A stretch of DNA of 64,000 bases, from positions 192,001 to 256,000 of the forward strand of contig CM000436.1 of assembly GCA_000165345.1 (NCBI GenBank). The letters run 5' to 3'. The position numbers and the translations under genes are program-made. Of the stretch, positions 1 to 64,000 are shown in pieces. Under the pieces are notes generated by a model that was not told the DNA's origin, searched no databases, and saw nothing but the letters and a program-made list of their open reading frames with translations. The first letter of the stretch is position 1. Each line of letters starts with the position of its first letter.

Positions 1-5153
<5,153 letters not shown>

Positions 5154-5361
5154 TTAAAAAATTATTTGGTTCAATTTTTTTTCTTTGCTTTATTTTTAGT
5201 TTTACAACTGAATTATATTCATATAAATTATCTTGTTGTCGTAGAAATAACAAACTTTTTCTTTTGTTTTAACTTTCATTTAATCATTTAAAAAGAATTA
5301 CAATTTTTATTTTAATTCTTAATATTAATCTGTCATTGCAAACATATTTTTGGATGAAACA

Positions 5362-5400
5362 AGCATGCCGCCCATTTAATGCATGTATTGCATGCATTTT
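5362..5400. promoter_or_regulatory. Cluster of GCATGC-type boxes (agcatgccgcccatttaatgcatgtattgcatgcatttt) upstream of the minus-strand repeat gene. Further GCATG/ACGTGT words lie at 5579-5648.
   Basis: Seen in the sequence. GCATGC-like words are a described over-represented upstream motif in Cryptosporidium promoters. Confidence 0.5.
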
Positions 5401-5505
5401 GAAAATTTACCCACAATCATTATAATTTTGAGATTTAAAAACTTATTGAATTATTTATTATTTCTATTTAACCTAATATAATTAAATATCATTTCTTTTT
5501 AAATT

Positions 5506-5548
5506 AAAAAAAAAAAAAAAAAGAAATGTTTTTTTTTTTTTTTTTTTT
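5506..5548. repeat. A15 - gaaatgtt - T19 inverted homopolymer pair, capable of forming a hairpin, located in the intergenic region.
   Basis: Direct reading. A second A20 tract sits at 5855-5875. Confidence 0.85.
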
Positions 5549-5897
5549 CCAAGGAAAATAAATCAACTTAAAATAACAATTACGTGTAAAATATATGTAA
5601 TTTAAGTGATTACGTGTTAATTATTTTTATTCATGCATGACATGCAAATAAATAAAAACTAGTTTCAATATTATAATTAAAATTATTCATTTTCCTTCAA
5701 ATCGTTAATTACCCTAAAACTAATTAATTTATACTAAATATTTCATTTGAATAATTAAATTGATATCAAATTATTTTATTTATATTATATTATATATATT
5801 CTCCTGTAATTTCCTCCTACTATACTTCCTCCATATTTTCAAAAAAGAAATTGAAAAAAAAAAAAAAAAAAAAAGCAAACATAAGCCCACTCTAATT

Positions 5898-8800
5898 TCA
5901 AACAATTGTAGCAATAGATTTCGCAGTCCCCAAATTCTTATTATAAACCACCAAATTCTTCTCAACAGCGTCCAAAAATACGAAAGATTGTGATAAATTA
6001 TTATCAATCAATCTTGACTGTCCTATCTTGGAATTAAATATTACAAATTGAATAATAAATGGGCGGTATCTCTTATCCAAACATATATGTAATCTTTCAG
6101 AAAATATGTACTTTGAACTAAATGAATTAAGTTGAATAGTGACCATATCCCCTGTTGATGATATACATGAAATCTTATTGCTATTATTCAAATTAAAAAT
6201 TGAAACAATTGAACAACTTCTAGTATTTGTATTGTTTTTATTCTGAATAATTGTTCCAACATTATTTATCATATCGCCTCCTCCATTTATAAGTTGACTA
6301 TGAGATGGATGATTATAATTATCCATCTCAAAAGGAGATATTATTGTAATCTTTGGAGAATAATTTTTTCTATTCAAATTAATTGACAATATTCTACCAT
6401 TAATTGTTCCTAATAATAATGTTATTTCAATATTATCAATAAGCCTTGAATACATTCCACCTAAACCAGTATTTGTTGTTGATCTTATTGTATTCACTCC
6501 TTGAGGATTTGGAAAAACATTTGAAATCATCATCTTTTGTAAATTAAAATTCCCATCTCGTAACCATAAACTTGTTGTAAACCAACAAGATTTTTCCAAA
6601 ATTGTCATATCATCACTGCTTAAATCACTTGTTACATTTCCATTATTATATTGAACAAAATCCATATTACTACATTCTTTTCCTATACTTACTATATCAT
6701 GTAATAAATTCATTGTACAATCCAATAAATCATCTTCAATTGTTTGAATCTCTAATGATAATATTAATCCCAATTTTGGACCACCTAAAAATATTAAACT
6801 CTGATCTACTGTTACTCTTCTATTTGAGGATCTTTTAATATCTTCCATCAATATAGCCCCCTCTTTATTTTCTACTATTGAAATCTCTCTCAAATATTTA
6901 TCCAATTTCTCACTTGATATAAAACATGTCTCTTTTAATACATCCACTGTTGGAATTACATCATAAATTAATGAAGTATTATTACTAACACCTAAATTAC
7001 CATCTTTTGAATCTTTTTTCATTGCAAATCCAAATAAATTACACCAACATTTTGGATGATAACTACTCTTTTTATCCCAAACTAATCCTTTATTTATCTC
7101 ACTTTCCATATTCGTCCATTCTTCTACTATACTTGATAACCTAAATGGAAAGTTTAACCAACTTATTATTTGATTTGTAGATAAATCTATTACTGTAAAT
7201 AATCCATCAAATTTCTCCAAATCTTTATTTCCTTTATTATAACTTAATTCCACATAATTCGAATTCTCTGATATATTTCTTCTTTTATTCTTCTTTAATG
7301 AAGATATTGGAATAGGTAATCTTATACTATTACTACCATTTTCATCTTTTATTCCTTCCTCTGAATATTCTACATGCCAAAGTATTCCCAAATATTGATA
7401 TGATGTTGGATCTATATAATGAATTTTTAATGGAACAAAAATATGACCTTTTTCTATCCATTCAAATGGAATATACTCGTTAAATGGTACACTAGAACAA
7501 ATATTTATTGATGAAATATGCTCCTTAACTTCTTTTCTTTCTGAATTTTTCATACAAACAAATACAGAATCATGATTATTATATCCTTCATTGTGATCAT
7601 TTATTCCATCTCTTTTCAATAATTGTAAATCTCTTATCATATTTCCACTCATAAATTTATTATTCAATTTTATACTATTATAGTAAAAATCTCCCATAGT
7701 TTCTTTATTCATTTCATTATCTTTATCCATATCCATATCACAACTCAAATTTGGAAGCTTTGTTGATGGTGTAGAGTTAATCAAATCCCAATATTCATCA
7801 TCATTATTACCCAAACCTTCTCTTCTATCATCTCCCATATCAATAGATTCATTTGGAAATAGTTCCATTCTCAATTTAAACGTTACAATTGATCCTTTAT
7901 CATTAATCATTACAAAACTTGTACTAAAAGCTGGATGTTGAGAAAAACATAAAGGATTTCCTAACTCATATTCAATCCTCTTAATTTCTTTTCCATTATT
8001 ATATTCTGAATAGTACTCAAATTCATTATTCATTAAATTCTCATTAATTTCTTCTTTTAATCCTTTCTTATTAATCTCATGAACTGTACTGATAAATTTT
8101 AATACTGAAAATTCCGTTTCATCATCGTTTTTTTCATCTTTCATATTCTTTGGAACAAATAACTCGTAAGATTGAACATTATCTCCTGACATCTCTAACA
8201 AGCATACACTAATTCCATCATAATGTATCAAATAATTATATCTTTTATTCTTCTTATATCCTACAAATGAAAATATCTCTTGCTTCCAAATCTCTAATCC
8301 AACCAAACCACCCTGTTTATCTAAAACATGTTGATTTTTAGGTGAATCACCTTTCTTCTTACGATCTCTTTTTGTAATTTCTCCTATACTTGCTTGGTTG
8401 GTTCCTATTTTATTCATTTGCTCCCCGTTATTTTCGTTTCTAAGAGTTTCCATACTTCCTTCTATTTTATTTTGTTCATCTTTCTGCTTATTCTTTTCAA
8501 ACTTATTAACAATCTTAAACTTTTCATTGTTTGATCTCAAAATATTTAAGAAATATCTCTTCATTCTTTTTCTTGATTCAATTATTATACTATCTACAAC
8601 CTTTATTCCCATTATATAAGGCATTCTATACTCTACCTGTCTTCTAAGTGGAAGAATTATATGTTTATAGAACAAATACCATCTATAAATCCTTGTTGAT
8701 ATTAAATTCATTAACTGTCTTCTCTTTCTAATCAAAACAATGAATCGATTCTTCATCCAAGAAACTAAATCTGTTACTAATATACACCTTCTTAAACATT

Positions 8801-11381
8801 TTCTTGCAAATCTTTTCCTTAATTCAATAAGAATCTCCTCACTTGGAATCACCAATCCACTATCATAATTTCCTTTTGAATATTCATTAACTTGATCCAA
8901 CAGTAGTCCATATTGACCAGATTTTAAAAACAATTTAGAAATCCCAAATTGATAAGTATTAGAAGGAATCGAATAAGCAGATAAAAAGAATTCAACAATC
9001 ATTCTATCAGATAGTCCATATATATACTTTTCTGGTAATAAACAACGAATCTGTTCAATTAATGTTGAATAACTTGCTCTATTTGGATAACCATAATGCA
9101 TTAACTTGACCATCTGTATTGTTCCAGATTGAATCATTTGGTTTAATACTATATGACCATTCCAAATATCTGATCTCATATGACTATTTGGAATAAAACA
9201 CCTAATAAACTGTAATGAAACTTCTCCTAAATCCTGAATCATATCCTTAAGATCTTTTGTAAACTTTTTACTAACACTTCTAAAACTTGCACTCTTTCTA
9301 CTTTTATATTCAGAATCGATTATACTATTCAATATTTCATTACTTGAATTTTCTAATATCTCCTCAAGCTCTGGAATAATCTTGTCGTGATTCTTTTCTA
9401 GCCAACCATTCAAAGTATATTCAACAGATCCAGCATAGTGCTTAATGGAAAAGACTGTTGGCGTATCAGATTGATTCAGCTTCTTTAAGCCATTCAATGG
9501 AAACTTAATTAACTTACTTGGACACTCTCCTCCATTTGAATTCAGCATTCTATTTGGAGAATATGTAGAACCATAAGTACTATTACCTCCATGTACAGAT
9601 TTACCATACTTATTATTAATTTTTTGCCAGTAAGTGAAATCAGAGATATCTTGACCCTGAGATTTAAGCCTGCTATCATCATCTAATAGTGAAAATAAAT
9701 CAAGTATCAAATCCAATACAGGCTGGGTTTTTGGAATCTCAATATTAGTCCAAACAAGACCTTCTTGCTGGTAAAGTTTTTGTTCACTTTGAAGAACTTT
9801 CTCCACAAAAAACTCTTGTAATTTCTCATTAGCCAAATTAATACAAAGTTGTTCAAAAGAATTAATTTCAAGCTTCTCAAAACCATAGATATCCAATATT
9901 CCAATATATAAAGAATTTGCAGAATTTGTAATGTTTTGTTTTCTTGGAGATACAGTCTCTCCAAGTTCCTCATCTTTACATGATGTAAATCTATTAATAT
10001 GAGAAACCACCCAATTGAATATACGAATATAAATTGAACGGATAATTGAATGAATTAACTGTAATGATTGATGACTAGTTCTAGATATAGATACAGGAGT
10101 TTGGTTATTACCCACCTTTAATTGTTTAACCAATAGTATGTCAACCAATAGATCAGTACTTATCCCAAATAGAGTAGCTATACTTGTAACCAATTCTGGA
10201 TCTTCAAAATTTAAGATTTCTTTATCTTTCAATGCTCCTTCTTTCCCTTCAGAATCTTTAAAGACAATATTTCCAAGTAATATTATACCAGATAAAATCT
10301 GAAATAACATGGTTTGTCTTTCATTAGTCACTCCATTAATGTTTAAAGACTGTTTTAATATATTAAACTGTTCACGATCGGTTTCTACTTCTGATGTATA
10401 TGCCAAATTTCCCTGATTCAATAATGAGTATTTGGAAGCATCTCTCTCCAAGTATAGATTTTTTAGTTCTTCTTCAGTGGCTCCATGAACTAATTGGTAA
10501 AAACAATGATATGTTCTTTCATTGTGGCTATGCTTTACGCATCTACTACTTTCTAGTAAATATGTGGTTATTCCACCACCTTTTAAAAATCCATGTTCAT
10601 TATAATAGAGCTTGTTTAACCTTCCAAATCTGGACGAATTATAATTACGAACAGTTCTAGCATTTCCAAAAGCTTCCAGAATTGGGTTTGCTGACAAAAT
10701 TCTCTTTTGAATATCTCTAGCTTCTTGTTCTCCAAAAATAGTATGTGACGCGTAAGATAATCGAATCTGCATCATTCTCTTTCTCTGTTTCTCCGTCATA
10801 TTACTTTCATCGGCATTTGTAGTATCGGATGAACTTGGAATAATCCCTACCTCAGCTAAATAAGACATTACAATCTTTGCAGTTTCTGTCTTTCCTGCTC
10901 CACTTTCCCCGGAAATAACAATAGCATGATTTCTTCTATCTAAGACCATGTTTCTATACGAATAATCTGCAATAGAGTATGGATGGGGAGGCATCTGGCT
11001 CATATGTTTTCCAAAGTAACTTCTTTTCGTTTCCTCTGAATATAAGTTTGGTATATTTCTATAAGGATTCATAGCTAACAAAACATGAGCTGTACTTGTG
11101 TATATCTTCCCTTGACCAAATCTAACTCTAATATTTTCAAGAATATTTGCAGGATCCAAAGATGTTAAAGACGTATTATCATCCTTATCTGTATCACTTA
11201 CATACTTATGACATAATCCAATAGAAACTTTTTCTGTTCTGGATGGACCACTACTATCGTCATCTTTGCTATCTTTGAGTAATAGTTTTCCACTGACTAA
11301 ATCCACATGGTCAACTTTGAGTAGCTTGTAACCCTCTTTTTCACAAGGAACCCAAACAAGGTCATTTCTCATAAACGACAT
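5898..11381 (-). CDS. Myosin heavy chain (1827 aa) with an N-terminal motor domain and a roughly 1000-aa tail; possibly a class XXII / MyoF-like apicomplexan myosin.
   Basis: P-loop GESGAGKT, switch I NSSRFGR and switch II LDIYGFE are all present in the first ~700 aa. The class assignment rests only on the long non-coiled tail and is inference. Confidence 0.9.
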   Translation of the reverse strand: MSFMRNDLVWVPCEKEGYKLLKVDHVDLVSGKLLLKDSKDDDSSGPSRTEKVSIGLCHKYVSDTDKDDNTSLTSLDPANILENIRVRFGQGKIYTSTAHVLLAMNPYRNIPNLYSEETKRSYFGKHMSQMPPHPYSIADYSYRNMVLDRRNHAIVISGESGAGKTETAKIVMSYLAEVGIIPSSSDTTNADESNMTEKQRKRMMQIRLSYASHTIFGEQEARDIQKRILSANPILEAFGNARTVRNYNSSRFGRLNKLYYNEHGFLKGGGITTYLLESSRCVKHSHNERTYHCFYQLVHGATEEELKNLYLERDASKYSLLNQGNLAYTSEVETDREQFNILKQSLNINGVTNERQTMLFQILSGIILLGNIVFKDSEGKEGALKDKEILNFEDPELVTSIATLFGISTDLLVDILLVKQLKVGNNQTPVSISRTSHQSLQLIHSIIRSIYIRIFNWVVSHINRFTSCKDEELGETVSPRKQNITNSANSLYIGILDIYGFEKLEINSFEQLCINLANEKLQEFFVEKVLQSEQKLYQQEGLVWTNIEIPKTQPVLDLILDLFSLLDDDSRLKSQGQDISDFTYWQKINNKYGKSVHGGNSTYGSTYSPNRMLNSNGGECPSKLIKFPLNGLKKLNQSDTPTVFSIKHYAGSVEYTLNGWLEKNHDKIIPELEEILENSSNEILNSIIDSEYKSRKSASFRSVSKKFTKDLKDMIQDLGEVSLQFIRCFIPNSHMRSDIWNGHIVLNQMIQSGTIQMVKLMHYGYPNRASYSTLIEQIRCLLPEKYIYGLSDRMIVEFFLSAYSIPSNTYQFGISKLFLKSGQYGLLLDQVNEYSKGNYDSGLVIPSEEILIELRKRFARKCLRRCILVTDLVSWMKNRFIVLIRKRRQLMNLISTRIYRWYLFYKHIILPLRRQVEYRMPYIMGIKVVDSIIIESRKRMKRYFLNILRSNNEKFKIVNKFEKNKQKDEQNKIEGSMETLRNENNGEQMNKIGTNQASIGEITKRDRKKKGDSPKNQHVLDKQGGLVGLEIWKQEIFSFVGYKKNKRYNYLIHYDGISVCLLEMSGDNVQSYELFVPKNMKDEKNDDETEFSVLKFISTVHEINKKGLKEEINENLMNNEFEYYSEYNNGKEIKRIEYELGNPLCFSQHPAFSTSFVMINDKGSIVTFKLRMELFPNESIDMGDDRREGLGNNDDEYWDLINSTPSTKLPNLSCDMDMDKDNEMNKETMGDFYYNSIKLNNKFMSGNMIRDLQLLKRDGINDHNEGYNNHDSVFVCMKNSERKEVKEHISSINICSSVPFNEYIPFEWIEKGHIFVPLKIHYIDPTSYQYLGILWHVEYSEEGIKDENGSNSIRLPIPISSLKKNKRRNISENSNYVELSYNKGNKDLEKFDGLFTVIDLSTNQIISWLNFPFRLSSIVEEWTNMESEINKGLVWDKKSSYHPKCWCNLFGFAMKKDSKDGNLGVSNNTSLIYDVIPTVDVLKETCFISSEKLDKYLREISIVENKEGAILMEDIKRSSNRRVTVDQSLIFLGGPKLGLILSLEIQTIEDDLLDCTMNLLHDIVSIGKECSNMDFVQYNNGNVTSDLSSDDMTILEKSCWFTTSLWLRDGNFNLQKMMISNVFPNPQGVNTIRSTTNTGLGGMYSRLIDNIEITLLLGTINGRILSINLNRKNYSPKITIISPFEMDNYNHPSHSQLINGGGDMINNVGTIIQNKNNTNTRSCSIVSIFNLNNSNKISCISSTGDMVTIQLNSFSSKYIFSERLHICLDKRYRPFIIQFVIFNSKIGQSRLIDNNLSQSFVFLDAVEKNLVVYNKNLGTAKSIATIV

Positions 11382-11804
11382 TGTTTCAGAAATAACAATT
11401 TATTGCTGCAGATTCTTGACTATTGGAAGAATATTTTATTCAAGAAAACTTTCCAAAGTTTATCTTCTTTCAGTTTCTCCTCAGTTTTTCTCTCTATCCT
11501 CTCTACTTTTTTTCCAAATTCCAAAAATTTTCCTCCAATATATTTATTTAATACCAATATATACGTGTAATTCACTAATTTGGTATGATTTTCTTCTTCT
11601 TTCCTTAATTAAGAATGTTCTCAATATTTGCTGATATAATAATCTTAAATTTAGTATTTGTATCTAACTCTATTATTCCAACCAGCTCCACATAACTACA
11701 CAATATAGTATTTATTCTTTGAATATTTCAATTTTTTTTTTTTCTTTAAATAATTTATTCTTTAATTGATTATCGCCCCACAATGCTAGTAATGAATGCA
11801 TGTA

Positions 11805-11827
11805 GTGGCGCCATATTTTGTGCGCCT
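11805..11827. promoter_or_regulatory. E2F-like site gtGGCGCCAtattttgtGCGCC upstream of the myosin gene.
   Basis: Seen in the sequence. It matches the TTGGCGCCAA / TTTSGCGC E2F consensus family. Confidence 0.5.
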
Positions 11828-12289
11828 ATGTTAGATTCAAATTATTTATTTTTATTGACCGAATATAAATAAAAATTAGAATTTAAGTGAGGAAAAAAAA
11901 AGTCAAAAAGTATGTTTAACAAAAATAAAAAACCAGGAAAAACTCTATTATAAACAAAATCTAAACATTAGCAGTAAACATATTGTAATATATCTTTTTT
12001 CTTTGCTTCCATTTCTCATAATAAATCCTTTTATTTCGAATGAATTATCAATATATACTACTATAAAGACTATTAACCACACACCCCGCCAACCATTTTA
12101 TTTTTTTAATAGTCACTAATTATCCACATGTAATTTATAATTTTTACTTATTAGAGATAGAAAGAGAAATAATTAATTAGTGAAGAAATATCGTTATTGT
12201 TATTATTTTAAATATAGAAAGAAATCATTTTTTTTGTTTAAGAAACATTTTATAACTAATTCTTTAAGCAATATTTTTGTTTAAAATTT

Positions 12290-12640
12290 GTGCGAATGAG
12301 TTTTAATGAACATAAATTCAAAGGTATAAAAAATGAATGGAATTCTGAACAAGTAATTCCATATATAAAAATTCAGCTTGCTGAAATACGTAGTAATGCA
12401 TTGAAAGTTGTAGAAGAAGCATTTTCTGGTATTCATGATTCAAAAATAACTAATGACATAAATATAATTGAAGCTGAGAAAAGAAAAAGCGACGGTGTAG
12501 CAAAAAATATAGCCAAAGAAGATGCATCTATTTTAAAATGTAGTCAACTTGATTTGTTAAAATTTCTAAAATATTCTAATGATAAACTTTCAAAATATAA
12601 TATTGGAGTTGAAAATATTAGTATGATCAATTCCAAATGA
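12290..12640 (+). CDS. Small hypothetical protein (about 115 aa; the first ATG is at 12296).
   Basis: Isolated ORF with coding-like A/G-rich codon composition in a 1.8-kb intergenic stretch. I recognise no homolog. Confidence 0.3.
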   Translation: MRMSFNEHKFKGIKNEWNSEQVIPYIKIQLAEIRSNALKVVEEAFSGIHDSKITNDINIIEAEKRKSDGVAKNIAKEDASILKCSQLDLLKFLKYSNDKLSKYNIGVENISMINSK

Positions 12641-13074
12641 ATTATTAAATATTTTAACCTCTTATAATTAAATTAGAACAATTACTTATAATTTATATTC
12701 AAATCTTAGAATTATTCTTGTTTTTTTCATTCAAATTCTTATTTCCAATATTAATATTTTTGTATTACAATTTTTCATGTAAATTGCATGAGCTTAATAA
12801 TAATTTCAAATAAATTTTGCCACATAATTGTAAGCCGGTACTAGATTTTATTTTTTGCATGTGAAAAATTAGTAGATAAAAAAAATTATTTTTGTATGAA
12901 AATAGCAATTAAAAAATTAAATTCGTAGTTTTAATGGTTAGGAACTTGCTAAACTAATATTTTAAACTTCCTCTATTTCTTAATTAAAAACTGAAATAAC
13001 AATAATAATTATTATTATTATTAACTAATTTGCTATATACTTTTGTTTTTAATAGTCATTTATGATAGGAAAAA

Positions 13075-13133
13075 TTGCATGCACAAAATTACATTAGAAA
13101 AAAGAAAAAAGAATGCATGCAACGTGGACAACC
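13075..13133. promoter_or_regulatory. Two GCATGCA boxes (attgcatgcac ... gaatgcatgcaacgtgg) lying 90-140 bp upstream of the five-exon gene.
   Basis: Seen in the sequence. Confidence 0.45.
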
Positions 13134-13216
13134 ATAATTACAAAAAAAAAATTTATAAATATATAGCTTTCTAGGAAAAGAACAATCCAGTAAATATATA
13201 ATACTAGCATGAGAAG

Positions 13217-14754
13217 ATGAAAAAATATTTGTTTAGTATTTTTTTATTAGGTCTCATTACACTCCCTAAACATATTAGTGGAATTAAAACAATCAGGGAG
13301 AAATTCTTTGATGGATTTCAATTGTTTTCAAGTCTAAAACCAAACATTCAACTTAGGTTTATACAAGAAAATGAAATAATTAATAATGAAAATGTATTAT
13401 CTTATTTTCCAAATCCACTGAATAATCCAGAAAAATGGTAAGTTAAATATATATAAATATTGAGGAGTTACAAACAAATAAGCTAAATAAATTGTTTTTC
13501 TTCGCTTAATTTTAAATCAATATTTGAATGTAATTCCAATTTATAATAAAACTATAATTTAATTAACTTAAAATTTTAGTGGGAGAAAAGGAAAAGTTTC
13601 AAGTCATATATGTGACCCATCCAAAATATTATCAACAGAAGAAGGAGATTATATTGATGCTTTGCTTGAAGATATCAAAAGCACAGCAGTACTTAAATGT
13701 GGGGAAAATATGGCAGGATATAATATCGGTGTTGCTATTCTTCCATCTAATTTGGGAGATGGAGGTGAAATTGCAAACCAATTATTGGAAAGCTGGAATT
13801 TAAGGGATGTAGATTGTAATAATGACATTATTTTTGTATATTTAGCCAGCGAAAACAGAGCAATAATCAGATGGGGTATATCAGTAGAGCCTGCTATTAA
13901 TATTGTAATGTATCCCGAATTAATTAGTGAAATAGATTCCGTTTTTTTGGATAAACCTATTGGACCAGCTATTTATAATGGTATTTCAACTATAAGAAGG
14001 CAATTAAAAGAAAATATTGGACCTCCAAGAAGACTTCCACAGTTACTTGTCTTATCTATTATTGGCGGATTAACAGTTTTAGGATTTGGTGCATTAGTTG
14101 TATCAGCAATTTCAGATTCTAAGTAAGTTAATAATAAAATATTTAAAATTCTATTTAATATGATTGTAATTTAATAAAAATCAAAATTTTAGTCCCAAAA
14201 GTTCTTCGAGAACAGGAAGAAGACTTGAGGCACAAGAATTATTAAATAGAATCCATTCAATGGTTAAAGAGGGAAGCATTGACAAAGAGTTATGTCCAAT
14301 TACACTAATTGACTTGGATCGAACTGGAGTTCCTTATGTAATTTGTAATAAAGGATATAAATATGAAGCTAGATCATACATGGCATGGTAAGTAATATAT
14401 TACTAAAAACTATAAAATTAAGATATAAATGACATAATCATTATTTTTACTTATTTTCATAGGATGAAAGCAAACAAATGTGGACCAGAAACTGACCCAA
14501 TCAGTAAAGCTATAGAGAAAAATGAATACATTATGTCAAATAGAGAAGATATACCAGATGAATTCAAAAAAATTCCACTAAAACTTTACTTAGAAAGTCT
14601 CAGCAGTTTCTATCCAGATATTATTACTGTAAGTTAATAATGAAAATGTATATGCATATATTTATTAATTATTCAACTATCCTAAAAAAACTTATAGGAA
14701 CAAAACATTAAAGAATTTATGAAGAATACGGATGATAGATGGATATTACCATAA
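13217..14754 (+). CDS. Five-exon gene encoding a type I membrane protein of about 393 aa, with a signal peptide, a luminal domain of possible TPM/MOLO1-like fold, one TM helix and a cytoplasmic tail.
   Basis: Exons are 13217-13437, 13580-14122, 14193-14387, 14463-14628 and 14698-14754 (TAA at 14752-14754). All four donors read GTAAGT. Acceptors are ttttAG, ttttAG, tcatAG and ttatAG. Phases are consistent: split codons tg|t, aa|t and tg|g give Cys, Asn and Trp. The N-terminus MKKYLFSIFLLGLITLPKHISG is a signal peptide and the TM segment is LLVLSIIGGLTVLGFGALVVSAI. The ORF-track pieces 13217..13441 and 13662..14126 are fragments of this gene. Confidence 0.7.
13438..13579 (+). other. Intron 1 (142 nt), GTAAGT...TTTTAG.
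   Basis: Splice consensus at both ends, and the reading frame is restored across the junction. Confidence 0.65.
14123..14192 (+). other. Intron 2 (70 nt), GTAAGT...TTTTAG.
   Basis: Splice consensus at both ends, and the frame is restored. The in-frame TAA at 14124 is part of the donor. Confidence 0.65.
14388..14462 (+). other. Intron 3 (75 nt), GTAAGT...TCATAG.
   Basis: Splice consensus at both ends, and the frame is restored. Confidence 0.65.
14629..14697 (+). other. Intron 4 (69 nt), GTAAGT...TTATAG.
   Basis: Splice consensus at both ends, and the frame is restored. Confidence 0.65.
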
Positions 14755-14830
14755 GGTCCAGAAAAAAAAAAAAAAATTCTCTAAATTAGTATCAATCTGA
14801 CAGAATACGTAAATACTGTATATATTAACA

Positions 14831-15577
14831 TTACTTTTTCTCTGCCATTCTTTGCTTAAAAATAGAAATTGGTCTCGTTTTATTAGCTGAAGTTTTTGTA
14901 TCTTGTAAAATATTCAAATTAGATATTTCTGTCTCCAAAATCTCCACACGAGTGTCTTCTTTCTCTTCAATAAAGTCTTGTTCCAACCTTGAATCTTGGT
15001 CCTCTACATGAGAATCTGGAATATAAGGTTTTTGATCCATACAAGAAAACAAAGGTGGAGGAATAAAGCTCTTAGAGATATCAATATCTTCGTCAATTTC
15101 CTCTCTAATTTCTGCTGTTCCATCTGTAAAAGTAATATTTTTATGAAAAATATGATCTTTATTATTTTCTTCCTTAATTTCAGCCTCTTTTGCTTGACTC
15201 TCTTTGATATCTATTGAGAATTCATCCTTGAGCTTAAGAGCTTCCTCTATCTTAGAAAGATTCTTTTTCATTGTTTCAAGGCAATCCTCAGCCTGAGACA
15301 GCCTTCTTTTAATGGTTTTTTGTGATTCAAAAGTTGTTCTTTCTGCATATAAATCAGAACCTAAAAGCATAAGAACTTTGTTTGTATTTATAATATATCC
15401 TGGAGAAAATGCTAATGGGCCCAAAGGAACCATAATTTCATGTTGAACCTTATTTGGGAGCCTATTAAGTACTTGAGAAACTTGTTGAAATTCAGAAATC
15501 ATTGAATTCAATTCAGAAATCTCATTTTCAAGTATCTCTTTATTTTTATATATTACAGATGAGTCAGTGATTACCAT
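14831..15577 (-). CDS. URI1/RMP-like protein with a prefoldin alpha-type domain (248 aa).
   Basis: VPLGPLAFSPGYIINTNKVLMLLGSDLYAERT matches the URI1 prefoldin-domain signature (LVPLG..AFMPGKLVHTNEVLVLLGDNWFA). The C-terminus is acidic. Confidence 0.55.
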   Translation of the reverse strand: MVITDSSVIYKNKEILENEISELNSMISEFQQVSQVLNRLPNKVQHEIMVPLGPLAFSPGYIINTNKVLMLLGSDLYAERTTFESQKTIKRRLSQAEDCLETMKKNLSKIEEALKLKDEFSIDIKESQAKEAEIKEENNKDHIFHKNITFTDGTAEIREEIDEDIDISKSFIPPPLFSCMDQKPYIPDSHVEDQDSRLEQDFIEEKEDTRVEILETEISNLNILQDTKTSANKTRPISIFKQRMAEKK

Positions 15578-15820
15578 TTAATCTCAAGTAACTTTCTCTG
15601 TATTAATTATTTAATTTATATTATTGTTTCAAGCTTATATGCTTGTTGAATACTTGAGCTTTGATCGGAATTCACTTTTTTTTCCAATCAATATACAAAT
15701 TAACTCAAAATAAATCAAACAAATTCAACATAACAGTTCTAACAGTTATTCCTAATATTCCTTCACCTTTTTTTTTTTTAAATTTATATTGACTTTTTTG
15801 TAAATATATAAATACAAAAA

Positions 15821-15861
15821 TTTTGGCGCCATACGTGTATTTTTTAAAAACCTCATGCATG
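15821..15861. promoter_or_regulatory. Divergent-promoter elements: ttttGGCGCCatACGTGTAt followed by catgcatg.
   Basis: Seen in the sequence, lying between the URI1-like gene (-) and the PKG gene (+). Confidence 0.5.
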
Positions 15862-16184
15862 AAAATAAAAATTAAGAAAAAAAGTGAATCGTCGAAATTT
15901 TGTAATAATCTATATAACCAGGTAAAAATAAAAATAAAAGGCTAAAATAAGAAGATTTTGGGCGAAATTTGACAATAAGAGTAGGCCAGAAGGTGAAACT
16001 GTTGAAAAAGAGAGCAATTAAAAAATAAATTATAGAATAACTTAAGAGGAAGTATAAAGTTAAGACAAGTATACTAGCATTTCAAGGTTTTTCTAGAACA
16101 CTTATTTTTCTCGTGAGTTAGATTCATAAGAAGAAAAAGCTTCCCCACATTAGTAACACAGCTAATTACTACAAAAATACAAAT

Positions 16185-19139
16185 TTGTACCAAAGTAATA
16201 AGAATCCGGTATTATATGAGTATCAATATGGAAATAATCAAATGGCATTCCTAACAAAGTTAAAAACGAGTAAATTTTCTTCTGGTGTAAAAGCGGCCAA
16301 AGAAACAACATATGAAGAGTTATCAAAGGAGGAAAATGATGAAATTGAATATCCAGAAGAGAAGATGGTGGTCTTTAGAGATAGACAAAAAGCAAATATT
16401 CAGTCAAGAATTGGAGGCTTAAGCAAGAATATGAGTAATATAAGTAATGCTGGTGGCGGAATGGAGGATGATTATGAACAGAATATGGTAATATCTCACT
16501 TAAAGGATAGAGAAAAGACAGAAGAGGACATAAAAACTATTTCCAAAGCATTGGCAGGAAACGTAGTGGGAGCTTCACTGAATGAATCTGAAATTGCTAC
16601 TTTGGTCAGTTCCATGCATTATTACGAATATGAAGTGGGGGAAGTGGTAATTGAGCAAGGAGCATCTGGATTTTACTTTTTTGTCATTTCAACAGGAAGT
16701 TTTGGGGTTGAGATTAATGGTAACAGAGTCAACACAATGTCAGAAGGAACAGCTTTTGGAGAATTAGCGCTTATTCACAATACTCCAAGAAGTGCTACCA
16801 TTCTTGTTATTGAAAAAGGAGGACTTTGGGGACTTGGAAGATCCACTTTTAGAGATACACTGAGACTTATTTCATCTCGAAATTATGAGGAAAATAGGGC
16901 ATTCATTGAAAGCTTATCAATATTTTCAGGTCTTACTGACAAACAAAAGAGTCTCTTATCTGAAGCTTTAGTTAGAGAGATTTTTGTTAAAGATCAGGTC
17001 ATTATTAGAGAAAAAGAAATTGGTAATGTATTATACATGATTAAGAGTGGTATTGTTGGAGTTTTTGTTGAAGATAAATATATTCGTTCTTTAAATGAGG
17101 GAGACGCCTTTGGAGAGAGATCTCTAATGTTTGACGAACCAAGGTCTGCAACAGTAATAGCAAATGCAACAACTGAATGTTTAACTTTGAATAGAGGAAT
17201 TCTTACCCAGATTTTAGGTAACTTAGGACAAGTTCTGAGCAAAAACTTAATTCAACAATCTCTACAAAATTCTCCAATATTTAAGCAATTTACAAAAAAT
17301 CAAATGCAAATATTACTTGATAAGATTTCTATTAAGACTTTTCAAAAAGACGTTATTTTGTCTACTGCAGAGACTAAAGCACTTAATATGAGAGCCTTTG
17401 TCATCTTGGAAGGAGAGGTGCAAGTCTCTCTTCCATCAAATTGGCTTTCTAGAAGGGCCAGTAGTTTAACTTCTATGGTTATCGATAAATCTATTGGTTC
17501 TGTCAATAATTACTCACTTTCTGATTACATTAATGTTAACTTAGGAAGAGGAGATTATTTTGGGGATGACTTTGTTTTTCATCCAAAAATTCCATTTGTA
17601 TGCAAGATTGAAATGAAAAGTGAAACTAAAATTGGAGTAATCACATCTTCAATGCTTTCTGAATGCTTTGGGGATGAGAATGTTGATGTTGGACTTGAAA
17701 TTAACAGAAAAAGAGATGCAATCAAGTCGTGCTTTGTCTTCCAATACGTTTCTGAGCAACAACTAAGTCTTTTGGTAAAGTCTTTAAGGCTTGTAAAGTT
17801 TACTAGCGGTGAAAAAATTGTTGTACAAGGTGACAAAGGAACTGCTTTTTTCATTTTACAGTCTGGAGAAGTAGCTGTTTATAGAAATAACAAGTTTATT
17901 CGTTATCTTGGAAAAAATGACTACTTTGGCGAAAGAGCTCTGCTTTATGATGAATTAAGATCTGCTACTATTGAGGCTGCAACCCCTGAGGTGCATCTAT
18001 GGACTGTAGACAAAGAAGCCTTTCTTAAAATTGTTGAACCTCCAATGAGACGATATCTTGATGAAAGAATAAAGCTACAGGAAACCAGAGTGCAAATGAG
18101 TGATTTAAAGATTCTTCAAACAATTGGTAAAGGAACATTTGGAGTCGTTTATATGGTTGAAAATATTAAATCAGGAAATAAATATGCACTTAAGAAAATT
18201 TCCAAGTCACGAATTTTGGCGCTCAATATGCAGGCACATGTAAAATTGGAAAGGTCCATTTTGGCGCTCAATGACCATCCATTTATTATTAAACTTGTTA
18301 GAACATTTAAGGATTCAGAAAATATATATTTGTTGACAGAATTGATTCCTGGAGGAGAGCTATATGATGCATTACAAAGAATTGGTTTATTAACACGGTA
18401 TCAAGCTCAATTTTATATTGGCTCAATTATTCTAGCTCTCGAGTATTTACATGAGAGATCTATTGTATATAGAGATTTGAAGCCTGAAAATATATTACTA
18501 GATTCTCAGGGATATATTAAATTGATTGATTTTGGTTGTGCAAAAAAGATTGCTGGTAGAAGTTATACTTTGGCAGGTACCCCACATTACATGGCTCCAG
18601 AGGTTATTCTTGGAAAGGGATATAACTTAAGTTGTGATGCATGGGCTATTGGAATTTGCTTATATGAGTTTTTATGTGGTTGTCTTCCATTTGGAAACGA
18701 TGCTGTTGACCATTTGGAGATTTTTAAGGATATTTTGACTTCAAAGTTGGTATTTCCAAGACATTTGAATGATGTTGATACTGTTAATATAATAAAGAGA
18801 TTATTATGTAGGGTTCCAGAGGTTAGGATGGGATGTTCAGCTACTGGCTATAAGGAAATCAAGGACAATGTATTTTTTAAGGATTTTAATTTTGATAGGT
18901 TGTTAGGCAGGAGTTATGTTGCTCCATTAGTTAGGAAGTATCGAGTTTTTGCAAAAAATACAGAAAATGAGAATATAGTTGAGAATATTACTGAAGTTAG
19001 TCAGAATGAGGAGGCTTTGAGTCCTAATACCCATAATATTAAGTCCAAGCAGAAAATAAGTTTCAATGCTTCCAAAAATCACTCTGTAAGTACAAGAGGA
19101 AACAAGATGGATGAGTATGATTGGGATATAGAGTTTTAA
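16185..19139 (+). CDS. PKG: cGMP-dependent protein kinase (PKG) with four cNMP-binding domains and a C-terminal Ser/Thr kinase domain. The probable true start is the ATG at 16242 (MAFLTKL...).
   Basis: Repeated FGELALI/FGERSL/FGERALL cNMP-binding motifs are present. Kinase motifs GKGTFGVV, YRDLKPENILLD, DFG and GTPHYMAPE are present. The C-terminal DEYDWDIEF resembles apicomplexan PKG C-termini. The ORF-track start at 16185 is a TTG codon. Confidence 0.9.
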   Translation: MYQSNKNPVLYEYQYGNNQMAFLTKLKTSKFSSGVKAAKETTYEELSKEENDEIEYPEEKMVVFRDRQKANIQSRIGGLSKNMSNISNAGGGMEDDYEQNMVISHLKDREKTEEDIKTISKALAGNVVGASLNESEIATLVSSMHYYEYEVGEVVIEQGASGFYFFVISTGSFGVEINGNRVNTMSEGTAFGELALIHNTPRSATILVIEKGGLWGLGRSTFRDTLRLISSRNYEENRAFIESLSIFSGLTDKQKSLLSEALVREIFVKDQVIIREKEIGNVLYMIKSGIVGVFVEDKYIRSLNEGDAFGERSLMFDEPRSATVIANATTECLTLNRGILTQILGNLGQVLSKNLIQQSLQNSPIFKQFTKNQMQILLDKISIKTFQKDVILSTAETKALNMRAFVILEGEVQVSLPSNWLSRRASSLTSMVIDKSIGSVNNYSLSDYINVNLGRGDYFGDDFVFHPKIPFVCKIEMKSETKIGVITSSMLSECFGDENVDVGLEINRKRDAIKSCFVFQYVSEQQLSLLVKSLRLVKFTSGEKIVVQGDKGTAFFILQSGEVAVYRNNKFIRYLGKNDYFGERALLYDELRSATIEAATPEVHLWTVDKEAFLKIVEPPMRRYLDERIKLQETRVQMSDLKILQTIGKGTFGVVYMVENIKSGNKYALKKISKSRILALNMQAHVKLERSILALNDHPFIIKLVRTFKDSENIYLLTELIPGGELYDALQRIGLLTRYQAQFYIGSIILALEYLHERSIVYRDLKPENILLDSQGYIKLIDFGCAKKIAGRSYTLAGTPHYMAPEVILGKGYNLSCDAWAIGICLYEFLCGCLPFGNDAVDHLEIFKDILTSKLVFPRHLNDVDTVNIIKRLLCRVPEVRMGCSATGYKEIKDNVFFKDFNFDRLLGRSYVAPLVRKYRVFAKNTENENIVENITEVSQNEEALSPNTHNIKSKQKISFNASKNHSVSTRGNKMDEYDWDIEF

Positions 19140-19342
19140 TTTTATATTACTTCATTCTATTCCCTCCATGCTAATCATAAAAGTACTTAAAACCCTTATA
19201 CTATGAAGAACTGAGGAATATCGGAGAGAATGAGGGTAATATCTGCCTAGTTGAGATAAATAGAAATAGGGTATGATAGCAAATATAAATATTAATGATT
19301 TTATAAATTAATATGTAAGTTACATTCTATAAACTAAGTGAG

Positions 19343-20620
19343 CTAATCTTCGCTATATTTTTTTAAATACCCAAAAGAAAAGAATGTGGCAATTGTAGTT
19401 ACTGTATATTTGGCATTTATATCTTCGTAGTAAGGGAAAAGTAGCTCATAGATGAGTTGTTTGTTAAATGCAGACAAGCAAACAACTGTAAGTGTAAGAA
19501 ATGAAGCAATTACAGATGCCCCACTAAGTCTAAAAACTTCAGTAACTGAAAAATCTCGAAAGCTTATTTGAAATTTAGTAAAGCTAGCAACTTCGTATTC
19601 TTGAGTTGAAGAACTACTCTTTTCAATACATCTTCTAATACTTGAATTATGGTAGAATTTGTTGTTCATAATTCTGATCCAATAGGGCATTCTACAGCGT
19701 TCAGGTCTTACTTTGGACATTCTAGAATTAAAATTCTTCTGTGAAACTACTATTTCATATTCATTTTCTTGTCTCGAAACATAACCTTTAATTATATAAA
19801 AATAGAATTTTTCTACATCAAAAACATAATTTTTGAGCAACTTTAATGAAACCTGAGCGTAATTACCAATGTTAGAATAGAACCAAGAAGGTTCTACAGA
19901 TTCTGCATGCTGATTTGCAATAATCATAGGCTGATCATATATTCCAATCTTTAATATTTCACTAATGGAATAACTTTCCCTAGTATTGTTAGTAATTTGG
20001 GTATTATTCTTAATCATGAATCCATGCTCAGAAGATGAATCTTTATGAGGATTAGTGGAATTTACTGGTTTCAAATATTTGATTCCAATAGATATACTAT
20101 CTACATCAAATCCATCAAGAGTTGGTCTTTGAAAAAGAAAAAAAGGAGGATTCAAAATAGCATGACTTCTTCTGCTAAAAAATTTCTGATTCCACATATC
20201 AATACACAAACACTGTTCATGATTACTAATACTTTGTTTCTCCCAATAACATTTTCTAATTTTTGGATGAAAACTAAAGTAATTTTTATTCGCATGTTTA
20301 TATATTAAAATAACTTTAAGCCGGTCATTAAGATAAGCATCTAAAATACTATCTTTTTGAGAAACATGGGGGAGGGAGCATATAGTCATTGAAGGAACTT
20401 CTAATCTTGAATATACAGCAATTGTGGTAGAAATATTTGTAAGTTGGCCAGTTTTTAGAAAAATAAAAAAGAAGATAAAGGCCCAGTAGAGACCAAGTAG
20501 TAATAAGGAGGAAATGATGATTAAAGCCACTATTTCAGTCAATTTGGAATTTGGACCCTTCCCAAACGACCCTTTTGGAACTAACAACTCCTTAATAGAG
20601 GTAAGAAAAGAAAGAATCAT
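19343..20620 (-). CDS. Two-pass membrane protein (425 aa) with a short N-terminus, TM1, a loop of about 290 aa, TM2 and a short C-terminus. It is a candidate ENaC/degenerin/ASIC-like channel subunit (see findings).
   Basis: Hydrophobic segments lie at aa ~28-55 and ~365-387. VPSMTIC follows about 20 aa after TM1, and GASVI lies in TM2. Confidence 0.6.
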   Translation of the reverse strand: MILSFLTSIKELLVPKGSFGKGPNSKLTEIVALIIISSLLLLGLYWAFIFFFIFLKTGQLTNISTTIAVYSRLEVPSMTICSLPHVSQKDSILDAYLNDRLKVILIYKHANKNYFSFHPKIRKCYWEKQSISNHEQCLCIDMWNQKFFSRRSHAILNPPFFLFQRPTLDGFDVDSISIGIKYLKPVNSTNPHKDSSSEHGFMIKNNTQITNNTRESYSISEILKIGIYDQPMIIANQHAESVEPSWFYSNIGNYAQVSLKLLKNYVFDVEKFYFYIIKGYVSRQENEYEIVVSQKNFNSRMSKVRPERCRMPYWIRIMNNKFYHNSSIRRCIEKSSSSTQEYEVASFTKFQISFRDFSVTEVFRLSGASVIASFLTLTVVCLSAFNKQLIYELLFPYYEDINAKYTVTTIATFFSFGYLKKYSED

Positions 20621-20850
20621 ACCTTCAAATTGTTTTGTTAAGTTAATATAGCTGTCAAAGGTGTTAATAAGTGAACTAAAGCTATAAGTAAATCATCTCA
20701 TTGAAACAGAGCCACAAATCTTCAAGTCCATATACTTTTGTTTTCACCTTCTTGTTCTTTCTGTTCGTATTTCTTTTTTCCTTAGCCTCGTTTTACTATA
20801 ATTATTTTCAACTTTAAGGCAATTATCTTAATTTTAAATTCGGTCAAGCT

Positions 20851-20915
20851 GCCGCCGGCGCCAAGGTGCACTTTTGCTGTTTGTGGTGTGGGGAGAAAAG
20901 CCGGTTTTAATGGCA
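20851..20915. promoter_or_regulatory. GC-rich island (gccgccGGCGCCAAggtgcacttttgctgtttgtggtgtggggagaaaagccggtttt) containing an E2F-like core, sited between divergent genes.
   Basis: Seen in the sequence. It stands out strongly against the AT-rich surroundings. Confidence 0.45.
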
Positions 20916-21206
20916 AATAGATTAAAAATAAGAGGGAAAATTGGTAAAGTGAAATTAGAAAAAAAAAAAGGAGTAAATTAAAAGAATTTCACTGAAGATT
21001 ATTGAGCCGTGATTAAGCGAAAAAGTGGAGAACTTTTTCGGGTTGTGATTATTGAAATGTATTTTTGTCGGATATAATGAAATCTTTATAAAGATTTTTT
21101 TTAAAAAACAGAAAATAACTTGAAAGGAAGTGAAATCGTGATTACCACGTAGTAATTGAATAGAAGTACATTTTCATAAGAAATTAGTTACTTACATCTG
21201 GGTAAT

Positions 21207-24200
21207 ATGGGAGATTTTGAGGAAAATGCAGATTATAGCGATGAGTTATGCATTAAAGCTTTGAATAATTTGAATAGGCCTCCTGAAATAGATGAGCCAT
21301 TTTTAGAATTTTTCAAGCCAAAGCCAAAATTAAGAATAAAGCAGAAGTCAAGAGGTAAATCTTTGGATATTAGCGATGTTCCTAGGGCTTATGGTGTATT
21401 TGGCGAAGAACTGGAACAACCTGGTCCAGACAACATTCAAAAGTCTGTTTCTGCAAGCAGGAGTGAATTAAATACTTTACATGAGGATCATGATACTAGA
21501 AGGTTAAGCAGTGGTATTAATAACATTAGAAGGGTCAGAAGTGAAATGGGGAGATTTAATAAGACAACTGATGGAACGAAGGCAGAGAATTTGCTAAGCA
21601 GTATTTTGATCTTACCAGACCAGTCTGGAAAAAAAGGAGGCTCTAGGACTGAAGTAAGAAAAAGGAAATTGAACAGTAATGCAAGTATAAATTCGTCTAT
21701 AAAAGATGAATTTCTTTCAGTAGCTACTCCTATTTCTCCTTATGTAATTTCTCCAAAAAATAATAATTTTGATTATTCAAGTGGAAATGTCCATAATAAA
21801 AAGCTTACAGAGAAAAATATTGACTTATTAAAGTCTCTGATTGAGATTAAGGAAAAGGAATTGAACAATTTAAACACAACCTATAGTTATGAGAAATCAG
21901 AATTCAAACTTGAAATAATTCGACTTAAGCAAATAATTAAAGAAAGTGAAGAAAGTCACTTGCAATTACAGAAGGAAATTGTGGAAAGGGATGAAGCTTT
22001 AGCAGAATCAAGACGAAACTACGAGAAACTGGAATTAGATTTTGTATCAACAAAGCAGTCATTAGAAATAATGCTTGAAGCGGAGAGGAATGCAAATCAA
22101 CATCTTAGACAAGAATTAAGAGAAAAAAATGCCAATGACTCAAGTTTAGGATACTTTGGTGAAAACGGTATTTTGGAGCTTCAAAACTATAAGCTAAAGT
22201 ATTTTGAGGCAATGAGAAAACTTCAGAGACTAGAAACAGAGATGGTAATAAATAGGAATAAAGGATATAAACTTGAGGAAGATAGAGAATTTGTGAATAA
22301 TGATTCAGTTCCTATTTTTGTAGGCTTACCTGAAAATAGGCAATTTACCTCTGAATATAATCCAGAAAACCTAGGGACAAATTTGGAGGTCTGTTTGAAT
22401 ATTAAGGAAAACTTTGAAGAGATTCGAAGCAATACGGAAATCATCCAGTTGGTTTCAGAAAATTCCTTGTTAGAAGAGAAATTGATAAAATTAAGAGAGG
22501 AGCTTGAAATGGAGAAGAATAAATCGATAGTTGCAAATATAAGACATTTAACTCAAAAGCCAATTTTGATTTCTTCTTGTACTAGTACGCGCCTTTCAAT
22601 GCATGAAATTGAGACTATGGAAGCAAAAGCTACTCAGTATGAACAGAAATATGAGCATACTAGATTAAGATTATGCAGAAATACAATTAGCATTCAGATT
22701 ATATATCCCAAAAATCAACTTAGTATTCAAAAACTTGGTAGCCTTGGAATCCAAATGGATTTAAATTTTGAATCAAAATTAGATAAATCAATTCAAACTC
22801 ATGTGGATGAAAATGTGTGTGCGCATGTAAATACCGGTAATATTACGATTGACATGCAAAATACGCAGAGCGAAGTTACAGTGAATATTGAAAAAATTCA
22901 AGATGAGATAAGGAGCGAGAATGACATTAGTTTGTATGATTTGGCTTTTAAGGATTATAATTTTGTCCCAAAATTGCTCAAAAACTATGCTAAGAATGTA
23001 GATACTCAGACTGAAGATGTTAAAGAATATGTAAACATAAATAAAGAGTTTAATTCTGAGATTAACGGGGTTAGAGTTGAGAATTGTAAAGATAAGCAAA
23101 TTAAAAGGGATTTGGGTAGGAATTATTTAATAGGCCGAAAGTGTGAATTTTTAAAAACAGTAATACTTGAATTGAAGTTTGATATAATAGAATTGAAAAA
23201 AGTTATAATGAAATTTATAGGTCAGCCACAAAATTTGACGGAAGCCTTTGAAAGTTTAATTAATAATGGATATGATACTATGAATGCGGATTTTTATAGA
23301 GGAGAACATCTTTTAGAAATTGTTGCATCTATTCTTTCAAAGATATTCAATATGTACCTGGAAAAGTCAAATCAAATTGAGGAATTTATACGGAAAGATA
23401 AAGATTGGATGAGTTATTCAAGTAAGATAGAATCAGAATTCAATAAATATTCTCTAGAAAAGTCCGAACTCATAGGTGAGATAAACTACCTTAGAAAGAT
23501 GTTGAATGAAAACACAGAAAAAGAGAAAAAAGTGACTAATGATAAAGTTGAAAGAGGTATAAATGTTCCAAACTACAATGGAGACGATGATGTTATGAGT
23601 TGTTACACTTTTGGTGAATCCTCTAGTGTCAATTTGGAAAATGAAACAGAATGGAACATTGATGACTTTAGTCTTACGAAGTTGGTAAACTCAAGAAATA
23701 ATATTGATGTGTCGAATATTGAGCCATTAAATACAGAACTAGAGATTGTTGAGGAGTCGAAAAGCATAACTAAGGTGAAGAATGAAAGTGATAGCTTTAA
23801 TAAGATTGTAAAGCTTCAGGGTAGGATTCGATCGTTCAAACAAAACCGAATTAAGCTACATTCTATTGAAAAAGATGGTGATAGCTTAAGTAATCAAATA
23901 GGGAAGTCTTTAATCCCATATAAAAAGAATAGTTTTCATAACAGTGAAGTTTTGAGTGTTCAGGAAAATATCGAGTTTGAAGATATTAATTCACTTTTAT
24001 TTCGTCATTCACCTCCTCAAATGAATGGAGATGAATTAGCAAATTTAGGAGAATTAGAAGGAATGACAGGTACAGCAATGATGCTGAGATTATATCGTTA
24101 TTATAAACAAACAAAACTATTAGAAAAACAGGTAATACAACTATCCAAAGAAAAACAAAAATTGGAATTAGAATATGAAAAGGATGTTCAATCTAGTCAG

Positions 24201-24794
24201 ATGAATCTTTTATCCTCCAAACTTATTATTGAGGCCAGAGATATGGAGATTAAAACTCTTAAAGAAAAGTGTGAATTTCTCAACAATAAACTGGAAGATG
24301 ATATAAAAAATATTAAATCTGCAGCTAGAGAGGAAATTGAAAAAGTCTGGAAACCTAAAGTGGACGAAATTAATTCTAAATGTGAAGATTATTTATTTAA
24401 AATTGGCTCTTTGGAAAGCGAACTGCTTATTATTCGTCAACAACTAGCATTCCAAAAGCAGCTAAATTCTAAGGAAACTAAGAAAAATGAATATAGCAGT
24501 ATTATTAAAGGTAAATATTTTACTGGCGTAAATTCAGATAAATATAAACGATTTTCTAGGGAGCTAATTGAAAAGATATCATATGGAGTTGATAAGTTTG
24601 AATTAAAAAGTAATGAAATTAATGATGATGTTGATGATGAGTCTGATTCTTCGATAGAAAATAGTGCTTCAGTTAATATTAAATCAGCTGTTGAAGCTAG
24701 AGGTGATGATTCTGATGATCAAAACATTTCTAGCTTAAAATCTGCATTGTCAAAATTAAAAACAGTTTCTAATGAATATAAATCATTCAATTAG
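21207..24794 (+). CDS. Large coiled-coil protein (1195 aa), hypothetical.
   Basis: Uninterrupted ORF with E/K/L/Q-rich heptad-like composition throughout. I recognise no enzymatic motif. Confidence 0.7.
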   Translation: MGDFEENADYSDELCIKALNNLNRPPEIDEPFLEFFKPKPKLRIKQKSRGKSLDISDVPRAYGVFGEELEQPGPDNIQKSVSASRSELNTLHEDHDTRRLSSGINNIRRVRSEMGRFNKTTDGTKAENLLSSILILPDQSGKKGGSRTEVRKRKLNSNASINSSIKDEFLSVATPISPYVISPKNNNFDYSSGNVHNKKLTEKNIDLLKSLIEIKEKELNNLNTTYSYEKSEFKLEIIRLKQIIKESEESHLQLQKEIVERDEALAESRRNYEKLELDFVSTKQSLEIMLEAERNANQHLRQELREKNANDSSLGYFGENGILELQNYKLKYFEAMRKLQRLETEMVINRNKGYKLEEDREFVNNDSVPIFVGLPENRQFTSEYNPENLGTNLEVCLNIKENFEEIRSNTEIIQLVSENSLLEEKLIKLREELEMEKNKSIVANIRHLTQKPILISSCTSTRLSMHEIETMEAKATQYEQKYEHTRLRLCRNTISIQIIYPKNQLSIQKLGSLGIQMDLNFESKLDKSIQTHVDENVCAHVNTGNITIDMQNTQSEVTVNIEKIQDEIRSENDISLYDLAFKDYNFVPKLLKNYAKNVDTQTEDVKEYVNINKEFNSEINGVRVENCKDKQIKRDLGRNYLIGRKCEFLKTVILELKFDIIELKKVIMKFIGQPQNLTEAFESLINNGYDTMNADFYRGEHLLEIVASILSKIFNMYLEKSNQIEEFIRKDKDWMSYSSKIESEFNKYSLEKSELIGEINYLRKMLNENTEKEKKVTNDKVERGINVPNYNGDDDVMSCYTFGESSSVNLENETEWNIDDFSLTKLVNSRNNIDVSNIEPLNTELEIVEESKSITKVKNESDSFNKIVKLQGRIRSFKQNRIKLHSIEKDGDSLSNQIGKSLIPYKKNSFHNSEVLSVQENIEFEDINSLLFRHSPPQMNGDELANLGELEGMTGTAMMLRLYRYYKQTKLLEKQVIQLSKEKQKLELEYEKDVQSSQMNLLSSKLIIEARDMEIKTLKEKCEFLNNKLEDDIKNIKSAAREEIEKVWKPKVDEINSKCEDYLFKIGSLESELLIIRQQLAFQKQLNSKETKKNEYSSIIKGKYFTGVNSDKYKRFSRELIEKISYGVDKFELKSNEINDDVDDESDSSIENSASVNIKSAVEARGDDSDDQNISSLKSALSKLKTVSNEYKSFN

Positions 24795-24855
24795 TTTGAT
24801 TCCTCTTTGTTCTTACTCTAATATTAATTTATAATTTTTTTTTTTAATGTGGATA

Positions 24856-24932
24856 CATGCATGCAATCTTGCTTATATTAACGGTATTTTGCATTACGTG
24901 GCAATTATATTTAAAAAAATGACGTGTGAAAT
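24856..24932. promoter_or_regulatory. Promoter word cluster acATGCATGCaatc ... aACGGTATtttgcattACGTGgcaa ... tgACGTGTgaaat, upstream of the CCCH zinc-finger gene.
   Basis: Seen in the sequence. Confidence 0.45.
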
Positions 24933-25029
24933 AGCTCCTTGTGGAGGAATTATTAATAAAAATTTTTAATATAATAATTTTTTTTGTAGTTTAGGGATGA
25001 AAAAACTGAAGTAAATAATTCTACTAATA

Positions 25030-26034
25030 ATGAGAAAAGATCGCAATTCATTGAACTATAATAGAAGTATTATTGTTAAAAAAGAGGAGAATGAGATAAA
25101 TCAAACGGAATCATTGAATCAAGGTGTTGAAAAAAATGCCTTAATTAGCAATATTCATGGAGCGGAAGACTCAAATAAGAAACATTATTTATTAACAATA
25201 TACGAATTATATGTATTTAGAACTGTGGTATGCAGTTCTCATTTGCAGGGGAAATGTAAGAATTCTGACAGCTGCCCATTCAGTCATTGCTTGACATGGC
25301 AAAGAAGGAATCCAAATGATCATTACTATTCACCTAAATTATGCCCAGAAATATGTTTTGTAAAGAGCAATGAAAAGATGAATTTAATAAGAAGGTGCAG
25401 AAAAGGGAAGTTATGTACATTTGCTCATTCAAAGGAGGAGCAGTTATATCATCCACTTATGTATAAGACTAAAGAGTGCTCATTATATCCAAATTGTAAT
25501 AGATATTATTGCCCTTTTTCTCATGGTATTGAACAAATTAGAGCTCCAGAAAAGGTAAGAGAATCTATTGAAGAAGTAATCAAGAATAACTCACAAGGTA
25601 TTTTGAAAAATCCGTACTTGTTATTATCTAGCATTGTGGAGACTGGGAACAAGTCAAAAAATGATATTAGAATTAATAAACATAAAAAATCGTATTTAGA
25701 TGTTACGCAAAACAAAAAAGATACTCTTTTAATGTCAAAACAGCAAAATCCTAGATTCAACGACAATAAAATTAATACAATTCAAGAATTAGAAGAAAAA
25801 GACATCAACTCTATATGGGATTCCGTTGATAACTGGAATTTGAATGCACCAAATATTAATTTTCATCCAGCATTTATGGAAATTATGTCATTTAATGAAC
25901 AGGACCAACGTCTCGTACATCCAGATTTCGATCCATGTTCTTTTAGAAATATAGCACCTGAAAACAAATTTGAGACAGAATATGATCAAATCTGGAAGGA
26001 AATATCAACTGAATACAACAAAAAAAAATTATGA
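25030..26034 (+). CDS. CCCH-type zinc-finger protein (334 aa) with at least two C-x7-8-C-x4-5-C-x3-H fingers.
   Basis: The motifs are C-SSHLQGK-C-KNSDS-C-PFS-H and C-SLYPN-C-NRYY-C-PFS-H. Confidence 0.7.
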   Translation: MRKDRNSLNYNRSIIVKKEENEINQTESLNQGVEKNALISNIHGAEDSNKKHYLLTIYELYVFRTVVCSSHLQGKCKNSDSCPFSHCLTWQRRNPNDHYYSPKLCPEICFVKSNEKMNLIRRCRKGKLCTFAHSKEEQLYHPLMYKTKECSLYPNCNRYYCPFSHGIEQIRAPEKVRESIEEVIKNNSQGILKNPYLLLSSIVETGNKSKNDIRINKHKKSYLDVTQNKKDTLLMSKQQNPRFNDNKINTIQELEEKDINSIWDSVDNWNLNAPNINFHPAFMEIMSFNEQDQRLVHPDFDPCSFRNIAPENKFETEYDQIWKEISTEYNKKKL

Positions 26035-26151
26035 GTAGATTTAATATATTATCAATAAAAATCATGAAAACATTAAATTCCATTCTATATCAAAATAAAA
26101 AATAAATGAAAGAAATTGATCCCAATATATGATCAAACAAAAAATAAGCAT

Positions 26152-27825
26152 CTAATTCTTCCCCTTTGCCAACTTTTGAGCATCAACTTTGGATGAAATT
26201 GTCGAAGAAGCTTTTGACTTTCCATCTGGAATCTTAATAAGTATAATAGGTTCTTCTGGCTTATCAGAACAGAATGGTTTATCTACAATAAAGTAACCTC
26301 TTCTTTCAAGTTGAAGTCTATCTCCAGATTTAAGATCTTTAATTAGTGGATCACAAAATGCAGGTGTTTCGAAAAGAGATTCAGTATTGACAAGGTCCTG
26401 AATTTCATCACCATCTTCTGGCTTTCTTTTGTTAATTAAATGGTCGTATTCTCTTAGAATACATTTAGTCAATACTGAAGGAAGATTTGCAAGCCAGTGG
26501 ATCTTCTTTTTTGTTGATCTAAAATCACCTTCAAGATTGAGCTTACCTTCAAAGATGCCAGTTGGTTGTTTATCTATTTGAGAGATATCTTGTATTATAG
26601 CATTTCCCCACTTCATAAGTGTAATTTCTTCCCCAGATAAAATTTGAGTTGCATCATCTCTATCAATCAAAATTGACTTGTACATAACTATTTGACCTTT
26701 ACCTAGATCAGGATTTTTTTGGTGTAGGTCACGCTGATTAATCAATGGTTCTTCTGGTGCTTCACTGAGATTTAAAGCTACGGCATCTTGCCCAACAGCA
26801 AAGAATCTCGGAACTACAGGATCCATAAGTTGTTTGTTAATAGTCCAGAGTTTATCCCATTCCATAAGATTGGAATTTTTAGATGGTCCTTGTTCTGTGA
26901 CGAATTGTAATAAAGCACTTGGGGAAAGCCCTCTTCTTACAATTCCTCTAACAGTGGGGAATCTCGGATCATCCCATCCTTCTACCAACCCATTATTGAC
27001 AATCCAAGTCAGTTTTCTTTTTGAAAGGACTGTATTCACAAAATTAAGTCTGGAAAATTCATAAATTTCGACTGGTCTTAATCCTAGAGCATTAATAACC
27101 CAATTATATTGCTCAATTCGATCAGAATATTCATTAGTTCTTAATGCATGAGTTACACCTTCTATACTATCTACAATTGGGCAAGCAAAGTCGTATGTTG
27201 GATAAACCTTGTATTTTGTTCCTGTTCTATGGTGTGGAGTGAGTACACATCTATAAAGAACTGGGTCTCTCATGCACTTATTCTTACATTGCATATCAAT
27301 TTTTGCTCTAACACAACATTTAAGTCCATGTTCTGTTCCGTCTATCATTTCCTTCCAAAGTCTGAGATTCTCGTCAACAGAATTATTGCGATTCTTACTT
27401 TCAATACCTTTGCCTCTTTCTTCTCTCATAACTTCAACGCATGTATCATCAACATATGCTTTACCTAATTTAAACATTTCTTCACAGTAATTCATTATGG
27501 TATCAAAGTGATCCGATGTAAATGAAACATTAAATGGAGTTATCCCGAGTATTTTCAAGTCTGCTTCAATACTTTCTTGAAATTCCTCATTTTCTAATAC
27601 GGGATTGGTATCATCAAATCTCAATAGTAATTTACCTTCATATTTATTTGCATAATAATAATTTAGCAGAGCAGCTTTTGCATGACCAATATGTAAGTAA
27701 CCTGAAGGTTCTGGAGGAAATCTAGTCACAACTTGTCCTTGAATGGCATTTGGAAGCTTTCCTTCGTATTGACCTGTTTTTGATTTATTATCCGATTTGG
27801 TCTTATTATTTGTGGACATTTCCAA
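26152..27825 (-). CDS. Glutamyl-tRNA synthetase (class I, eukaryotic/archaeal type), 557 aa.
   Basis: The HIGH motif is PEPSGYLHIGHAKAALLNYYYA..RFDDTNP. The KMSKS-like motif is VLSKRKL. Confidence 0.88.
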   Translation of the reverse strand: MEMSTNNKTKSDNKSKTGQYEGKLPNAIQGQVVTRFPPEPSGYLHIGHAKAALLNYYYANKYEGKLLLRFDDTNPVLENEEFQESIEADLKILGITPFNVSFTSDHFDTIMNYCEEMFKLGKAYVDDTCVEVMREERGKGIESKNRNNSVDENLRLWKEMIDGTEHGLKCCVRAKIDMQCKNKCMRDPVLYRCVLTPHHRTGTKYKVYPTYDFACPIVDSIEGVTHALRTNEYSDRIEQYNWVINALGLRPVEIYEFSRLNFVNTVLSKRKLTWIVNNGLVEGWDDPRFPTVRGIVRRGLSPSALLQFVTEQGPSKNSNLMEWDKLWTINKQLMDPVVPRFFAVGQDAVALNLSEAPEEPLINQRDLHQKNPDLGKGQIVMYKSILIDRDDATQILSGEEITLMKWGNAIIQDISQIDKQPTGIFEGKLNLEGDFRSTKKKIHWLANLPSVLTKCILREYDHLINKRKPEDGDEIQDLVNTESLFETPAFCDPLIKDLKSGDRLQLERRGYFIVDKPFCSDKPEEPIILIKIPDGKSKASSTISSKVDAQKLAKGKN

Positions 27826-28209
27826 TTTAATATGAATATTTCCAGTTGGGGTTAGAATCTAAATTTTTAGAAAATGAAAGAAGATATTTATGTGAATAGA
27901 AGTAATTACTATTAATAATACGAGCAATTAATGGTATTAATGAATAATAATTACAAGGTTCCGGTTATCAGTAGTATATTTATACCAGTAATTTGGAATA
28001 GCAGCTTTGAAAATTACTAAATAATATTAGTAATTAAAAACTAAAACGATTAATATTAAATCACTGTTTTCTCGTTTCTTTTTATTTAGTTTTCCCGTGT
28101 AAAGTTATTTGATTTTATTGTGAGATCAAAGCATTGATTAATATAAATAGTAAATTTACAATTTGTGTATATATGAATTATTTAAGAAATTATTTAAAAA
28201 AAAAAAAAA

Positions 28210-28237
28210 GAGGGGCGAGTTTGGCGCTCAACGTGTA
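28210..28237. promoter_or_regulatory. E2F-like/ACGTG element gaggggcgagTTTGGCGCtcaACGTGTaaaa. GCATG words also lie at 28441-28490.
   Basis: Seen in the sequence, upstream of the GluRS gene (-). Confidence 0.45.
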
Positions 28238-28556
28238 AAAAATTGGTACCTGTGTTGAAATATATTCAATTAATACGAGGGAAATTCACAAAAATTTTAA
28301 GATTTCAAAGATAAAATAATAATGTATTAATTCATTACAATAATTCGCAATTTTTGAACGTATTTCATATCAATTAAAAAAAATTTATAATCCTAATGTA
28401 CATATTGCTATAGCATTTCAACTAAAATTTGAAAAATACTTTCATGCGTCCACATGCATTTAAAAATTGAAGAGCAGATTTGCATGTTTGAATACGGCAG
28501 AAATTGATTTTCATAAATGCAAATTAGTGGATTTGAAATTTAAAAAAAAAAACGCT

Positions 28557-31361
28557 TTATTTTTTAATGAGATTTGAAAGAGTGTATTTTCCAGTAGTAA
28601 ATGAATGTTTAATCACATTTGATTGTTGTTTAATTGAAGAAATGATAAGATTAATTTCGTGAATGGCTTTTTGTACTTTTGGATGGTTTGGCCCGTTAAT
28701 TTCAATATATAACTTCTTCTTCTCACTAATATGAACAGAATTGGTTGAAGGGTTGGATGAATCTGGAGGAATATAAATACCTTTAACTTGGCAGATAACA
28801 CCACAGTTTTCATTAATAGTTTTTATAATATCTTTATGGACTATTTTTTGTCTTATAAGAGTAGGATAATCATTAATTTCAAAGATTCCAATGACTCTAC
28901 CATTGACAACTTGATGAAGATTATTAGGAATTGTGATTGAGTTCGGATTACTATAATCAGTAATACTAATTATATTTGTATTTTGAATATTACATACATT
29001 GTTTAGTTTTGCAGCATTAATTGTGGCAAGTTGCAAAGCTTTTTCAGCTTCTGGCATATGAGCAATTTCAGAATGAGATAGCGTATTGGCATCTGAAGTT
29101 GTGTTATTATTAATATTATTATTATTATTATTAGTAGTAGTAGTAGAGTCATCATCATAATTTGAGTTAATAAAGATTTGTTCTTCAGTAATATTGGTTG
29201 TATCAGGAATAAGCCCAAGAGCTTTTTTAGTATCATCTTTAAGAAGTTGAAGGGAGCTTTTTTCATCTTTGGAGAATTTGAATCCCTTACCTCCGAAACC
29301 AAAGTTTCGGATTCTCTTATTTGATGAATTATTGGAAATTGATGATGCACTCTTATTCTTTTGTATTAATTCATTATAAAGCTGAATAATCTCTGGCTGA
29401 ATAATAATGGTGCTATCATCATCAACAAATTTATTAGAATTGGCATTGCTATTATTATCATCATCATTTCCATGAACATTCCGAGAGATATGCCTATTTG
29501 AAGCATTATTATTGGAATATTTCATTGCAAGTTCAATTAAATCAAAAGATTGGGGTATTTCATTGGGTAATAAAAGAGTAAATGAGGTACCGAAATTCCC
29601 AGCTCTCCCAGTTCTTCCAATTCTGTGAATGTAATCCTCAATATGGTGTGGAGCTCCAAAGTTAATAACAAGCAAAATATTGTCAACATGAAGACCTCTT
29701 GAAAATATTGATGTTGCTATTAGAATATTCTGGCCTGATGGAGGAGGTGGATTGGAGTTCATATTAGTTTTTGAGAAAGTAGTTAAATTTGAATGTCTAT
29801 CATAGTGGTCTTGACCGCTATGTAAAGTTAAACAATTATAGCCAAAAGGGATAAGTTTAGCAAAGAGTTCATCCACATCAGTTTGTCTATTACAAAAAAT
29901 TACAATAAGACCAAATTCTGCCCATTCACCAAGAAGTTGGAGTAGTCTTAGAAATTGATCATTTTCATTATTAAGCAATTCAATATACTGTTTAACATTT
30001 TGGTTCATTTGGCCTTTTTTTCCAACAATTACTTGTATTGGATTATGGAGTATTTTATTTGTAAACTGTTCAATAATATTTGGGAAAGTTGCAGAAAATA
30101 TGGCAATTTGTCTATCTGGCCTTATAATACTTATAATACTAAGAAGCTGGGGAGCAAAACCCATATCAAATAATCGATCCCCTTCATCAATAACTAGAAA
30201 TGAAATAAATTGGAAAATAACAATTTTCTTATGTAATAGAGTCATAATATCAATAATTCTTCCGGGAGTTCCAATGATTATATCTGATCCTGATCTAATT
30301 TTATTGAGTTGATGACTAATACTGAGCCCACCACATATAATATTGGTGGTGAGATCTACAAGATTTGCAAGCTGAGTGGTTTGTTTGTAAACTTGGAGGG
30401 CAAGCTCTCTAGTTGGAATAATAATCATTGCCCTAGCAAGGTTGGTATTTTTGTTAATTTGTATATCCATCTCTGCATTGAATGGGTAGTTGTTATTTGA
30501 CTGCACCAATACATGTCTTATAAGAGGAAGAATATAAGCTAAGGTTTTACCACTACCCGTCTCTGCATTACCAATCATATCATATCCAGACATTAATATT
30601 GGTATCGATTGCATTTGAATTGGAAATGGTTTAATAATGTTTTTTTTCTTAAGATAATGATGAATTGGAAGTGGTAGTCCACATTGTGAAAAGTTTAATA
30701 TCGGCTTTATTGAAGAATATGGTTGATTTAAGTCATTTGAAGTTTTATTGATATTCTTAATTTTTTTAATGTGGATACCATTATTAGTAATTCGAATATG
30801 ATCAACTTCATGCTGTTTAAGTTTTTTAATTTCATTAACTTCTTTGTAATAATTTTTAATAATTGGTGGGTAATTGATTACTTCGTGGTTAATTTCTGGT
30901 ATTCTCTTCTTTTTATCCAAAGAGAGAAGTTCTTCAATTTTACTTAAACTTGGATTCATATGGCCTAATGAATTACTTTCATTTTGATCATCTTCTCTTT
31001 CAGAATGATCATCTTCTTGATCAGATAACTCAAAGTTATCATCAAAATCAATCTTTGATTCCAATTTCAAAGAAGAATGATCAGAGTATTGGTTTTTATT
31101 TCCAGTTATATTATTATTGGACTTTAATGCTTTGATAAATTCAGCATAGTATTCTTCTTGGTCTTTATCTTGATCTGGTGAAGCTTCTGAATTCAGTTTC
31201 TTGATATCATCTAAAGTGATTGAATTATCTGAAGCAATTTGTTTCTTCTCAAATTCGTTATTTGTTTTAAGTAATTCTGACAAAGAGTGTATCTTGGAGA
31301 TTCTAATTTTTTTAATAGAGTCAATTTCAGAATCTTTAATTTCAGCGGATGTATTATTCAT
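28557..31361 (-). CDS. DEAD-box ATP-dependent RNA helicase (934 aa) with long N- and C-terminal low-complexity extensions; DDX46/Prp5-like or DDX42-like.
   Basis: The motifs found are Q-motif/motif I AETGSGKTLAY, Ia PTRELA, II VIDEGDRLFDMGF (D-E-G-D), III SAT and VI HRIGRTGRAG. Confidence 0.88.
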   Translation of the reverse strand: MNNTSAEIKDSEIDSIKKIRISKIHSLSELLKTNNEFEKKQIASDNSITLDDIKKLNSEASPDQDKDQEEYYAEFIKALKSNNNITGNKNQYSDHSSLKLESKIDFDDNFELSDQEDDHSEREDDQNESNSLGHMNPSLSKIEELLSLDKKKRIPEINHEVINYPPIIKNYYKEVNEIKKLKQHEVDHIRITNNGIHIKKIKNINKTSNDLNQPYSSIKPILNFSQCGLPLPIHHYLKKKNIIKPFPIQMQSIPILMSGYDMIGNAETGSGKTLAYILPLIRHVLVQSNNNYPFNAEMDIQINKNTNLARAMIIIPTRELALQVYKQTTQLANLVDLTTNIICGGLSISHQLNKIRSGSDIIIGTPGRIIDIMTLLHKKIVIFQFISFLVIDEGDRLFDMGFAPQLLSIISIIRPDRQIAIFSATFPNIIEQFTNKILHNPIQVIVGKKGQMNQNVKQYIELLNNENDQFLRLLQLLGEWAEFGLIVIFCNRQTDVDELFAKLIPFGYNCLTLHSGQDHYDRHSNLTTFSKTNMNSNPPPPSGQNILIATSIFSRGLHVDNILLVINFGAPHHIEDYIHRIGRTGRAGNFGTSFTLLLPNEIPQSFDLIELAMKYSNNNASNRHISRNVHGNDDDNNSNANSNKFVDDDSTIIIQPEIIQLYNELIQKNKSASSISNNSSNKRIRNFGFGGKGFKFSKDEKSSLQLLKDDTKKALGLIPDTTNITEEQIFINSNYDDDSTTTTNNNNNNINNNTTSDANTLSHSEIAHMPEAEKALQLATINAAKLNNVCNIQNTNIISITDYSNPNSITIPNNLHQVVNGRVIGIFEINDYPTLIRQKIVHKDIIKTINENCGVICQVKGIYIPPDSSNPSTNSVHISEKKKLYIEINGPNHPKVQKAIHEINLIISSIKQQSNVIKHSFTTGKYTLSNLIKK

Positions 31362-32047
31362 TTTTTTTTGCTGGCTTAGTGTAGAGAAAAGGCTTTGCTA
31401 ATAACATTTAATTGGAGGTATCGGTATGATGATCTTATTTACATTAAATCAAAAGATAAGAGTTCATTCTTTAATGAATAGTTACTATTTGCAAATCATT
31501 TATCCCTCTCACAGTAAATTCAGAGTAATAAATAAGAGTAATCAAAATTTTCTAGTAATTTGAGTTATTTTTTAATTATTCGAACAAAAACAATATAGTT
31601 TCAAATTAATAGTAAATTGGGCGGCAAATTTTGAGATGACGAGTTTTAATTAGTCTATTAATAGAAATATGATTAAGATTCTCTGTATGATTAGATAATA
31701 AGAAGATTTCTGATTATATAAAGAATTGAATCATTTAATAATGGATAAATATAAGTATCTATAAATTTTAATATTTATCTTGGATATGAAGAAAGTTGAT
31801 CGCAACCAATAATATTGAAAAAAAGGAAACGTTGCATTAAATTGCAATTTAAATTTTTATTTATAACCTGGAATTTTTAAGAAAACATATACAAAAAATT
31901 TCAAACAAAATTAACATTAAATTATTTGATTAAAACAGGACAAGTTCATTGTGACTAAAATTAACATTTTCATCATTTTTTTTTTTTCCTCTAAATGGTT
32001 AAAATTCTATGGGTACCTGTAATGCAAATTTTATCAATGATAAATAT

Positions 32048-32090
32048 GGATTTCCCGCCTAATGTGGGGAGTTTTTTGGGCGGGAATTGC
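32048..32090. promoter_or_regulatory. Inverted pair of E2F/G-box half-sites: ggaTTTCCCGCCtaatgtggggagttttttGGGCGGGAAttgc.
   Basis: TTTCCCGC is the canonical E2F site. The second copy is its reverse complement about 20 bp away, inside the 1.9-kb region upstream of the ApiAP2 gene. Confidence 0.45.
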
Positions 32091-33246
32091 ATTATCGGGA
32101 GATAATATATTACAAAATACCGAGCATGTTAATAAGAGAATAGATTATCCGGTAAAGCGATATGATGAAGTAGACTTGTAAGTAATCGTTAAATAGAGGA
32201 ACATATATACAAATAATATGAAAAAACTGTAAGAATGCAAAAAAAGTAAGAGGGGGTAGAAGCAGCATTGTGAATAAATAAGAAATACGTATAGTGGACC
32301 AGAGATAAATAAATTAGTCAGTTTAAATAGGGACAACAAATAAGTGAAATAAAGATATAAGTTTAACATCTGAATAAGCGTTTGAAAAAGTAATTAATAA
32401 TATAAATAAAGTTAAAAGCGGAAATTCAAGTCAAGTCTAGTAAATTAAGAATTTATTGCATATATACATAATGTATATATGTAAATACTAAATATATGAG
32501 TTGATTTATATTTGAATATATAAATTCAAATATATATTCAAGCATTATATAAATATACACGTATCATTAATATTTAAAAGTAATATATTTATATGCGTAT
32601 TACTATTAATATAGCAAGTATTAACTAGTTAATATAATTTATCAATCCAAGAAATATCCCTCACACAATCAAAACAGTACATGATTTATGGTCGTCTACT
32701 AGATGTTAAGAAAATATATTGAAATATACATTTAGTGGAGCTGAAAGGGAACAATAAACAAGAAGAAGAATTAATTACCCAGAGGCTGGCTAAATATCTG
32801 GATAGTTAAAGAGAGAATAATAGCCTCACATTTTTTTTTTTGTGAAAGCAAGCACTGTGAGCTTAAAGAAAAGAACCTCATTATTTGGTAAAGTTACATT
32901 AATTGTAAATATTTTCATCCAAGTGATAAAACGAATCAAGATTTTTCTCTCTTTCCTTCTTTTTTCTTTCTATCTTTTTTATCCATTCAAAGATTCATTC
33001 AAATATTTAATATTGGAGATTCATTAAAGAGAAGTGTATTAAGTGGAAGATTAATAGAAAGAAGCCAGATATTGAAATTATTGCTCATTAAATAAGAAAG
33101 TTCAATGTATTAATGGTAATTAACTGAAATAACGCTTTGAAAGACTTATATAATAAAGTAACGCTTTTAATACTTATTTGTAATATAGAATAACTATAAA
33201 TCGTGGCATTATTTTTAAGGAGTAGGTTTTTTGGAAGTCAAAGACT

Positions 33247-36200
33247 TTGTTAACAATGGCAAGCTCTATCCAAAAGGGACATTTACCTATATCAACATCT
33301 TCATCATCATCTTCATCATTAACAACAACTTCTTCATCAATTCCTGCTTCAAACACAGGAGGAACAGTCAATGTGGGGCGGGGTGAAACAGAGGAATTTG
33401 TACATTTTTTGTTTAGGGAAGGTTTCCTTGTAAAGGGTTCGCGCATGGAAAGCTATGATTTTCATTCAATTACTCCTTCTCTCTCATATCTCATCCAAAA
33501 AAACTTTGAAAATCCTGCGAATGGATGCCACACAATAATTTCTACTCATTCATCATTGGCTCTCAAAAGACAAAATCATTCAACCCAAAGTAAAAACTTT
33601 AATTTAATTCCAAAGCCTGATAATAAGGACGAAAACATTGATGGAAACTCACAAAAGATTTCTACTTTACCAGTATCTAAGCCTTTAAATGCTGAAACTC
33701 CAAAACAATTTAAAGATTGGCGCGCACATGATATCGGTATTGGATTTTTACTATATGGAGAGTCAGTATGTTTCGTTTTGGCGCGCATGATAGAATTGAC
33801 ATATGGGAGAGTTGCAAATAATGGAGTTGTAACATGCTGTGTGTTGAGCCCAAATTCGAATTGCTCGGAGGATGAGTCTCAACACTTTTCAGAAGGAAAT
33901 TTAACAAAGCCATCGTTGAATACTGATACTGAATTGAAGGATGGTGAGACTTGCATTAATAGAAGAATAACAAAATACGGAATAGTAGCAGGCTCTCCTA
34001 TTGGAATTCCTGGAAACATGTTTATTTTGAATCCATATTTGGAGGTTGGAGAAATCAAGACTATAATAGAAATAGAAATTATGAGTGCTAGCAGTATAAA
34101 GCAAGTTTTTGCTTGCAGGCCAGATCTTGTTGAGCTTGGAATGACCAATTTTGAGTTGTCAACCAAAACTCCATGCTTTTTATTGGCAGTAAAATGCAGC
34201 ATTGATCTAACACTACCGATTTATGTTTATAAAAGAAATCTTGAGTCAAATTATTGTTCATTGAGAGTAGCAAAAGAGGGTAGTATGGTTGTTGGTAAGG
34301 ACTTTCAAACTTCAATAGAGACTTTGATGAGTCTTTATACATGGTTGAAGAGTCACTTGCTTAATCCCAAATCTCCATTTTTTGACTTAGATTATGGGAA
34401 GTTTTACTATACTAGAGCATTAGAATTGCTTTCTAATATTGAATATATTATAAGAGTTTCAGGAGGAACTGAAAAAACAATTTCTACTCTTGGAGGGAAT
34501 ATCAATTTAAACGATGTGGGATTAGGTATTTGCGGTGGAGGAAGTGGATTCTCAAGACACTTAGGGATTTCGAAGCTTGGAACTCCTAATTCAAGATGCT
34601 CAATTTCAACAGTTGCTTCTACAAATACTCCTGTAAGCATTGGAGAAGTTCAGGGTGATTTGATTACTACGAATAATAACTTATGTTTAGGAGGAGGGCT
34701 TTTATCGGTAGGAGGAACTGGAGGAGGTACACCTGTTCAAGGAGGAATTACTGGAAATCCTGGGCCCCAAGAACCTTCTATGACTGAGAAAGTCTTTAAT
34801 AGTAGTAGTAACAACGATAATAATCCTCCCTCTGTTTCAGGTAGAGGTAAAAGAAGTAATGTTAAATTTACCAATACAACAACTCCAGGACAAAATTCCT
34901 CTTCTACTATTAGTACACTAGTTCCTGGTACAATTGTTAGATTTAGATCCCAAATTCCAGTTGATGCTAAGCTTATTCAAGGCGTTCCTGAGACTGATTA
35001 CTTTACCCACGTACAACAAGTCTATTACCATTTCCAAAAAGGAGAATGGAGAGCTGTATATGGTCCCTCAAAAAACAGACAACAGAAATCATTTTCTGTT
35101 AACAAGTATGGATTTTACGAAGCTAAACGACTTGCTGAAGAATGGAGACTTCGTTATCTTTATTCAAATCCAAATGGACCAAATGGACAACAGAATGGCG
35201 CCTTTGGTAAATGCATGCGATGCGGAAATGGCGCGGCGGGAAATTCTGGTTCATGCGGACGTTCTACATGCGTAAAGTCAAGTGTGGAGTGTGTTTGTAA
35301 ATATAATTCTAATGGTATATATGAGGATAACCGTGGTTCTGGAGGAGGTGCAAGATGTAGAACTGGGAGGAAGCGAAGGTCATCTAGGGTAGATATGGAG
35401 AGGGAGGCAAACGGAGCAACGACTGCAGGAGGGCTTGTTGTAACTTCTATGCCAGGTTGCATTCCTACGAAAGTATTAAATAAGGGCAGTGGTGTATGTA
35501 ATTTGAAAGATGTAAATAACTACACACCGAAAGTTGGAGAGGTATTGAACGAGATTTCGACAATTTCCACAGGAAATTGCCATAGCACTAGTGGTACAGG
35601 GGGGGGGAAAGGAGGAGTTTCCGAGACAATGATCACAATAGAATCGAGGTCTCCAAGGGTTGTATCTCAGAATGGAGAAGGAGAAGGAAGAGCTGGATTA
35701 GTGGAAAATTCTGTGTATTCCACAATGGATGGGATGATAGCATTTGGTAATGCAGAATTTTCAGCTTCTGTTACTGATCAGAAGCCATGCCCTGGAAAAA
35801 TTCCCATAGTTTCAAGCCAATCTCCAAAAAACAAGTCTATTTTGCATCCTTCCATTTCTGGAGTTAGTTTTGTGGGTCCTGAGCCAGGATTTAAAGATCA
35901 TCCTATACAACAGAAGATTTTGGATATATCAGCTTCTTCTACTGCCTCTACTACTCCATCAAGTACCCCAGGAGGATTAGCTGGAACGTGTATTTCACTA
36001 GGTGGTTTGGGGTATGATCAAGTTCAAAAGTCTTTTGAAAGTGATGAGTTACTAAATAATTCATCATATGGAGGAGTTGGAGTATCTGTAGCTACTGCTG
36101 CATGCGGAGGAGTTAGAACTACGGGTACTTCAAAGTTGGCTTCATCTCCATCAATTGGACAGATAATTTCCTCAGCAAGTTCTACTGCAACATCATCTTC

Positions 36201-37284
36201 TACTTCTATGATGATTCCAGAAATTTCTTCTCCCTCAGTTTCAACTCCTGTTTCTATTGGAGTTGGTTCTTGTTCAACCATTATTTCTCCAGAAAAACAA
36301 TCATTAATTGGGGTTGGAACAGTGGTTTCTGGCATGATGCATTCAATTTCCGAAACTCCCTATTCAGTTGCTCCAGGTTCTTCAAGAGAAGGAATTACTT
36401 ACTCAGTTAAATCAGGTTTGGTTGGGTTAGGAAAATCAGGAAAGACTCAATCTTCGCCTTCATCATCATCATCATCGTCATCTTCTGCATCTTCATCTTC
36501 ACAGGGAAATGGAATATCATCAAAAGGGCCAATAATGTTTACACAATCAACTCAAGGAATTTCCATGGGATTTCCAGCATCGGGAAATACTTATTCTGGA
36601 CAATTTCCCAATGCTATAGGAATTTCAGAATCTTCTTATGGGTGTATTTCTCCAGTTATTGAAGATAATTGTTGGAGTTCTTCTGCAAACAATGAAGCAA
36701 TGACTTCTTCATCTATGAATACTAATTCCAATTTAGTTAGTTCCGTTGGCAAGTCAAACAATAATACTAATATTGGTGGAACTATCTCTACATCCGCTAC
36801 ATCTAATTCTAATAACAATGCTACTATCGGTACTAGAAGTGTTAATAACGGCTCTACTGTTAATAATAATGCAGTTCCAATACTGAAAACTAATGAAAAT
36901 GTAATTAGTACTAACACTTCTCAAAGCAATGAGAGTTTAAGTATTGGAGGAGGTTGCCTCACAACGGGAACTTCTGGAGAAAGTAGTAATACAAATTGTT
37001 TGAGTACATCTGGAACAGAAAATATTTCGACTTCAGTTGTTGGATCTAGAAGACCTATTGAAGAATGCTCGAGTAATCATAACGAAGATAACTCTAATAG
37101 GAACAAAAGTAGAAATAACAGTGAAAATGAGAGATCAGTTAATGGTGGAAGCATAAATGTAAATAATGAGAACTCAGATCGGAGAAATGTTAGTTCTGAT
37201 GTGAACCGTAACAATGGAAACCCATGGTACAAAAGAAATGCATGGGATGAAGACCTTATAATAGATTCATTCTTTGTTGGGTAA
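33247..37284 (+). CDS. ApiAP2 transcription factor (1345 aa) with a single AP2 DNA-binding domain (nt ~34990-35165) flanked by long S/T/G/N-rich low-complexity regions.
   Basis: ...YFTHVQQVYYHFQKGEWRAVYGPSKNRQQKSFSVNKYGFYEAKRLAEEWRLRYL fits the apicomplexan AP2 domain pattern (W-x-A, KSFSV-KYG-EA-LA). Confidence 0.8.
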   Translation: MLTMASSIQKGHLPISTSSSSSSSLTTTSSSIPASNTGGTVNVGRGETEEFVHFLFREGFLVKGSRMESYDFHSITPSLSYLIQKNFENPANGCHTIISTHSSLALKRQNHSTQSKNFNLIPKPDNKDENIDGNSQKISTLPVSKPLNAETPKQFKDWRAHDIGIGFLLYGESVCFVLARMIELTYGRVANNGVVTCCVLSPNSNCSEDESQHFSEGNLTKPSLNTDTELKDGETCINRRITKYGIVAGSPIGIPGNMFILNPYLEVGEIKTIIEIEIMSASSIKQVFACRPDLVELGMTNFELSTKTPCFLLAVKCSIDLTLPIYVYKRNLESNYCSLRVAKEGSMVVGKDFQTSIETLMSLYTWLKSHLLNPKSPFFDLDYGKFYYTRALELLSNIEYIIRVSGGTEKTISTLGGNINLNDVGLGICGGGSGFSRHLGISKLGTPNSRCSISTVASTNTPVSIGEVQGDLITTNNNLCLGGGLLSVGGTGGGTPVQGGITGNPGPQEPSMTEKVFNSSSNNDNNPPSVSGRGKRSNVKFTNTTTPGQNSSSTISTLVPGTIVRFRSQIPVDAKLIQGVPETDYFTHVQQVYYHFQKGEWRAVYGPSKNRQQKSFSVNKYGFYEAKRLAEEWRLRYLYSNPNGPNGQQNGAFGKCMRCGNGAAGNSGSCGRSTCVKSSVECVCKYNSNGIYEDNRGSGGGARCRTGRKRRSSRVDMEREANGATTAGGLVVTSMPGCIPTKVLNKGSGVCNLKDVNNYTPKVGEVLNEISTISTGNCHSTSGTGGGKGGVSETMITIESRSPRVVSQNGEGEGRAGLVENSVYSTMDGMIAFGNAEFSASVTDQKPCPGKIPIVSSQSPKNKSILHPSISGVSFVGPEPGFKDHPIQQKILDISASSTASTTPSSTPGGLAGTCISLGGLGYDQVQKSFESDELLNNSSYGGVGVSVATAACGGVRTTGTSKLASSPSIGQIISSASSTATSSSTSMMIPEISSPSVSTPVSIGVGSCSTIISPEKQSLIGVGTVVSGMMHSISETPYSVAPGSSREGITYSVKSGLVGLGKSGKTQSSPSSSSSSSSSASSSSQGNGISSKGPIMFTQSTQGISMGFPASGNTYSGQFPNAIGISESSYGCISPVIEDNCWSSSANNEAMTSSSMNTNSNLVSSVGKSNNNTNIGGTISTSATSNSNNNATIGTRSVNNGSTVNNNAVPILKTNENVISTNTSQSNESLSIGGGCLTTGTSGESSNTNCLSTSGTENISTSVVGSRRPIEECSSNHNEDNSNRNKSRNNSENERSVNGGSINVNNENSDRRNVSSDVNRNNGNPWYKRNAWDEDLIIDSFFVG

Positions 37285-38218
37285 TAATTGAGGATTATCT
37301 ATATTTAGTGCTAGGATGTTTGTCTGAATAGGGAGTTTAAATTGGAAATAGGGAGTAAAGGTGAACATTGCACCAACAAGTATTGAAGCAAATTACTAGG
37401 GAAATACAACTTAGAAAGGAGAAGTGAAATCCTAAATAGTGTGAGTGATTTACAGATTTCTTAAGTTATAATTATTTAAAGAAAAAACAAGGGGGTAGGA
37501 ACAAAAATTAAAGTCTTATAGTATACCACTCCTATCATTATCTTAAATACCACAAATCAACTGTTGGCTTTGAATGGAAATTTTTCGGTTTCACTGGTAA
37601 GCCTACTTTATTTCACTGTTGCAAAAGCAGCATATAGTAATATTAGTGCTAAGATTATTAAATACTAGAATTTGTGTTTAATATGAACACATTTCCTTCA
37701 TCTTGAAATTTAGTATAAATCATCAAAGTATGTGGTTTTTAATATCTCTTTTTCTGATGTTCCTTATTTTGGCGTAGTGGAATCAAACTTAAGGATAATT
37801 ACGTGGAAATTAGAGCACATTACTTTGAGGGCTTTTATTAGCTCATAGAAAATTTTGGAGCGGGAAAATTTAATTATTTAATGCAGGTTTTTCATCAGTC
37901 TTGAAACAGAGTGAATCTGAAATCAGAACGATAATTCCGTTATCTTAATTTCCCATTCTGTTCTATTATTTAAATTTGAGCAGAATACAGTACACTAATG
38001 TATACATGAAATAAAATACGCGATATTTATGGAAAAGTATGTCGGTAGAATAAAATTGGCATCAAAACTTTGTATTTGAGTTATTTTCACGCATTACATA
38101 ATACTTGATAAATTAATCATCCAAATATAATTAGTTAATGCTTATTTTCTCGTAAAAAATGTTTCTTTCAACTACTTTTGTTCCTTTTTTTTTTCTGCTC
38201 ATTAATTAAAATTCCCAA

Positions 38219-38346
38219 GTTTACCGCCAATACCTGTGCTTATTAATTTGCATGCAAATAATTTGTAATAGTGGGCCCAATCGGACTTTTGCCGCCCAAA
38301 GAGGGTCGGCACACACTGGCCCGCCCATGGAGAAAATGCATTTCTG
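38219..38346. promoter_or_regulatory. GC-rich promoter-like island: ccgccaat ... ttGCATGCaaat ... gggCCCAATcgg ... gCCGCCCaaagagggtcggcacacactgGCCCGCCCatgg. A polypurine (GA-rich) tract of about 100 nt follows at 38340-38450.
   Basis: Seen in the sequence. CAAT-like, GCATGC and G-box (GGGCGGG) words are packed into 130 bp, about 320 bp upstream of the 38664 gene. Confidence 0.45.
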
Positions 38347-38663
38347 TTAAGGTATGAAGTGAGAAGGAAGTAGCAAGAAGAATAGGAATAAGGAAAATAT
38401 AGAGGTTAAAAAGGGGGAAAGAAGAGAAAGAAGGAGTAGGATATTGGACAATATCTAGACTATTATAATAACTTTTTGATTTTTTGAGCATAAACAAAAA
38501 ATATAGAAATTACAATCATTGGTTTAAAAAATAATTAAGAGAGATATTAATAGTTTGGAGGGAAGGAAGAATAGAAATTAGAAGGTTGAAATAAGAAGAG
38601 TTGTAAAATTATTATTGAACAGCTTAAAGTATTTGCCAGTGTTATGAGTATTTTATAGGGAAA

Positions 38664-39776
38664 ATGCCGATAATGAAAAACAGAGATGCTGCTTTTAATT
38701 ACGGATGCTTGATGGCAGAATTAAAGGAGAAGATGGTTTTATTTAGGAATAGGTTAAATAAGGGAGAGGAAGAAAATCAGGAAAGTTTCTTAAAAAATAA
38801 CTCTCAAGATGAGTCAAAAATAGGTAGGGACTCCTTAATTTCAGAAAATGAGCTAGATTTTTCTCTTAATATTGAATCTAGTTCAAAGAATACGTTAGTT
38901 TCAGATAGGATTATTCAAGAAGATAATACGGAAATTATAGTTGAATCAGGCATTGAGAATGTGGATGAATGCAGAATAGGACTATCAAATGATTCCAAAG
39001 TATTTCCATATCCGATATGTTTCGTTTCTAAATCACTTCCAACTCCTCCAAAAGACTACAACTTAAGAAAAACAGGAATTGATTTGAATAAGAATAGATG
39101 CTTTCAGGGAGAGGATATTGAATGCAACAGAGTATCTAAAAAGTTAATGTTTTTAGTAGAGAAGGAGAAGAACGGAGGTAAGGAGGAATGGTGGAAATTT
39201 AGAAGGGAAAATGATAATGATGATAACTATAATTTGTTGCAAAGCCAAAATTTAGGTGAGGCTATTGATACAGAAAAGAGTTTTCCTAATAATAATATTA
39301 CTAACAAATTGATGCAAGATGACAGCAAAAATAGGAAAGCTAATCAAGGAGAGCTAAGTTTAACTCAAAATATTATCTCTTCTCAATCAGATACAAACAT
39401 TACTGCTCAAAAAGGAGAAGTAATTGACAAAAATAGATTACTTAAAAATAGTCAATCTATAGAGAATATTAGAGGTTTTGAAGAAAATATACCTTCAAAA
39501 ATGGAGAATCTCAAGCATATTCAAGCCTCATCTGTATCAGGTCTAAAAAAAGATAATATTGCAAGTGATAATGCCACCATAAAAAATAGCAGCGAATACA
39601 AAATCAACACAAATACTCAAATTATCTGCGATGTTAATAAAAATGGAAGTATTAGCAGAAAAGAAACTCAAATAAATCCTATATTTAAAAAGAAAAGCCA
39701 AATATTTCAACACAGAGGTAATATTATTACTACTAGATACTATAAAATGGCATCCCAACTTAGAGTAATAAGTTAA
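38664..39776 (+). CDS. Hypothetical low-complexity protein (370 aa).
   Basis: Complete ORF that is N/S/K/E-rich. I recognise no domain. Confidence 0.5.
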   Translation: MPIMKNRDAAFNYGCLMAELKEKMVLFRNRLNKGEEENQESFLKNNSQDESKIGRDSLISENELDFSLNIESSSKNTLVSDRIIQEDNTEIIVESGIENVDECRIGLSNDSKVFPYPICFVSKSLPTPPKDYNLRKTGIDLNKNRCFQGEDIECNRVSKKLMFLVEKEKNGGKEEWWKFRRENDNDDNYNLLQSQNLGEAIDTEKSFPNNNITNKLMQDDSKNRKANQGELSLTQNIISSQSDTNITAQKGEVIDKNRLLKNSQSIENIRGFEENIPSKMENLKHIQASSVSGLKKDNIASDNATIKNSSEYKINTNTQIICDVNKNGSISRKETQINPIFKKKSQIFQHRGNIITTRYYKMASQLRVIS

Positions 39777-39838
39777 TATAATATATATATTTATAATTAA
39801 ATATTAATGAATAACTTGATATATATTTATATATAAAA

Positions 39839-39863
39839 ACACGTTTTGGCGCCAAGTATACCA
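39839..39863. promoter_or_regulatory. E2F-like palindrome aaCACGTTTTGGCGCCAAgtatacc.
   Basis: Seen in the sequence, about 55 bp upstream of the NSRP1-like gene. Confidence 0.55.
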
Positions 39864-39911
39864 AGTTATAATATATAAACTTTGCAAGGCTTGAATGTGA
39901 GAAGTTTTTGA

Positions 39912-40712
39912 ATGAGCAAAGGAAAATTTTCTTTTAGTTTAGGAAAATCCAAAGAGAAGGGGCCAAAAAGTCTGGGAAATGTTTTTTTGGGGGAAAAAGT
40001 GTTTGAAAGCGAGAAAGATGAAAATAATAGTGCAGAAGACTTAGGCTCAAAAAACTCAGATAATTTTCAGAGTATTAGCACAAACTATGAATACAAAAAA
40101 TCTATTAAGTTTTATAATGAACATCCAGAGTTACTGAAGGACTTTGACAGGTCAAATAAGGTAAAAAGAATAGAAGCTGAGGATGAAGAAGAGAAAAAGG
40201 ATGAGCCAAAGAAAGCTTCTTTAGGTAAATCAAAGTATTTAAGCAGAATACAAGAGTATGTAGAGTTGAGAAATATTGAAAAACAAGAAATTCAAGAAGA
40301 AAAGATTCAAAAGGAAATAAAAGAAGAAGGAAACACTCAAGTATTTATTACTGATGCATATAAAGATGTTTTGGAAGAAAGAAAAAAACTCAAAAATTTA
40401 TTAACAAATAGGAAGTTATCAGAAGGTGAGGATCCTAGGATTAGTGGGCCCTCAAGTATTTTTGAAATGAGACTTTCCCCGTCAACGAATGAATTAAACA
40501 ATGAAGAAAGCGATAAACAAATTGCTTCAGGTAGTCCAAAAGAAGAATTGAATATATATAATGTTAATTCAACTAATAGTTCCACAACCAAAGACTATTA
40601 TGTTGTAAATGATGACGAAGTTTCAAAAACTAGCAAGGATTTGAAACTTATTAAAATACAACAAGCAAGAGAACGATATTTGCTTCGAAAACAAAATAAA
40701 AATTCAGCATAA
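39912..40712 (+). CDS. NSRP1/CCDC55-like nuclear speckle splicing regulatory protein (DUF2040), 266 aa.
   Basis: KYLSRIQEYVELRNIEKQEIQEEKIQKEIKEEGNTQVFITDAYKDVLEERKK aligns with the human NSRP1 core KYIHNLLKAVEIRKKEQEKRMEKKIQREREMEKGEFDDKEAFVTSAYKKKLQER. Confidence 0.6.
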   Translation: MSKGKFSFSLGKSKEKGPKSLGNVFLGEKVFESEKDENNSAEDLGSKNSDNFQSISTNYEYKKSIKFYNEHPELLKDFDRSNKVKRIEAEDEEEKKDEPKKASLGKSKYLSRIQEYVELRNIEKQEIQEEKIQKEIKEEGNTQVFITDAYKDVLEERKKLKNLLTNRKLSEGEDPRISGPSSIFEMRLSPSTNELNNEESDKQIASGSPKEELNIYNVNSTNSSTTKDYYVVNDDEVSKTSKDLKLIKIQQARERYLLRKQNKNSA

Positions 40713-40824
40713 TACGAAATTCACCCTAGCCAATGAGCAATGATTATACTATATTTGAATTGTTTTCAAATAGATTAGTTCCAATTAAATTTTTTTTCCT
40801 TCAATTTTTCTGTTTCCAATATTT

Positions 40825-40873
40825 GCATGTGCATGTAAACTATTTGGCGCCAGCGCCAGTTAACACCGGTATT
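40825..40873. promoter_or_regulatory. tGCATGtGCATGtaaactaTTTGGCGCCAGCGCCAgttaacACCGGTATtg.
   Basis: Seen in the sequence, upstream of the Rpt4 gene. Confidence 0.5.
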
Positions 40874-41306
40874 GAAATTTAATTATTAACGTAATGAAAA
40901 ATAAAAAGAGGAGCCAAAAAATAATTTAATTTGAATTAAAGAAAAAGCAAAAAAAAAAATTTTGATTAAGTGGGGAAAAATAAGCCACTTAAAATTACTT
41001 TACTTCGAGATAATTGTGAGAAGATTTCTTACTAGAGTTTGAGGTGGAGAGTTGTAACAGAAAGGATTCAAAGGAAAGGACCATTCAATTGCGTAATTCA
41101 ATAAAGGGGAGGTAGTCAGATCCTCTTTGGATTTGTAAATAATTGGAAAATAGGTGGAAACAAGTGATTACAGAACTTTTTAAGAGTAAATTCTGTGTGG
41201 AGAGAGATAGAATATAGTTTTCATAAATAAGTATATTTATACTCTGTTAAAAAGATATTAAATAGTAGAACTTGGATATTCAAAGGCGGATGCAGAACAG
41301 ACAAAG

Positions 41307-42482
41307 ATGAGTGGGGAAGATGAACATAAGAATACTTTAGCAACTTACGCTCAAAAAGTTAAAGAGCATAGGGAACTGGAAGTTAGCTTGAAAAAGAAGA
41401 GAATGGAGATTAGGGAGCTAAGCAAAGTATATGATAAGACAGAGGATGATTTGAAGGCATTGCAGAGTGTGGGCCAGATAATAGGCGAAGTATTGAGACA
41501 TTTGGATGATGAAAAGTGTATAGTAAAGGCTTCAACAGGACCTAGATATGTTGTAGGATGTAGATCAAAGCTTGATAAAAGCAAATTAACATCTGGAACT
41601 AGAGTTGCTTTAGATGCAACTACTTTGACCATAATGAGAAGACTTCCAAGAGAAGTTGATCCAATGGTTTACAATATGCTTCACGAAGATCCTGGAAGCG
41701 TAAGCTACTCTCAAGTAGGAGGATTGAATGAGCAGATTAGGGAGATAAGAGAAGTTATTGAGCTTCCTTTGACTAATCCTGAGCTATTTAAAAGAGTCGG
41801 AATCAAGACTCCTAAGGGAGTACTTTTGTATGGGCCCCCAGGAACTGGCAAAACTCTTTTGGCTAGGGCTATGGCTTCATCCATGAATTGTAACTTTATG
41901 AAGGTTGTTGCATCAGCAATAGTAGACAAATACATTGGAGAAAGTGCGAGAGTTATAAGGGAAATGTTTGGTTATGCTAAGGATCACCAACCATGCGTTA
42001 TATTTATGGATGAGATTGACGCTATAGGCGGAAAGAGATTCTCCCAAGGTACTTCTGCTGATCGTGAGATTCAGAGAACCTTGATGGAATTATTAAACCA
42101 ACTGGATGGTTTTGACGAACTTGGGGCTGTCAAAATAATTATGGCTACAAATAGACCTGATGTGTTAGATCCAGCTCTATTAAGACCTGGAAGACTTGAC
42201 AGAAAGGTTGAAATTCCTCTTCCAAATGAAACCTCAAGAGTTGAAATCCTCAAGATTCATTCCTCTAAGTTAGCTAAACAAGGAGAAATAGACTTTGATG
42301 CTATTTGCAAGCTTTGTGATGGCTTTAACGGAGCAGATATGAGAAATGTTTGTTCAGAAGCAGGAATGTTTGCAATTAGAGCTGAAAGAGACTACATTAT
42401 TGAAGAAGATTTTCTCAAAGCAGTGAGGAAATTGGCTGAAAATAAGAAGATGGAAGGGAATTTGGACTACGAAAAGGTTTAA
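41307..42482 (+). CDS. RPT4: 26S proteasome regulatory subunit Rpt4 (PSMC6/S10b), an AAA ATPase of 391 aa.
   Basis: The sequence is near-colinear with human PSMC6: [80 protein letters not shown] and [21 protein letters not shown]. Confidence 0.95.
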
Positions 42483-42581
42483 AAAGTAGATTAGATAACA
42501 ATTTTAGTCATTTTATTTTATTTAAATTTATTATCTAACATTTGTAACTTCGTTCGATTTCTCCAAATTTAAATCTAATAA

Positions 42582-43922
42582 CTAGCTAGACTCAGACTTC
42601 CAAATCTTCTTGCTAATTAAGAATTGAAAGTTTAAAACCAAAGTAAATATGGAGAGAGTAAGTTGGATAATTACTAAAACTGTAATCATATAAAAATTTG
42701 GGCGGGTAAAACATGCATTTTTAAAAGCCAAATAGTCTTGTGTGGGTAAACTATATAAATTTGGAGCAATTGAATCAACATTGCAAAATAACTTTAGGAG
42801 ATGATTTCCAAACCAAACAAGCGAGCAGGACCATGAGAATACAAATGTTGAGTAGAACTTTACTATTAAGGAGATTAAAATAAGCATTTTACTGCAGGAT
42901 AAGGAGGCAATGTAGCCAAGAATACCAACTAATATAGCAATTAAGCCGGAATGGGTAGCAGCGGCAAGTACGGTTCTATAGTAATAGTCTACTTGTGATT
43001 TTAGGTCTATGTTGCTTTCTGCTGAACTAGAATATCTGAATTTGAAAAAATAAAGAATTAATGAAGCAACAAGAGCAGCGTTTCCTATATATGCAATAGA
43101 GTAATCAAGAATTCCAAGTCTTTGAGATTGAATGAAGTTCCCAAGATATTGTCTTCTAACTACAAAGAGTTCCATAACAAAGTTAGTTGAGAGGTAAACT
43201 GAGTAGTAAATGATAATGAAATAAAGCTTATTTAGAGCAAAATTTGAAGTTTCAATAATGAGGGTAGATTCTCGAAGTACCATAATCTCCTCTAAATTGG
43301 ATCTACAATTTACCATAAGCTTTACCATGGCTGTAATTATGATTGGTAAAGAAATAAATGGAGATTGCCAAATAAAAACTTGATCAATAAATAACTTGGA
43401 TTTGAATATGTTAATCCATCTTACTATGATTCCTTGTTTAAATAATATAAAAAGTATCCCAAAAATACAATTAATAATTAGCTGAGTTGCCATTACTGTA
43501 GTTGTTATAATGGTCATAATATTTGCTTGTTTTACATAATTAGCAGTTTTTTCAAAACCATTTTTATTTTTTAAGAACTTTTCTAATTCATATTCCTGGT
43601 AAGTAATGTATATTCCAAGAATTATTGAAGAGATTAATAGTAAATACTCTGCAAATAGAAAAATAGCCTCTTTTTTATCAGTATACTGTCGGATAAACTC
43701 CAAACTAGAAACACTGCTTTTTGCAGAATTTAAACTTCCAATATTCAATGCAACAAGGTGGCAATCTTCTTTCAAGTTTACTTGGACAGTTGGTTCTGAG
43801 TCATTTTCTGTAAAGTTTTCAATTTTTTCATCAACCTCTTTTAATATAGGTTGTTTAACTAACACATTTTCCAACTCAATCTCACCTTCCTTAATTGATT
43901 TTTGATTTTCCAAAGAATTCAT
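42582..43922 (-). CDS. Polytopic membrane protein (446 aa) with a cytosolic N-terminus of about 95 aa followed by 8-10 predicted TM helices; hypothetical.
   Basis: Multiple hydrophobic segments of 20+ aa. I recognise no family. Confidence 0.6.
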   Translation of the reverse strand: MNSLENQKSIKEGEIELENVLVKQPILKEVDEKIENFTENDSEPTVQVNLKEDCHLVALNIGSLNSAKSSVSSLEFIRQYTDKKEAIFLFAEYLLLISSIILGIYITYQEYELEKFLKNKNGFEKTANYVKQANIMTIITTTVMATQLIINCIFGILFILFKQGIIVRWINIFKSKLFIDQVFIWQSPFISLPIIITAMVKLMVNCRSNLEEIMVLRESTLIIETSNFALNKLYFIIIYYSVYLSTNFVMELFVVRRQYLGNFIQSQRLGILDYSIAYIGNAALVASLILYFFKFRYSSSAESNIDLKSQVDYYYRTVLAAATHSGLIAILVGILGYIASLSCSKMLILISLIVKFYSTFVFSWSCSLVWFGNHLLKLFCNVDSIAPNLYSLPTQDYLAFKNACFTRPNFYMITVLVIIQLTLSIFTLVLNFQFLISKKIWKSESS

Positions 43923-44206
43923 TGATAAGTCTTTTTAATTAATCAAGTTTTATTTGCAAATAATATGTCACAATATATAGGTTAATTAAAGTAATAAGTT
44001 ATTCTTAATGTGTATTCAAAAAATTTTTCTTTGAGCCTTAAAACACTTCTTGAAAAAAAATCACGTCCTCTTATAATAATCTTTAACTATTATTCATCAA
44101 TTATATACTTTAAATATTCGTTCATATTCAAAATAAAACCACTTTTCAATTAAAATAAGCCATTTTTTTTCTTTAATTTGATGTAAGAATTATTTATTAA
44201 TATATT

Positions 44207-44334
44207 TTTTACCGCCAAAACACGTCATTTACGGTATATAAAAGGCAAATATATTTATTTTCTCGCCACGTGTATAATTAACCGTCAAAAAAATATTTGA
44301 AATGATTTGCATGCATACATGCATACATGCGAAC
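44207..44334. promoter_or_regulatory. Promoter word cluster ttttaCCGCCAAAACACGTcatttACGGTATATAAAagg ... tctcgCCACGTGTAtaat ... gatttGCATGCATACATGCATACATGCgaac.
   Basis: Seen in the sequence, upstream of the polytopic membrane protein gene (-). It contains a TATAAA-like box. Confidence 0.5.
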
Positions 44335-44496
44335 AGTTTTATTATTAAACACTTTATGTGGAAAGATTAAACATTTATATTTAATTTATTTAAAAAGAGA
44401 TGAAAAAAGAAATAATGGGAATTGAATAGAGAATTATAAGATAAATAATAAATATTACAGTATGAGTAAGTTCTGAAGAAAATGTTTAAATGGTTA

Positions 44497-47400
44497 TTAG
44501 AGGATTCCAATAACCCTAAGACCAATTTCACCAGTTTTGCAATTAGGACAAATTTCTCCAGTAAATTGTGAAAGGTGATTACTAGAGCAAACTGGGCATT
44601 TGACAAAATCTTGAGATTTTGGATTAATTTTTGTAAGAGATGACGAACAAATAATGATGTGGTCAATATCTCTGTGTGGGTCGAAGTTAATATTATGTTC
44701 GTCTGTGGCTTTTTGGTCACATGCTGCGAGAATTTTCTGTGTCTTTTCGACGTCTTCAATATTTGGAATACCCAAGAGCCTTTTAGCAAAGCTTGCTGTT
44801 GTTATATAGTTCTTATGTTTCCATGCAATACCCATTGCTCTTCTAAGGACTAAAGAGGTGTGTAATGGCTGAAGTTTGCAACATGAAAAGTATGAAATCA
44901 GTTCTAAATTCCGGATTACAATTTCTGCCTGATTTTGGTCTTGACAGTTATTTAAAAGATCAATTCTAGCAAGTTCAAGCCTCATTCCAATGCAATACTG
45001 ACATATTAATTCTGAAAGTTGTTTGAGTTGGTCAATGTTTTGCGAATAGAGAGAGTAATGTTCCACAACCAAGGGAGCAATGATTATTGCTTGTTGAAAA
45101 ACTTCCAATGCTGATTGGAACTTTCCTGAAGTTACCAGCTTCTGTCCAGTTTTCACTAACTCTATCAAATTGGATTCGTTGAATAAGATTATTGGGGAAA
45201 TATGTCCATTTGGAGAATTCTCATTAAAGAGTTTGTACCCTTCTGAAATTAAGGGTAGATTAATGCTAGGTCCTTCAGAGAAGCTTGGCAAGCTATAAGT
45301 AGAACTGAGAGCAATCATCTTGAAGATTTGTTTGAAAGGCTGACAATCTTTAACTCCCATCTTCCTTAAAAGAATTGTGAGCGCATCTTCGTATTTTCCT
45401 GCCACTATCAAATTAATGATAGAGTATCTGGGAGACGTTGCTGGAGCATTTTCTGGAGCATATAATATTCTGTCTTGGAATGAAGGACCTGGGTTCATCT
45501 TTGATAACCCATTTGACTCAGGAGCCTCATTTGTATACAAATTTTGGCCTCCGATTCCCTCAAAAATGTGGTCTTCGTTCAGTTTTATATCATTTGGGAC
45601 ATCAATATTATCAATATCATCCCATTCTGGCTGGGATGACGAGCCAAATCCAGTACCTCCATTTATCGAAGATGCATCTATCTGACTTAAGCTCTTACCT
45701 CCGACGCTTTTAAAATCATTTTGATCGGATGCTCTAATATTTTCTGATGATATCTCTGAGATATTAATTCTTGGCCAGTTAAGTCCCTCAATGGTGAGTT
45801 TTTTTGCTGCCAGAATTGGAATACAAGGAGCTGTCATGCAAGACTTGGAGGATTCATTGCAGACTTGATCTGAAGGTTTACTAGCTTTAAGAATATTCAG
45901 GAACTCAAAAGCATCAGCACCATCCACACTATAAGCTTCAGTATACTGTGAAAGGAGCTCTTCTTTTACCTGATTGTATCCATATGTATGAGCTAAAGCA
46001 ATTGCAAGAGGAATTTGACCGAAACTTTTTAAAATGTTAATTCTCTCTGGAATATCGTTCATAAGAAGGGCAATATGGTATTTTCTTGTCCAATTCTTTT
46101 GCTTCTCGGATATTTTACCTAACTTCTCCATATATTCTCTCTGGCCAATTACATAATAAAGTAAGATCAGTTTCTCAAACTCTTTAGTAACTTGAAGACA
46201 TTTTTCAGCGACGTTAATAAATCCATGTAAAAGAGCACTTCTTCCAAGGCAGTCCCACATTGTTTCCAATGTTGTTGAGTTCAAAATGGGAAGAATAGTC
46301 TTATGGTTACTATTTCCTTTAAAATAGGAATTTGAACTTGAGTTTTCCTTTTCAGCTTCCAAATTCTGCAAATCCTTTACTATATTGTAAGCTTGCATAA
46401 TTTCACCAAATTGAACAGCATAATAAAACTTCAAAATTGGGTTCTCCACTAATTGGATTGCTACTTCTGGATATCCATGTTGTGTAAGGTAATTCAATGT
46501 TGAAAGTCCTTTCAAATTCCCATCCTTGGTATATCTTAATACTTTTCCGCTTTCTTGGTTTATAATGGAAAGTTTAAATAATGCCTCATTCAAATTCAGT
46601 TTTTCAATTATTTGGACGCTACCAAACCTGTTTAAAGTAATTAATTCCTTCCTTGAGTCTTCATAATGTTTAATATAAAGAGTATCAGGGATTGTTTGAA
46701 TTATTCCTGATTCATTGATATTTGGAATTGCATATTTAATATGACCTTGGGTAGTATATATAAAGATTGGAAGAGTTTCATGCCAAATTCCGGACTTTAC
46801 TGTAAGATTTTCGGTATAAGTTGCAATTACTTGAAGCTCACTATTAGTGAAAATGATATTATACTTGCATACGATTGCAATCACAGACTTATCTTGGCTC
46901 CATTGAATTGTTCTGACTCCAGTGGAGGAACCTCCTGTTTCATTACAAATTGTATTAAATGTCAGACATTGTTGAAAGTTTTGCCCAATCTTATTATTAA
47001 TGACAGCAACCTGGTGGTTTTGAAGATTAGAAATGACAAGCTCTGCTACTACTTCTCTCTGTGAGATGTCATATATATAAAGAAAATCATCTGACTGTAT
47101 TATGATTTGCTGTTGGTTACTTCCCATGAAGAGCTTTTGAGCAATCCAAGGAAGCTCCCATCTCTTGAGAATATCTCCATCTAAAGATATTATGGAAATA
47201 GTTTGTCCAGAATTTTCAAGGGCTGCTAGTCTATTTCTTGAAAGAAAGATCACAGAAGTAACACCTGGAAGTCCACTCTTGCATTTTGAGCTACTGGAGG
47301 AGCTATTTTGCCCAGAACTATTATTAATCAGTTGTGAGAGAGAGTTGATTGTGATAATATCATAAGTGAATTGTAAAGCATTTGAATTTGTTGATGTTAT

Positions 47401-48645
47401 ACCATTATTTGAAGAGCTGCTACTATTCAATCCATTGAATGCATCTCTCTTATAGTAAACTAGAAAGCATAGCTCATTTGGACTGAATGGATTAATATAA
47501 AAGTTACTAGGACATAGCATATTGCTGGATATATTATTGCTTTTCATGGGAAGAATTGAATGAACATTCTTACTTTTAACATCATACATGTAAAGAAATC
47601 TATCATTAATGTACCAAAGTTGATTCATTGAAGAGCAGAAATCTGAAGGAAGTCTTTCAGGTTCTAGTTTGAAAATAATCATACCAGAATCATGTCCAGC
47701 AGCAAAAAGACTATTAGTTGGATGACTGACTATTGTCCAAAATCGATCAGAATCTCTTCTATAAGTGTGAATACAAGCTCTTTTTGTAAGATCCCAGATT
47801 CTAATAGTTCTATCTTCACTATTAGATAATAGCCAATCCTTGTTTGAGTGGAAAATAACAGAAGAAACGTTGTTAAAATGTCCTCTTAAAGTATCAATTT
47901 CCCATGCTTTAGTATCATTGTATCTCCAAAGCTTAATCGTTCGATCATCTGAAGCTGAAGCTAATAGTGAAAGAGTTGGATGGAATGCAACCCAATTAAC
48001 TCCTCTTTCATGACCTTCAAGAACAAATTTGCAAAGTACATCATTAGCTCCAAACATATCAACATGAGCAGGCATAGTATGAGAAGCTCCAATAGATGTA
48101 GAATAACTGGAATATGAGGAATGTCCTTTAACCGTCTTTTCTCTAAGCCCAGTAAAATCCCAAATTCTAACAGATTGATCCATACTTGCTGAAGCTAGGA
48201 TATCTTGATGAGGATGAAAAATGGAACACATTACATAGTGATTATGCCCTGTAATCACAGATATACAGGTTCTACTTTGCCAGTTCCAAAGTCTCATAGT
48301 TTGATCATCAGAGCAAGAAAGAATCCAAGGATATTCTTTATGAAATTCAACTGTTCTGATATAATCTAAATGTCCTAAGAGTGTAAATAGACATTTTCTT
48401 TCTTTGTAATTCCATACTTTAACTCTATAGTCATCTCCTCCTGAAACAAATATTGGTTGGCTTTCATGGAAATCAATTCCTCTGACAGGTCCTTCATGTT
48501 CTTCAAATGTATCCAGAAGGCTTCCAATTCTATAATCCCAAAATTGAATTACACCATTATGAAGGCTAACAAGAACCCAAGGTAGTTTTGGATGAAAGGA
48601 TAAACCCTTTGCTCGGGTACTTTTGCTCTCACACTTAATCAACAT
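44497..48645 (-). CDS. COPA: Coatomer subunit alpha (COPA), 1382 aa, with N-terminal WD40 propellers and low-complexity inserts.
   Basis: The N-terminus [81 protein letters not shown] matches the COPA N-terminus nearly residue for residue. Confidence 0.95.
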
Positions 48646-49181
48646 ATTCTTCCCACATATAAAATAGAAAATATTATTAAGAGAAGAACAAAGATTGAAA
48701 AGTTTTTAGTTAAGTTAATTAATAATTAATTATTGTTATTATTACTATTACCACTCTGGGAAAAGAAACTCTATACTGTATATTATTAAAAAATAAAAAA
48801 AGAAAAGAAGGTCCACTTTAAATGTATTATTAATTCCTCTCACTTTTAAATAAAATTAAATCAGCTTTTTCCTTAATGATAATAATTTTTAATTCCAAAA
48901 TTATTAAAGAAATCCTTTCAATAAGTCCAGTTCTTGTAGAATTTTCTGAGAATCACCAAATAGAAAACTACTAAGGATGGAGAAATTGTGTTGATTTTCC
49001 TTTTTTTTTTTAAAAAAAAAATTATCTCACTTTTTCTTTTTCCTTAATAAAATTATTTGAGAAAAGAAAGAGAATTTATCTAATTTCCTTTTTTCTTTCT
49101 TTTCTTTTTCTATTTTCCCTCAATTCTTTTAACTTTAACACATTGCAAGGAATATTCTCATTTTGAGGGGTATTACTGTGA

Positions 49182-49208
49182 GTTTGGCGCCTTTTGGCGG
49201 CAATTTGG
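49182..49208. promoter_or_regulatory. Tandem E2F-like sites gTTTGGCGCCTTTTGGCGGCaatttgg.
   Basis: Seen in the sequence, in the divergent promoter between COPA (-) and DNA polymerase alpha subunit B (+). Confidence 0.55.
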
Positions 49209-49591
49209 ATTCACAATAAAATTAATTTTGGAAAATGAATAATAGTAATTAGGTGAGAATTAAAAAAAAACGATTTAATAATAGTTGATAATATTATTTG
49301 GGTTAATTCGTACGGTTGTTATTATTATTCATTTAGAATATATAAATATATAGTATTATAAAAAAACTAGATTTATGAAAATGAACAGTAGATTTAACTT
49401 AAAGCAAGTGGGGAGGAACCTTTTGTAGGAAATAAAAGCCAAAATTAGATTATTATACCTTTAAAAAATTCACTGCATTAAAAAAAATTGTATACCAAAT
49501 TAATTTATTACGAAATTAGTACAGATTTATATTTAAACTTGACTTGTTTCAATACATTTTTATTTTCATAAATTAGTTTCATAATATTCAA

Positions 49592-49660
49592 CGGTATCTT
49601 TGCATGCAAAAATACCGGTATATATATATTATGTAAAAAATAAATAAATGCGCGGTAATG
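49592..49660. promoter_or_regulatory. aACGGTATctttGCATGCaaaaatACCGGTATATATATT ... aaatGCGCGgtaatg.
   Basis: Seen in the sequence, about 200 bp upstream of the Pol alpha B start. Confidence 0.45.
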
Positions 49661-49849
49661 TAATAAATTATTAACACTGTAAATGTGGGAAAGTTAAGTT
49701 TTTTTTTTTCTTTTTTAAATATAATTTGAATTTAATAAGATATTCAAGTATACAAATTAATAGGGCAAGTTTATTAGGATTATCGTTATTCTTTTTCATA
49801 TAGTTAAATTGTAAAGTAACCAAACTTTTGGGAAAGAGAGGGGGAAAAA

Positions 49850-51715
49850 ATGAGCTCTACTGAAAGTGGAGAGCAAATAATTGAAAGAATCCAAACTTTA
49901 CTTGGGGAAGAATATGATAACTATAAGGAAAGCTTTGAAGTAATTCATAAAATAAATCCATTAAGCAATCCCCATAAGTTTATCAGCCATGTAGAGAAAT
50001 ATTTAGGACACCCAATTTCAGCAATGAATGATAAATTGGATTTTGGATATCATAAAACTGAATTAAATAAATCTTCATCAAGAAATATAAATAGAAAAAG
50101 CATTAGTGGGATAAAAGGATATTCTCCATCCAGGAAAGGATTATCTGGAAATTCTTACAAATTCACAAATATCAAAAGCTTTTCCAATTTTATGAAAGAT
50201 TTTGGTAATGAATGTATTGAATCAGAAAGTTCTTCAAATTCAAAAATAACCACATTCAAAAGTAGTATTACGCCCATATATAATGAAAATCTTTTGCGTA
50301 GAAAAGGATGTTTGACTGATAAAAGTTTTACTAAGTATTATGCAGAAAGAATTGTGGAAAATTCAGAAGATTCACTTTGGTTGGATTCTGATTTAGAATC
50401 ATATAGTAGAGAAATTGATAGAAGAATTCAAAGTTTGATTGATGAAATTGTATCAAACTGCTCAGATCTTTGGATTGATGAACAAGGAAATAAATACCCA
50501 ATTATTCCAATTGGAGAAACAAGAAAACAAGCTATTGTTACTTTAGGAGCAATAGGATGTGATAATGAAGGAAATTTGAACGAACAAAGCGTTATATTAC
50601 TTGGTACCAGAGCTTCTAGTTCAGGAAATATTTCCCAACTTAAGCTTGGAAATGTGAATGGAGATTTTGCTCTATATCCAGGACAAGTTGTAGCAATATT
50701 GGGTAATACTGAGACCGATGAATTTGGACAAAATTGTATACTTGCTAAAGAAATTATTGGTGGATTACCACCGAAACCTGCAGAGACCAGTCTTAAAGAA
50801 TTGAAAAATATTCCAGAATTTTACGCTGGAAAAGGAGAACATCCTGTACAATGTATGATCTTTTCTGGGCCATTCACAACTGATAAAGAAAATCTCAATT
50901 ATGATTATCTTAATGAAATACTCAATTATGCAAATATTGAAAAACCACACGTACTTATCCTATTAGGTCCTTTCATTGATGTAAGAAATGAATCAATTAA
51001 AAAGGGTGATTTATTTGATTTTGGCTCGAATACATTTATTACTTTTGAAGATCTCTTTCGAAGAAATATTTATAATTCAATTGAAAGTTTTGCAAGAAAG
51101 AATGAAAAGGTTAAGATATATATCATTCCATCAGAATATGATGCAGCACATCCCTTTCCAATTCCACAACCAGGACTTAAAGAATCATTCTTTCCAAACA
51201 CAAGTAATGAATCATTGACATTTTGTCGAAATATTCATTTTCTATCAAATCCATGTGAACTTTATATTAATGATATAAAAATTTCAATAACTTCTTCTGA
51301 TATTGTGACGCCAATTATTAATTCTTGTATTACTAGAAGTGGAAATCTTCCTATAGAAGTTGTACTTAGCCAATTTTTATATCAAAGAACTTTATATCCT
51401 TGTTTCCCAGTACAACATCCAATAAATCCCAAACTTCTTCAAAAGCTTGCTTTATCTGGTGAACTACCTCATATTATAATAACTCCATATGGAAGCTCTT
51501 GCCCTTTTGTTAAATCTGTACTTGGGAGGATTTTTGTTAATCCAACAGGAAATAAACCATTTTCAGGAGTTTCATTATATATTAATTCTCCAACAGAATC
51601 TCAAATTCAACAAGCAAATGAACTTTGTCAGAATTTGGATGAACAAACATGTAAAGTTCCATTATTTATTCAAGAACGTATATGTGCTGATGAAATTAGC
51701 TTTTCAAAAAATTAA
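49850..51715 (+). CDS. DNA polymerase alpha subunit B (POLA2/Pol12-like), 621 aa.
   Basis: The C-terminal calcineurin-like/DNA_pol_E_B fold pattern is present. IYIIPSEYDAAHPFPIPQPGL matches human VFVPSLRDVHHEPVYPQPPF. CRNIHFLSNPCELYINDIKISITSSDIV matches QFVSEPCSLSINGVIFGLTSTDLL. LSQFLYQRTLYPCFP matches LKHILTQRSYYPLYPP. Confidence 0.78.
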   Translation: MSSTESGEQIIERIQTLLGEEYDNYKESFEVIHKINPLSNPHKFISHVEKYLGHPISAMNDKLDFGYHKTELNKSSSRNINRKSISGIKGYSPSRKGLSGNSYKFTNIKSFSNFMKDFGNECIESESSSNSKITTFKSSITPIYNENLLRRKGCLTDKSFTKYYAERIVENSEDSLWLDSDLESYSREIDRRIQSLIDEIVSNCSDLWIDEQGNKYPIIPIGETRKQAIVTLGAIGCDNEGNLNEQSVILLGTRASSSGNISQLKLGNVNGDFALYPGQVVAILGNTETDEFGQNCILAKEIIGGLPPKPAETSLKELKNIPEFYAGKGEHPVQCMIFSGPFTTDKENLNYDYLNEILNYANIEKPHVLILLGPFIDVRNESIKKGDLFDFGSNTFITFEDLFRRNIYNSIESFARKNEKVKIYIIPSEYDAAHPFPIPQPGLKESFFPNTSNESLTFCRNIHFLSNPCELYINDIKISITSSDIVTPIINSCITRSGNLPIEVVLSQFLYQRTLYPCFPVQHPINPKLLQKLALSGELPHIIITPYGSSCPFVKSVLGRIFVNPTGNKPFSGVSLYINSPTESQIQQANELCQNLDEQTCKVPLFIQERICADEISFSKN

Positions 51716-51745
51716 AACTAATTATATATAACTAGTTTAGTAAAT

Positions 51746-53116
51746 TTATTCAAAAATCTTTGATCTTCTCTTTAATGTATCAATTCCTCCTACTAACTTT
51801 GGAGTAAAATCACTTGGTAATAACTTTTCACCAACTAAAAGAAGCTCTTTATAAACCCCTCTAACAGTTGTTTCACCACTTTTTGCTGCAACTGCAACAC
51901 TTTTCATTTCAATTTGAATATTACATAAATTACATACAAAGTATATTGCTCCAGCAGCTAGTGAATTAGGACGATGACTTTTATTGATATACTGTTCAGC
52001 AGTCCTACAAACATACTCTGCAATACCAACAATTTCATGAGATAACTGTAAATAATGGCAGAATCTTGGCATTAACTCTGCTGCTGAAGAACTTAAAGTT
52101 GGGCCTCTTCTTGGTAAATCTTTTTTTAATTTATTAATTGACCTTACTAACTCTCTTTCTGAAATAGTTCTATCAAATGATAATAACTCTTTAACTGTTC
52201 TAGAAACACCTTCTTCTCTGCATGCCAAATATACAATGGCAAGTACATGTTTTTTACCACTTTTTAATATATTCAAATTACTTTGCTCTTTAACAATCTC
52301 CTTACATCTCTCAATAATGTTATCATGAAGTGAGAAACTATTTGCTATTTGCCTTAATTGATTAAAAACTTCTTTAATCATGCGATCACTCGATGCTTGA
52401 GTGTTGTGCTTTAACATAGTTTTCATTAATTTTTTATCACCAACAAGTAACTGAGAATCGGTACCATCATCTAGCCAAACATCATTTACAGAACCAATAC
52501 GAGACTTAGAATTCCCATCATTCCCATCATTAGAGAAAGATCTCCATTCTTGTTCCTCATTTATGACTCTATCTTCAACAACAACTCCGCATCTGGTGCA
52601 TATTTCAGACCCAGATTTTGAATCGTATACAACAATAGAATTTCCAGCTCCACATCTTTTGCAAAATTTGGTAGCTCTAAAGCTTCTAAATAGATGTGGA
52701 AGTGCTCCTGGCTTGTCAAAATCTTTATTTGAAACTATTCCAGCTTGAATAGTTGCTGGTATTGCAGGAACTTGTTGAGTTGGTTCACTTTCTCCAATAG
52801 TTTGTTGTATTTTCCTTTCTGGATATGGATTGCTCCTTCCCAAATCATTTTGTTTATCAGATAATAACTTATCTGAAGATCTAATTGGTCCGCCAGTTAA
52901 TCCATCTGTTGAGTTTCCTAGCTGACTTCTTTGCAAGTTTATAGTATTTGAAGCAGCAGAAGTATTGTTAATAGTGAGATTATCCATTCTATTTCCTACA
53001 CTACTAATTCCATTTGCTTGAGAAGAGCTCATATTCTGAGTATCCACAAGTGAATTAACATTACCTGCAATATTTAAATTAGTATTAACACCTGAAGAAG
53101 AAAGGTCTGAATTCAT
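51746..53116 (-). CDS. TFIIB: General transcription factor TFIIB (456 aa) with a low-complexity N-terminal extension of about 140 aa ahead of the zinc ribbon.
   Basis: The zinc ribbon is CKRCGAGNSIVVYDSKSGSEICTRCGVVV. EWRSFSN matches TFIIB EWRTFSN, and two cyclin-like repeats follow (ACREEGVSRTVKEL; RSPISVAAAAIY-like AGAIYFV). Confidence 0.85.
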   Translation of the reverse strand: MNSDLSSSGVNTNLNIAGNVNSLVDTQNMSSSQANGISSVGNRMDNLTINNTSAASNTINLQRSQLGNSTDGLTGGPIRSSDKLLSDKQNDLGRSNPYPERKIQQTIGESEPTQQVPAIPATIQAGIVSNKDFDKPGALPHLFRSFRATKFCKRCGAGNSIVVYDSKSGSEICTRCGVVVEDRVINEEQEWRSFSNDGNDGNSKSRIGSVNDVWLDDGTDSQLLVGDKKLMKTMLKHNTQASSDRMIKEVFNQLRQIANSFSLHDNIIERCKEIVKEQSNLNILKSGKKHVLAIVYLACREEGVSRTVKELLSFDRTISERELVRSINKLKKDLPRRGPTLSSSAAELMPRFCHYLQLSHEIVGIAEYVCRTAEQYINKSHRPNSLAAGAIYFVCNLCNIQIEMKSVAVAAKSGETTVRGVYKELLLVGEKLLPSDFTPKLVGGIDTLKRRSKIFE

Positions 53117-53271
53117 AGCAATATTACCGTAATTTTGAAAACTTCAATATGAACCTCTCTATTTATTGACTTTTAGTCAAAGAAAATACAATTCTTTTCC
53201 AATATCCTTTTTACTTGTTTGATTCTTATTAATTTTGGAAAAATATAATTTAATTAAATATCAAAATCAAG

Positions 53272-53290
53272 AAATGTTGGCGCCAACTGC
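53272..53290. promoter_or_regulatory. E2F-like palindrome aaatgTTGGCGCCAActgc.
   Basis: Seen in the sequence, in the divergent promoter between TFIIB (-) and CobW (+). Confidence 0.55.
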
Positions 53291-53401
53291 AACTTTTAAT
53301 CGTATTGACATTAAACTTGTAGTTATATTTCCAATTAGTTAATAAATATTTGCAGAAGCAAATGAATAATAATTATATACTCTTAATTTAATATACTGAG
53401 G

Positions 53402-54658
53402 TTGTTTGGATATCTTGTAACTATGTCAAAGGTTCCAATTTACATTGTTACTGGATTTTTGGGATCAGGGAAAACTACCCTTTTGCGTCATATAATAAGT
53501 AGTCACGATCAAGATGCAAAGATAGCTATAATACAAAATGATTTTTCTGATGAAATGGGGATTGAGGCCCCTACCATGCAGGATAAAGATGGTAACTTAT
53601 TTAAAGAATTTTTTGAGCTTCCAAATGGTTGTGTTTGCTGTACTGTTAAAGACGAACTATTAAAGGCAGTTGAACATCTATTATCAATGAAAAGATTCGA
53701 GAAGATACTTTTGGAAACTACAGGTATTGCTGATCCAGAACCAATAATTGAAAAGTTTTGGCTTGACTGTGAGCTTGAAACTAGTGTTGAATTATCAGGA
53801 GTAATTACTGTAATTGATACTTATAATTTTAAGAATTACTTAGATTTGGAGCTTATTAATAAGAAAGTAAAATGTGAAACCAATAAAAATTTGCTTGAAA
53901 ATGATAGAAACCATTTAAGCCAGGAATCAAGTCCAAATAGCTCATCATTGAAACTTTTATCACCAGAAATAATTAAGCAAATAATGCTTGCAAACAAAAT
54001 TGTTCTCAATAAAACTGATCTTTTAATTGAAAATGAGTTGGAAAAAACTTCAAATAATCTCCAAAAAGTTGCAGAAGTCGAAGCAATTGTTAAAGTAATT
54101 AACCCAACTGCTAATGTTGTCACTTCAATTAAATCCCAAGTGAAAATGGACTGGCTTTTTGATCTTGATGCTTTTAATATTCATAAAATAACCCATGAAA
54201 TAGACAGAGCTTTCAATAATTCCTTAATTTCTTCACATTCAAATAATTCTTTACTCCCAAATATCTCTTCTCATACCATTTCCTTCAGTTCAAATGCCGT
54301 ATTTGACTTTAAGTCTGTTGAGAGAGCAGTTGCAAAGCTTGCTTGGGAAGAAGATGATAGCTTAGAAAATGAGGATTTGGAAGAACAGAATCAAGGAGAT
54401 TTAGAATATGACTCTGTGAACTCTAAATATGGAAAATTCATTCGATTTAAGGGTATATTTAAGGCTAAAAATTCAATTGAATCTGATCATTTAAACAATT
54501 CCATTGATATATATGCTTTGCAAGGAGTCGGACAAATTTTTGAAATTCTACCCATTAATATTAACGAGCAAGTTGAAAACTCAAAATTCTTCTTCTTGGG
54601 AATTAAAATTGACAAAAATAAGCTTGAAACACTTTTAAAATCTTGTATCATCCAATAG
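53402..54658 (+). CDS. CobW/HypB/UreG-family GTPase (COG0523, ZNG1/CBWD-like), 418 aa.
   Basis: The P-loop is PIYIVTGFLGSGKTTLLRHII. The metal-binding motif is GCVCCTV. The switch region is ILLETTGIADPEPI, and a C-terminal CobW_C-like region follows. Confidence 0.85.
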   Translation: MFGYLVTMSKVPIYIVTGFLGSGKTTLLRHIISSHDQDAKIAIIQNDFSDEMGIEAPTMQDKDGNLFKEFFELPNGCVCCTVKDELLKAVEHLLSMKRFEKILLETTGIADPEPIIEKFWLDCELETSVELSGVITVIDTYNFKNYLDLELINKKVKCETNKNLLENDRNHLSQESSPNSSSLKLLSPEIIKQIMLANKIVLNKTDLLIENELEKTSNNLQKVAEVEAIVKVINPTANVVTSIKSQVKMDWLFDLDAFNIHKITHEIDRAFNNSLISSHSNNSLLPNISSHTISFSSNAVFDFKSVERAVAKLAWEEDDSLENEDLEEQNQGDLEYDSVNSKYGKFIRFKGIFKAKNSIESDHLNNSIDIYALQGVGQIFEILPININEQVENSKFFFLGIKIDKNKLETLLKSCIIQ

Positions 54659-54890
54659 TTTTAAAATTACTATTTATCCTCTTCTAATTTTTAAATCATC
54701 ATTTCTTAATTATGCCAATTTAATTTCAAATAATTAATTCCTGAAAAAAATGAATAACACTTTAAATAGATATATTTTCTAACCTCTCTTATCTGCTTTT
54801 ATTTATTATTATTATATTATTACGTGTACATGCACTCATGTGGACAAATTAACTTTTTTTTACATTATTTTGACAATAAAAAAATTCAAA

Positions 54891-54933
54891 CATGTATACC
54901 GGAGTAGGCGCCAAACTACCACCGGTATATAAA
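54891..54933. promoter_or_regulatory. catgtATACCGGagtAGGCGCCAAActacCACCGGTATATAAAttc, an E2F-like site flanked by an inverted ACCGGTAT pair.
   Basis: Seen in the sequence, about 130 bp upstream of the Utp6 start. ACGTGTAcatgc also lies at 54830-54845. Confidence 0.5.
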
Positions 54934-55060
54934 TTCAAAAAATATTGTCAAAAAAAAAAATCAAATTTTGACACGTCATCAATAATTAATTGTTAAAGAA
55001 ATTATTAGTTGGAAAATTTTTTGTCATTTTATTTTAAGTTAGAGTCTTTGGAGGTTAAAA

Positions 55061-57973
55061 ATGGCAGATAAGGTACAAAGAGTGATGGAGGACATGGTTC
55101 CAGAGCTCTTGGACCTTGGAAAACGTAAAGTTTTTTCAAAAGAGGAAATCAGAGAAATTATCAAGCATAGAAGGAACTTTGAATATAAAATAGCTTCAAG
55201 AACTCCAATTTTGAGAGATTTTTTAGAATATTTAAGTCATGAATATGAACTTGAGAGAATTAGAAATACTAGAACAAAAGCATTAAAGTTAAAAAAACGT
55301 ACTATTGGTGATTACTCAATTATTCGTTTAATCCACTTTATTTTCAAAAGAGCTCTCAGAAAGTTTCCATCTGATGAAAAGTTATGGCTTCAAAACATTG
55401 ACTTTTGTTTAAAATCAGGATCTTCAAAGGCTCTTCAAAGAAGTTTAATTTCTGCTCTCAAACATAACCCAAATAATAGTGTTTTTTGGCTTATAATGTC
55501 TGATAGAGAGCTACAAAATGGAAATTCAAAAGAAGCTAGGTCTGCAATTCTTTTGGGATTGAGAGTAAACAAGAGTTCTCTAATACTATGGAGAGGTTTT
55601 TCTCAACTTGAAACTAACATTGCATATAGAAAGTATTTAGACTCTTTTTCCAGCTCTAAACTTGCGCTTAATAAAGGATTCCAAATTAAAAATTCCAGTG
55701 TTATGCCTCTAATTCCAATCTTAAACCATGGCCTGAGAAGAATCAAGCTTGAATATAAGAAAGAAGCCCATATTATATTTATGTTCAGGCAATATTACAA
55801 GCTTTATAATACACTTTTGAAGGATGGTGATTTATCTAGGATTGAAGGTATGGACGAGCTAAAAAATCAAATATTTGACTCATTTAATCAAAGCAAGAAA
55901 TTACAACCATTATTTCCAGTATTTGGAATTATTTTAGGCATTTCCAAAAATGACCAATCGGATATATTCAGTCATTTTAAATATGAAATTGACCAACTAT
56001 TTAGTAATTCAGATAGTGAGTTTGTCTTGGTTTCTTTGATCTTTATTTGCAGACTCATTTATAACTGCATTAATGGCCAATTTCCTGTATCTAGTCCAGG
56101 AAATCAGTCAAATATGGATACCTCATTTGAAACCATAAATAATTCTAATATTATAGATTTTGGATTTCAAATTTCTGAGTCCATTCAAGATTTTGATAAT
56201 AATCAAGAACTTTCTAATCAAAATGATTCTACAATGGAGAATGATTTAAATTTAGATATGATTACTTGGTACTCTCAGACTTGTTTGAAAAATTTGATAT
56301 TCAAAGAAAATTTACAAATCAAGAAAACTATTCATTTATTGAAACTTGATCCTAACTTTTGGAATTGTTGTTTTTTAGAAGATTCTAATGTTGAAGATCT
56401 TATTCAAATACTTTCATTATACTCGATACCTAGTATTGTGGATAGAGAAGTATGGAAGGAAAAATTATTTTCAAAAGAGCAAATTGAATCTATTAGAGAA
56501 AAAATTATGTTATACTTATCTCAGGATTTAAATAAGGACAGATTTGTACAATTAGTCACTGATATAAAGGGTACCATTGAAAAATTGGCTATTGAACCTG
56601 AATTTCAAGATTTAAAACTTACTCTGTTTGAGGCTCTTGACTCGTTATTTGAGTCCAACCATGTAGACAATTTTAATAACTATACTAATGATGACAAACA
56701 TATAAGAGATTCTCCAAATCAGAATTTACCCCAAATCCCGGATAATATTCCTCAATTGATACAAGCATATAAACAATTCATTATATATTATGGTACAAAA
56801 CAACTTTCACCTAATCAGGCTACATTCATGATACAATCCATTAACAAGCTGTTAGATCTAATCCAAAACCAAGTTGAAAACGATGAAAAACAGTCTGAAA
56901 GTTTGGATTTTATTGGATTTTCAAAATCAATCTTCTGGACTTTATATATCATAAGCACCAATTCACAAGAATTAAATGAAGAATATTCACAAAGTCTTCT
57001 CAAACTTAGACAAAGAATCATCTTTTTCTCACTTAATATTTTACCAAGATGGATTTCTACTAGAAAAATTCCAGGGCTCCTATTCAATACATTAATTATT
57101 TACTCTGTACTTAAATCTACAGAGAATATGGATAATTCATTATCAAGTCTAATAATCAAATACTTAAAATACCAAGAGAATGGTATGGAAATTAATTTTG
57201 ATTCATCATCTATTATTGGTATTCTTAAAGAATCTATCAATGAAGACTATCTTACTCATGCTACTGAAATTCTTCTTGAATTACCATCTGAATATAGCTG
57301 GTTACTTTCCAATGATATTACCATGATGTCTAAAGCCAATAAAGATATTACATCAATTACATTCATGCTTTCTTGTATAACTTTACTATACTTACTACTT
57401 GAAAGATATCTAGAAAAGTGTATTTCACGAAAAAACAGTCACAATAAACTCAGTGATCCGAATCTAGAAAATCCAAATAATTATCTAATACCTAAACTAT
57501 TTTGGATGTTGAACCATCTAATTACTTATATTAATGGCCTTGATGACTTTAAGTCCGAAGAATTCAAAATAAATTTGTACGTAAGATATTTACTTCTCAT
57601 TAAACTTATAGAACATTTCAAGGTAAAAAGAATTCTTTCTCCGAAATTTGGAGAATTTAATAACGGTAACCAGATACCTACTTTTTCAATGCTAATTAGT
57701 CAGTTTAATAAATGCTCTTCACAAATGCGTTCTGGCAAAATACCTTCTGGGCTTAGCATTGTAACTATCTCTACTTTACCCTTAGATGATCCTCAGTTCG
57801 AGCTATTCCTAAAAAGAACATCCAGCATACAAGAAGATGGCCAAGAAGTCTTTGAAACCCCTGAATCTCAAAACAGTCCCCATCAAACTTTAAATAAAGT
57901 CATGCAAAATATTTTAAATCCATGCCAACTTTTGGCGCCAACATCTATATATGTAAATACTAATTATTTATAA
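55061..57973 (+). CDS. UTP6: U3 snoRNP / SSU processome protein Utp6 (HAT-repeat protein), 970 aa, with a C-terminal extension of about 350 aa.
   Basis: The N-terminus MADKVQRVMEDMVPELLDLGKRKVFSKEEIREIIKHRRNFEYKI ... IIRLIHFIFKRALRKFPSDEKLWLQNIDFC matches the Utp6 N-terminal U3-association domain (MAEFVQQRLEEMIPELE...IRRIHFIFQRALRKF...LWLQYIEFC). Confidence 0.8.
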   Translation: MADKVQRVMEDMVPELLDLGKRKVFSKEEIREIIKHRRNFEYKIASRTPILRDFLEYLSHEYELERIRNTRTKALKLKKRTIGDYSIIRLIHFIFKRALRKFPSDEKLWLQNIDFCLKSGSSKALQRSLISALKHNPNNSVFWLIMSDRELQNGNSKEARSAILLGLRVNKSSLILWRGFSQLETNIAYRKYLDSFSSSKLALNKGFQIKNSSVMPLIPILNHGLRRIKLEYKKEAHIIFMFRQYYKLYNTLLKDGDLSRIEGMDELKNQIFDSFNQSKKLQPLFPVFGIILGISKNDQSDIFSHFKYEIDQLFSNSDSEFVLVSLIFICRLIYNCINGQFPVSSPGNQSNMDTSFETINNSNIIDFGFQISESIQDFDNNQELSNQNDSTMENDLNLDMITWYSQTCLKNLIFKENLQIKKTIHLLKLDPNFWNCCFLEDSNVEDLIQILSLYSIPSIVDREVWKEKLFSKEQIESIREKIMLYLSQDLNKDRFVQLVTDIKGTIEKLAIEPEFQDLKLTLFEALDSLFESNHVDNFNNYTNDDKHIRDSPNQNLPQIPDNIPQLIQAYKQFIIYYGTKQLSPNQATFMIQSINKLLDLIQNQVENDEKQSESLDFIGFSKSIFWTLYIISTNSQELNEEYSQSLLKLRQRIIFFSLNILPRWISTRKIPGLLFNTLIIYSVLKSTENMDNSLSSLIIKYLKYQENGMEINFDSSSIIGILKESINEDYLTHATEILLELPSEYSWLLSNDITMMSKANKDITSITFMLSCITLLYLLLERYLEKCISRKNSHNKLSDPNLENPNNYLIPKLFWMLNHLITYINGLDDFKSEEFKINLYVRYLLLIKLIEHFKVKRILSPKFGEFNNGNQIPTFSMLISQFNKCSSQMRSGKIPSGLSIVTISTLPLDDPQFELFLKRTSSIQEDGQEVFETPESQNSPHQTLNKVMQNILNPCQLLAPTSIYVNTNYL

Positions 57974-58125
57974 TTGTGTTGGAAAATTGAATAAGTTTTC
58001 AATTAAGAGTTTAGATTAGGTACAAATAGATTAAATCTCATATATATCTTTATGTTTCTAGGTTAATTTTAGCAAACTTATTAATATTTTTCTCAATATT
58101 TTATAGCAGAAATTGTTCAAGTTAC

Positions 58126-58178
58126 CAATTCCGCCACGTAATTTATGCAGGAATGAATTTCAATTAGGCGCCAAGTTG
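58126..58178. promoter_or_regulatory. ccaattCCGCCACGTAatttatgcaggaatgaatttcaatTAGGCGCCAAGttgg.
   Basis: Seen in the sequence, upstream of the Vps18-like gene. Confidence 0.5.
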
Positions 58179-58400
58179 GAGTTTTAAGAACTAAGCAAGC
58201 AAATAATAAGTATTAATTTAATTTCAAATAGAGTAACTAGGTAAAAAGAGTTTGAAATTGTGAAAGGTTAGTTAAAGAAGTCCTATAGAGTTGTTTGGTT
58301 AGTTAGAATTTCTGAAGGGATGAATTGGAAATAGTTTCTTTAATTGTCAAAGATATATTTACACACACCCACAAAGCAGAATTAATAGGTTACCAAGAGT

Positions 58401-61400
58401 GTGAAAGGGTGGAATATGAGAGAGGAAGAGGGGTATCATAAGAAGGAGGAGTCAATTACAATTCAACCTCGTTTATATAGTTTTGATAATTCATGGGATA
58501 ATGTTGTATTAAAGCTAAAACAAACAGATTCTCTCAAGTTTCCAATAATAATTGATCAAGTTGTAAGAAGTGGAAACTTATTTTATATATCTTTAATTAC
58601 AGGTCAGCTATTAAGATGGAATCCAGATGAAGTTACAACAAATTTGATAGTTCTTGAGCCTCCTGTAGGTTTTTCTGGAGGCGGTGGCAATGGTGGCAAC
58701 AGTGGTATGGGAGGATTAGGGAAGAATTATGAAAATATCGATAGGGGAAGATCTCCTCAGGCACCACAAATCTTTGTAGATCAGACAGGAGATCATGCAT
58801 TGATTGTTCATAACACCGGAGAGACATGGTATTTACATTCAACACAAGTAAAAGCAAGACATATCCAAAAATTGAGTAACTATTCTATCTTGAGTGTAGC
58901 CTGGAATAACTGGGAGACTTCAAGAAATAGTGCAGTTTCTGTGATTATTGGGTGTAAAAAGGGAACCATTTTGACCACAATTCTGGGCCCTGATATATCA
59001 TCCAGTTCCACAGTAATCAGAGTTTTACATGAAATCTCGGGTACCCCAATTTTAGGAGTCATGCTAGATTCAATTTGGATGAAAGACTCTGATGATGCTC
59101 ATGATAATCAAAACAATGAATCATCATTGAATAAACTACAATATGTGGTATCTGTTTCAACACCAACGAAATTACTTTTATGGTATGGTCAAAATAGAAT
59201 CATTGATTTGTTCGTTAAAAATGATGATCTTGGAGAATCATCTCGGTACTGTTTGGAAATTGGATCTACTGAAACAGCTTCATTAACAAGTAAAATACGA
59301 TTACTGGAGGTAACTAATTATCATTTTTTAATTTGGATTAGCAGTAGAGAAATATCCATTTACTATGTTAATAGAAGTAAACATTCTATTTTAGAAGCCT
59401 GTGATTATATTGGACAGCTTAAGAAATATGATTTTTTCTCCAATTCCAACAAGATTCCCAATAGTGTTGAATGCTCTAGATATCATATTATTGCTTTATT
59501 TGAGGATTATTTGGATGTAATTTCTCCAATTACTGCAAAAAGCATATATAAAGTCTCAATTGTGAGTATTCCTGGGCAATTAGTAGTAGGAGGAGAAGTC
59601 ATACAAGACTTGCAACTGGCAGGAGATGGAGGGGTCTCAACCATTAAGGCTTTGGCCATTGAAATATCGTCCAGTTTTAATAATCTAAGCGTGTTGAGAG
59701 GTAGTAACTCCAATAATAATGAGGAATTGGAAATCTTGGACAGAATAAGCTTTATTTGGGGATATAATAATGATAATATCTACAAGATTAATATTATTAA
59801 TGAAGGAGGAGCATTATGGAAGGAATGGCTTTATGTTGGGATGTATGAAGAAGCTCTTATTAGTACTGAGAAGATATCAAGTACAACTTTGAAATCAAAA
59901 AAGAAGTCAATGATTAGAAGACTCCAATTCATTGATTTCTTTAGGAGAGGAAAAGTGAAGCAAGCAGCTCAACTTTTATCAAAAATAGATGATGAATTAT
60001 CATTTAATGAAATTTGTAATATGTTCATTTACAATGGATGTTGGGAAGGCTTAATAGTATATTTGACTTGTAAGCTTCAGCAATTAAGATCCAATCATAA
60101 AGATCCAATTACTACCAGTTCTGTTTACCAGGATGAAACAATTATTTTAAAGTTTGTTGTATTAAGCATCTGGCTAGTAGAGTTGAATTCATTTGTCTCA
60201 TTTTCTCAAGGAGAGAAGAATATTGATGATAACTATTACTCTGGCTTAATTGGAGTTTTGAAGTTGATATATCAAATTGATGAAGTAGAGACAAAAGTAT
60301 ATCAAATACTCACTCAATATAATCGTAGAGTTGCAATTCAATATTATTCAGATCTTAGAAAGGATTGGCATGTCTTAGTTCAAGAATATATTTGTTTTGG
60401 AATAATGGATCCAAGTCTAGTTAGAAGATGTTTTGAAATCTTTGTTTCCATAGGGGGTAGCGTTTTAAAAAGGGATAAACTTTTGATTCAATATTCCCCA
60501 ATACTTGCATTTTTAGATCCAAAGAGATTTCTTTCATTACTAAAGAGACCATCCTTTACTTCAATTGATTTGAATTTAATTCTCCCATACTTGCTTGATT
60601 TAAATGGAATAGACATTCAATATAAGGATCCTTCAGAAGCAAAGGATGAAAGAGAAGAGCTTGACAAGCTTGCAATTTTGTTGATAGAGAATTTTCTTAA
60701 TTTGAATGGTAAGCAGAGAAACCAATCTGAAATGGAAAGAGTATCAACTCGAGTAAAATTAATGTTACATACAGATACTTGGAAAGGTAATAAAACAATC
60801 TGGAATGTATTAGCTATCTTGTGTTCAAAACTTGATGAAGGAGAAGAACTGCTTTTATCTTATATAACTCCTTTACTTAGCAAAGCTAAGATGGAAGGTT
60901 CTCTTTATGACTCAAACCCACAAGAATCAAAGCTTGAAATGGAATTTGATCTTCCTTTTCTACTTAATATATGCAATACCAAACAATATAAAAGGTTGAA
61001 AGCTTACGTTTACTGTTTATTAGGATTTTACGATTCTGCAATGTCAGTTTGTCTTAAAGAGTTAAATAGTACTAAACTGACAAGAGATATCATATATAAC
61101 TTTATTGAGAGCTATGACCAAAGAAGAAAATGGATCTTGAATTTGATTAAGCCCTTAGGATACAATAGAGATATTCAAGGGCTAACAAAACTCCTTGCAG
61201 CTTCACCAAAGTATATTTTAACTCTAAGTGATGTATTAATGGTGATTCCAGATGATATCCAACTTTCATTTCTAAGCAATTTAATCTCGAATAATATTAA
61301 TCAATTTGACGAATTGCTGCTTAAGAGAACGAATATATATGATAATTATAAACAATCCAGAGAGAAACTTTTGATGGACCTATTTTCTTGTCATACTTCT

Positions 61401-62162
61401 TATAATGTAGTAGATCCTCAGAATGATATCTGTTTTGTTTGTTATAGAGGATTATTCAATTATCAAGGCTTTACTTTTGAAGATATTCGTGAGTTTGCTC
61501 ATTCTCTAAGAATTAGCCACTTAGATCAAATCCATTTTAGCAGTTTAATAAATTATTTCCTGGTAAAATCAAGGAGTCAAAATGAGGGAAAACTTAAGGA
61601 TACTGGAACAGTAATTAACCAGAAAGCTGAAATAGATGAAAATAATCCATCTGGATTTGATGAAACTCAATATTATAAATTCTTGAATGATGACTTGAAT
61701 TCTAATGTTTTATTATTTCCCTGCTCCCATAGCTTCCACTTTGGATGTATGCTTTTGAAATATACATCACTGATGAACCATGATGAAATTAATAAAACAA
61801 CAAGGATTATAGAGGGTATCTGTAAGCATTCAGCCATATATTCAAAGAACTATAACAAGAATATGCGATCCCAATTCAAATCTGATACCAGTAATAAGCC
61901 TTCAAAAATAATTTCTAGAAATATATTGGATTATCAGAATTCAAAGAAGAATATAAATATGACCAAATCCAAAAAGAAAATGGACCTGATATCAATTAGT
62001 GAAAACTCTTCCAACTCTATTTTACATTCTTTATATAAACAATTAATAAATTTAGTAAACAATGATTGTTTGATTTGTGGGGAATTGATGATTAGAAACA
62101 TCGATAAACCATTTATTACTGAAGATTGCCAAAATACTGACCTCAATAACTTCTATATTTAG
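58401..62162 (+). CDS. Vps18/Pep3-like HOPS/CORVET core subunit (1253 aa) with an N-terminal beta-propeller-like region, alpha-solenoid middle and C-terminal Cys/His RING-like motifs.
   Basis: The size and architecture fit class C Vps proteins. C-terminal zinc-finger-like clusters are DICFVCYRG...FPCSHSFHFGCML and NDCLICGELM. I have not verified the family assignment. Confidence 0.5.
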   Translation: MKGWNMREEEGYHKKEESITIQPRLYSFDNSWDNVVLKLKQTDSLKFPIIIDQVVRSGNLFYISLITGQLLRWNPDEVTTNLIVLEPPVGFSGGGGNGGNSGMGGLGKNYENIDRGRSPQAPQIFVDQTGDHALIVHNTGETWYLHSTQVKARHIQKLSNYSILSVAWNNWETSRNSAVSVIIGCKKGTILTTILGPDISSSSTVIRVLHEISGTPILGVMLDSIWMKDSDDAHDNQNNESSLNKLQYVVSVSTPTKLLLWYGQNRIIDLFVKNDDLGESSRYCLEIGSTETASLTSKIRLLEVTNYHFLIWISSREISIYYVNRSKHSILEACDYIGQLKKYDFFSNSNKIPNSVECSRYHIIALFEDYLDVISPITAKSIYKVSIVSIPGQLVVGGEVIQDLQLAGDGGVSTIKALAIEISSSFNNLSVLRGSNSNNNEELEILDRISFIWGYNNDNIYKINIINEGGALWKEWLYVGMYEEALISTEKISSTTLKSKKKSMIRRLQFIDFFRRGKVKQAAQLLSKIDDELSFNEICNMFIYNGCWEGLIVYLTCKLQQLRSNHKDPITTSSVYQDETIILKFVVLSIWLVELNSFVSFSQGEKNIDDNYYSGLIGVLKLIYQIDEVETKVYQILTQYNRRVAIQYYSDLRKDWHVLVQEYICFGIMDPSLVRRCFEIFVSIGGSVLKRDKLLIQYSPILAFLDPKRFLSLLKRPSFTSIDLNLILPYLLDLNGIDIQYKDPSEAKDEREELDKLAILLIENFLNLNGKQRNQSEMERVSTRVKLMLHTDTWKGNKTIWNVLAILCSKLDEGEELLLSYITPLLSKAKMEGSLYDSNPQESKLEMEFDLPFLLNICNTKQYKRLKAYVYCLLGFYDSAMSVCLKELNSTKLTRDIIYNFIESYDQRRKWILNLIKPLGYNRDIQGLTKLLAASPKYILTLSDVLMVIPDDIQLSFLSNLISNNINQFDELLLKRTNIYDNYKQSREKLLMDLFSCHTSYNVVDPQNDICFVCYRGLFNYQGFTFEDIREFAHSLRISHLDQIHFSSLINYFLVKSRSQNEGKLKDTGTVINQKAEIDENNPSGFDETQYYKFLNDDLNSNVLLFPCSHSFHFGCMLLKYTSLMNHDEINKTTRIIEGICKHSAIYSKNYNKNMRSQFKSDTSNKPSKIISRNILDYQNSKKNINMTKSKKKMDLISISENSSNSILHSLYKQLINLVNNDCLICGELMIRNIDKPFITEDCQNTDLNNFYI

Positions 62163-62228
62163 AACCATAGTAACTTTAATAAACTTTTGGACTAAAATAT
62201 TTATTTTTGATTCATTATTCCTTTTTTA

Positions 62229-63860
62229 TTAATAATTCAATGCTCTATTTTCGTACATGCAATTTTCGAGTTCGGAGCCATATTTTGCACTACCGTTATT
62301 TACATGCATTTTAGAGTGAACCGCTTCAATTTGAGGAGAATTTGACTGGAATTTGGAACAAACTTGAGAATTAGAATGTATTAGAGGTGGCATTCCGATT
62401 GGATAGACATTAAATCCAATCTCAAAAAGCTGATAATGTTGGAGGAAATTTCTTCCATCAAAAATAAAAGCAGGTTTTTCCATATTGCTAAACGCTTGTT
62501 GAAAGTTTATGTCTTTAAATGTATTCCAGTCAGTACAAAAAACTAGAGCATGGGAACCTTTAATTGCTGTTTCCAATTCAGATGATATTTGAATATTATT
62601 AGGACCTGTAGAGTTAGGAATGATTTTTTTCTCAGTTTGTTCAGTTTGGATATTAGCTTCTCCTTGTTGTCCAATTTGAAATGACATATTATGGATACCA
62701 TACTTACTTAATTCAGAAATAATTTCTGCTTTCTTTGATTTTGGATCAAAAATAGTAATATTAGCCCCTTCTCTTAATAGCTCAAAACAAATAGTACCAG
62801 AAGGGGTTTCCCTGACATCACTAGTATTCTTTTTAAATGAAAATCCAAGTACAGTGACTTTCTTGTTATTAAGTGAATTAAACATTGATTTAACAATTTT
62901 GGCAGAAAATGAAGTCTTTTGAACTTCATTCAAGTGAATTACTTGTCTCCAATACTCAGCTTCATCCTTCAAATTAAAATGATCGAATAGGTAAGCAAGG
63001 CATAAAACGTCTTTCTTGAAACAGCTCCCTCCAAATCCAACTGATGATGTCAAAAATTCATTTCCAATTCTTTTATCACTTCCAACAGCTTTTGAAATTT
63101 GAGAAATATCAGCACCTGTAGCTTCGCAAAGTCTAGAAAATGAATTAATTGAAGAGATTCTCTGTGCAAGAAATGCATTTGAAGCAAGCTTTGCTAATTC
63201 AGAACTCCAAACATTCATCATTAAAATTTTTTCTTCAGGAACCCAATTCAAATAAATCATCTTTAGAATCTCCATTCCAATTTTACCTATTTCTGAATCT
63301 GTTCTCCCTCCAATTAAAACTCTATCGGGAAATTCCAAATCGGATATAGCAGTTCCTTCAGCTAAGAATTCAGGATTTGAAATAACTGTGAAATCTACAT
63401 CCTTTCTTTTTCTACATGAATATAATACCTCTAATAAAGACTCTGAAGTTTTTACTGGCACTGTTGATTTTTCAATAACAACTTTACTAGTTTCTGAAAA
63501 TTTAGAAATTGTTCTACAACAATCCTCCATCATGGATAGGTCGGGGGCTTCACCTTTATTTCTACCATAAGTTTTTGTTGGTGTATTTACTGAAATAAAA
63601 ATTATATCACATTCTTCAATAACTTTCTCAATTTCATGACTGAAAAACAAATTTACGTTTAATGTTTTCTTTAATATTTCATTGAGTCCTGGTTCATATA
63701 TTGGAGTAGTGCCAGAATTCCATTCTTGTATTCTCTTTATGTTTTTATCGCAAACATATACTTTAAGATTTGGACACTTATATGCAATCATTGCCATTGT
63801 TGGGCCACCTACATATCCTGCACCAATACAACATATTTTTTCAGTTTTAATATTTTTCAT
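62229..63860 (-). CDS. UGDH: UDP-glucose 6-dehydrogenase (UGDH), 543 aa, with an internal insertion and C-terminal extension relative to typical ~480-aa enzymes.
   Basis: The N-terminal Rossmann region KICCIGAGYVGGPTMAMIAYKCPNLKVYVCDKNIKRIQEWNS matches UGDH KICCIGAGYVGGPTCSVIA...AWNS. The catalytic region GFGGSCFKKD is present. Confidence 0.9.
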   Translation of the reverse strand: MKNIKTEKICCIGAGYVGGPTMAMIAYKCPNLKVYVCDKNIKRIQEWNSGTTPIYEPGLNEILKKTLNVNLFFSHEIEKVIEECDIIFISVNTPTKTYGRNKGEAPDLSMMEDCCRTISKFSETSKVVIEKSTVPVKTSESLLEVLYSCRKRKDVDFTVISNPEFLAEGTAISDLEFPDRVLIGGRTDSEIGKIGMEILKMIYLNWVPEEKILMMNVWSSELAKLASNAFLAQRISSINSFSRLCEATGADISQISKAVGSDKRIGNEFLTSSVGFGGSCFKKDVLCLAYLFDHFNLKDEAEYWRQVIHLNEVQKTSFSAKIVKSMFNSLNNKKVTVLGFSFKKNTSDVRETPSGTICFELLREGANITIFDPKSKKAEIISELSKYGIHNMSFQIGQQGEANIQTEQTEKKIIPNSTGPNNIQISSELETAIKGSHALVFCTDWNTFKDINFQQAFSNMEKPAFIFDGRNFLQHYQLFEIGFNVYPIGMPPLIHSNSQVCSKFQSNSPQIEAVHSKMHVNNGSAKYGSELENCMYENRALNY

Positions 63861-64000
63861 TTTTTATTACTTTTTGCCAATGTTTTAATAGATTATGGTT
63901 TATTGGCTTGATATTTCCTTAATATAGAATGATTAGGGAGACTTCTTTTAAATTTAACTTTTATGATAGTTTTTTCCACTTATATTTACAAAAATTGTCT

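What the first reader, a model, noticed from the sequence alone, without database searches (positions are those of the whole stretch)
19343..20620. Small two-TM protein with ENaC/degenerin/ASIC-like hallmark motifs in an apicomplexan-type genome
The 425-aa product has a short cytosolic N-terminus, TM1, an extracellular loop of about 290 aa, TM2 and a short C-terminus. This is the topology of the ENaC/DEG/ASIC (and P2X) trimeric channels.

Two positions carry family-specific words. About 20 residues after TM1 it reads TTIAVYSRLEVPSMTICSLP; ASIC1 has ...QLTFPAVTLCNLN, the post-TM1 FPxxTxC signature, at the equivalent position. Inside TM2 it reads RLSGASVIASFLTL; ASIC has GLFIGASILTVLEL, the G-A-S selectivity-filter motif. 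A YEVAS word about 25 residues before GAS recalls the ASIC pre-TM2 AYEIAG.

The loop is shorter and has far fewer cysteines than metazoan ENaC/ASIC ectodomains, and the conserved N-terminal HG motif is absent. It would therefore be a highly divergent or minimal member of the family. ENaC/DEG channels are regarded as essentially metazoan, so a bona fide apicomplexan homolog would be a previously undescribed ion-channel class for these parasites.
Basis: partly seen in the sequence, partly recalled or inferred. Interest (0 to 1): 0.6.

Follow-up and report, generated by a model that had tools for sequence, protein, structure and literature searches.

The report
Minimal ASIC/PAC-fold channel-like protein in Cryptosporidium
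This uncharacterised Cryptosporidium membrane protein is predicted to have the same fold as the animal ASIC/ENaC sodium channels and the PAC chloride channel, yet belongs to neither family by sequence, so it would be the first channel-like protein of this type reported in apicomplexan parasites.

Summary
The 425-aa ORF (19343-20620, minus strand) is real. It has two hydrophobic segments around a roughly 308-aa loop, and it is conserved in 11 Cryptosporidium proteins down to 45% identity. An exhaustive profile search adds only a few relatives: a second Cryptosporidium paralogue, Vitrella, two gregarines and one unidentified organism.

Sequence methods do not place it in DEG/ENaC (PF00858) or PAC/TMEM206 (PF15122). 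Pfam gives no hit. hhalign against DEG/ENaC gives E 0.002-0.004 and probability 9-16%, confined to TM1 plus the post-TM1 strand.

"GAS" and "YEVAS" are not conserved, and the cysteine-rich thumb is absent.

This is most likely a third, minimal sequence family with the trimeric ASIC/ENaC/PAC channel architecture. Channel activity, trimer formation and ion selectivity are inferred, not shown. The fold call rests on one medium-confidence model.

The parts
19343..20620 (-). Complete gene: 425 codons plus the stop codon, no intron needed
   Evidence: ORF list. Eleven collinear full-length Cryptosporidium orthologues. Distant relatives hit this ORF directly by tblastn.
20534..20587 (-). Cytosolic pre-TM1 motif, aa 12-29 (LLVPKGSFGKGPNSKLTE), with family-invariant F19-G20. 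It occupies the same relative position as the DEG/ENaC His-Gly re-entrant motif (an analogy, not shown).
   Evidence: Column conservation across 19 sequences. The location of the HG motif in DEG/ENaC comes from alignment A5, where H28 and G29 are invariant.
20456..20536 (-). TM1, aa 29-55
   Evidence: Hydropathy maximum 2.48. AF2 helix 23-57. hhalign aligns it to ASIC1 TM1.
20369..20413 (-). Post-TM1 strand and motif, aa 70-84 (YSRLEVPSMTICSLP). P76, S77 and C81 are family-invariant. The Pro-to-Cys spacing equals that of DEG/ENaC F-P88-AVTL-C93.
   Evidence: conservation. (best hhalign region). (P88 and C93 invariant in DEG/ENaC).
19532..20455 (-). Extracellular or luminal beta-rich domain, aa 56-363. 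About 12-13 predicted strands and 5 N-glycosylation sequons.
20180..20251 (-). Conserved cysteine cluster, aa 124-147 (C124, C137, C139, and the CxC[IV]D.W strand). Together with C81 these are the only four ectodomain Cys conserved across the family.
   Evidence: The relaxed hhalign alignment puts C124 and C137 on ASIC1 C172 and C179 at low confidence. Disulfide pairing was not tested.
19958..20065 (-). Variable, low-confidence loop, aa 186-221, rich in Asn/Ser/Thr. Its length differs between species.
   Evidence: pLDDT 24-32. Alignment gaps.
19601..19735 (-). Lineage-specific insert, aa 296-340 (includes C309 and C331). Absent from C. muris and C. serpentis.
   Evidence: Alignment A1.
19532..19573 (-). 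Pre-TM2 strand, aa 350-363 (FQISFRDFSVTEVF), the counterpart of beta12. The family pattern is [FY]xx[FY]xVxE.
   Evidence: Conservation. It aligns to ASIC1 beta12 LDIFFEVLNYET, the second-highest-confidence region of the relaxed hhalign. AF2 strand 341-356.
19439..19531 (-). TM2, the presumed pore-lining helix, aa 364-394. Contains the non-conserved 'GAS' (367-369), the near-invariant N386, and K387, which is basic only in the orthologue clade.
   Evidence: Hydropathy. AF2 helix 366-394. Column conservation.
19346..19438 (-). Cytosolic C-terminus, aa 395-425, starting with the family-invariant F395-P396 and followed by a conserved amphipathic segment

Best explanation
The gene encodes a member of a small, previously undescribed protein family. 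Members are found in Cryptosporidium (two paralogues), gregarines and the chromerid Vitrella.

The protein is predicted to adopt the architecture shared by DEG/ENaC/ASIC cation channels and the PAC/TMEM206 chloride channel: a beta-strand domain of about 12 strands flanked by two transmembrane helices. It is a minimal version of PAC-like size. It lacks the cysteine-rich thumb and the large finger of animal DEG/ENaC channels.

By inference from those families, three subunits would assemble around a central axis and TM2 would line the pore. The conserved pre-TM1 FG segment and the TM2 residue N386 (with K387) would lie near the cytoplasmic mouth. The glycosylated beta-domain would face outside the cell or into an organelle lumen and couple an external stimulus to gating through the strands joined to TM1 and TM2.

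Shown here: the gene, its conservation, the two-TM hydropathy, the predicted fold match, and the conserved motif positions.

Inferred: the orientation in the membrane, trimer formation, ion conduction, and the gating stimulus. Ion selectivity is unknown. The conserved Lys387 in the orthologue clade gives a weak hint of PAC-like anion preference.
For: Fold evidence:
- AF2 model on the 20-sequence family alignment: mean pLDDT 62.6, pTM 0.56, with core strands at pLDDT 80-88.
- Foldseek against 350,542 PDB chains: ranks 1-14 are all PAC/ASOR/TMEM206 (E 6e-7 to 5e-5, probability 0.99-1.00). Ranks 15-50 are all ASIC, ENaC, FaNaC, BRTNaC or PDPNaC chains. 33 hits have E<=1e-3.
- A poor model of the same sequence (pLDDT 47.7) hits none of them, so two-TM topology plus beta content alone does not produce the match.

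Sequence evidence:
- hhalign of the family against a diverse DEG/ENaC profile: score 32.4-33.9, E 0.0016-0.0037, always on TM1 plus the post-TM1 strand.
- Controls are lower: reversed profiles score 16.9-18.9, and 0 of 60 shuffles of 10-column blocks reach the real score.
- Cryptosporidium-only and distant-only subsets pick the same DEG/ENaC segment.
- The relaxed alignment is collinear at TM1/beta1, at the Cys pair and at beta12.
- P76 and C81 are invariant, with the spacing of the DEG/ENaC invariants P88 and C93.

Literature:
- PMC7904269 establishes that PAC and ENaC/ASIC share a 12-stranded beta-domain plus two TM helices without detectable sequence homology.
Against: - The fold call rests on a single AF2 model of medium confidence built from only 20 sequences. 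TM-scores are low (0.2-0.46) and rmsd values are large.
- No sequence method reaches significance. Pfam gives 0 hits. HMM searches against PDB sequences give nothing. HH probability is at most 16%.
- hhalign against PAC is at noise level (E 0.39), though the PAC profile had only two sequences.
- With 25-column block shuffles, 1 of 60 reaches the real hhalign score.
- No oligomer prediction, localisation, expression or electrophysiology is available.
- K387 sits where any TM helix often carries a basic residue, so it is weak evidence for selectivity.
Confidence: 0.55

Rival explanations
1. It is a bona fide but highly divergent member of the ENaC/DEG/ASIC family. It would be homologous by descent, Na+-conducting, with GAS as its selectivity filter.
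For: The best and only recurrent profile-profile signal is to DEG/ENaC, at the topologically equivalent TM1/post-TM1 segment. It is stronger than the PAC-versus-DEG/ENaC score. The invariant Pro and Cys have the same spacing as in DEG/ENaC. The four conserved ectodomain Cys resemble the first four DEG/ENaC cysteines, and the relaxed alignment pairs C124 and C137 with C172 and C179. One relative's only Pfam hit is PF00858. Fold matches.
Against: PF00858 is not hit by this protein at E<=10, and by only 1 of 16 members at a noise-level E of 0.054. His-Gly is absent. GAS is not conserved and does not align to the GAS belt. The thumb with its roughly ten cysteines is absent. Known non-animal DEG/ENaC proteins (Cafeteria, Tunicaraptor) keep all the canonical motifs, so a lineage effect alone does not explain the divergence. 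Foldseek ranks PAC first.
Confidence: 0.15
2. [quoted passage not shown]
Against: PF15122 detects human PAC at 7e-170 but not this protein. hhalign gives E 0.36-0.39. The basic residue is not family-wide: Y in the paralogue clade and N in Vitrella and Filipodium. PAC has Tyr, not Cys, at the post-TM1 position. The literature describes PAC as conserved in vertebrates.
Confidence: 0.1
3. The fold assignment is an artefact of a shallow-alignment AF2 model. The protein would then be an unrelated two-pass membrane protein with a beta-rich luminal domain, for example an ER/Golgi cargo-receptor-like protein of the Erv41 type, or a lineage-specific surface protein.
Against: Two different structure-comparison programs put only PAC and DEG/ENaC chains at the top, with a clear gap to everything else. 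The independent sequence signal points to the same family at the equivalent position. There is no Pfam hit to ERGIC/Erv families.
Confidence: 0.15
4. The fold is as predicted, but the protein is not an ion channel. The scaffold would serve as a receptor, adhesin or structural membrane protein.
For: No pore-defining motif of either known family is conserved. TM2 carries no conserved charged or Gly-x-Ser filter. There are no functional data.
Against: Every PAC and DEG/ENaC-type match listed in the fold searches is described as an ion channel. TM2, the pre-TM1 FG motif and the FP motif after TM2 are among the most conserved parts of the family. That pattern fits a functional membrane pore better than a passive anchor.
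Confidence: 0.05

Closest known systems
PAC / ASOR / TMEM206 proton-activated chloride channel (Pfam PF15122; e.g. PDB 7jna, 7sqf, 8fbl, 7ji3)
   Different: There is no detectable sequence relationship (Pfam none; hhalign E 0.39). The post-TM1 Cys is present here but is Tyr in PAC. The Lys is not conserved family-wide. The conserved pre-TM1 FG motif has no described PAC counterpart. The taxon differs: PAC is reported as vertebrate, whereas this family is found in apicomplexans and a chromerid.
DEG/ENaC/ASIC channels (Pfam PF00858; e.g. PDB 6ave, 6bqn, 8on7, 9jf7)
   Different: It fails the PF00858 model. It has no His-Gly, no conserved G/S-x-S belt, no Cys-rich thumb, and no large finger or knuckle. 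It has 4 rather than about 14 conserved ectodomain Cys. The ectodomain is roughly 310 aa against about 370 aa in ASIC1.
Non-metazoan DEG/ENaC homologues (Cafeteria roenbergensis, Tunicaraptor unikontum; PMC10507113)
   Same: They show that this channel architecture exists outside animals.
   Different: Those proteins are canonical PF00858-type sequences with HG, FPAVTVCN, the thumb cysteines and GxS. The Cryptosporidium family has none of these beyond the Pro and Cys.
P2X receptors
   Same: Two TM helices and a large ectodomain. P2X receptors are trimeric (from general knowledge).

Membership tests
DEG/ENaC/ASIC (PF00858) | Matches the Pfam ASC model at or above the gathering score (23.6 bits) | tested here: not met
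   0 families at E<=10 for the window protein. Only 1 of 16 family members hits, at 13 bits and E 0.054.
DEG/ENaC/ASIC (PF00858) | Two TM helices flanking a large extracellular domain with the palm/beta-ball beta-core | tested here: met
DEG/ENaC/ASIC (PF00858) | Pre-TM1 His-Gly motif | tested here: not met
   There is no HG. An invariant F19-G20 is present instead. H28 and G29 are invariant in the DEG/ENaC alignment A5.
DEG/ENaC/ASIC (PF00858) | Post-TM1 F-P-x-[VI]-T-x-C-N motif | tested here: inconclusive
   P76 and C81 are invariant with the same spacing as P88 and C93. The F, T and N positions are not conserved (V/A, T/A/I/V, S/P). This is the best hhalign region.
DEG/ENaC/ASIC (PF00858) | TM2 G/S-x-S ('GAS') selectivity belt | tested here: not met
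   G367-A-S is SAT in C. muris and C. serpentis, and GVS, HRM, GSF, NKH or SQY in distant members. In the relaxed hhalign it aligns to ASIC1 G437-Q-M, not to 444-446.
DEG/ENaC/ASIC (PF00858) | Cysteine-rich thumb (about ten conserved Cys after the beta-ball) | tested here: not met
   Only C81, C124, C137 and C139 are conserved in the ectodomain. DEG/ENaC alignment A5 has 12 invariant ectodomain Cys.
DEG/ENaC/ASIC (PF00858) | Trimeric assembly and an amiloride-sensitive cation current | not testable with these tools
   No multimer prediction or electrophysiology is available.
PAC/TMEM206 (PF15122) | Matches the Pfam TMEM206 model (cutoff 27 bits) | tested here: not met
   Human PAC scores 564 bits. 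The window protein gives no hit at E<=10. hhalign gives E 0.36-0.39, with a PAC profile of only two sequences.
PAC/TMEM206 (PF15122) | [quoted passage not shown] | tested here: met
PAC/TMEM206 (PF15122) | Conserved Lys near the cytoplasmic end of TM2 acting as the anion selectivity filter | tested here: inconclusive
   K387 is invariant in the 12 Cryptosporidium orthologues and in P0012, and is R in P0018. It is Y in the paralogue clade and N in Vitrella and Filipodium. Positional equivalence was not established.
PAC/TMEM206 (PF15122) | Helix-turn-helix insertion between beta7 and beta8 | tested here: inconclusive
   The model has a disordered loop at 186-221 and one short helix at 230-238 in this region.
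PAC/TMEM206 (PF15122) | Proton-activated, outwardly rectifying Cl- current | not testable with these tools
   Needs electrophysiology.
P2X receptors | P2X ectodomain fold | tested here: not met
Erv41/ERGIC-type two-TM cargo receptors | Luminal beta-sandwich of Erv41 type, and the ERGIC_N/COPIIcoated_ERV Pfam domains | tested here: not met

The most novel reading that the evidence does not exclude
The family would be an ancient third branch of the trimeric ASIC/ENaC/PAC channel superfamily, retained in the early-branching apicomplexans (Cryptosporidium, gregarines) and in chromerids. It combines PAC-like minimal architecture with DEG/ENaC-like sequence landmarks: the post-TM1 Pro and Cys, the four core cysteines, and a conserved Gly-containing pre-TM1 segment. 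It could therefore link the two animal families, currently regarded as unrelated in sequence, to a common origin that predates animals. In the parasite it would form a stimulus-gated channel, for example gated by pH or a ligand, exposed at the surface or in a secretory or endolysosomal compartment. That would make it a candidate sensor for excystation, invasion or egress cues and a possible drug target.
Probability: 0.25. Interest if true: 0.8.

Novelty: new variant of a known kind. Interest (0 to 1): 0.62.

Why it matters
The held literature describes no DEG/ENaC-, ASIC- or PAC-type protein in apicomplexans. A BLAST survey reported none in Cryptosporidium and other pathogenic protozoa (PMC3681921). 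A 2022 review of protozoan ion channels never mentions these families (PMC9799330). PAC is described as conserved in vertebrates (PMC7904269).

If the prediction holds, it matters in three ways:
- It adds a new ion-channel class to Cryptosporidium, a major cause of childhood diarrhoea with poor treatment options.
- It extends this channel architecture to Myzozoa in a form far more divergent than the canonical Cafeteria and Tunicaraptor homologues.
- It provides an intermediate sequence family that makes the question of common origin versus convergence between PAC and DEG/ENaC directly testable.

The family was not detected in Plasmodium or Toxoplasma. The exhaustive search found only 10 cluster representatives. 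That suggests either loss in those lineages or a role specific to gut-lumen and gregarine-like lifestyles.

Tried and rejected
- Single-sequence and profile searches of Pfam and PDB sequences found nothing significant. The lone PF00858 hit in P0012 (E 0.054) is no better than the obviously spurious Sod_Fe_C (0.024) and SipL (0.078) hits.
- A second homologous-protein run with the widened alignment added no new members because of the candidate cap.
- The ASIC1-seeded search returned only vertebrate ASIC1, which gave a narrow profile (hhalign E 0.18). I replaced it with diverse sequences from PMC10507113 Supplementary Data 1.
- The first AF2 model (12 sequences, pLDDT 47.7) was unusable and gave no relevant fold hit.
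- hhalign in global mode collapsed and was uninformative.
- No PAC alignment from paper supplements was held, so the PAC profile has only the human and bovine sequences.
- Identifying the organism behind P0012 and P0013 failed. The contigs are short and no paper cites the SRA runs.
- The likely gene IDs cgd8_740 and cgd8_760 occur in no held paper.
Full report
**1. The observation**

The window carries an ATG-initiated ORF of 425 codons at 19343-20620 on the minus strand. Base composition is about 30% G+C. The upstream neighbour (16185-19139, plus strand) has a protein kinase domain and three cyclic-nucleotide-binding stretches. It corresponds to the gene the literature calls C. parvum PKG, cgd8_750.

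Hydropathy shows two strongly hydrophobic segments, aa 29-55 and 364-386. They are separated by a loop of about 308 aa that holds five N-x-S/T sequons and six cysteines.

**2. Conservation and range**

The protein has 11 close relatives, all from Cryptosporidium, at 98% (C. tyzzeri) down to 45% identity (C. muris, C. serpentis). All are annotated only as hypothetical, transmembrane or secreted proteins.

An exhaustive HMM search of 1.84 billion cluster representatives found only 10 proteins at E<=1e-3. Beyond the orthologues, these are:
- a 544-aa second Cryptosporidium paralogue (C. sp. chipmunk genotype I);
- Vitrella brassicaformis CEM30974.1;
- transcripts of the gregarines Filipodium and Siedleckia;
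- four proteins from Logan assemblies, the two full-length ones (P0012, P0013) both from one sequencing project, showing that one unidentified organism carries two paralogues.

The paralogue is not in this window. Nothing was found in Plasmodium or Toxoplasma.

The following are invariant or nearly so across all members:
- F19-G20, inside LVPxG[ST]FG just before TM1;
- P76, S77 and C81 just after TM1;
- C124, C137 and C139;
- G226, in K[IV]GxY;
- P244 and W246;
- the strand [FY]xx[FY]xVxE before TM2;
- N386 in TM2;
- F395-P396 after TM2.

By contrast, T79, the 'GAS' triplet (367-369) and 'YEVAS' vary.

**3. Sequence-level family tests**

- Pfam gives no family at E<=10 for this protein.
- Among 16 family members, one (P0012) hits PF00858 at E 0.054 and 13 bits, against a cutoff of 23.6 bits. 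That is no better than the spurious hits to Sod_Fe_C and SipL.
- Pfam does contain a TMEM206 model, which detects human PAC at 7e-170. That model also misses this protein.
- Neither phmmer nor profile hmmsearch against all PDB chain sequences finds an ASIC, ENaC or PAC chain.

For profile-profile comparison I built a diverse DEG/ENaC alignment. It contains human ENaC alpha, beta and gamma, ASIC1/2/3/5, Aplysia FaNaC, Platynereis MGIC and C. elegans ACD-1 and ACD-3, taken from Supplementary Data 1 of PMC10507113, plus database ASIC1 sequences. Two Cafeteria sequences and one unlabelled sequence from the same supplement were added later. Results:

| Comparison | Result |
|---|---|
| Family vs vertebrate ASIC1 only | E 0.18 |
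| Family vs diverse DEG/ENaC set | E 0.015, or 0.0037 with first-sequence match columns |
| Family vs diverse set plus Cafeteria | E 0.0027 |
| Cryptosporidium orthologues only | E 0.0016, probability 16% |
| Distant relatives only | E 0.0069 |

In every case the aligned region is TM1 plus the post-TM1 strand. For the distant-only set it is exactly ATYRSLEAPSVTICSVND against ASIC1 VAASQLTFPAVTLCNLNE.

Controls, against a real score of 32.4:
- Reversed profiles score 16.9-18.9.
- Shuffles of 10-column blocks: mean 17.3, SD 2.9, 0 of 60 reach 32.4.
- Single-column shuffles: 0 of 60.
- Shuffles of 25-column blocks, which keep motifs intact: 1 of 60.

As calibration, PAC against DEG/ENaC scores only 13.8-17.9 (E 0.18-0.56). 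The literature accepts these two families as sharing a fold without sequence homology. This family against PAC scores 15.1 (E 0.39). The PAC profile had only two sequences.

A relaxed maximum-accuracy alignment to DEG/ENaC is collinear at three anchors:
- TM1 and the post-TM1 strand;
- C124 and C137 on ASIC1 C172 and C179, at low confidence;
- QISFRDFSVTEV on beta12 LDIFFEVLNYET, the second-best confidence region.

In that alignment the query's GAS falls on ASIC1 G437-Q-M, not on the GAS belt.

Conclusion: there is a reproducible but sub-significant sequence resemblance to DEG/ENaC. It is centred on the post-TM1 motif, in which the same two residues (Pro, then Cys five residues later) are invariant in both families.

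**4. Structure**

AF2 on the 12 Cryptosporidium sequences gave a poor model (pLDDT 47.7). Its Foldseek search returned nothing relevant, with a best E of 0.06 to unrelated folds.

AF2 on the 20-sequence family alignment gave mean pLDDT 62.6 and pTM 0.56, with the core strands at pLDDT 80-88. Its predicted order of elements is:
- helix 23-57 (TM1);
- about 12-13 strands, including a long hairpin at 254-266 and 284-295, and a long strand at 341-356 leading into TM2;
- helix 366-394 (TM2).

Foldseek of this model against 350,542 PDB chains:
- Ranks 1-14 are all PAC/ASOR/TMEM206 (E 6e-7 to 5e-5, probability 0.99-1.00).
- Ranks 15-50 are all ENaC, ASIC1/2/5, FaNaC, BRTNaC1 or PDPNaC1.
- 33 hits have E<=1e-3.

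- The top 15 are exclusively these families.

No P2X receptor appears in either list.

[quoted passage not shown] It also says PAC has only a simple helix-turn-helix insertion where ASIC and ENaC have elaborate peripheral domains. The Cryptosporidium protein resembles PAC in being minimal, which explains why Foldseek ranks PAC first.

Caveats:
- TM-scores are low (0.2-0.46) and rmsd values are high. That is expected for a monomer model with floppy TM helices and loops, and also for an imperfect model.
- The assignment rests on one model.
- The failure of the poorer model shows that the match is not an automatic consequence of two-TM topology plus beta content. It also shows that the result is sensitive to alignment depth.

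**5. What it most likely is and how it would work**

The best-supported reading is a third sequence family with the ASIC/ENaC/PAC channel architecture. The steps are marked below as shown or inferred.

Shown:
- the gene;
- purifying conservation concentrated on the membrane-proximal elements (pre-TM1 FG, post-TM1 P-S-x3-C, beta12-like strand, TM2 N386, FP after TM2);
- the two-TM hydropathy;
- the predicted fold match.

Inferred from the known families:
- an N-in, C-in orientation, with the glycosylated beta-domain outside the cell or in an organelle lumen;
- a homotrimer, or a heterotrimer with the paralogue;
- TM2 lining the pore;
- gating transmitted through the strands attached to TM1 and TM2.

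The invariant pre-TM1 Gly-containing segment sits where DEG/ENaC channels have the His-Gly motif. From my own knowledge of ASIC structures, that motif forms a re-entrant loop lining the lower pore. This is an analogy, not a result. hhalign does not align FG to HG.

Selectivity is open. The orthologue clade has Lys387 next to the near-invariant Asn386 at the cytoplasmic end of TM2, which recalls the PAC selectivity lysine. That position is Tyr or Asn in other members, and basic residues are common at helix ends.

The stimulus is unknown. Acid, a ligand or mechanical force are all precedented in this superfamily.

**6. Comparison with what is known, and novelty**

The protein fails the defining sequence features of DEG/ENaC: the Pfam model, His-Gly, the GxS belt and the thumb cysteines. 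It also fails the PAC Pfam model. It should therefore not be filed as a member of either family.

It differs sharply from the non-animal DEG/ENaC homologues already reported. Those from Cafeteria and Tunicaraptor keep all the canonical motifs. The reported Symbiodinium sequence sits almost on top of a Cafeteria sequence in that paper's tree, so it may be contamination.

The held literature reports no such protein in apicomplexans. Neither gene ID flanking PKG is mentioned in any held paper.

I rate it a new variant of a known kind. The architecture is known. The sequence family, the lineage and the combination of features are new.

**7. Verdict**

The specific claims about GAS, YEVAS and ENaC/ASIC membership were not supported, and PAC was missed as the nearest structural relative.

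My confidence is about 0.7 that the fold assignment is right, and about 0.55 for the full statement (fold plus trimeric channel function). Interest is 0.62. The prediction would surprise specialists in both parasite physiology and DEG/ENaC/PAC evolution, and it is directly testable. It currently rests on one medium-confidence model and sub-significant sequence signals.

Noticed in passing
window 16185-19139 (+): A 984-aa ORF with a protein kinase domain (1.8e-63) and three cyclic-nucleotide-binding stretches (7.4e-52). This is a cGMP-dependent protein kinase type. The literature calls C. parvum PKG cgd8_750, so the finding is probably cgd8_740 or cgd8_760. The listed ORF starts at TTG, so the true start is probably an internal ATG.
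   Followed up: partly
window 21207-24794 (+): A 1195-aa ORF rich in Lys, Glu and Asn, with a coiled-coil-like sequence and no Pfam family at E<=1e-3.
   Followed up: partly
P0017 (Cryptosporidium sp. chipmunk genotype I, XP_067201159.1), not in the window: Cryptosporidium carries a second, 544-aa paralogue of this family, with Tyr instead of Lys at the position of K387. One unidentified organism (Logan runs SRR25454952-56) also has two paralogues (P0012, P0013). Heteromeric assembly is conceivable.
   Followed up: partly
window 19601-19735 (-), aa 296-340: A basic insert containing C309 and C331. It is present in the intestinal-type Cryptosporidium species but absent from the gastric species C. 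muris and C. serpentis.
   Followed up: no
P0016 (Vitrella brassicaformis CEM30974.1): This sequence lacks a hydrophobic TM1 and has PARPRD where the family has PSxxxC. The most likely cause is a gene-model error in that region rather than real divergence.
   Followed up: no
PMC10507113 Supplementary Data 9 (tree): The only reported alveolate DEG/ENaC sequence ('Symbiodinium KB8 ASIC1', CAE7949834) is separated from Cafeteria KAA0153446 by branch lengths of 0.028 and 0.004. That suggests Cafeteria contamination of the Symbiodinium data.
   Followed up: no
window 2001-4000: G+C drops to 18.5%, against about 30% elsewhere in the window.
   Followed up: no
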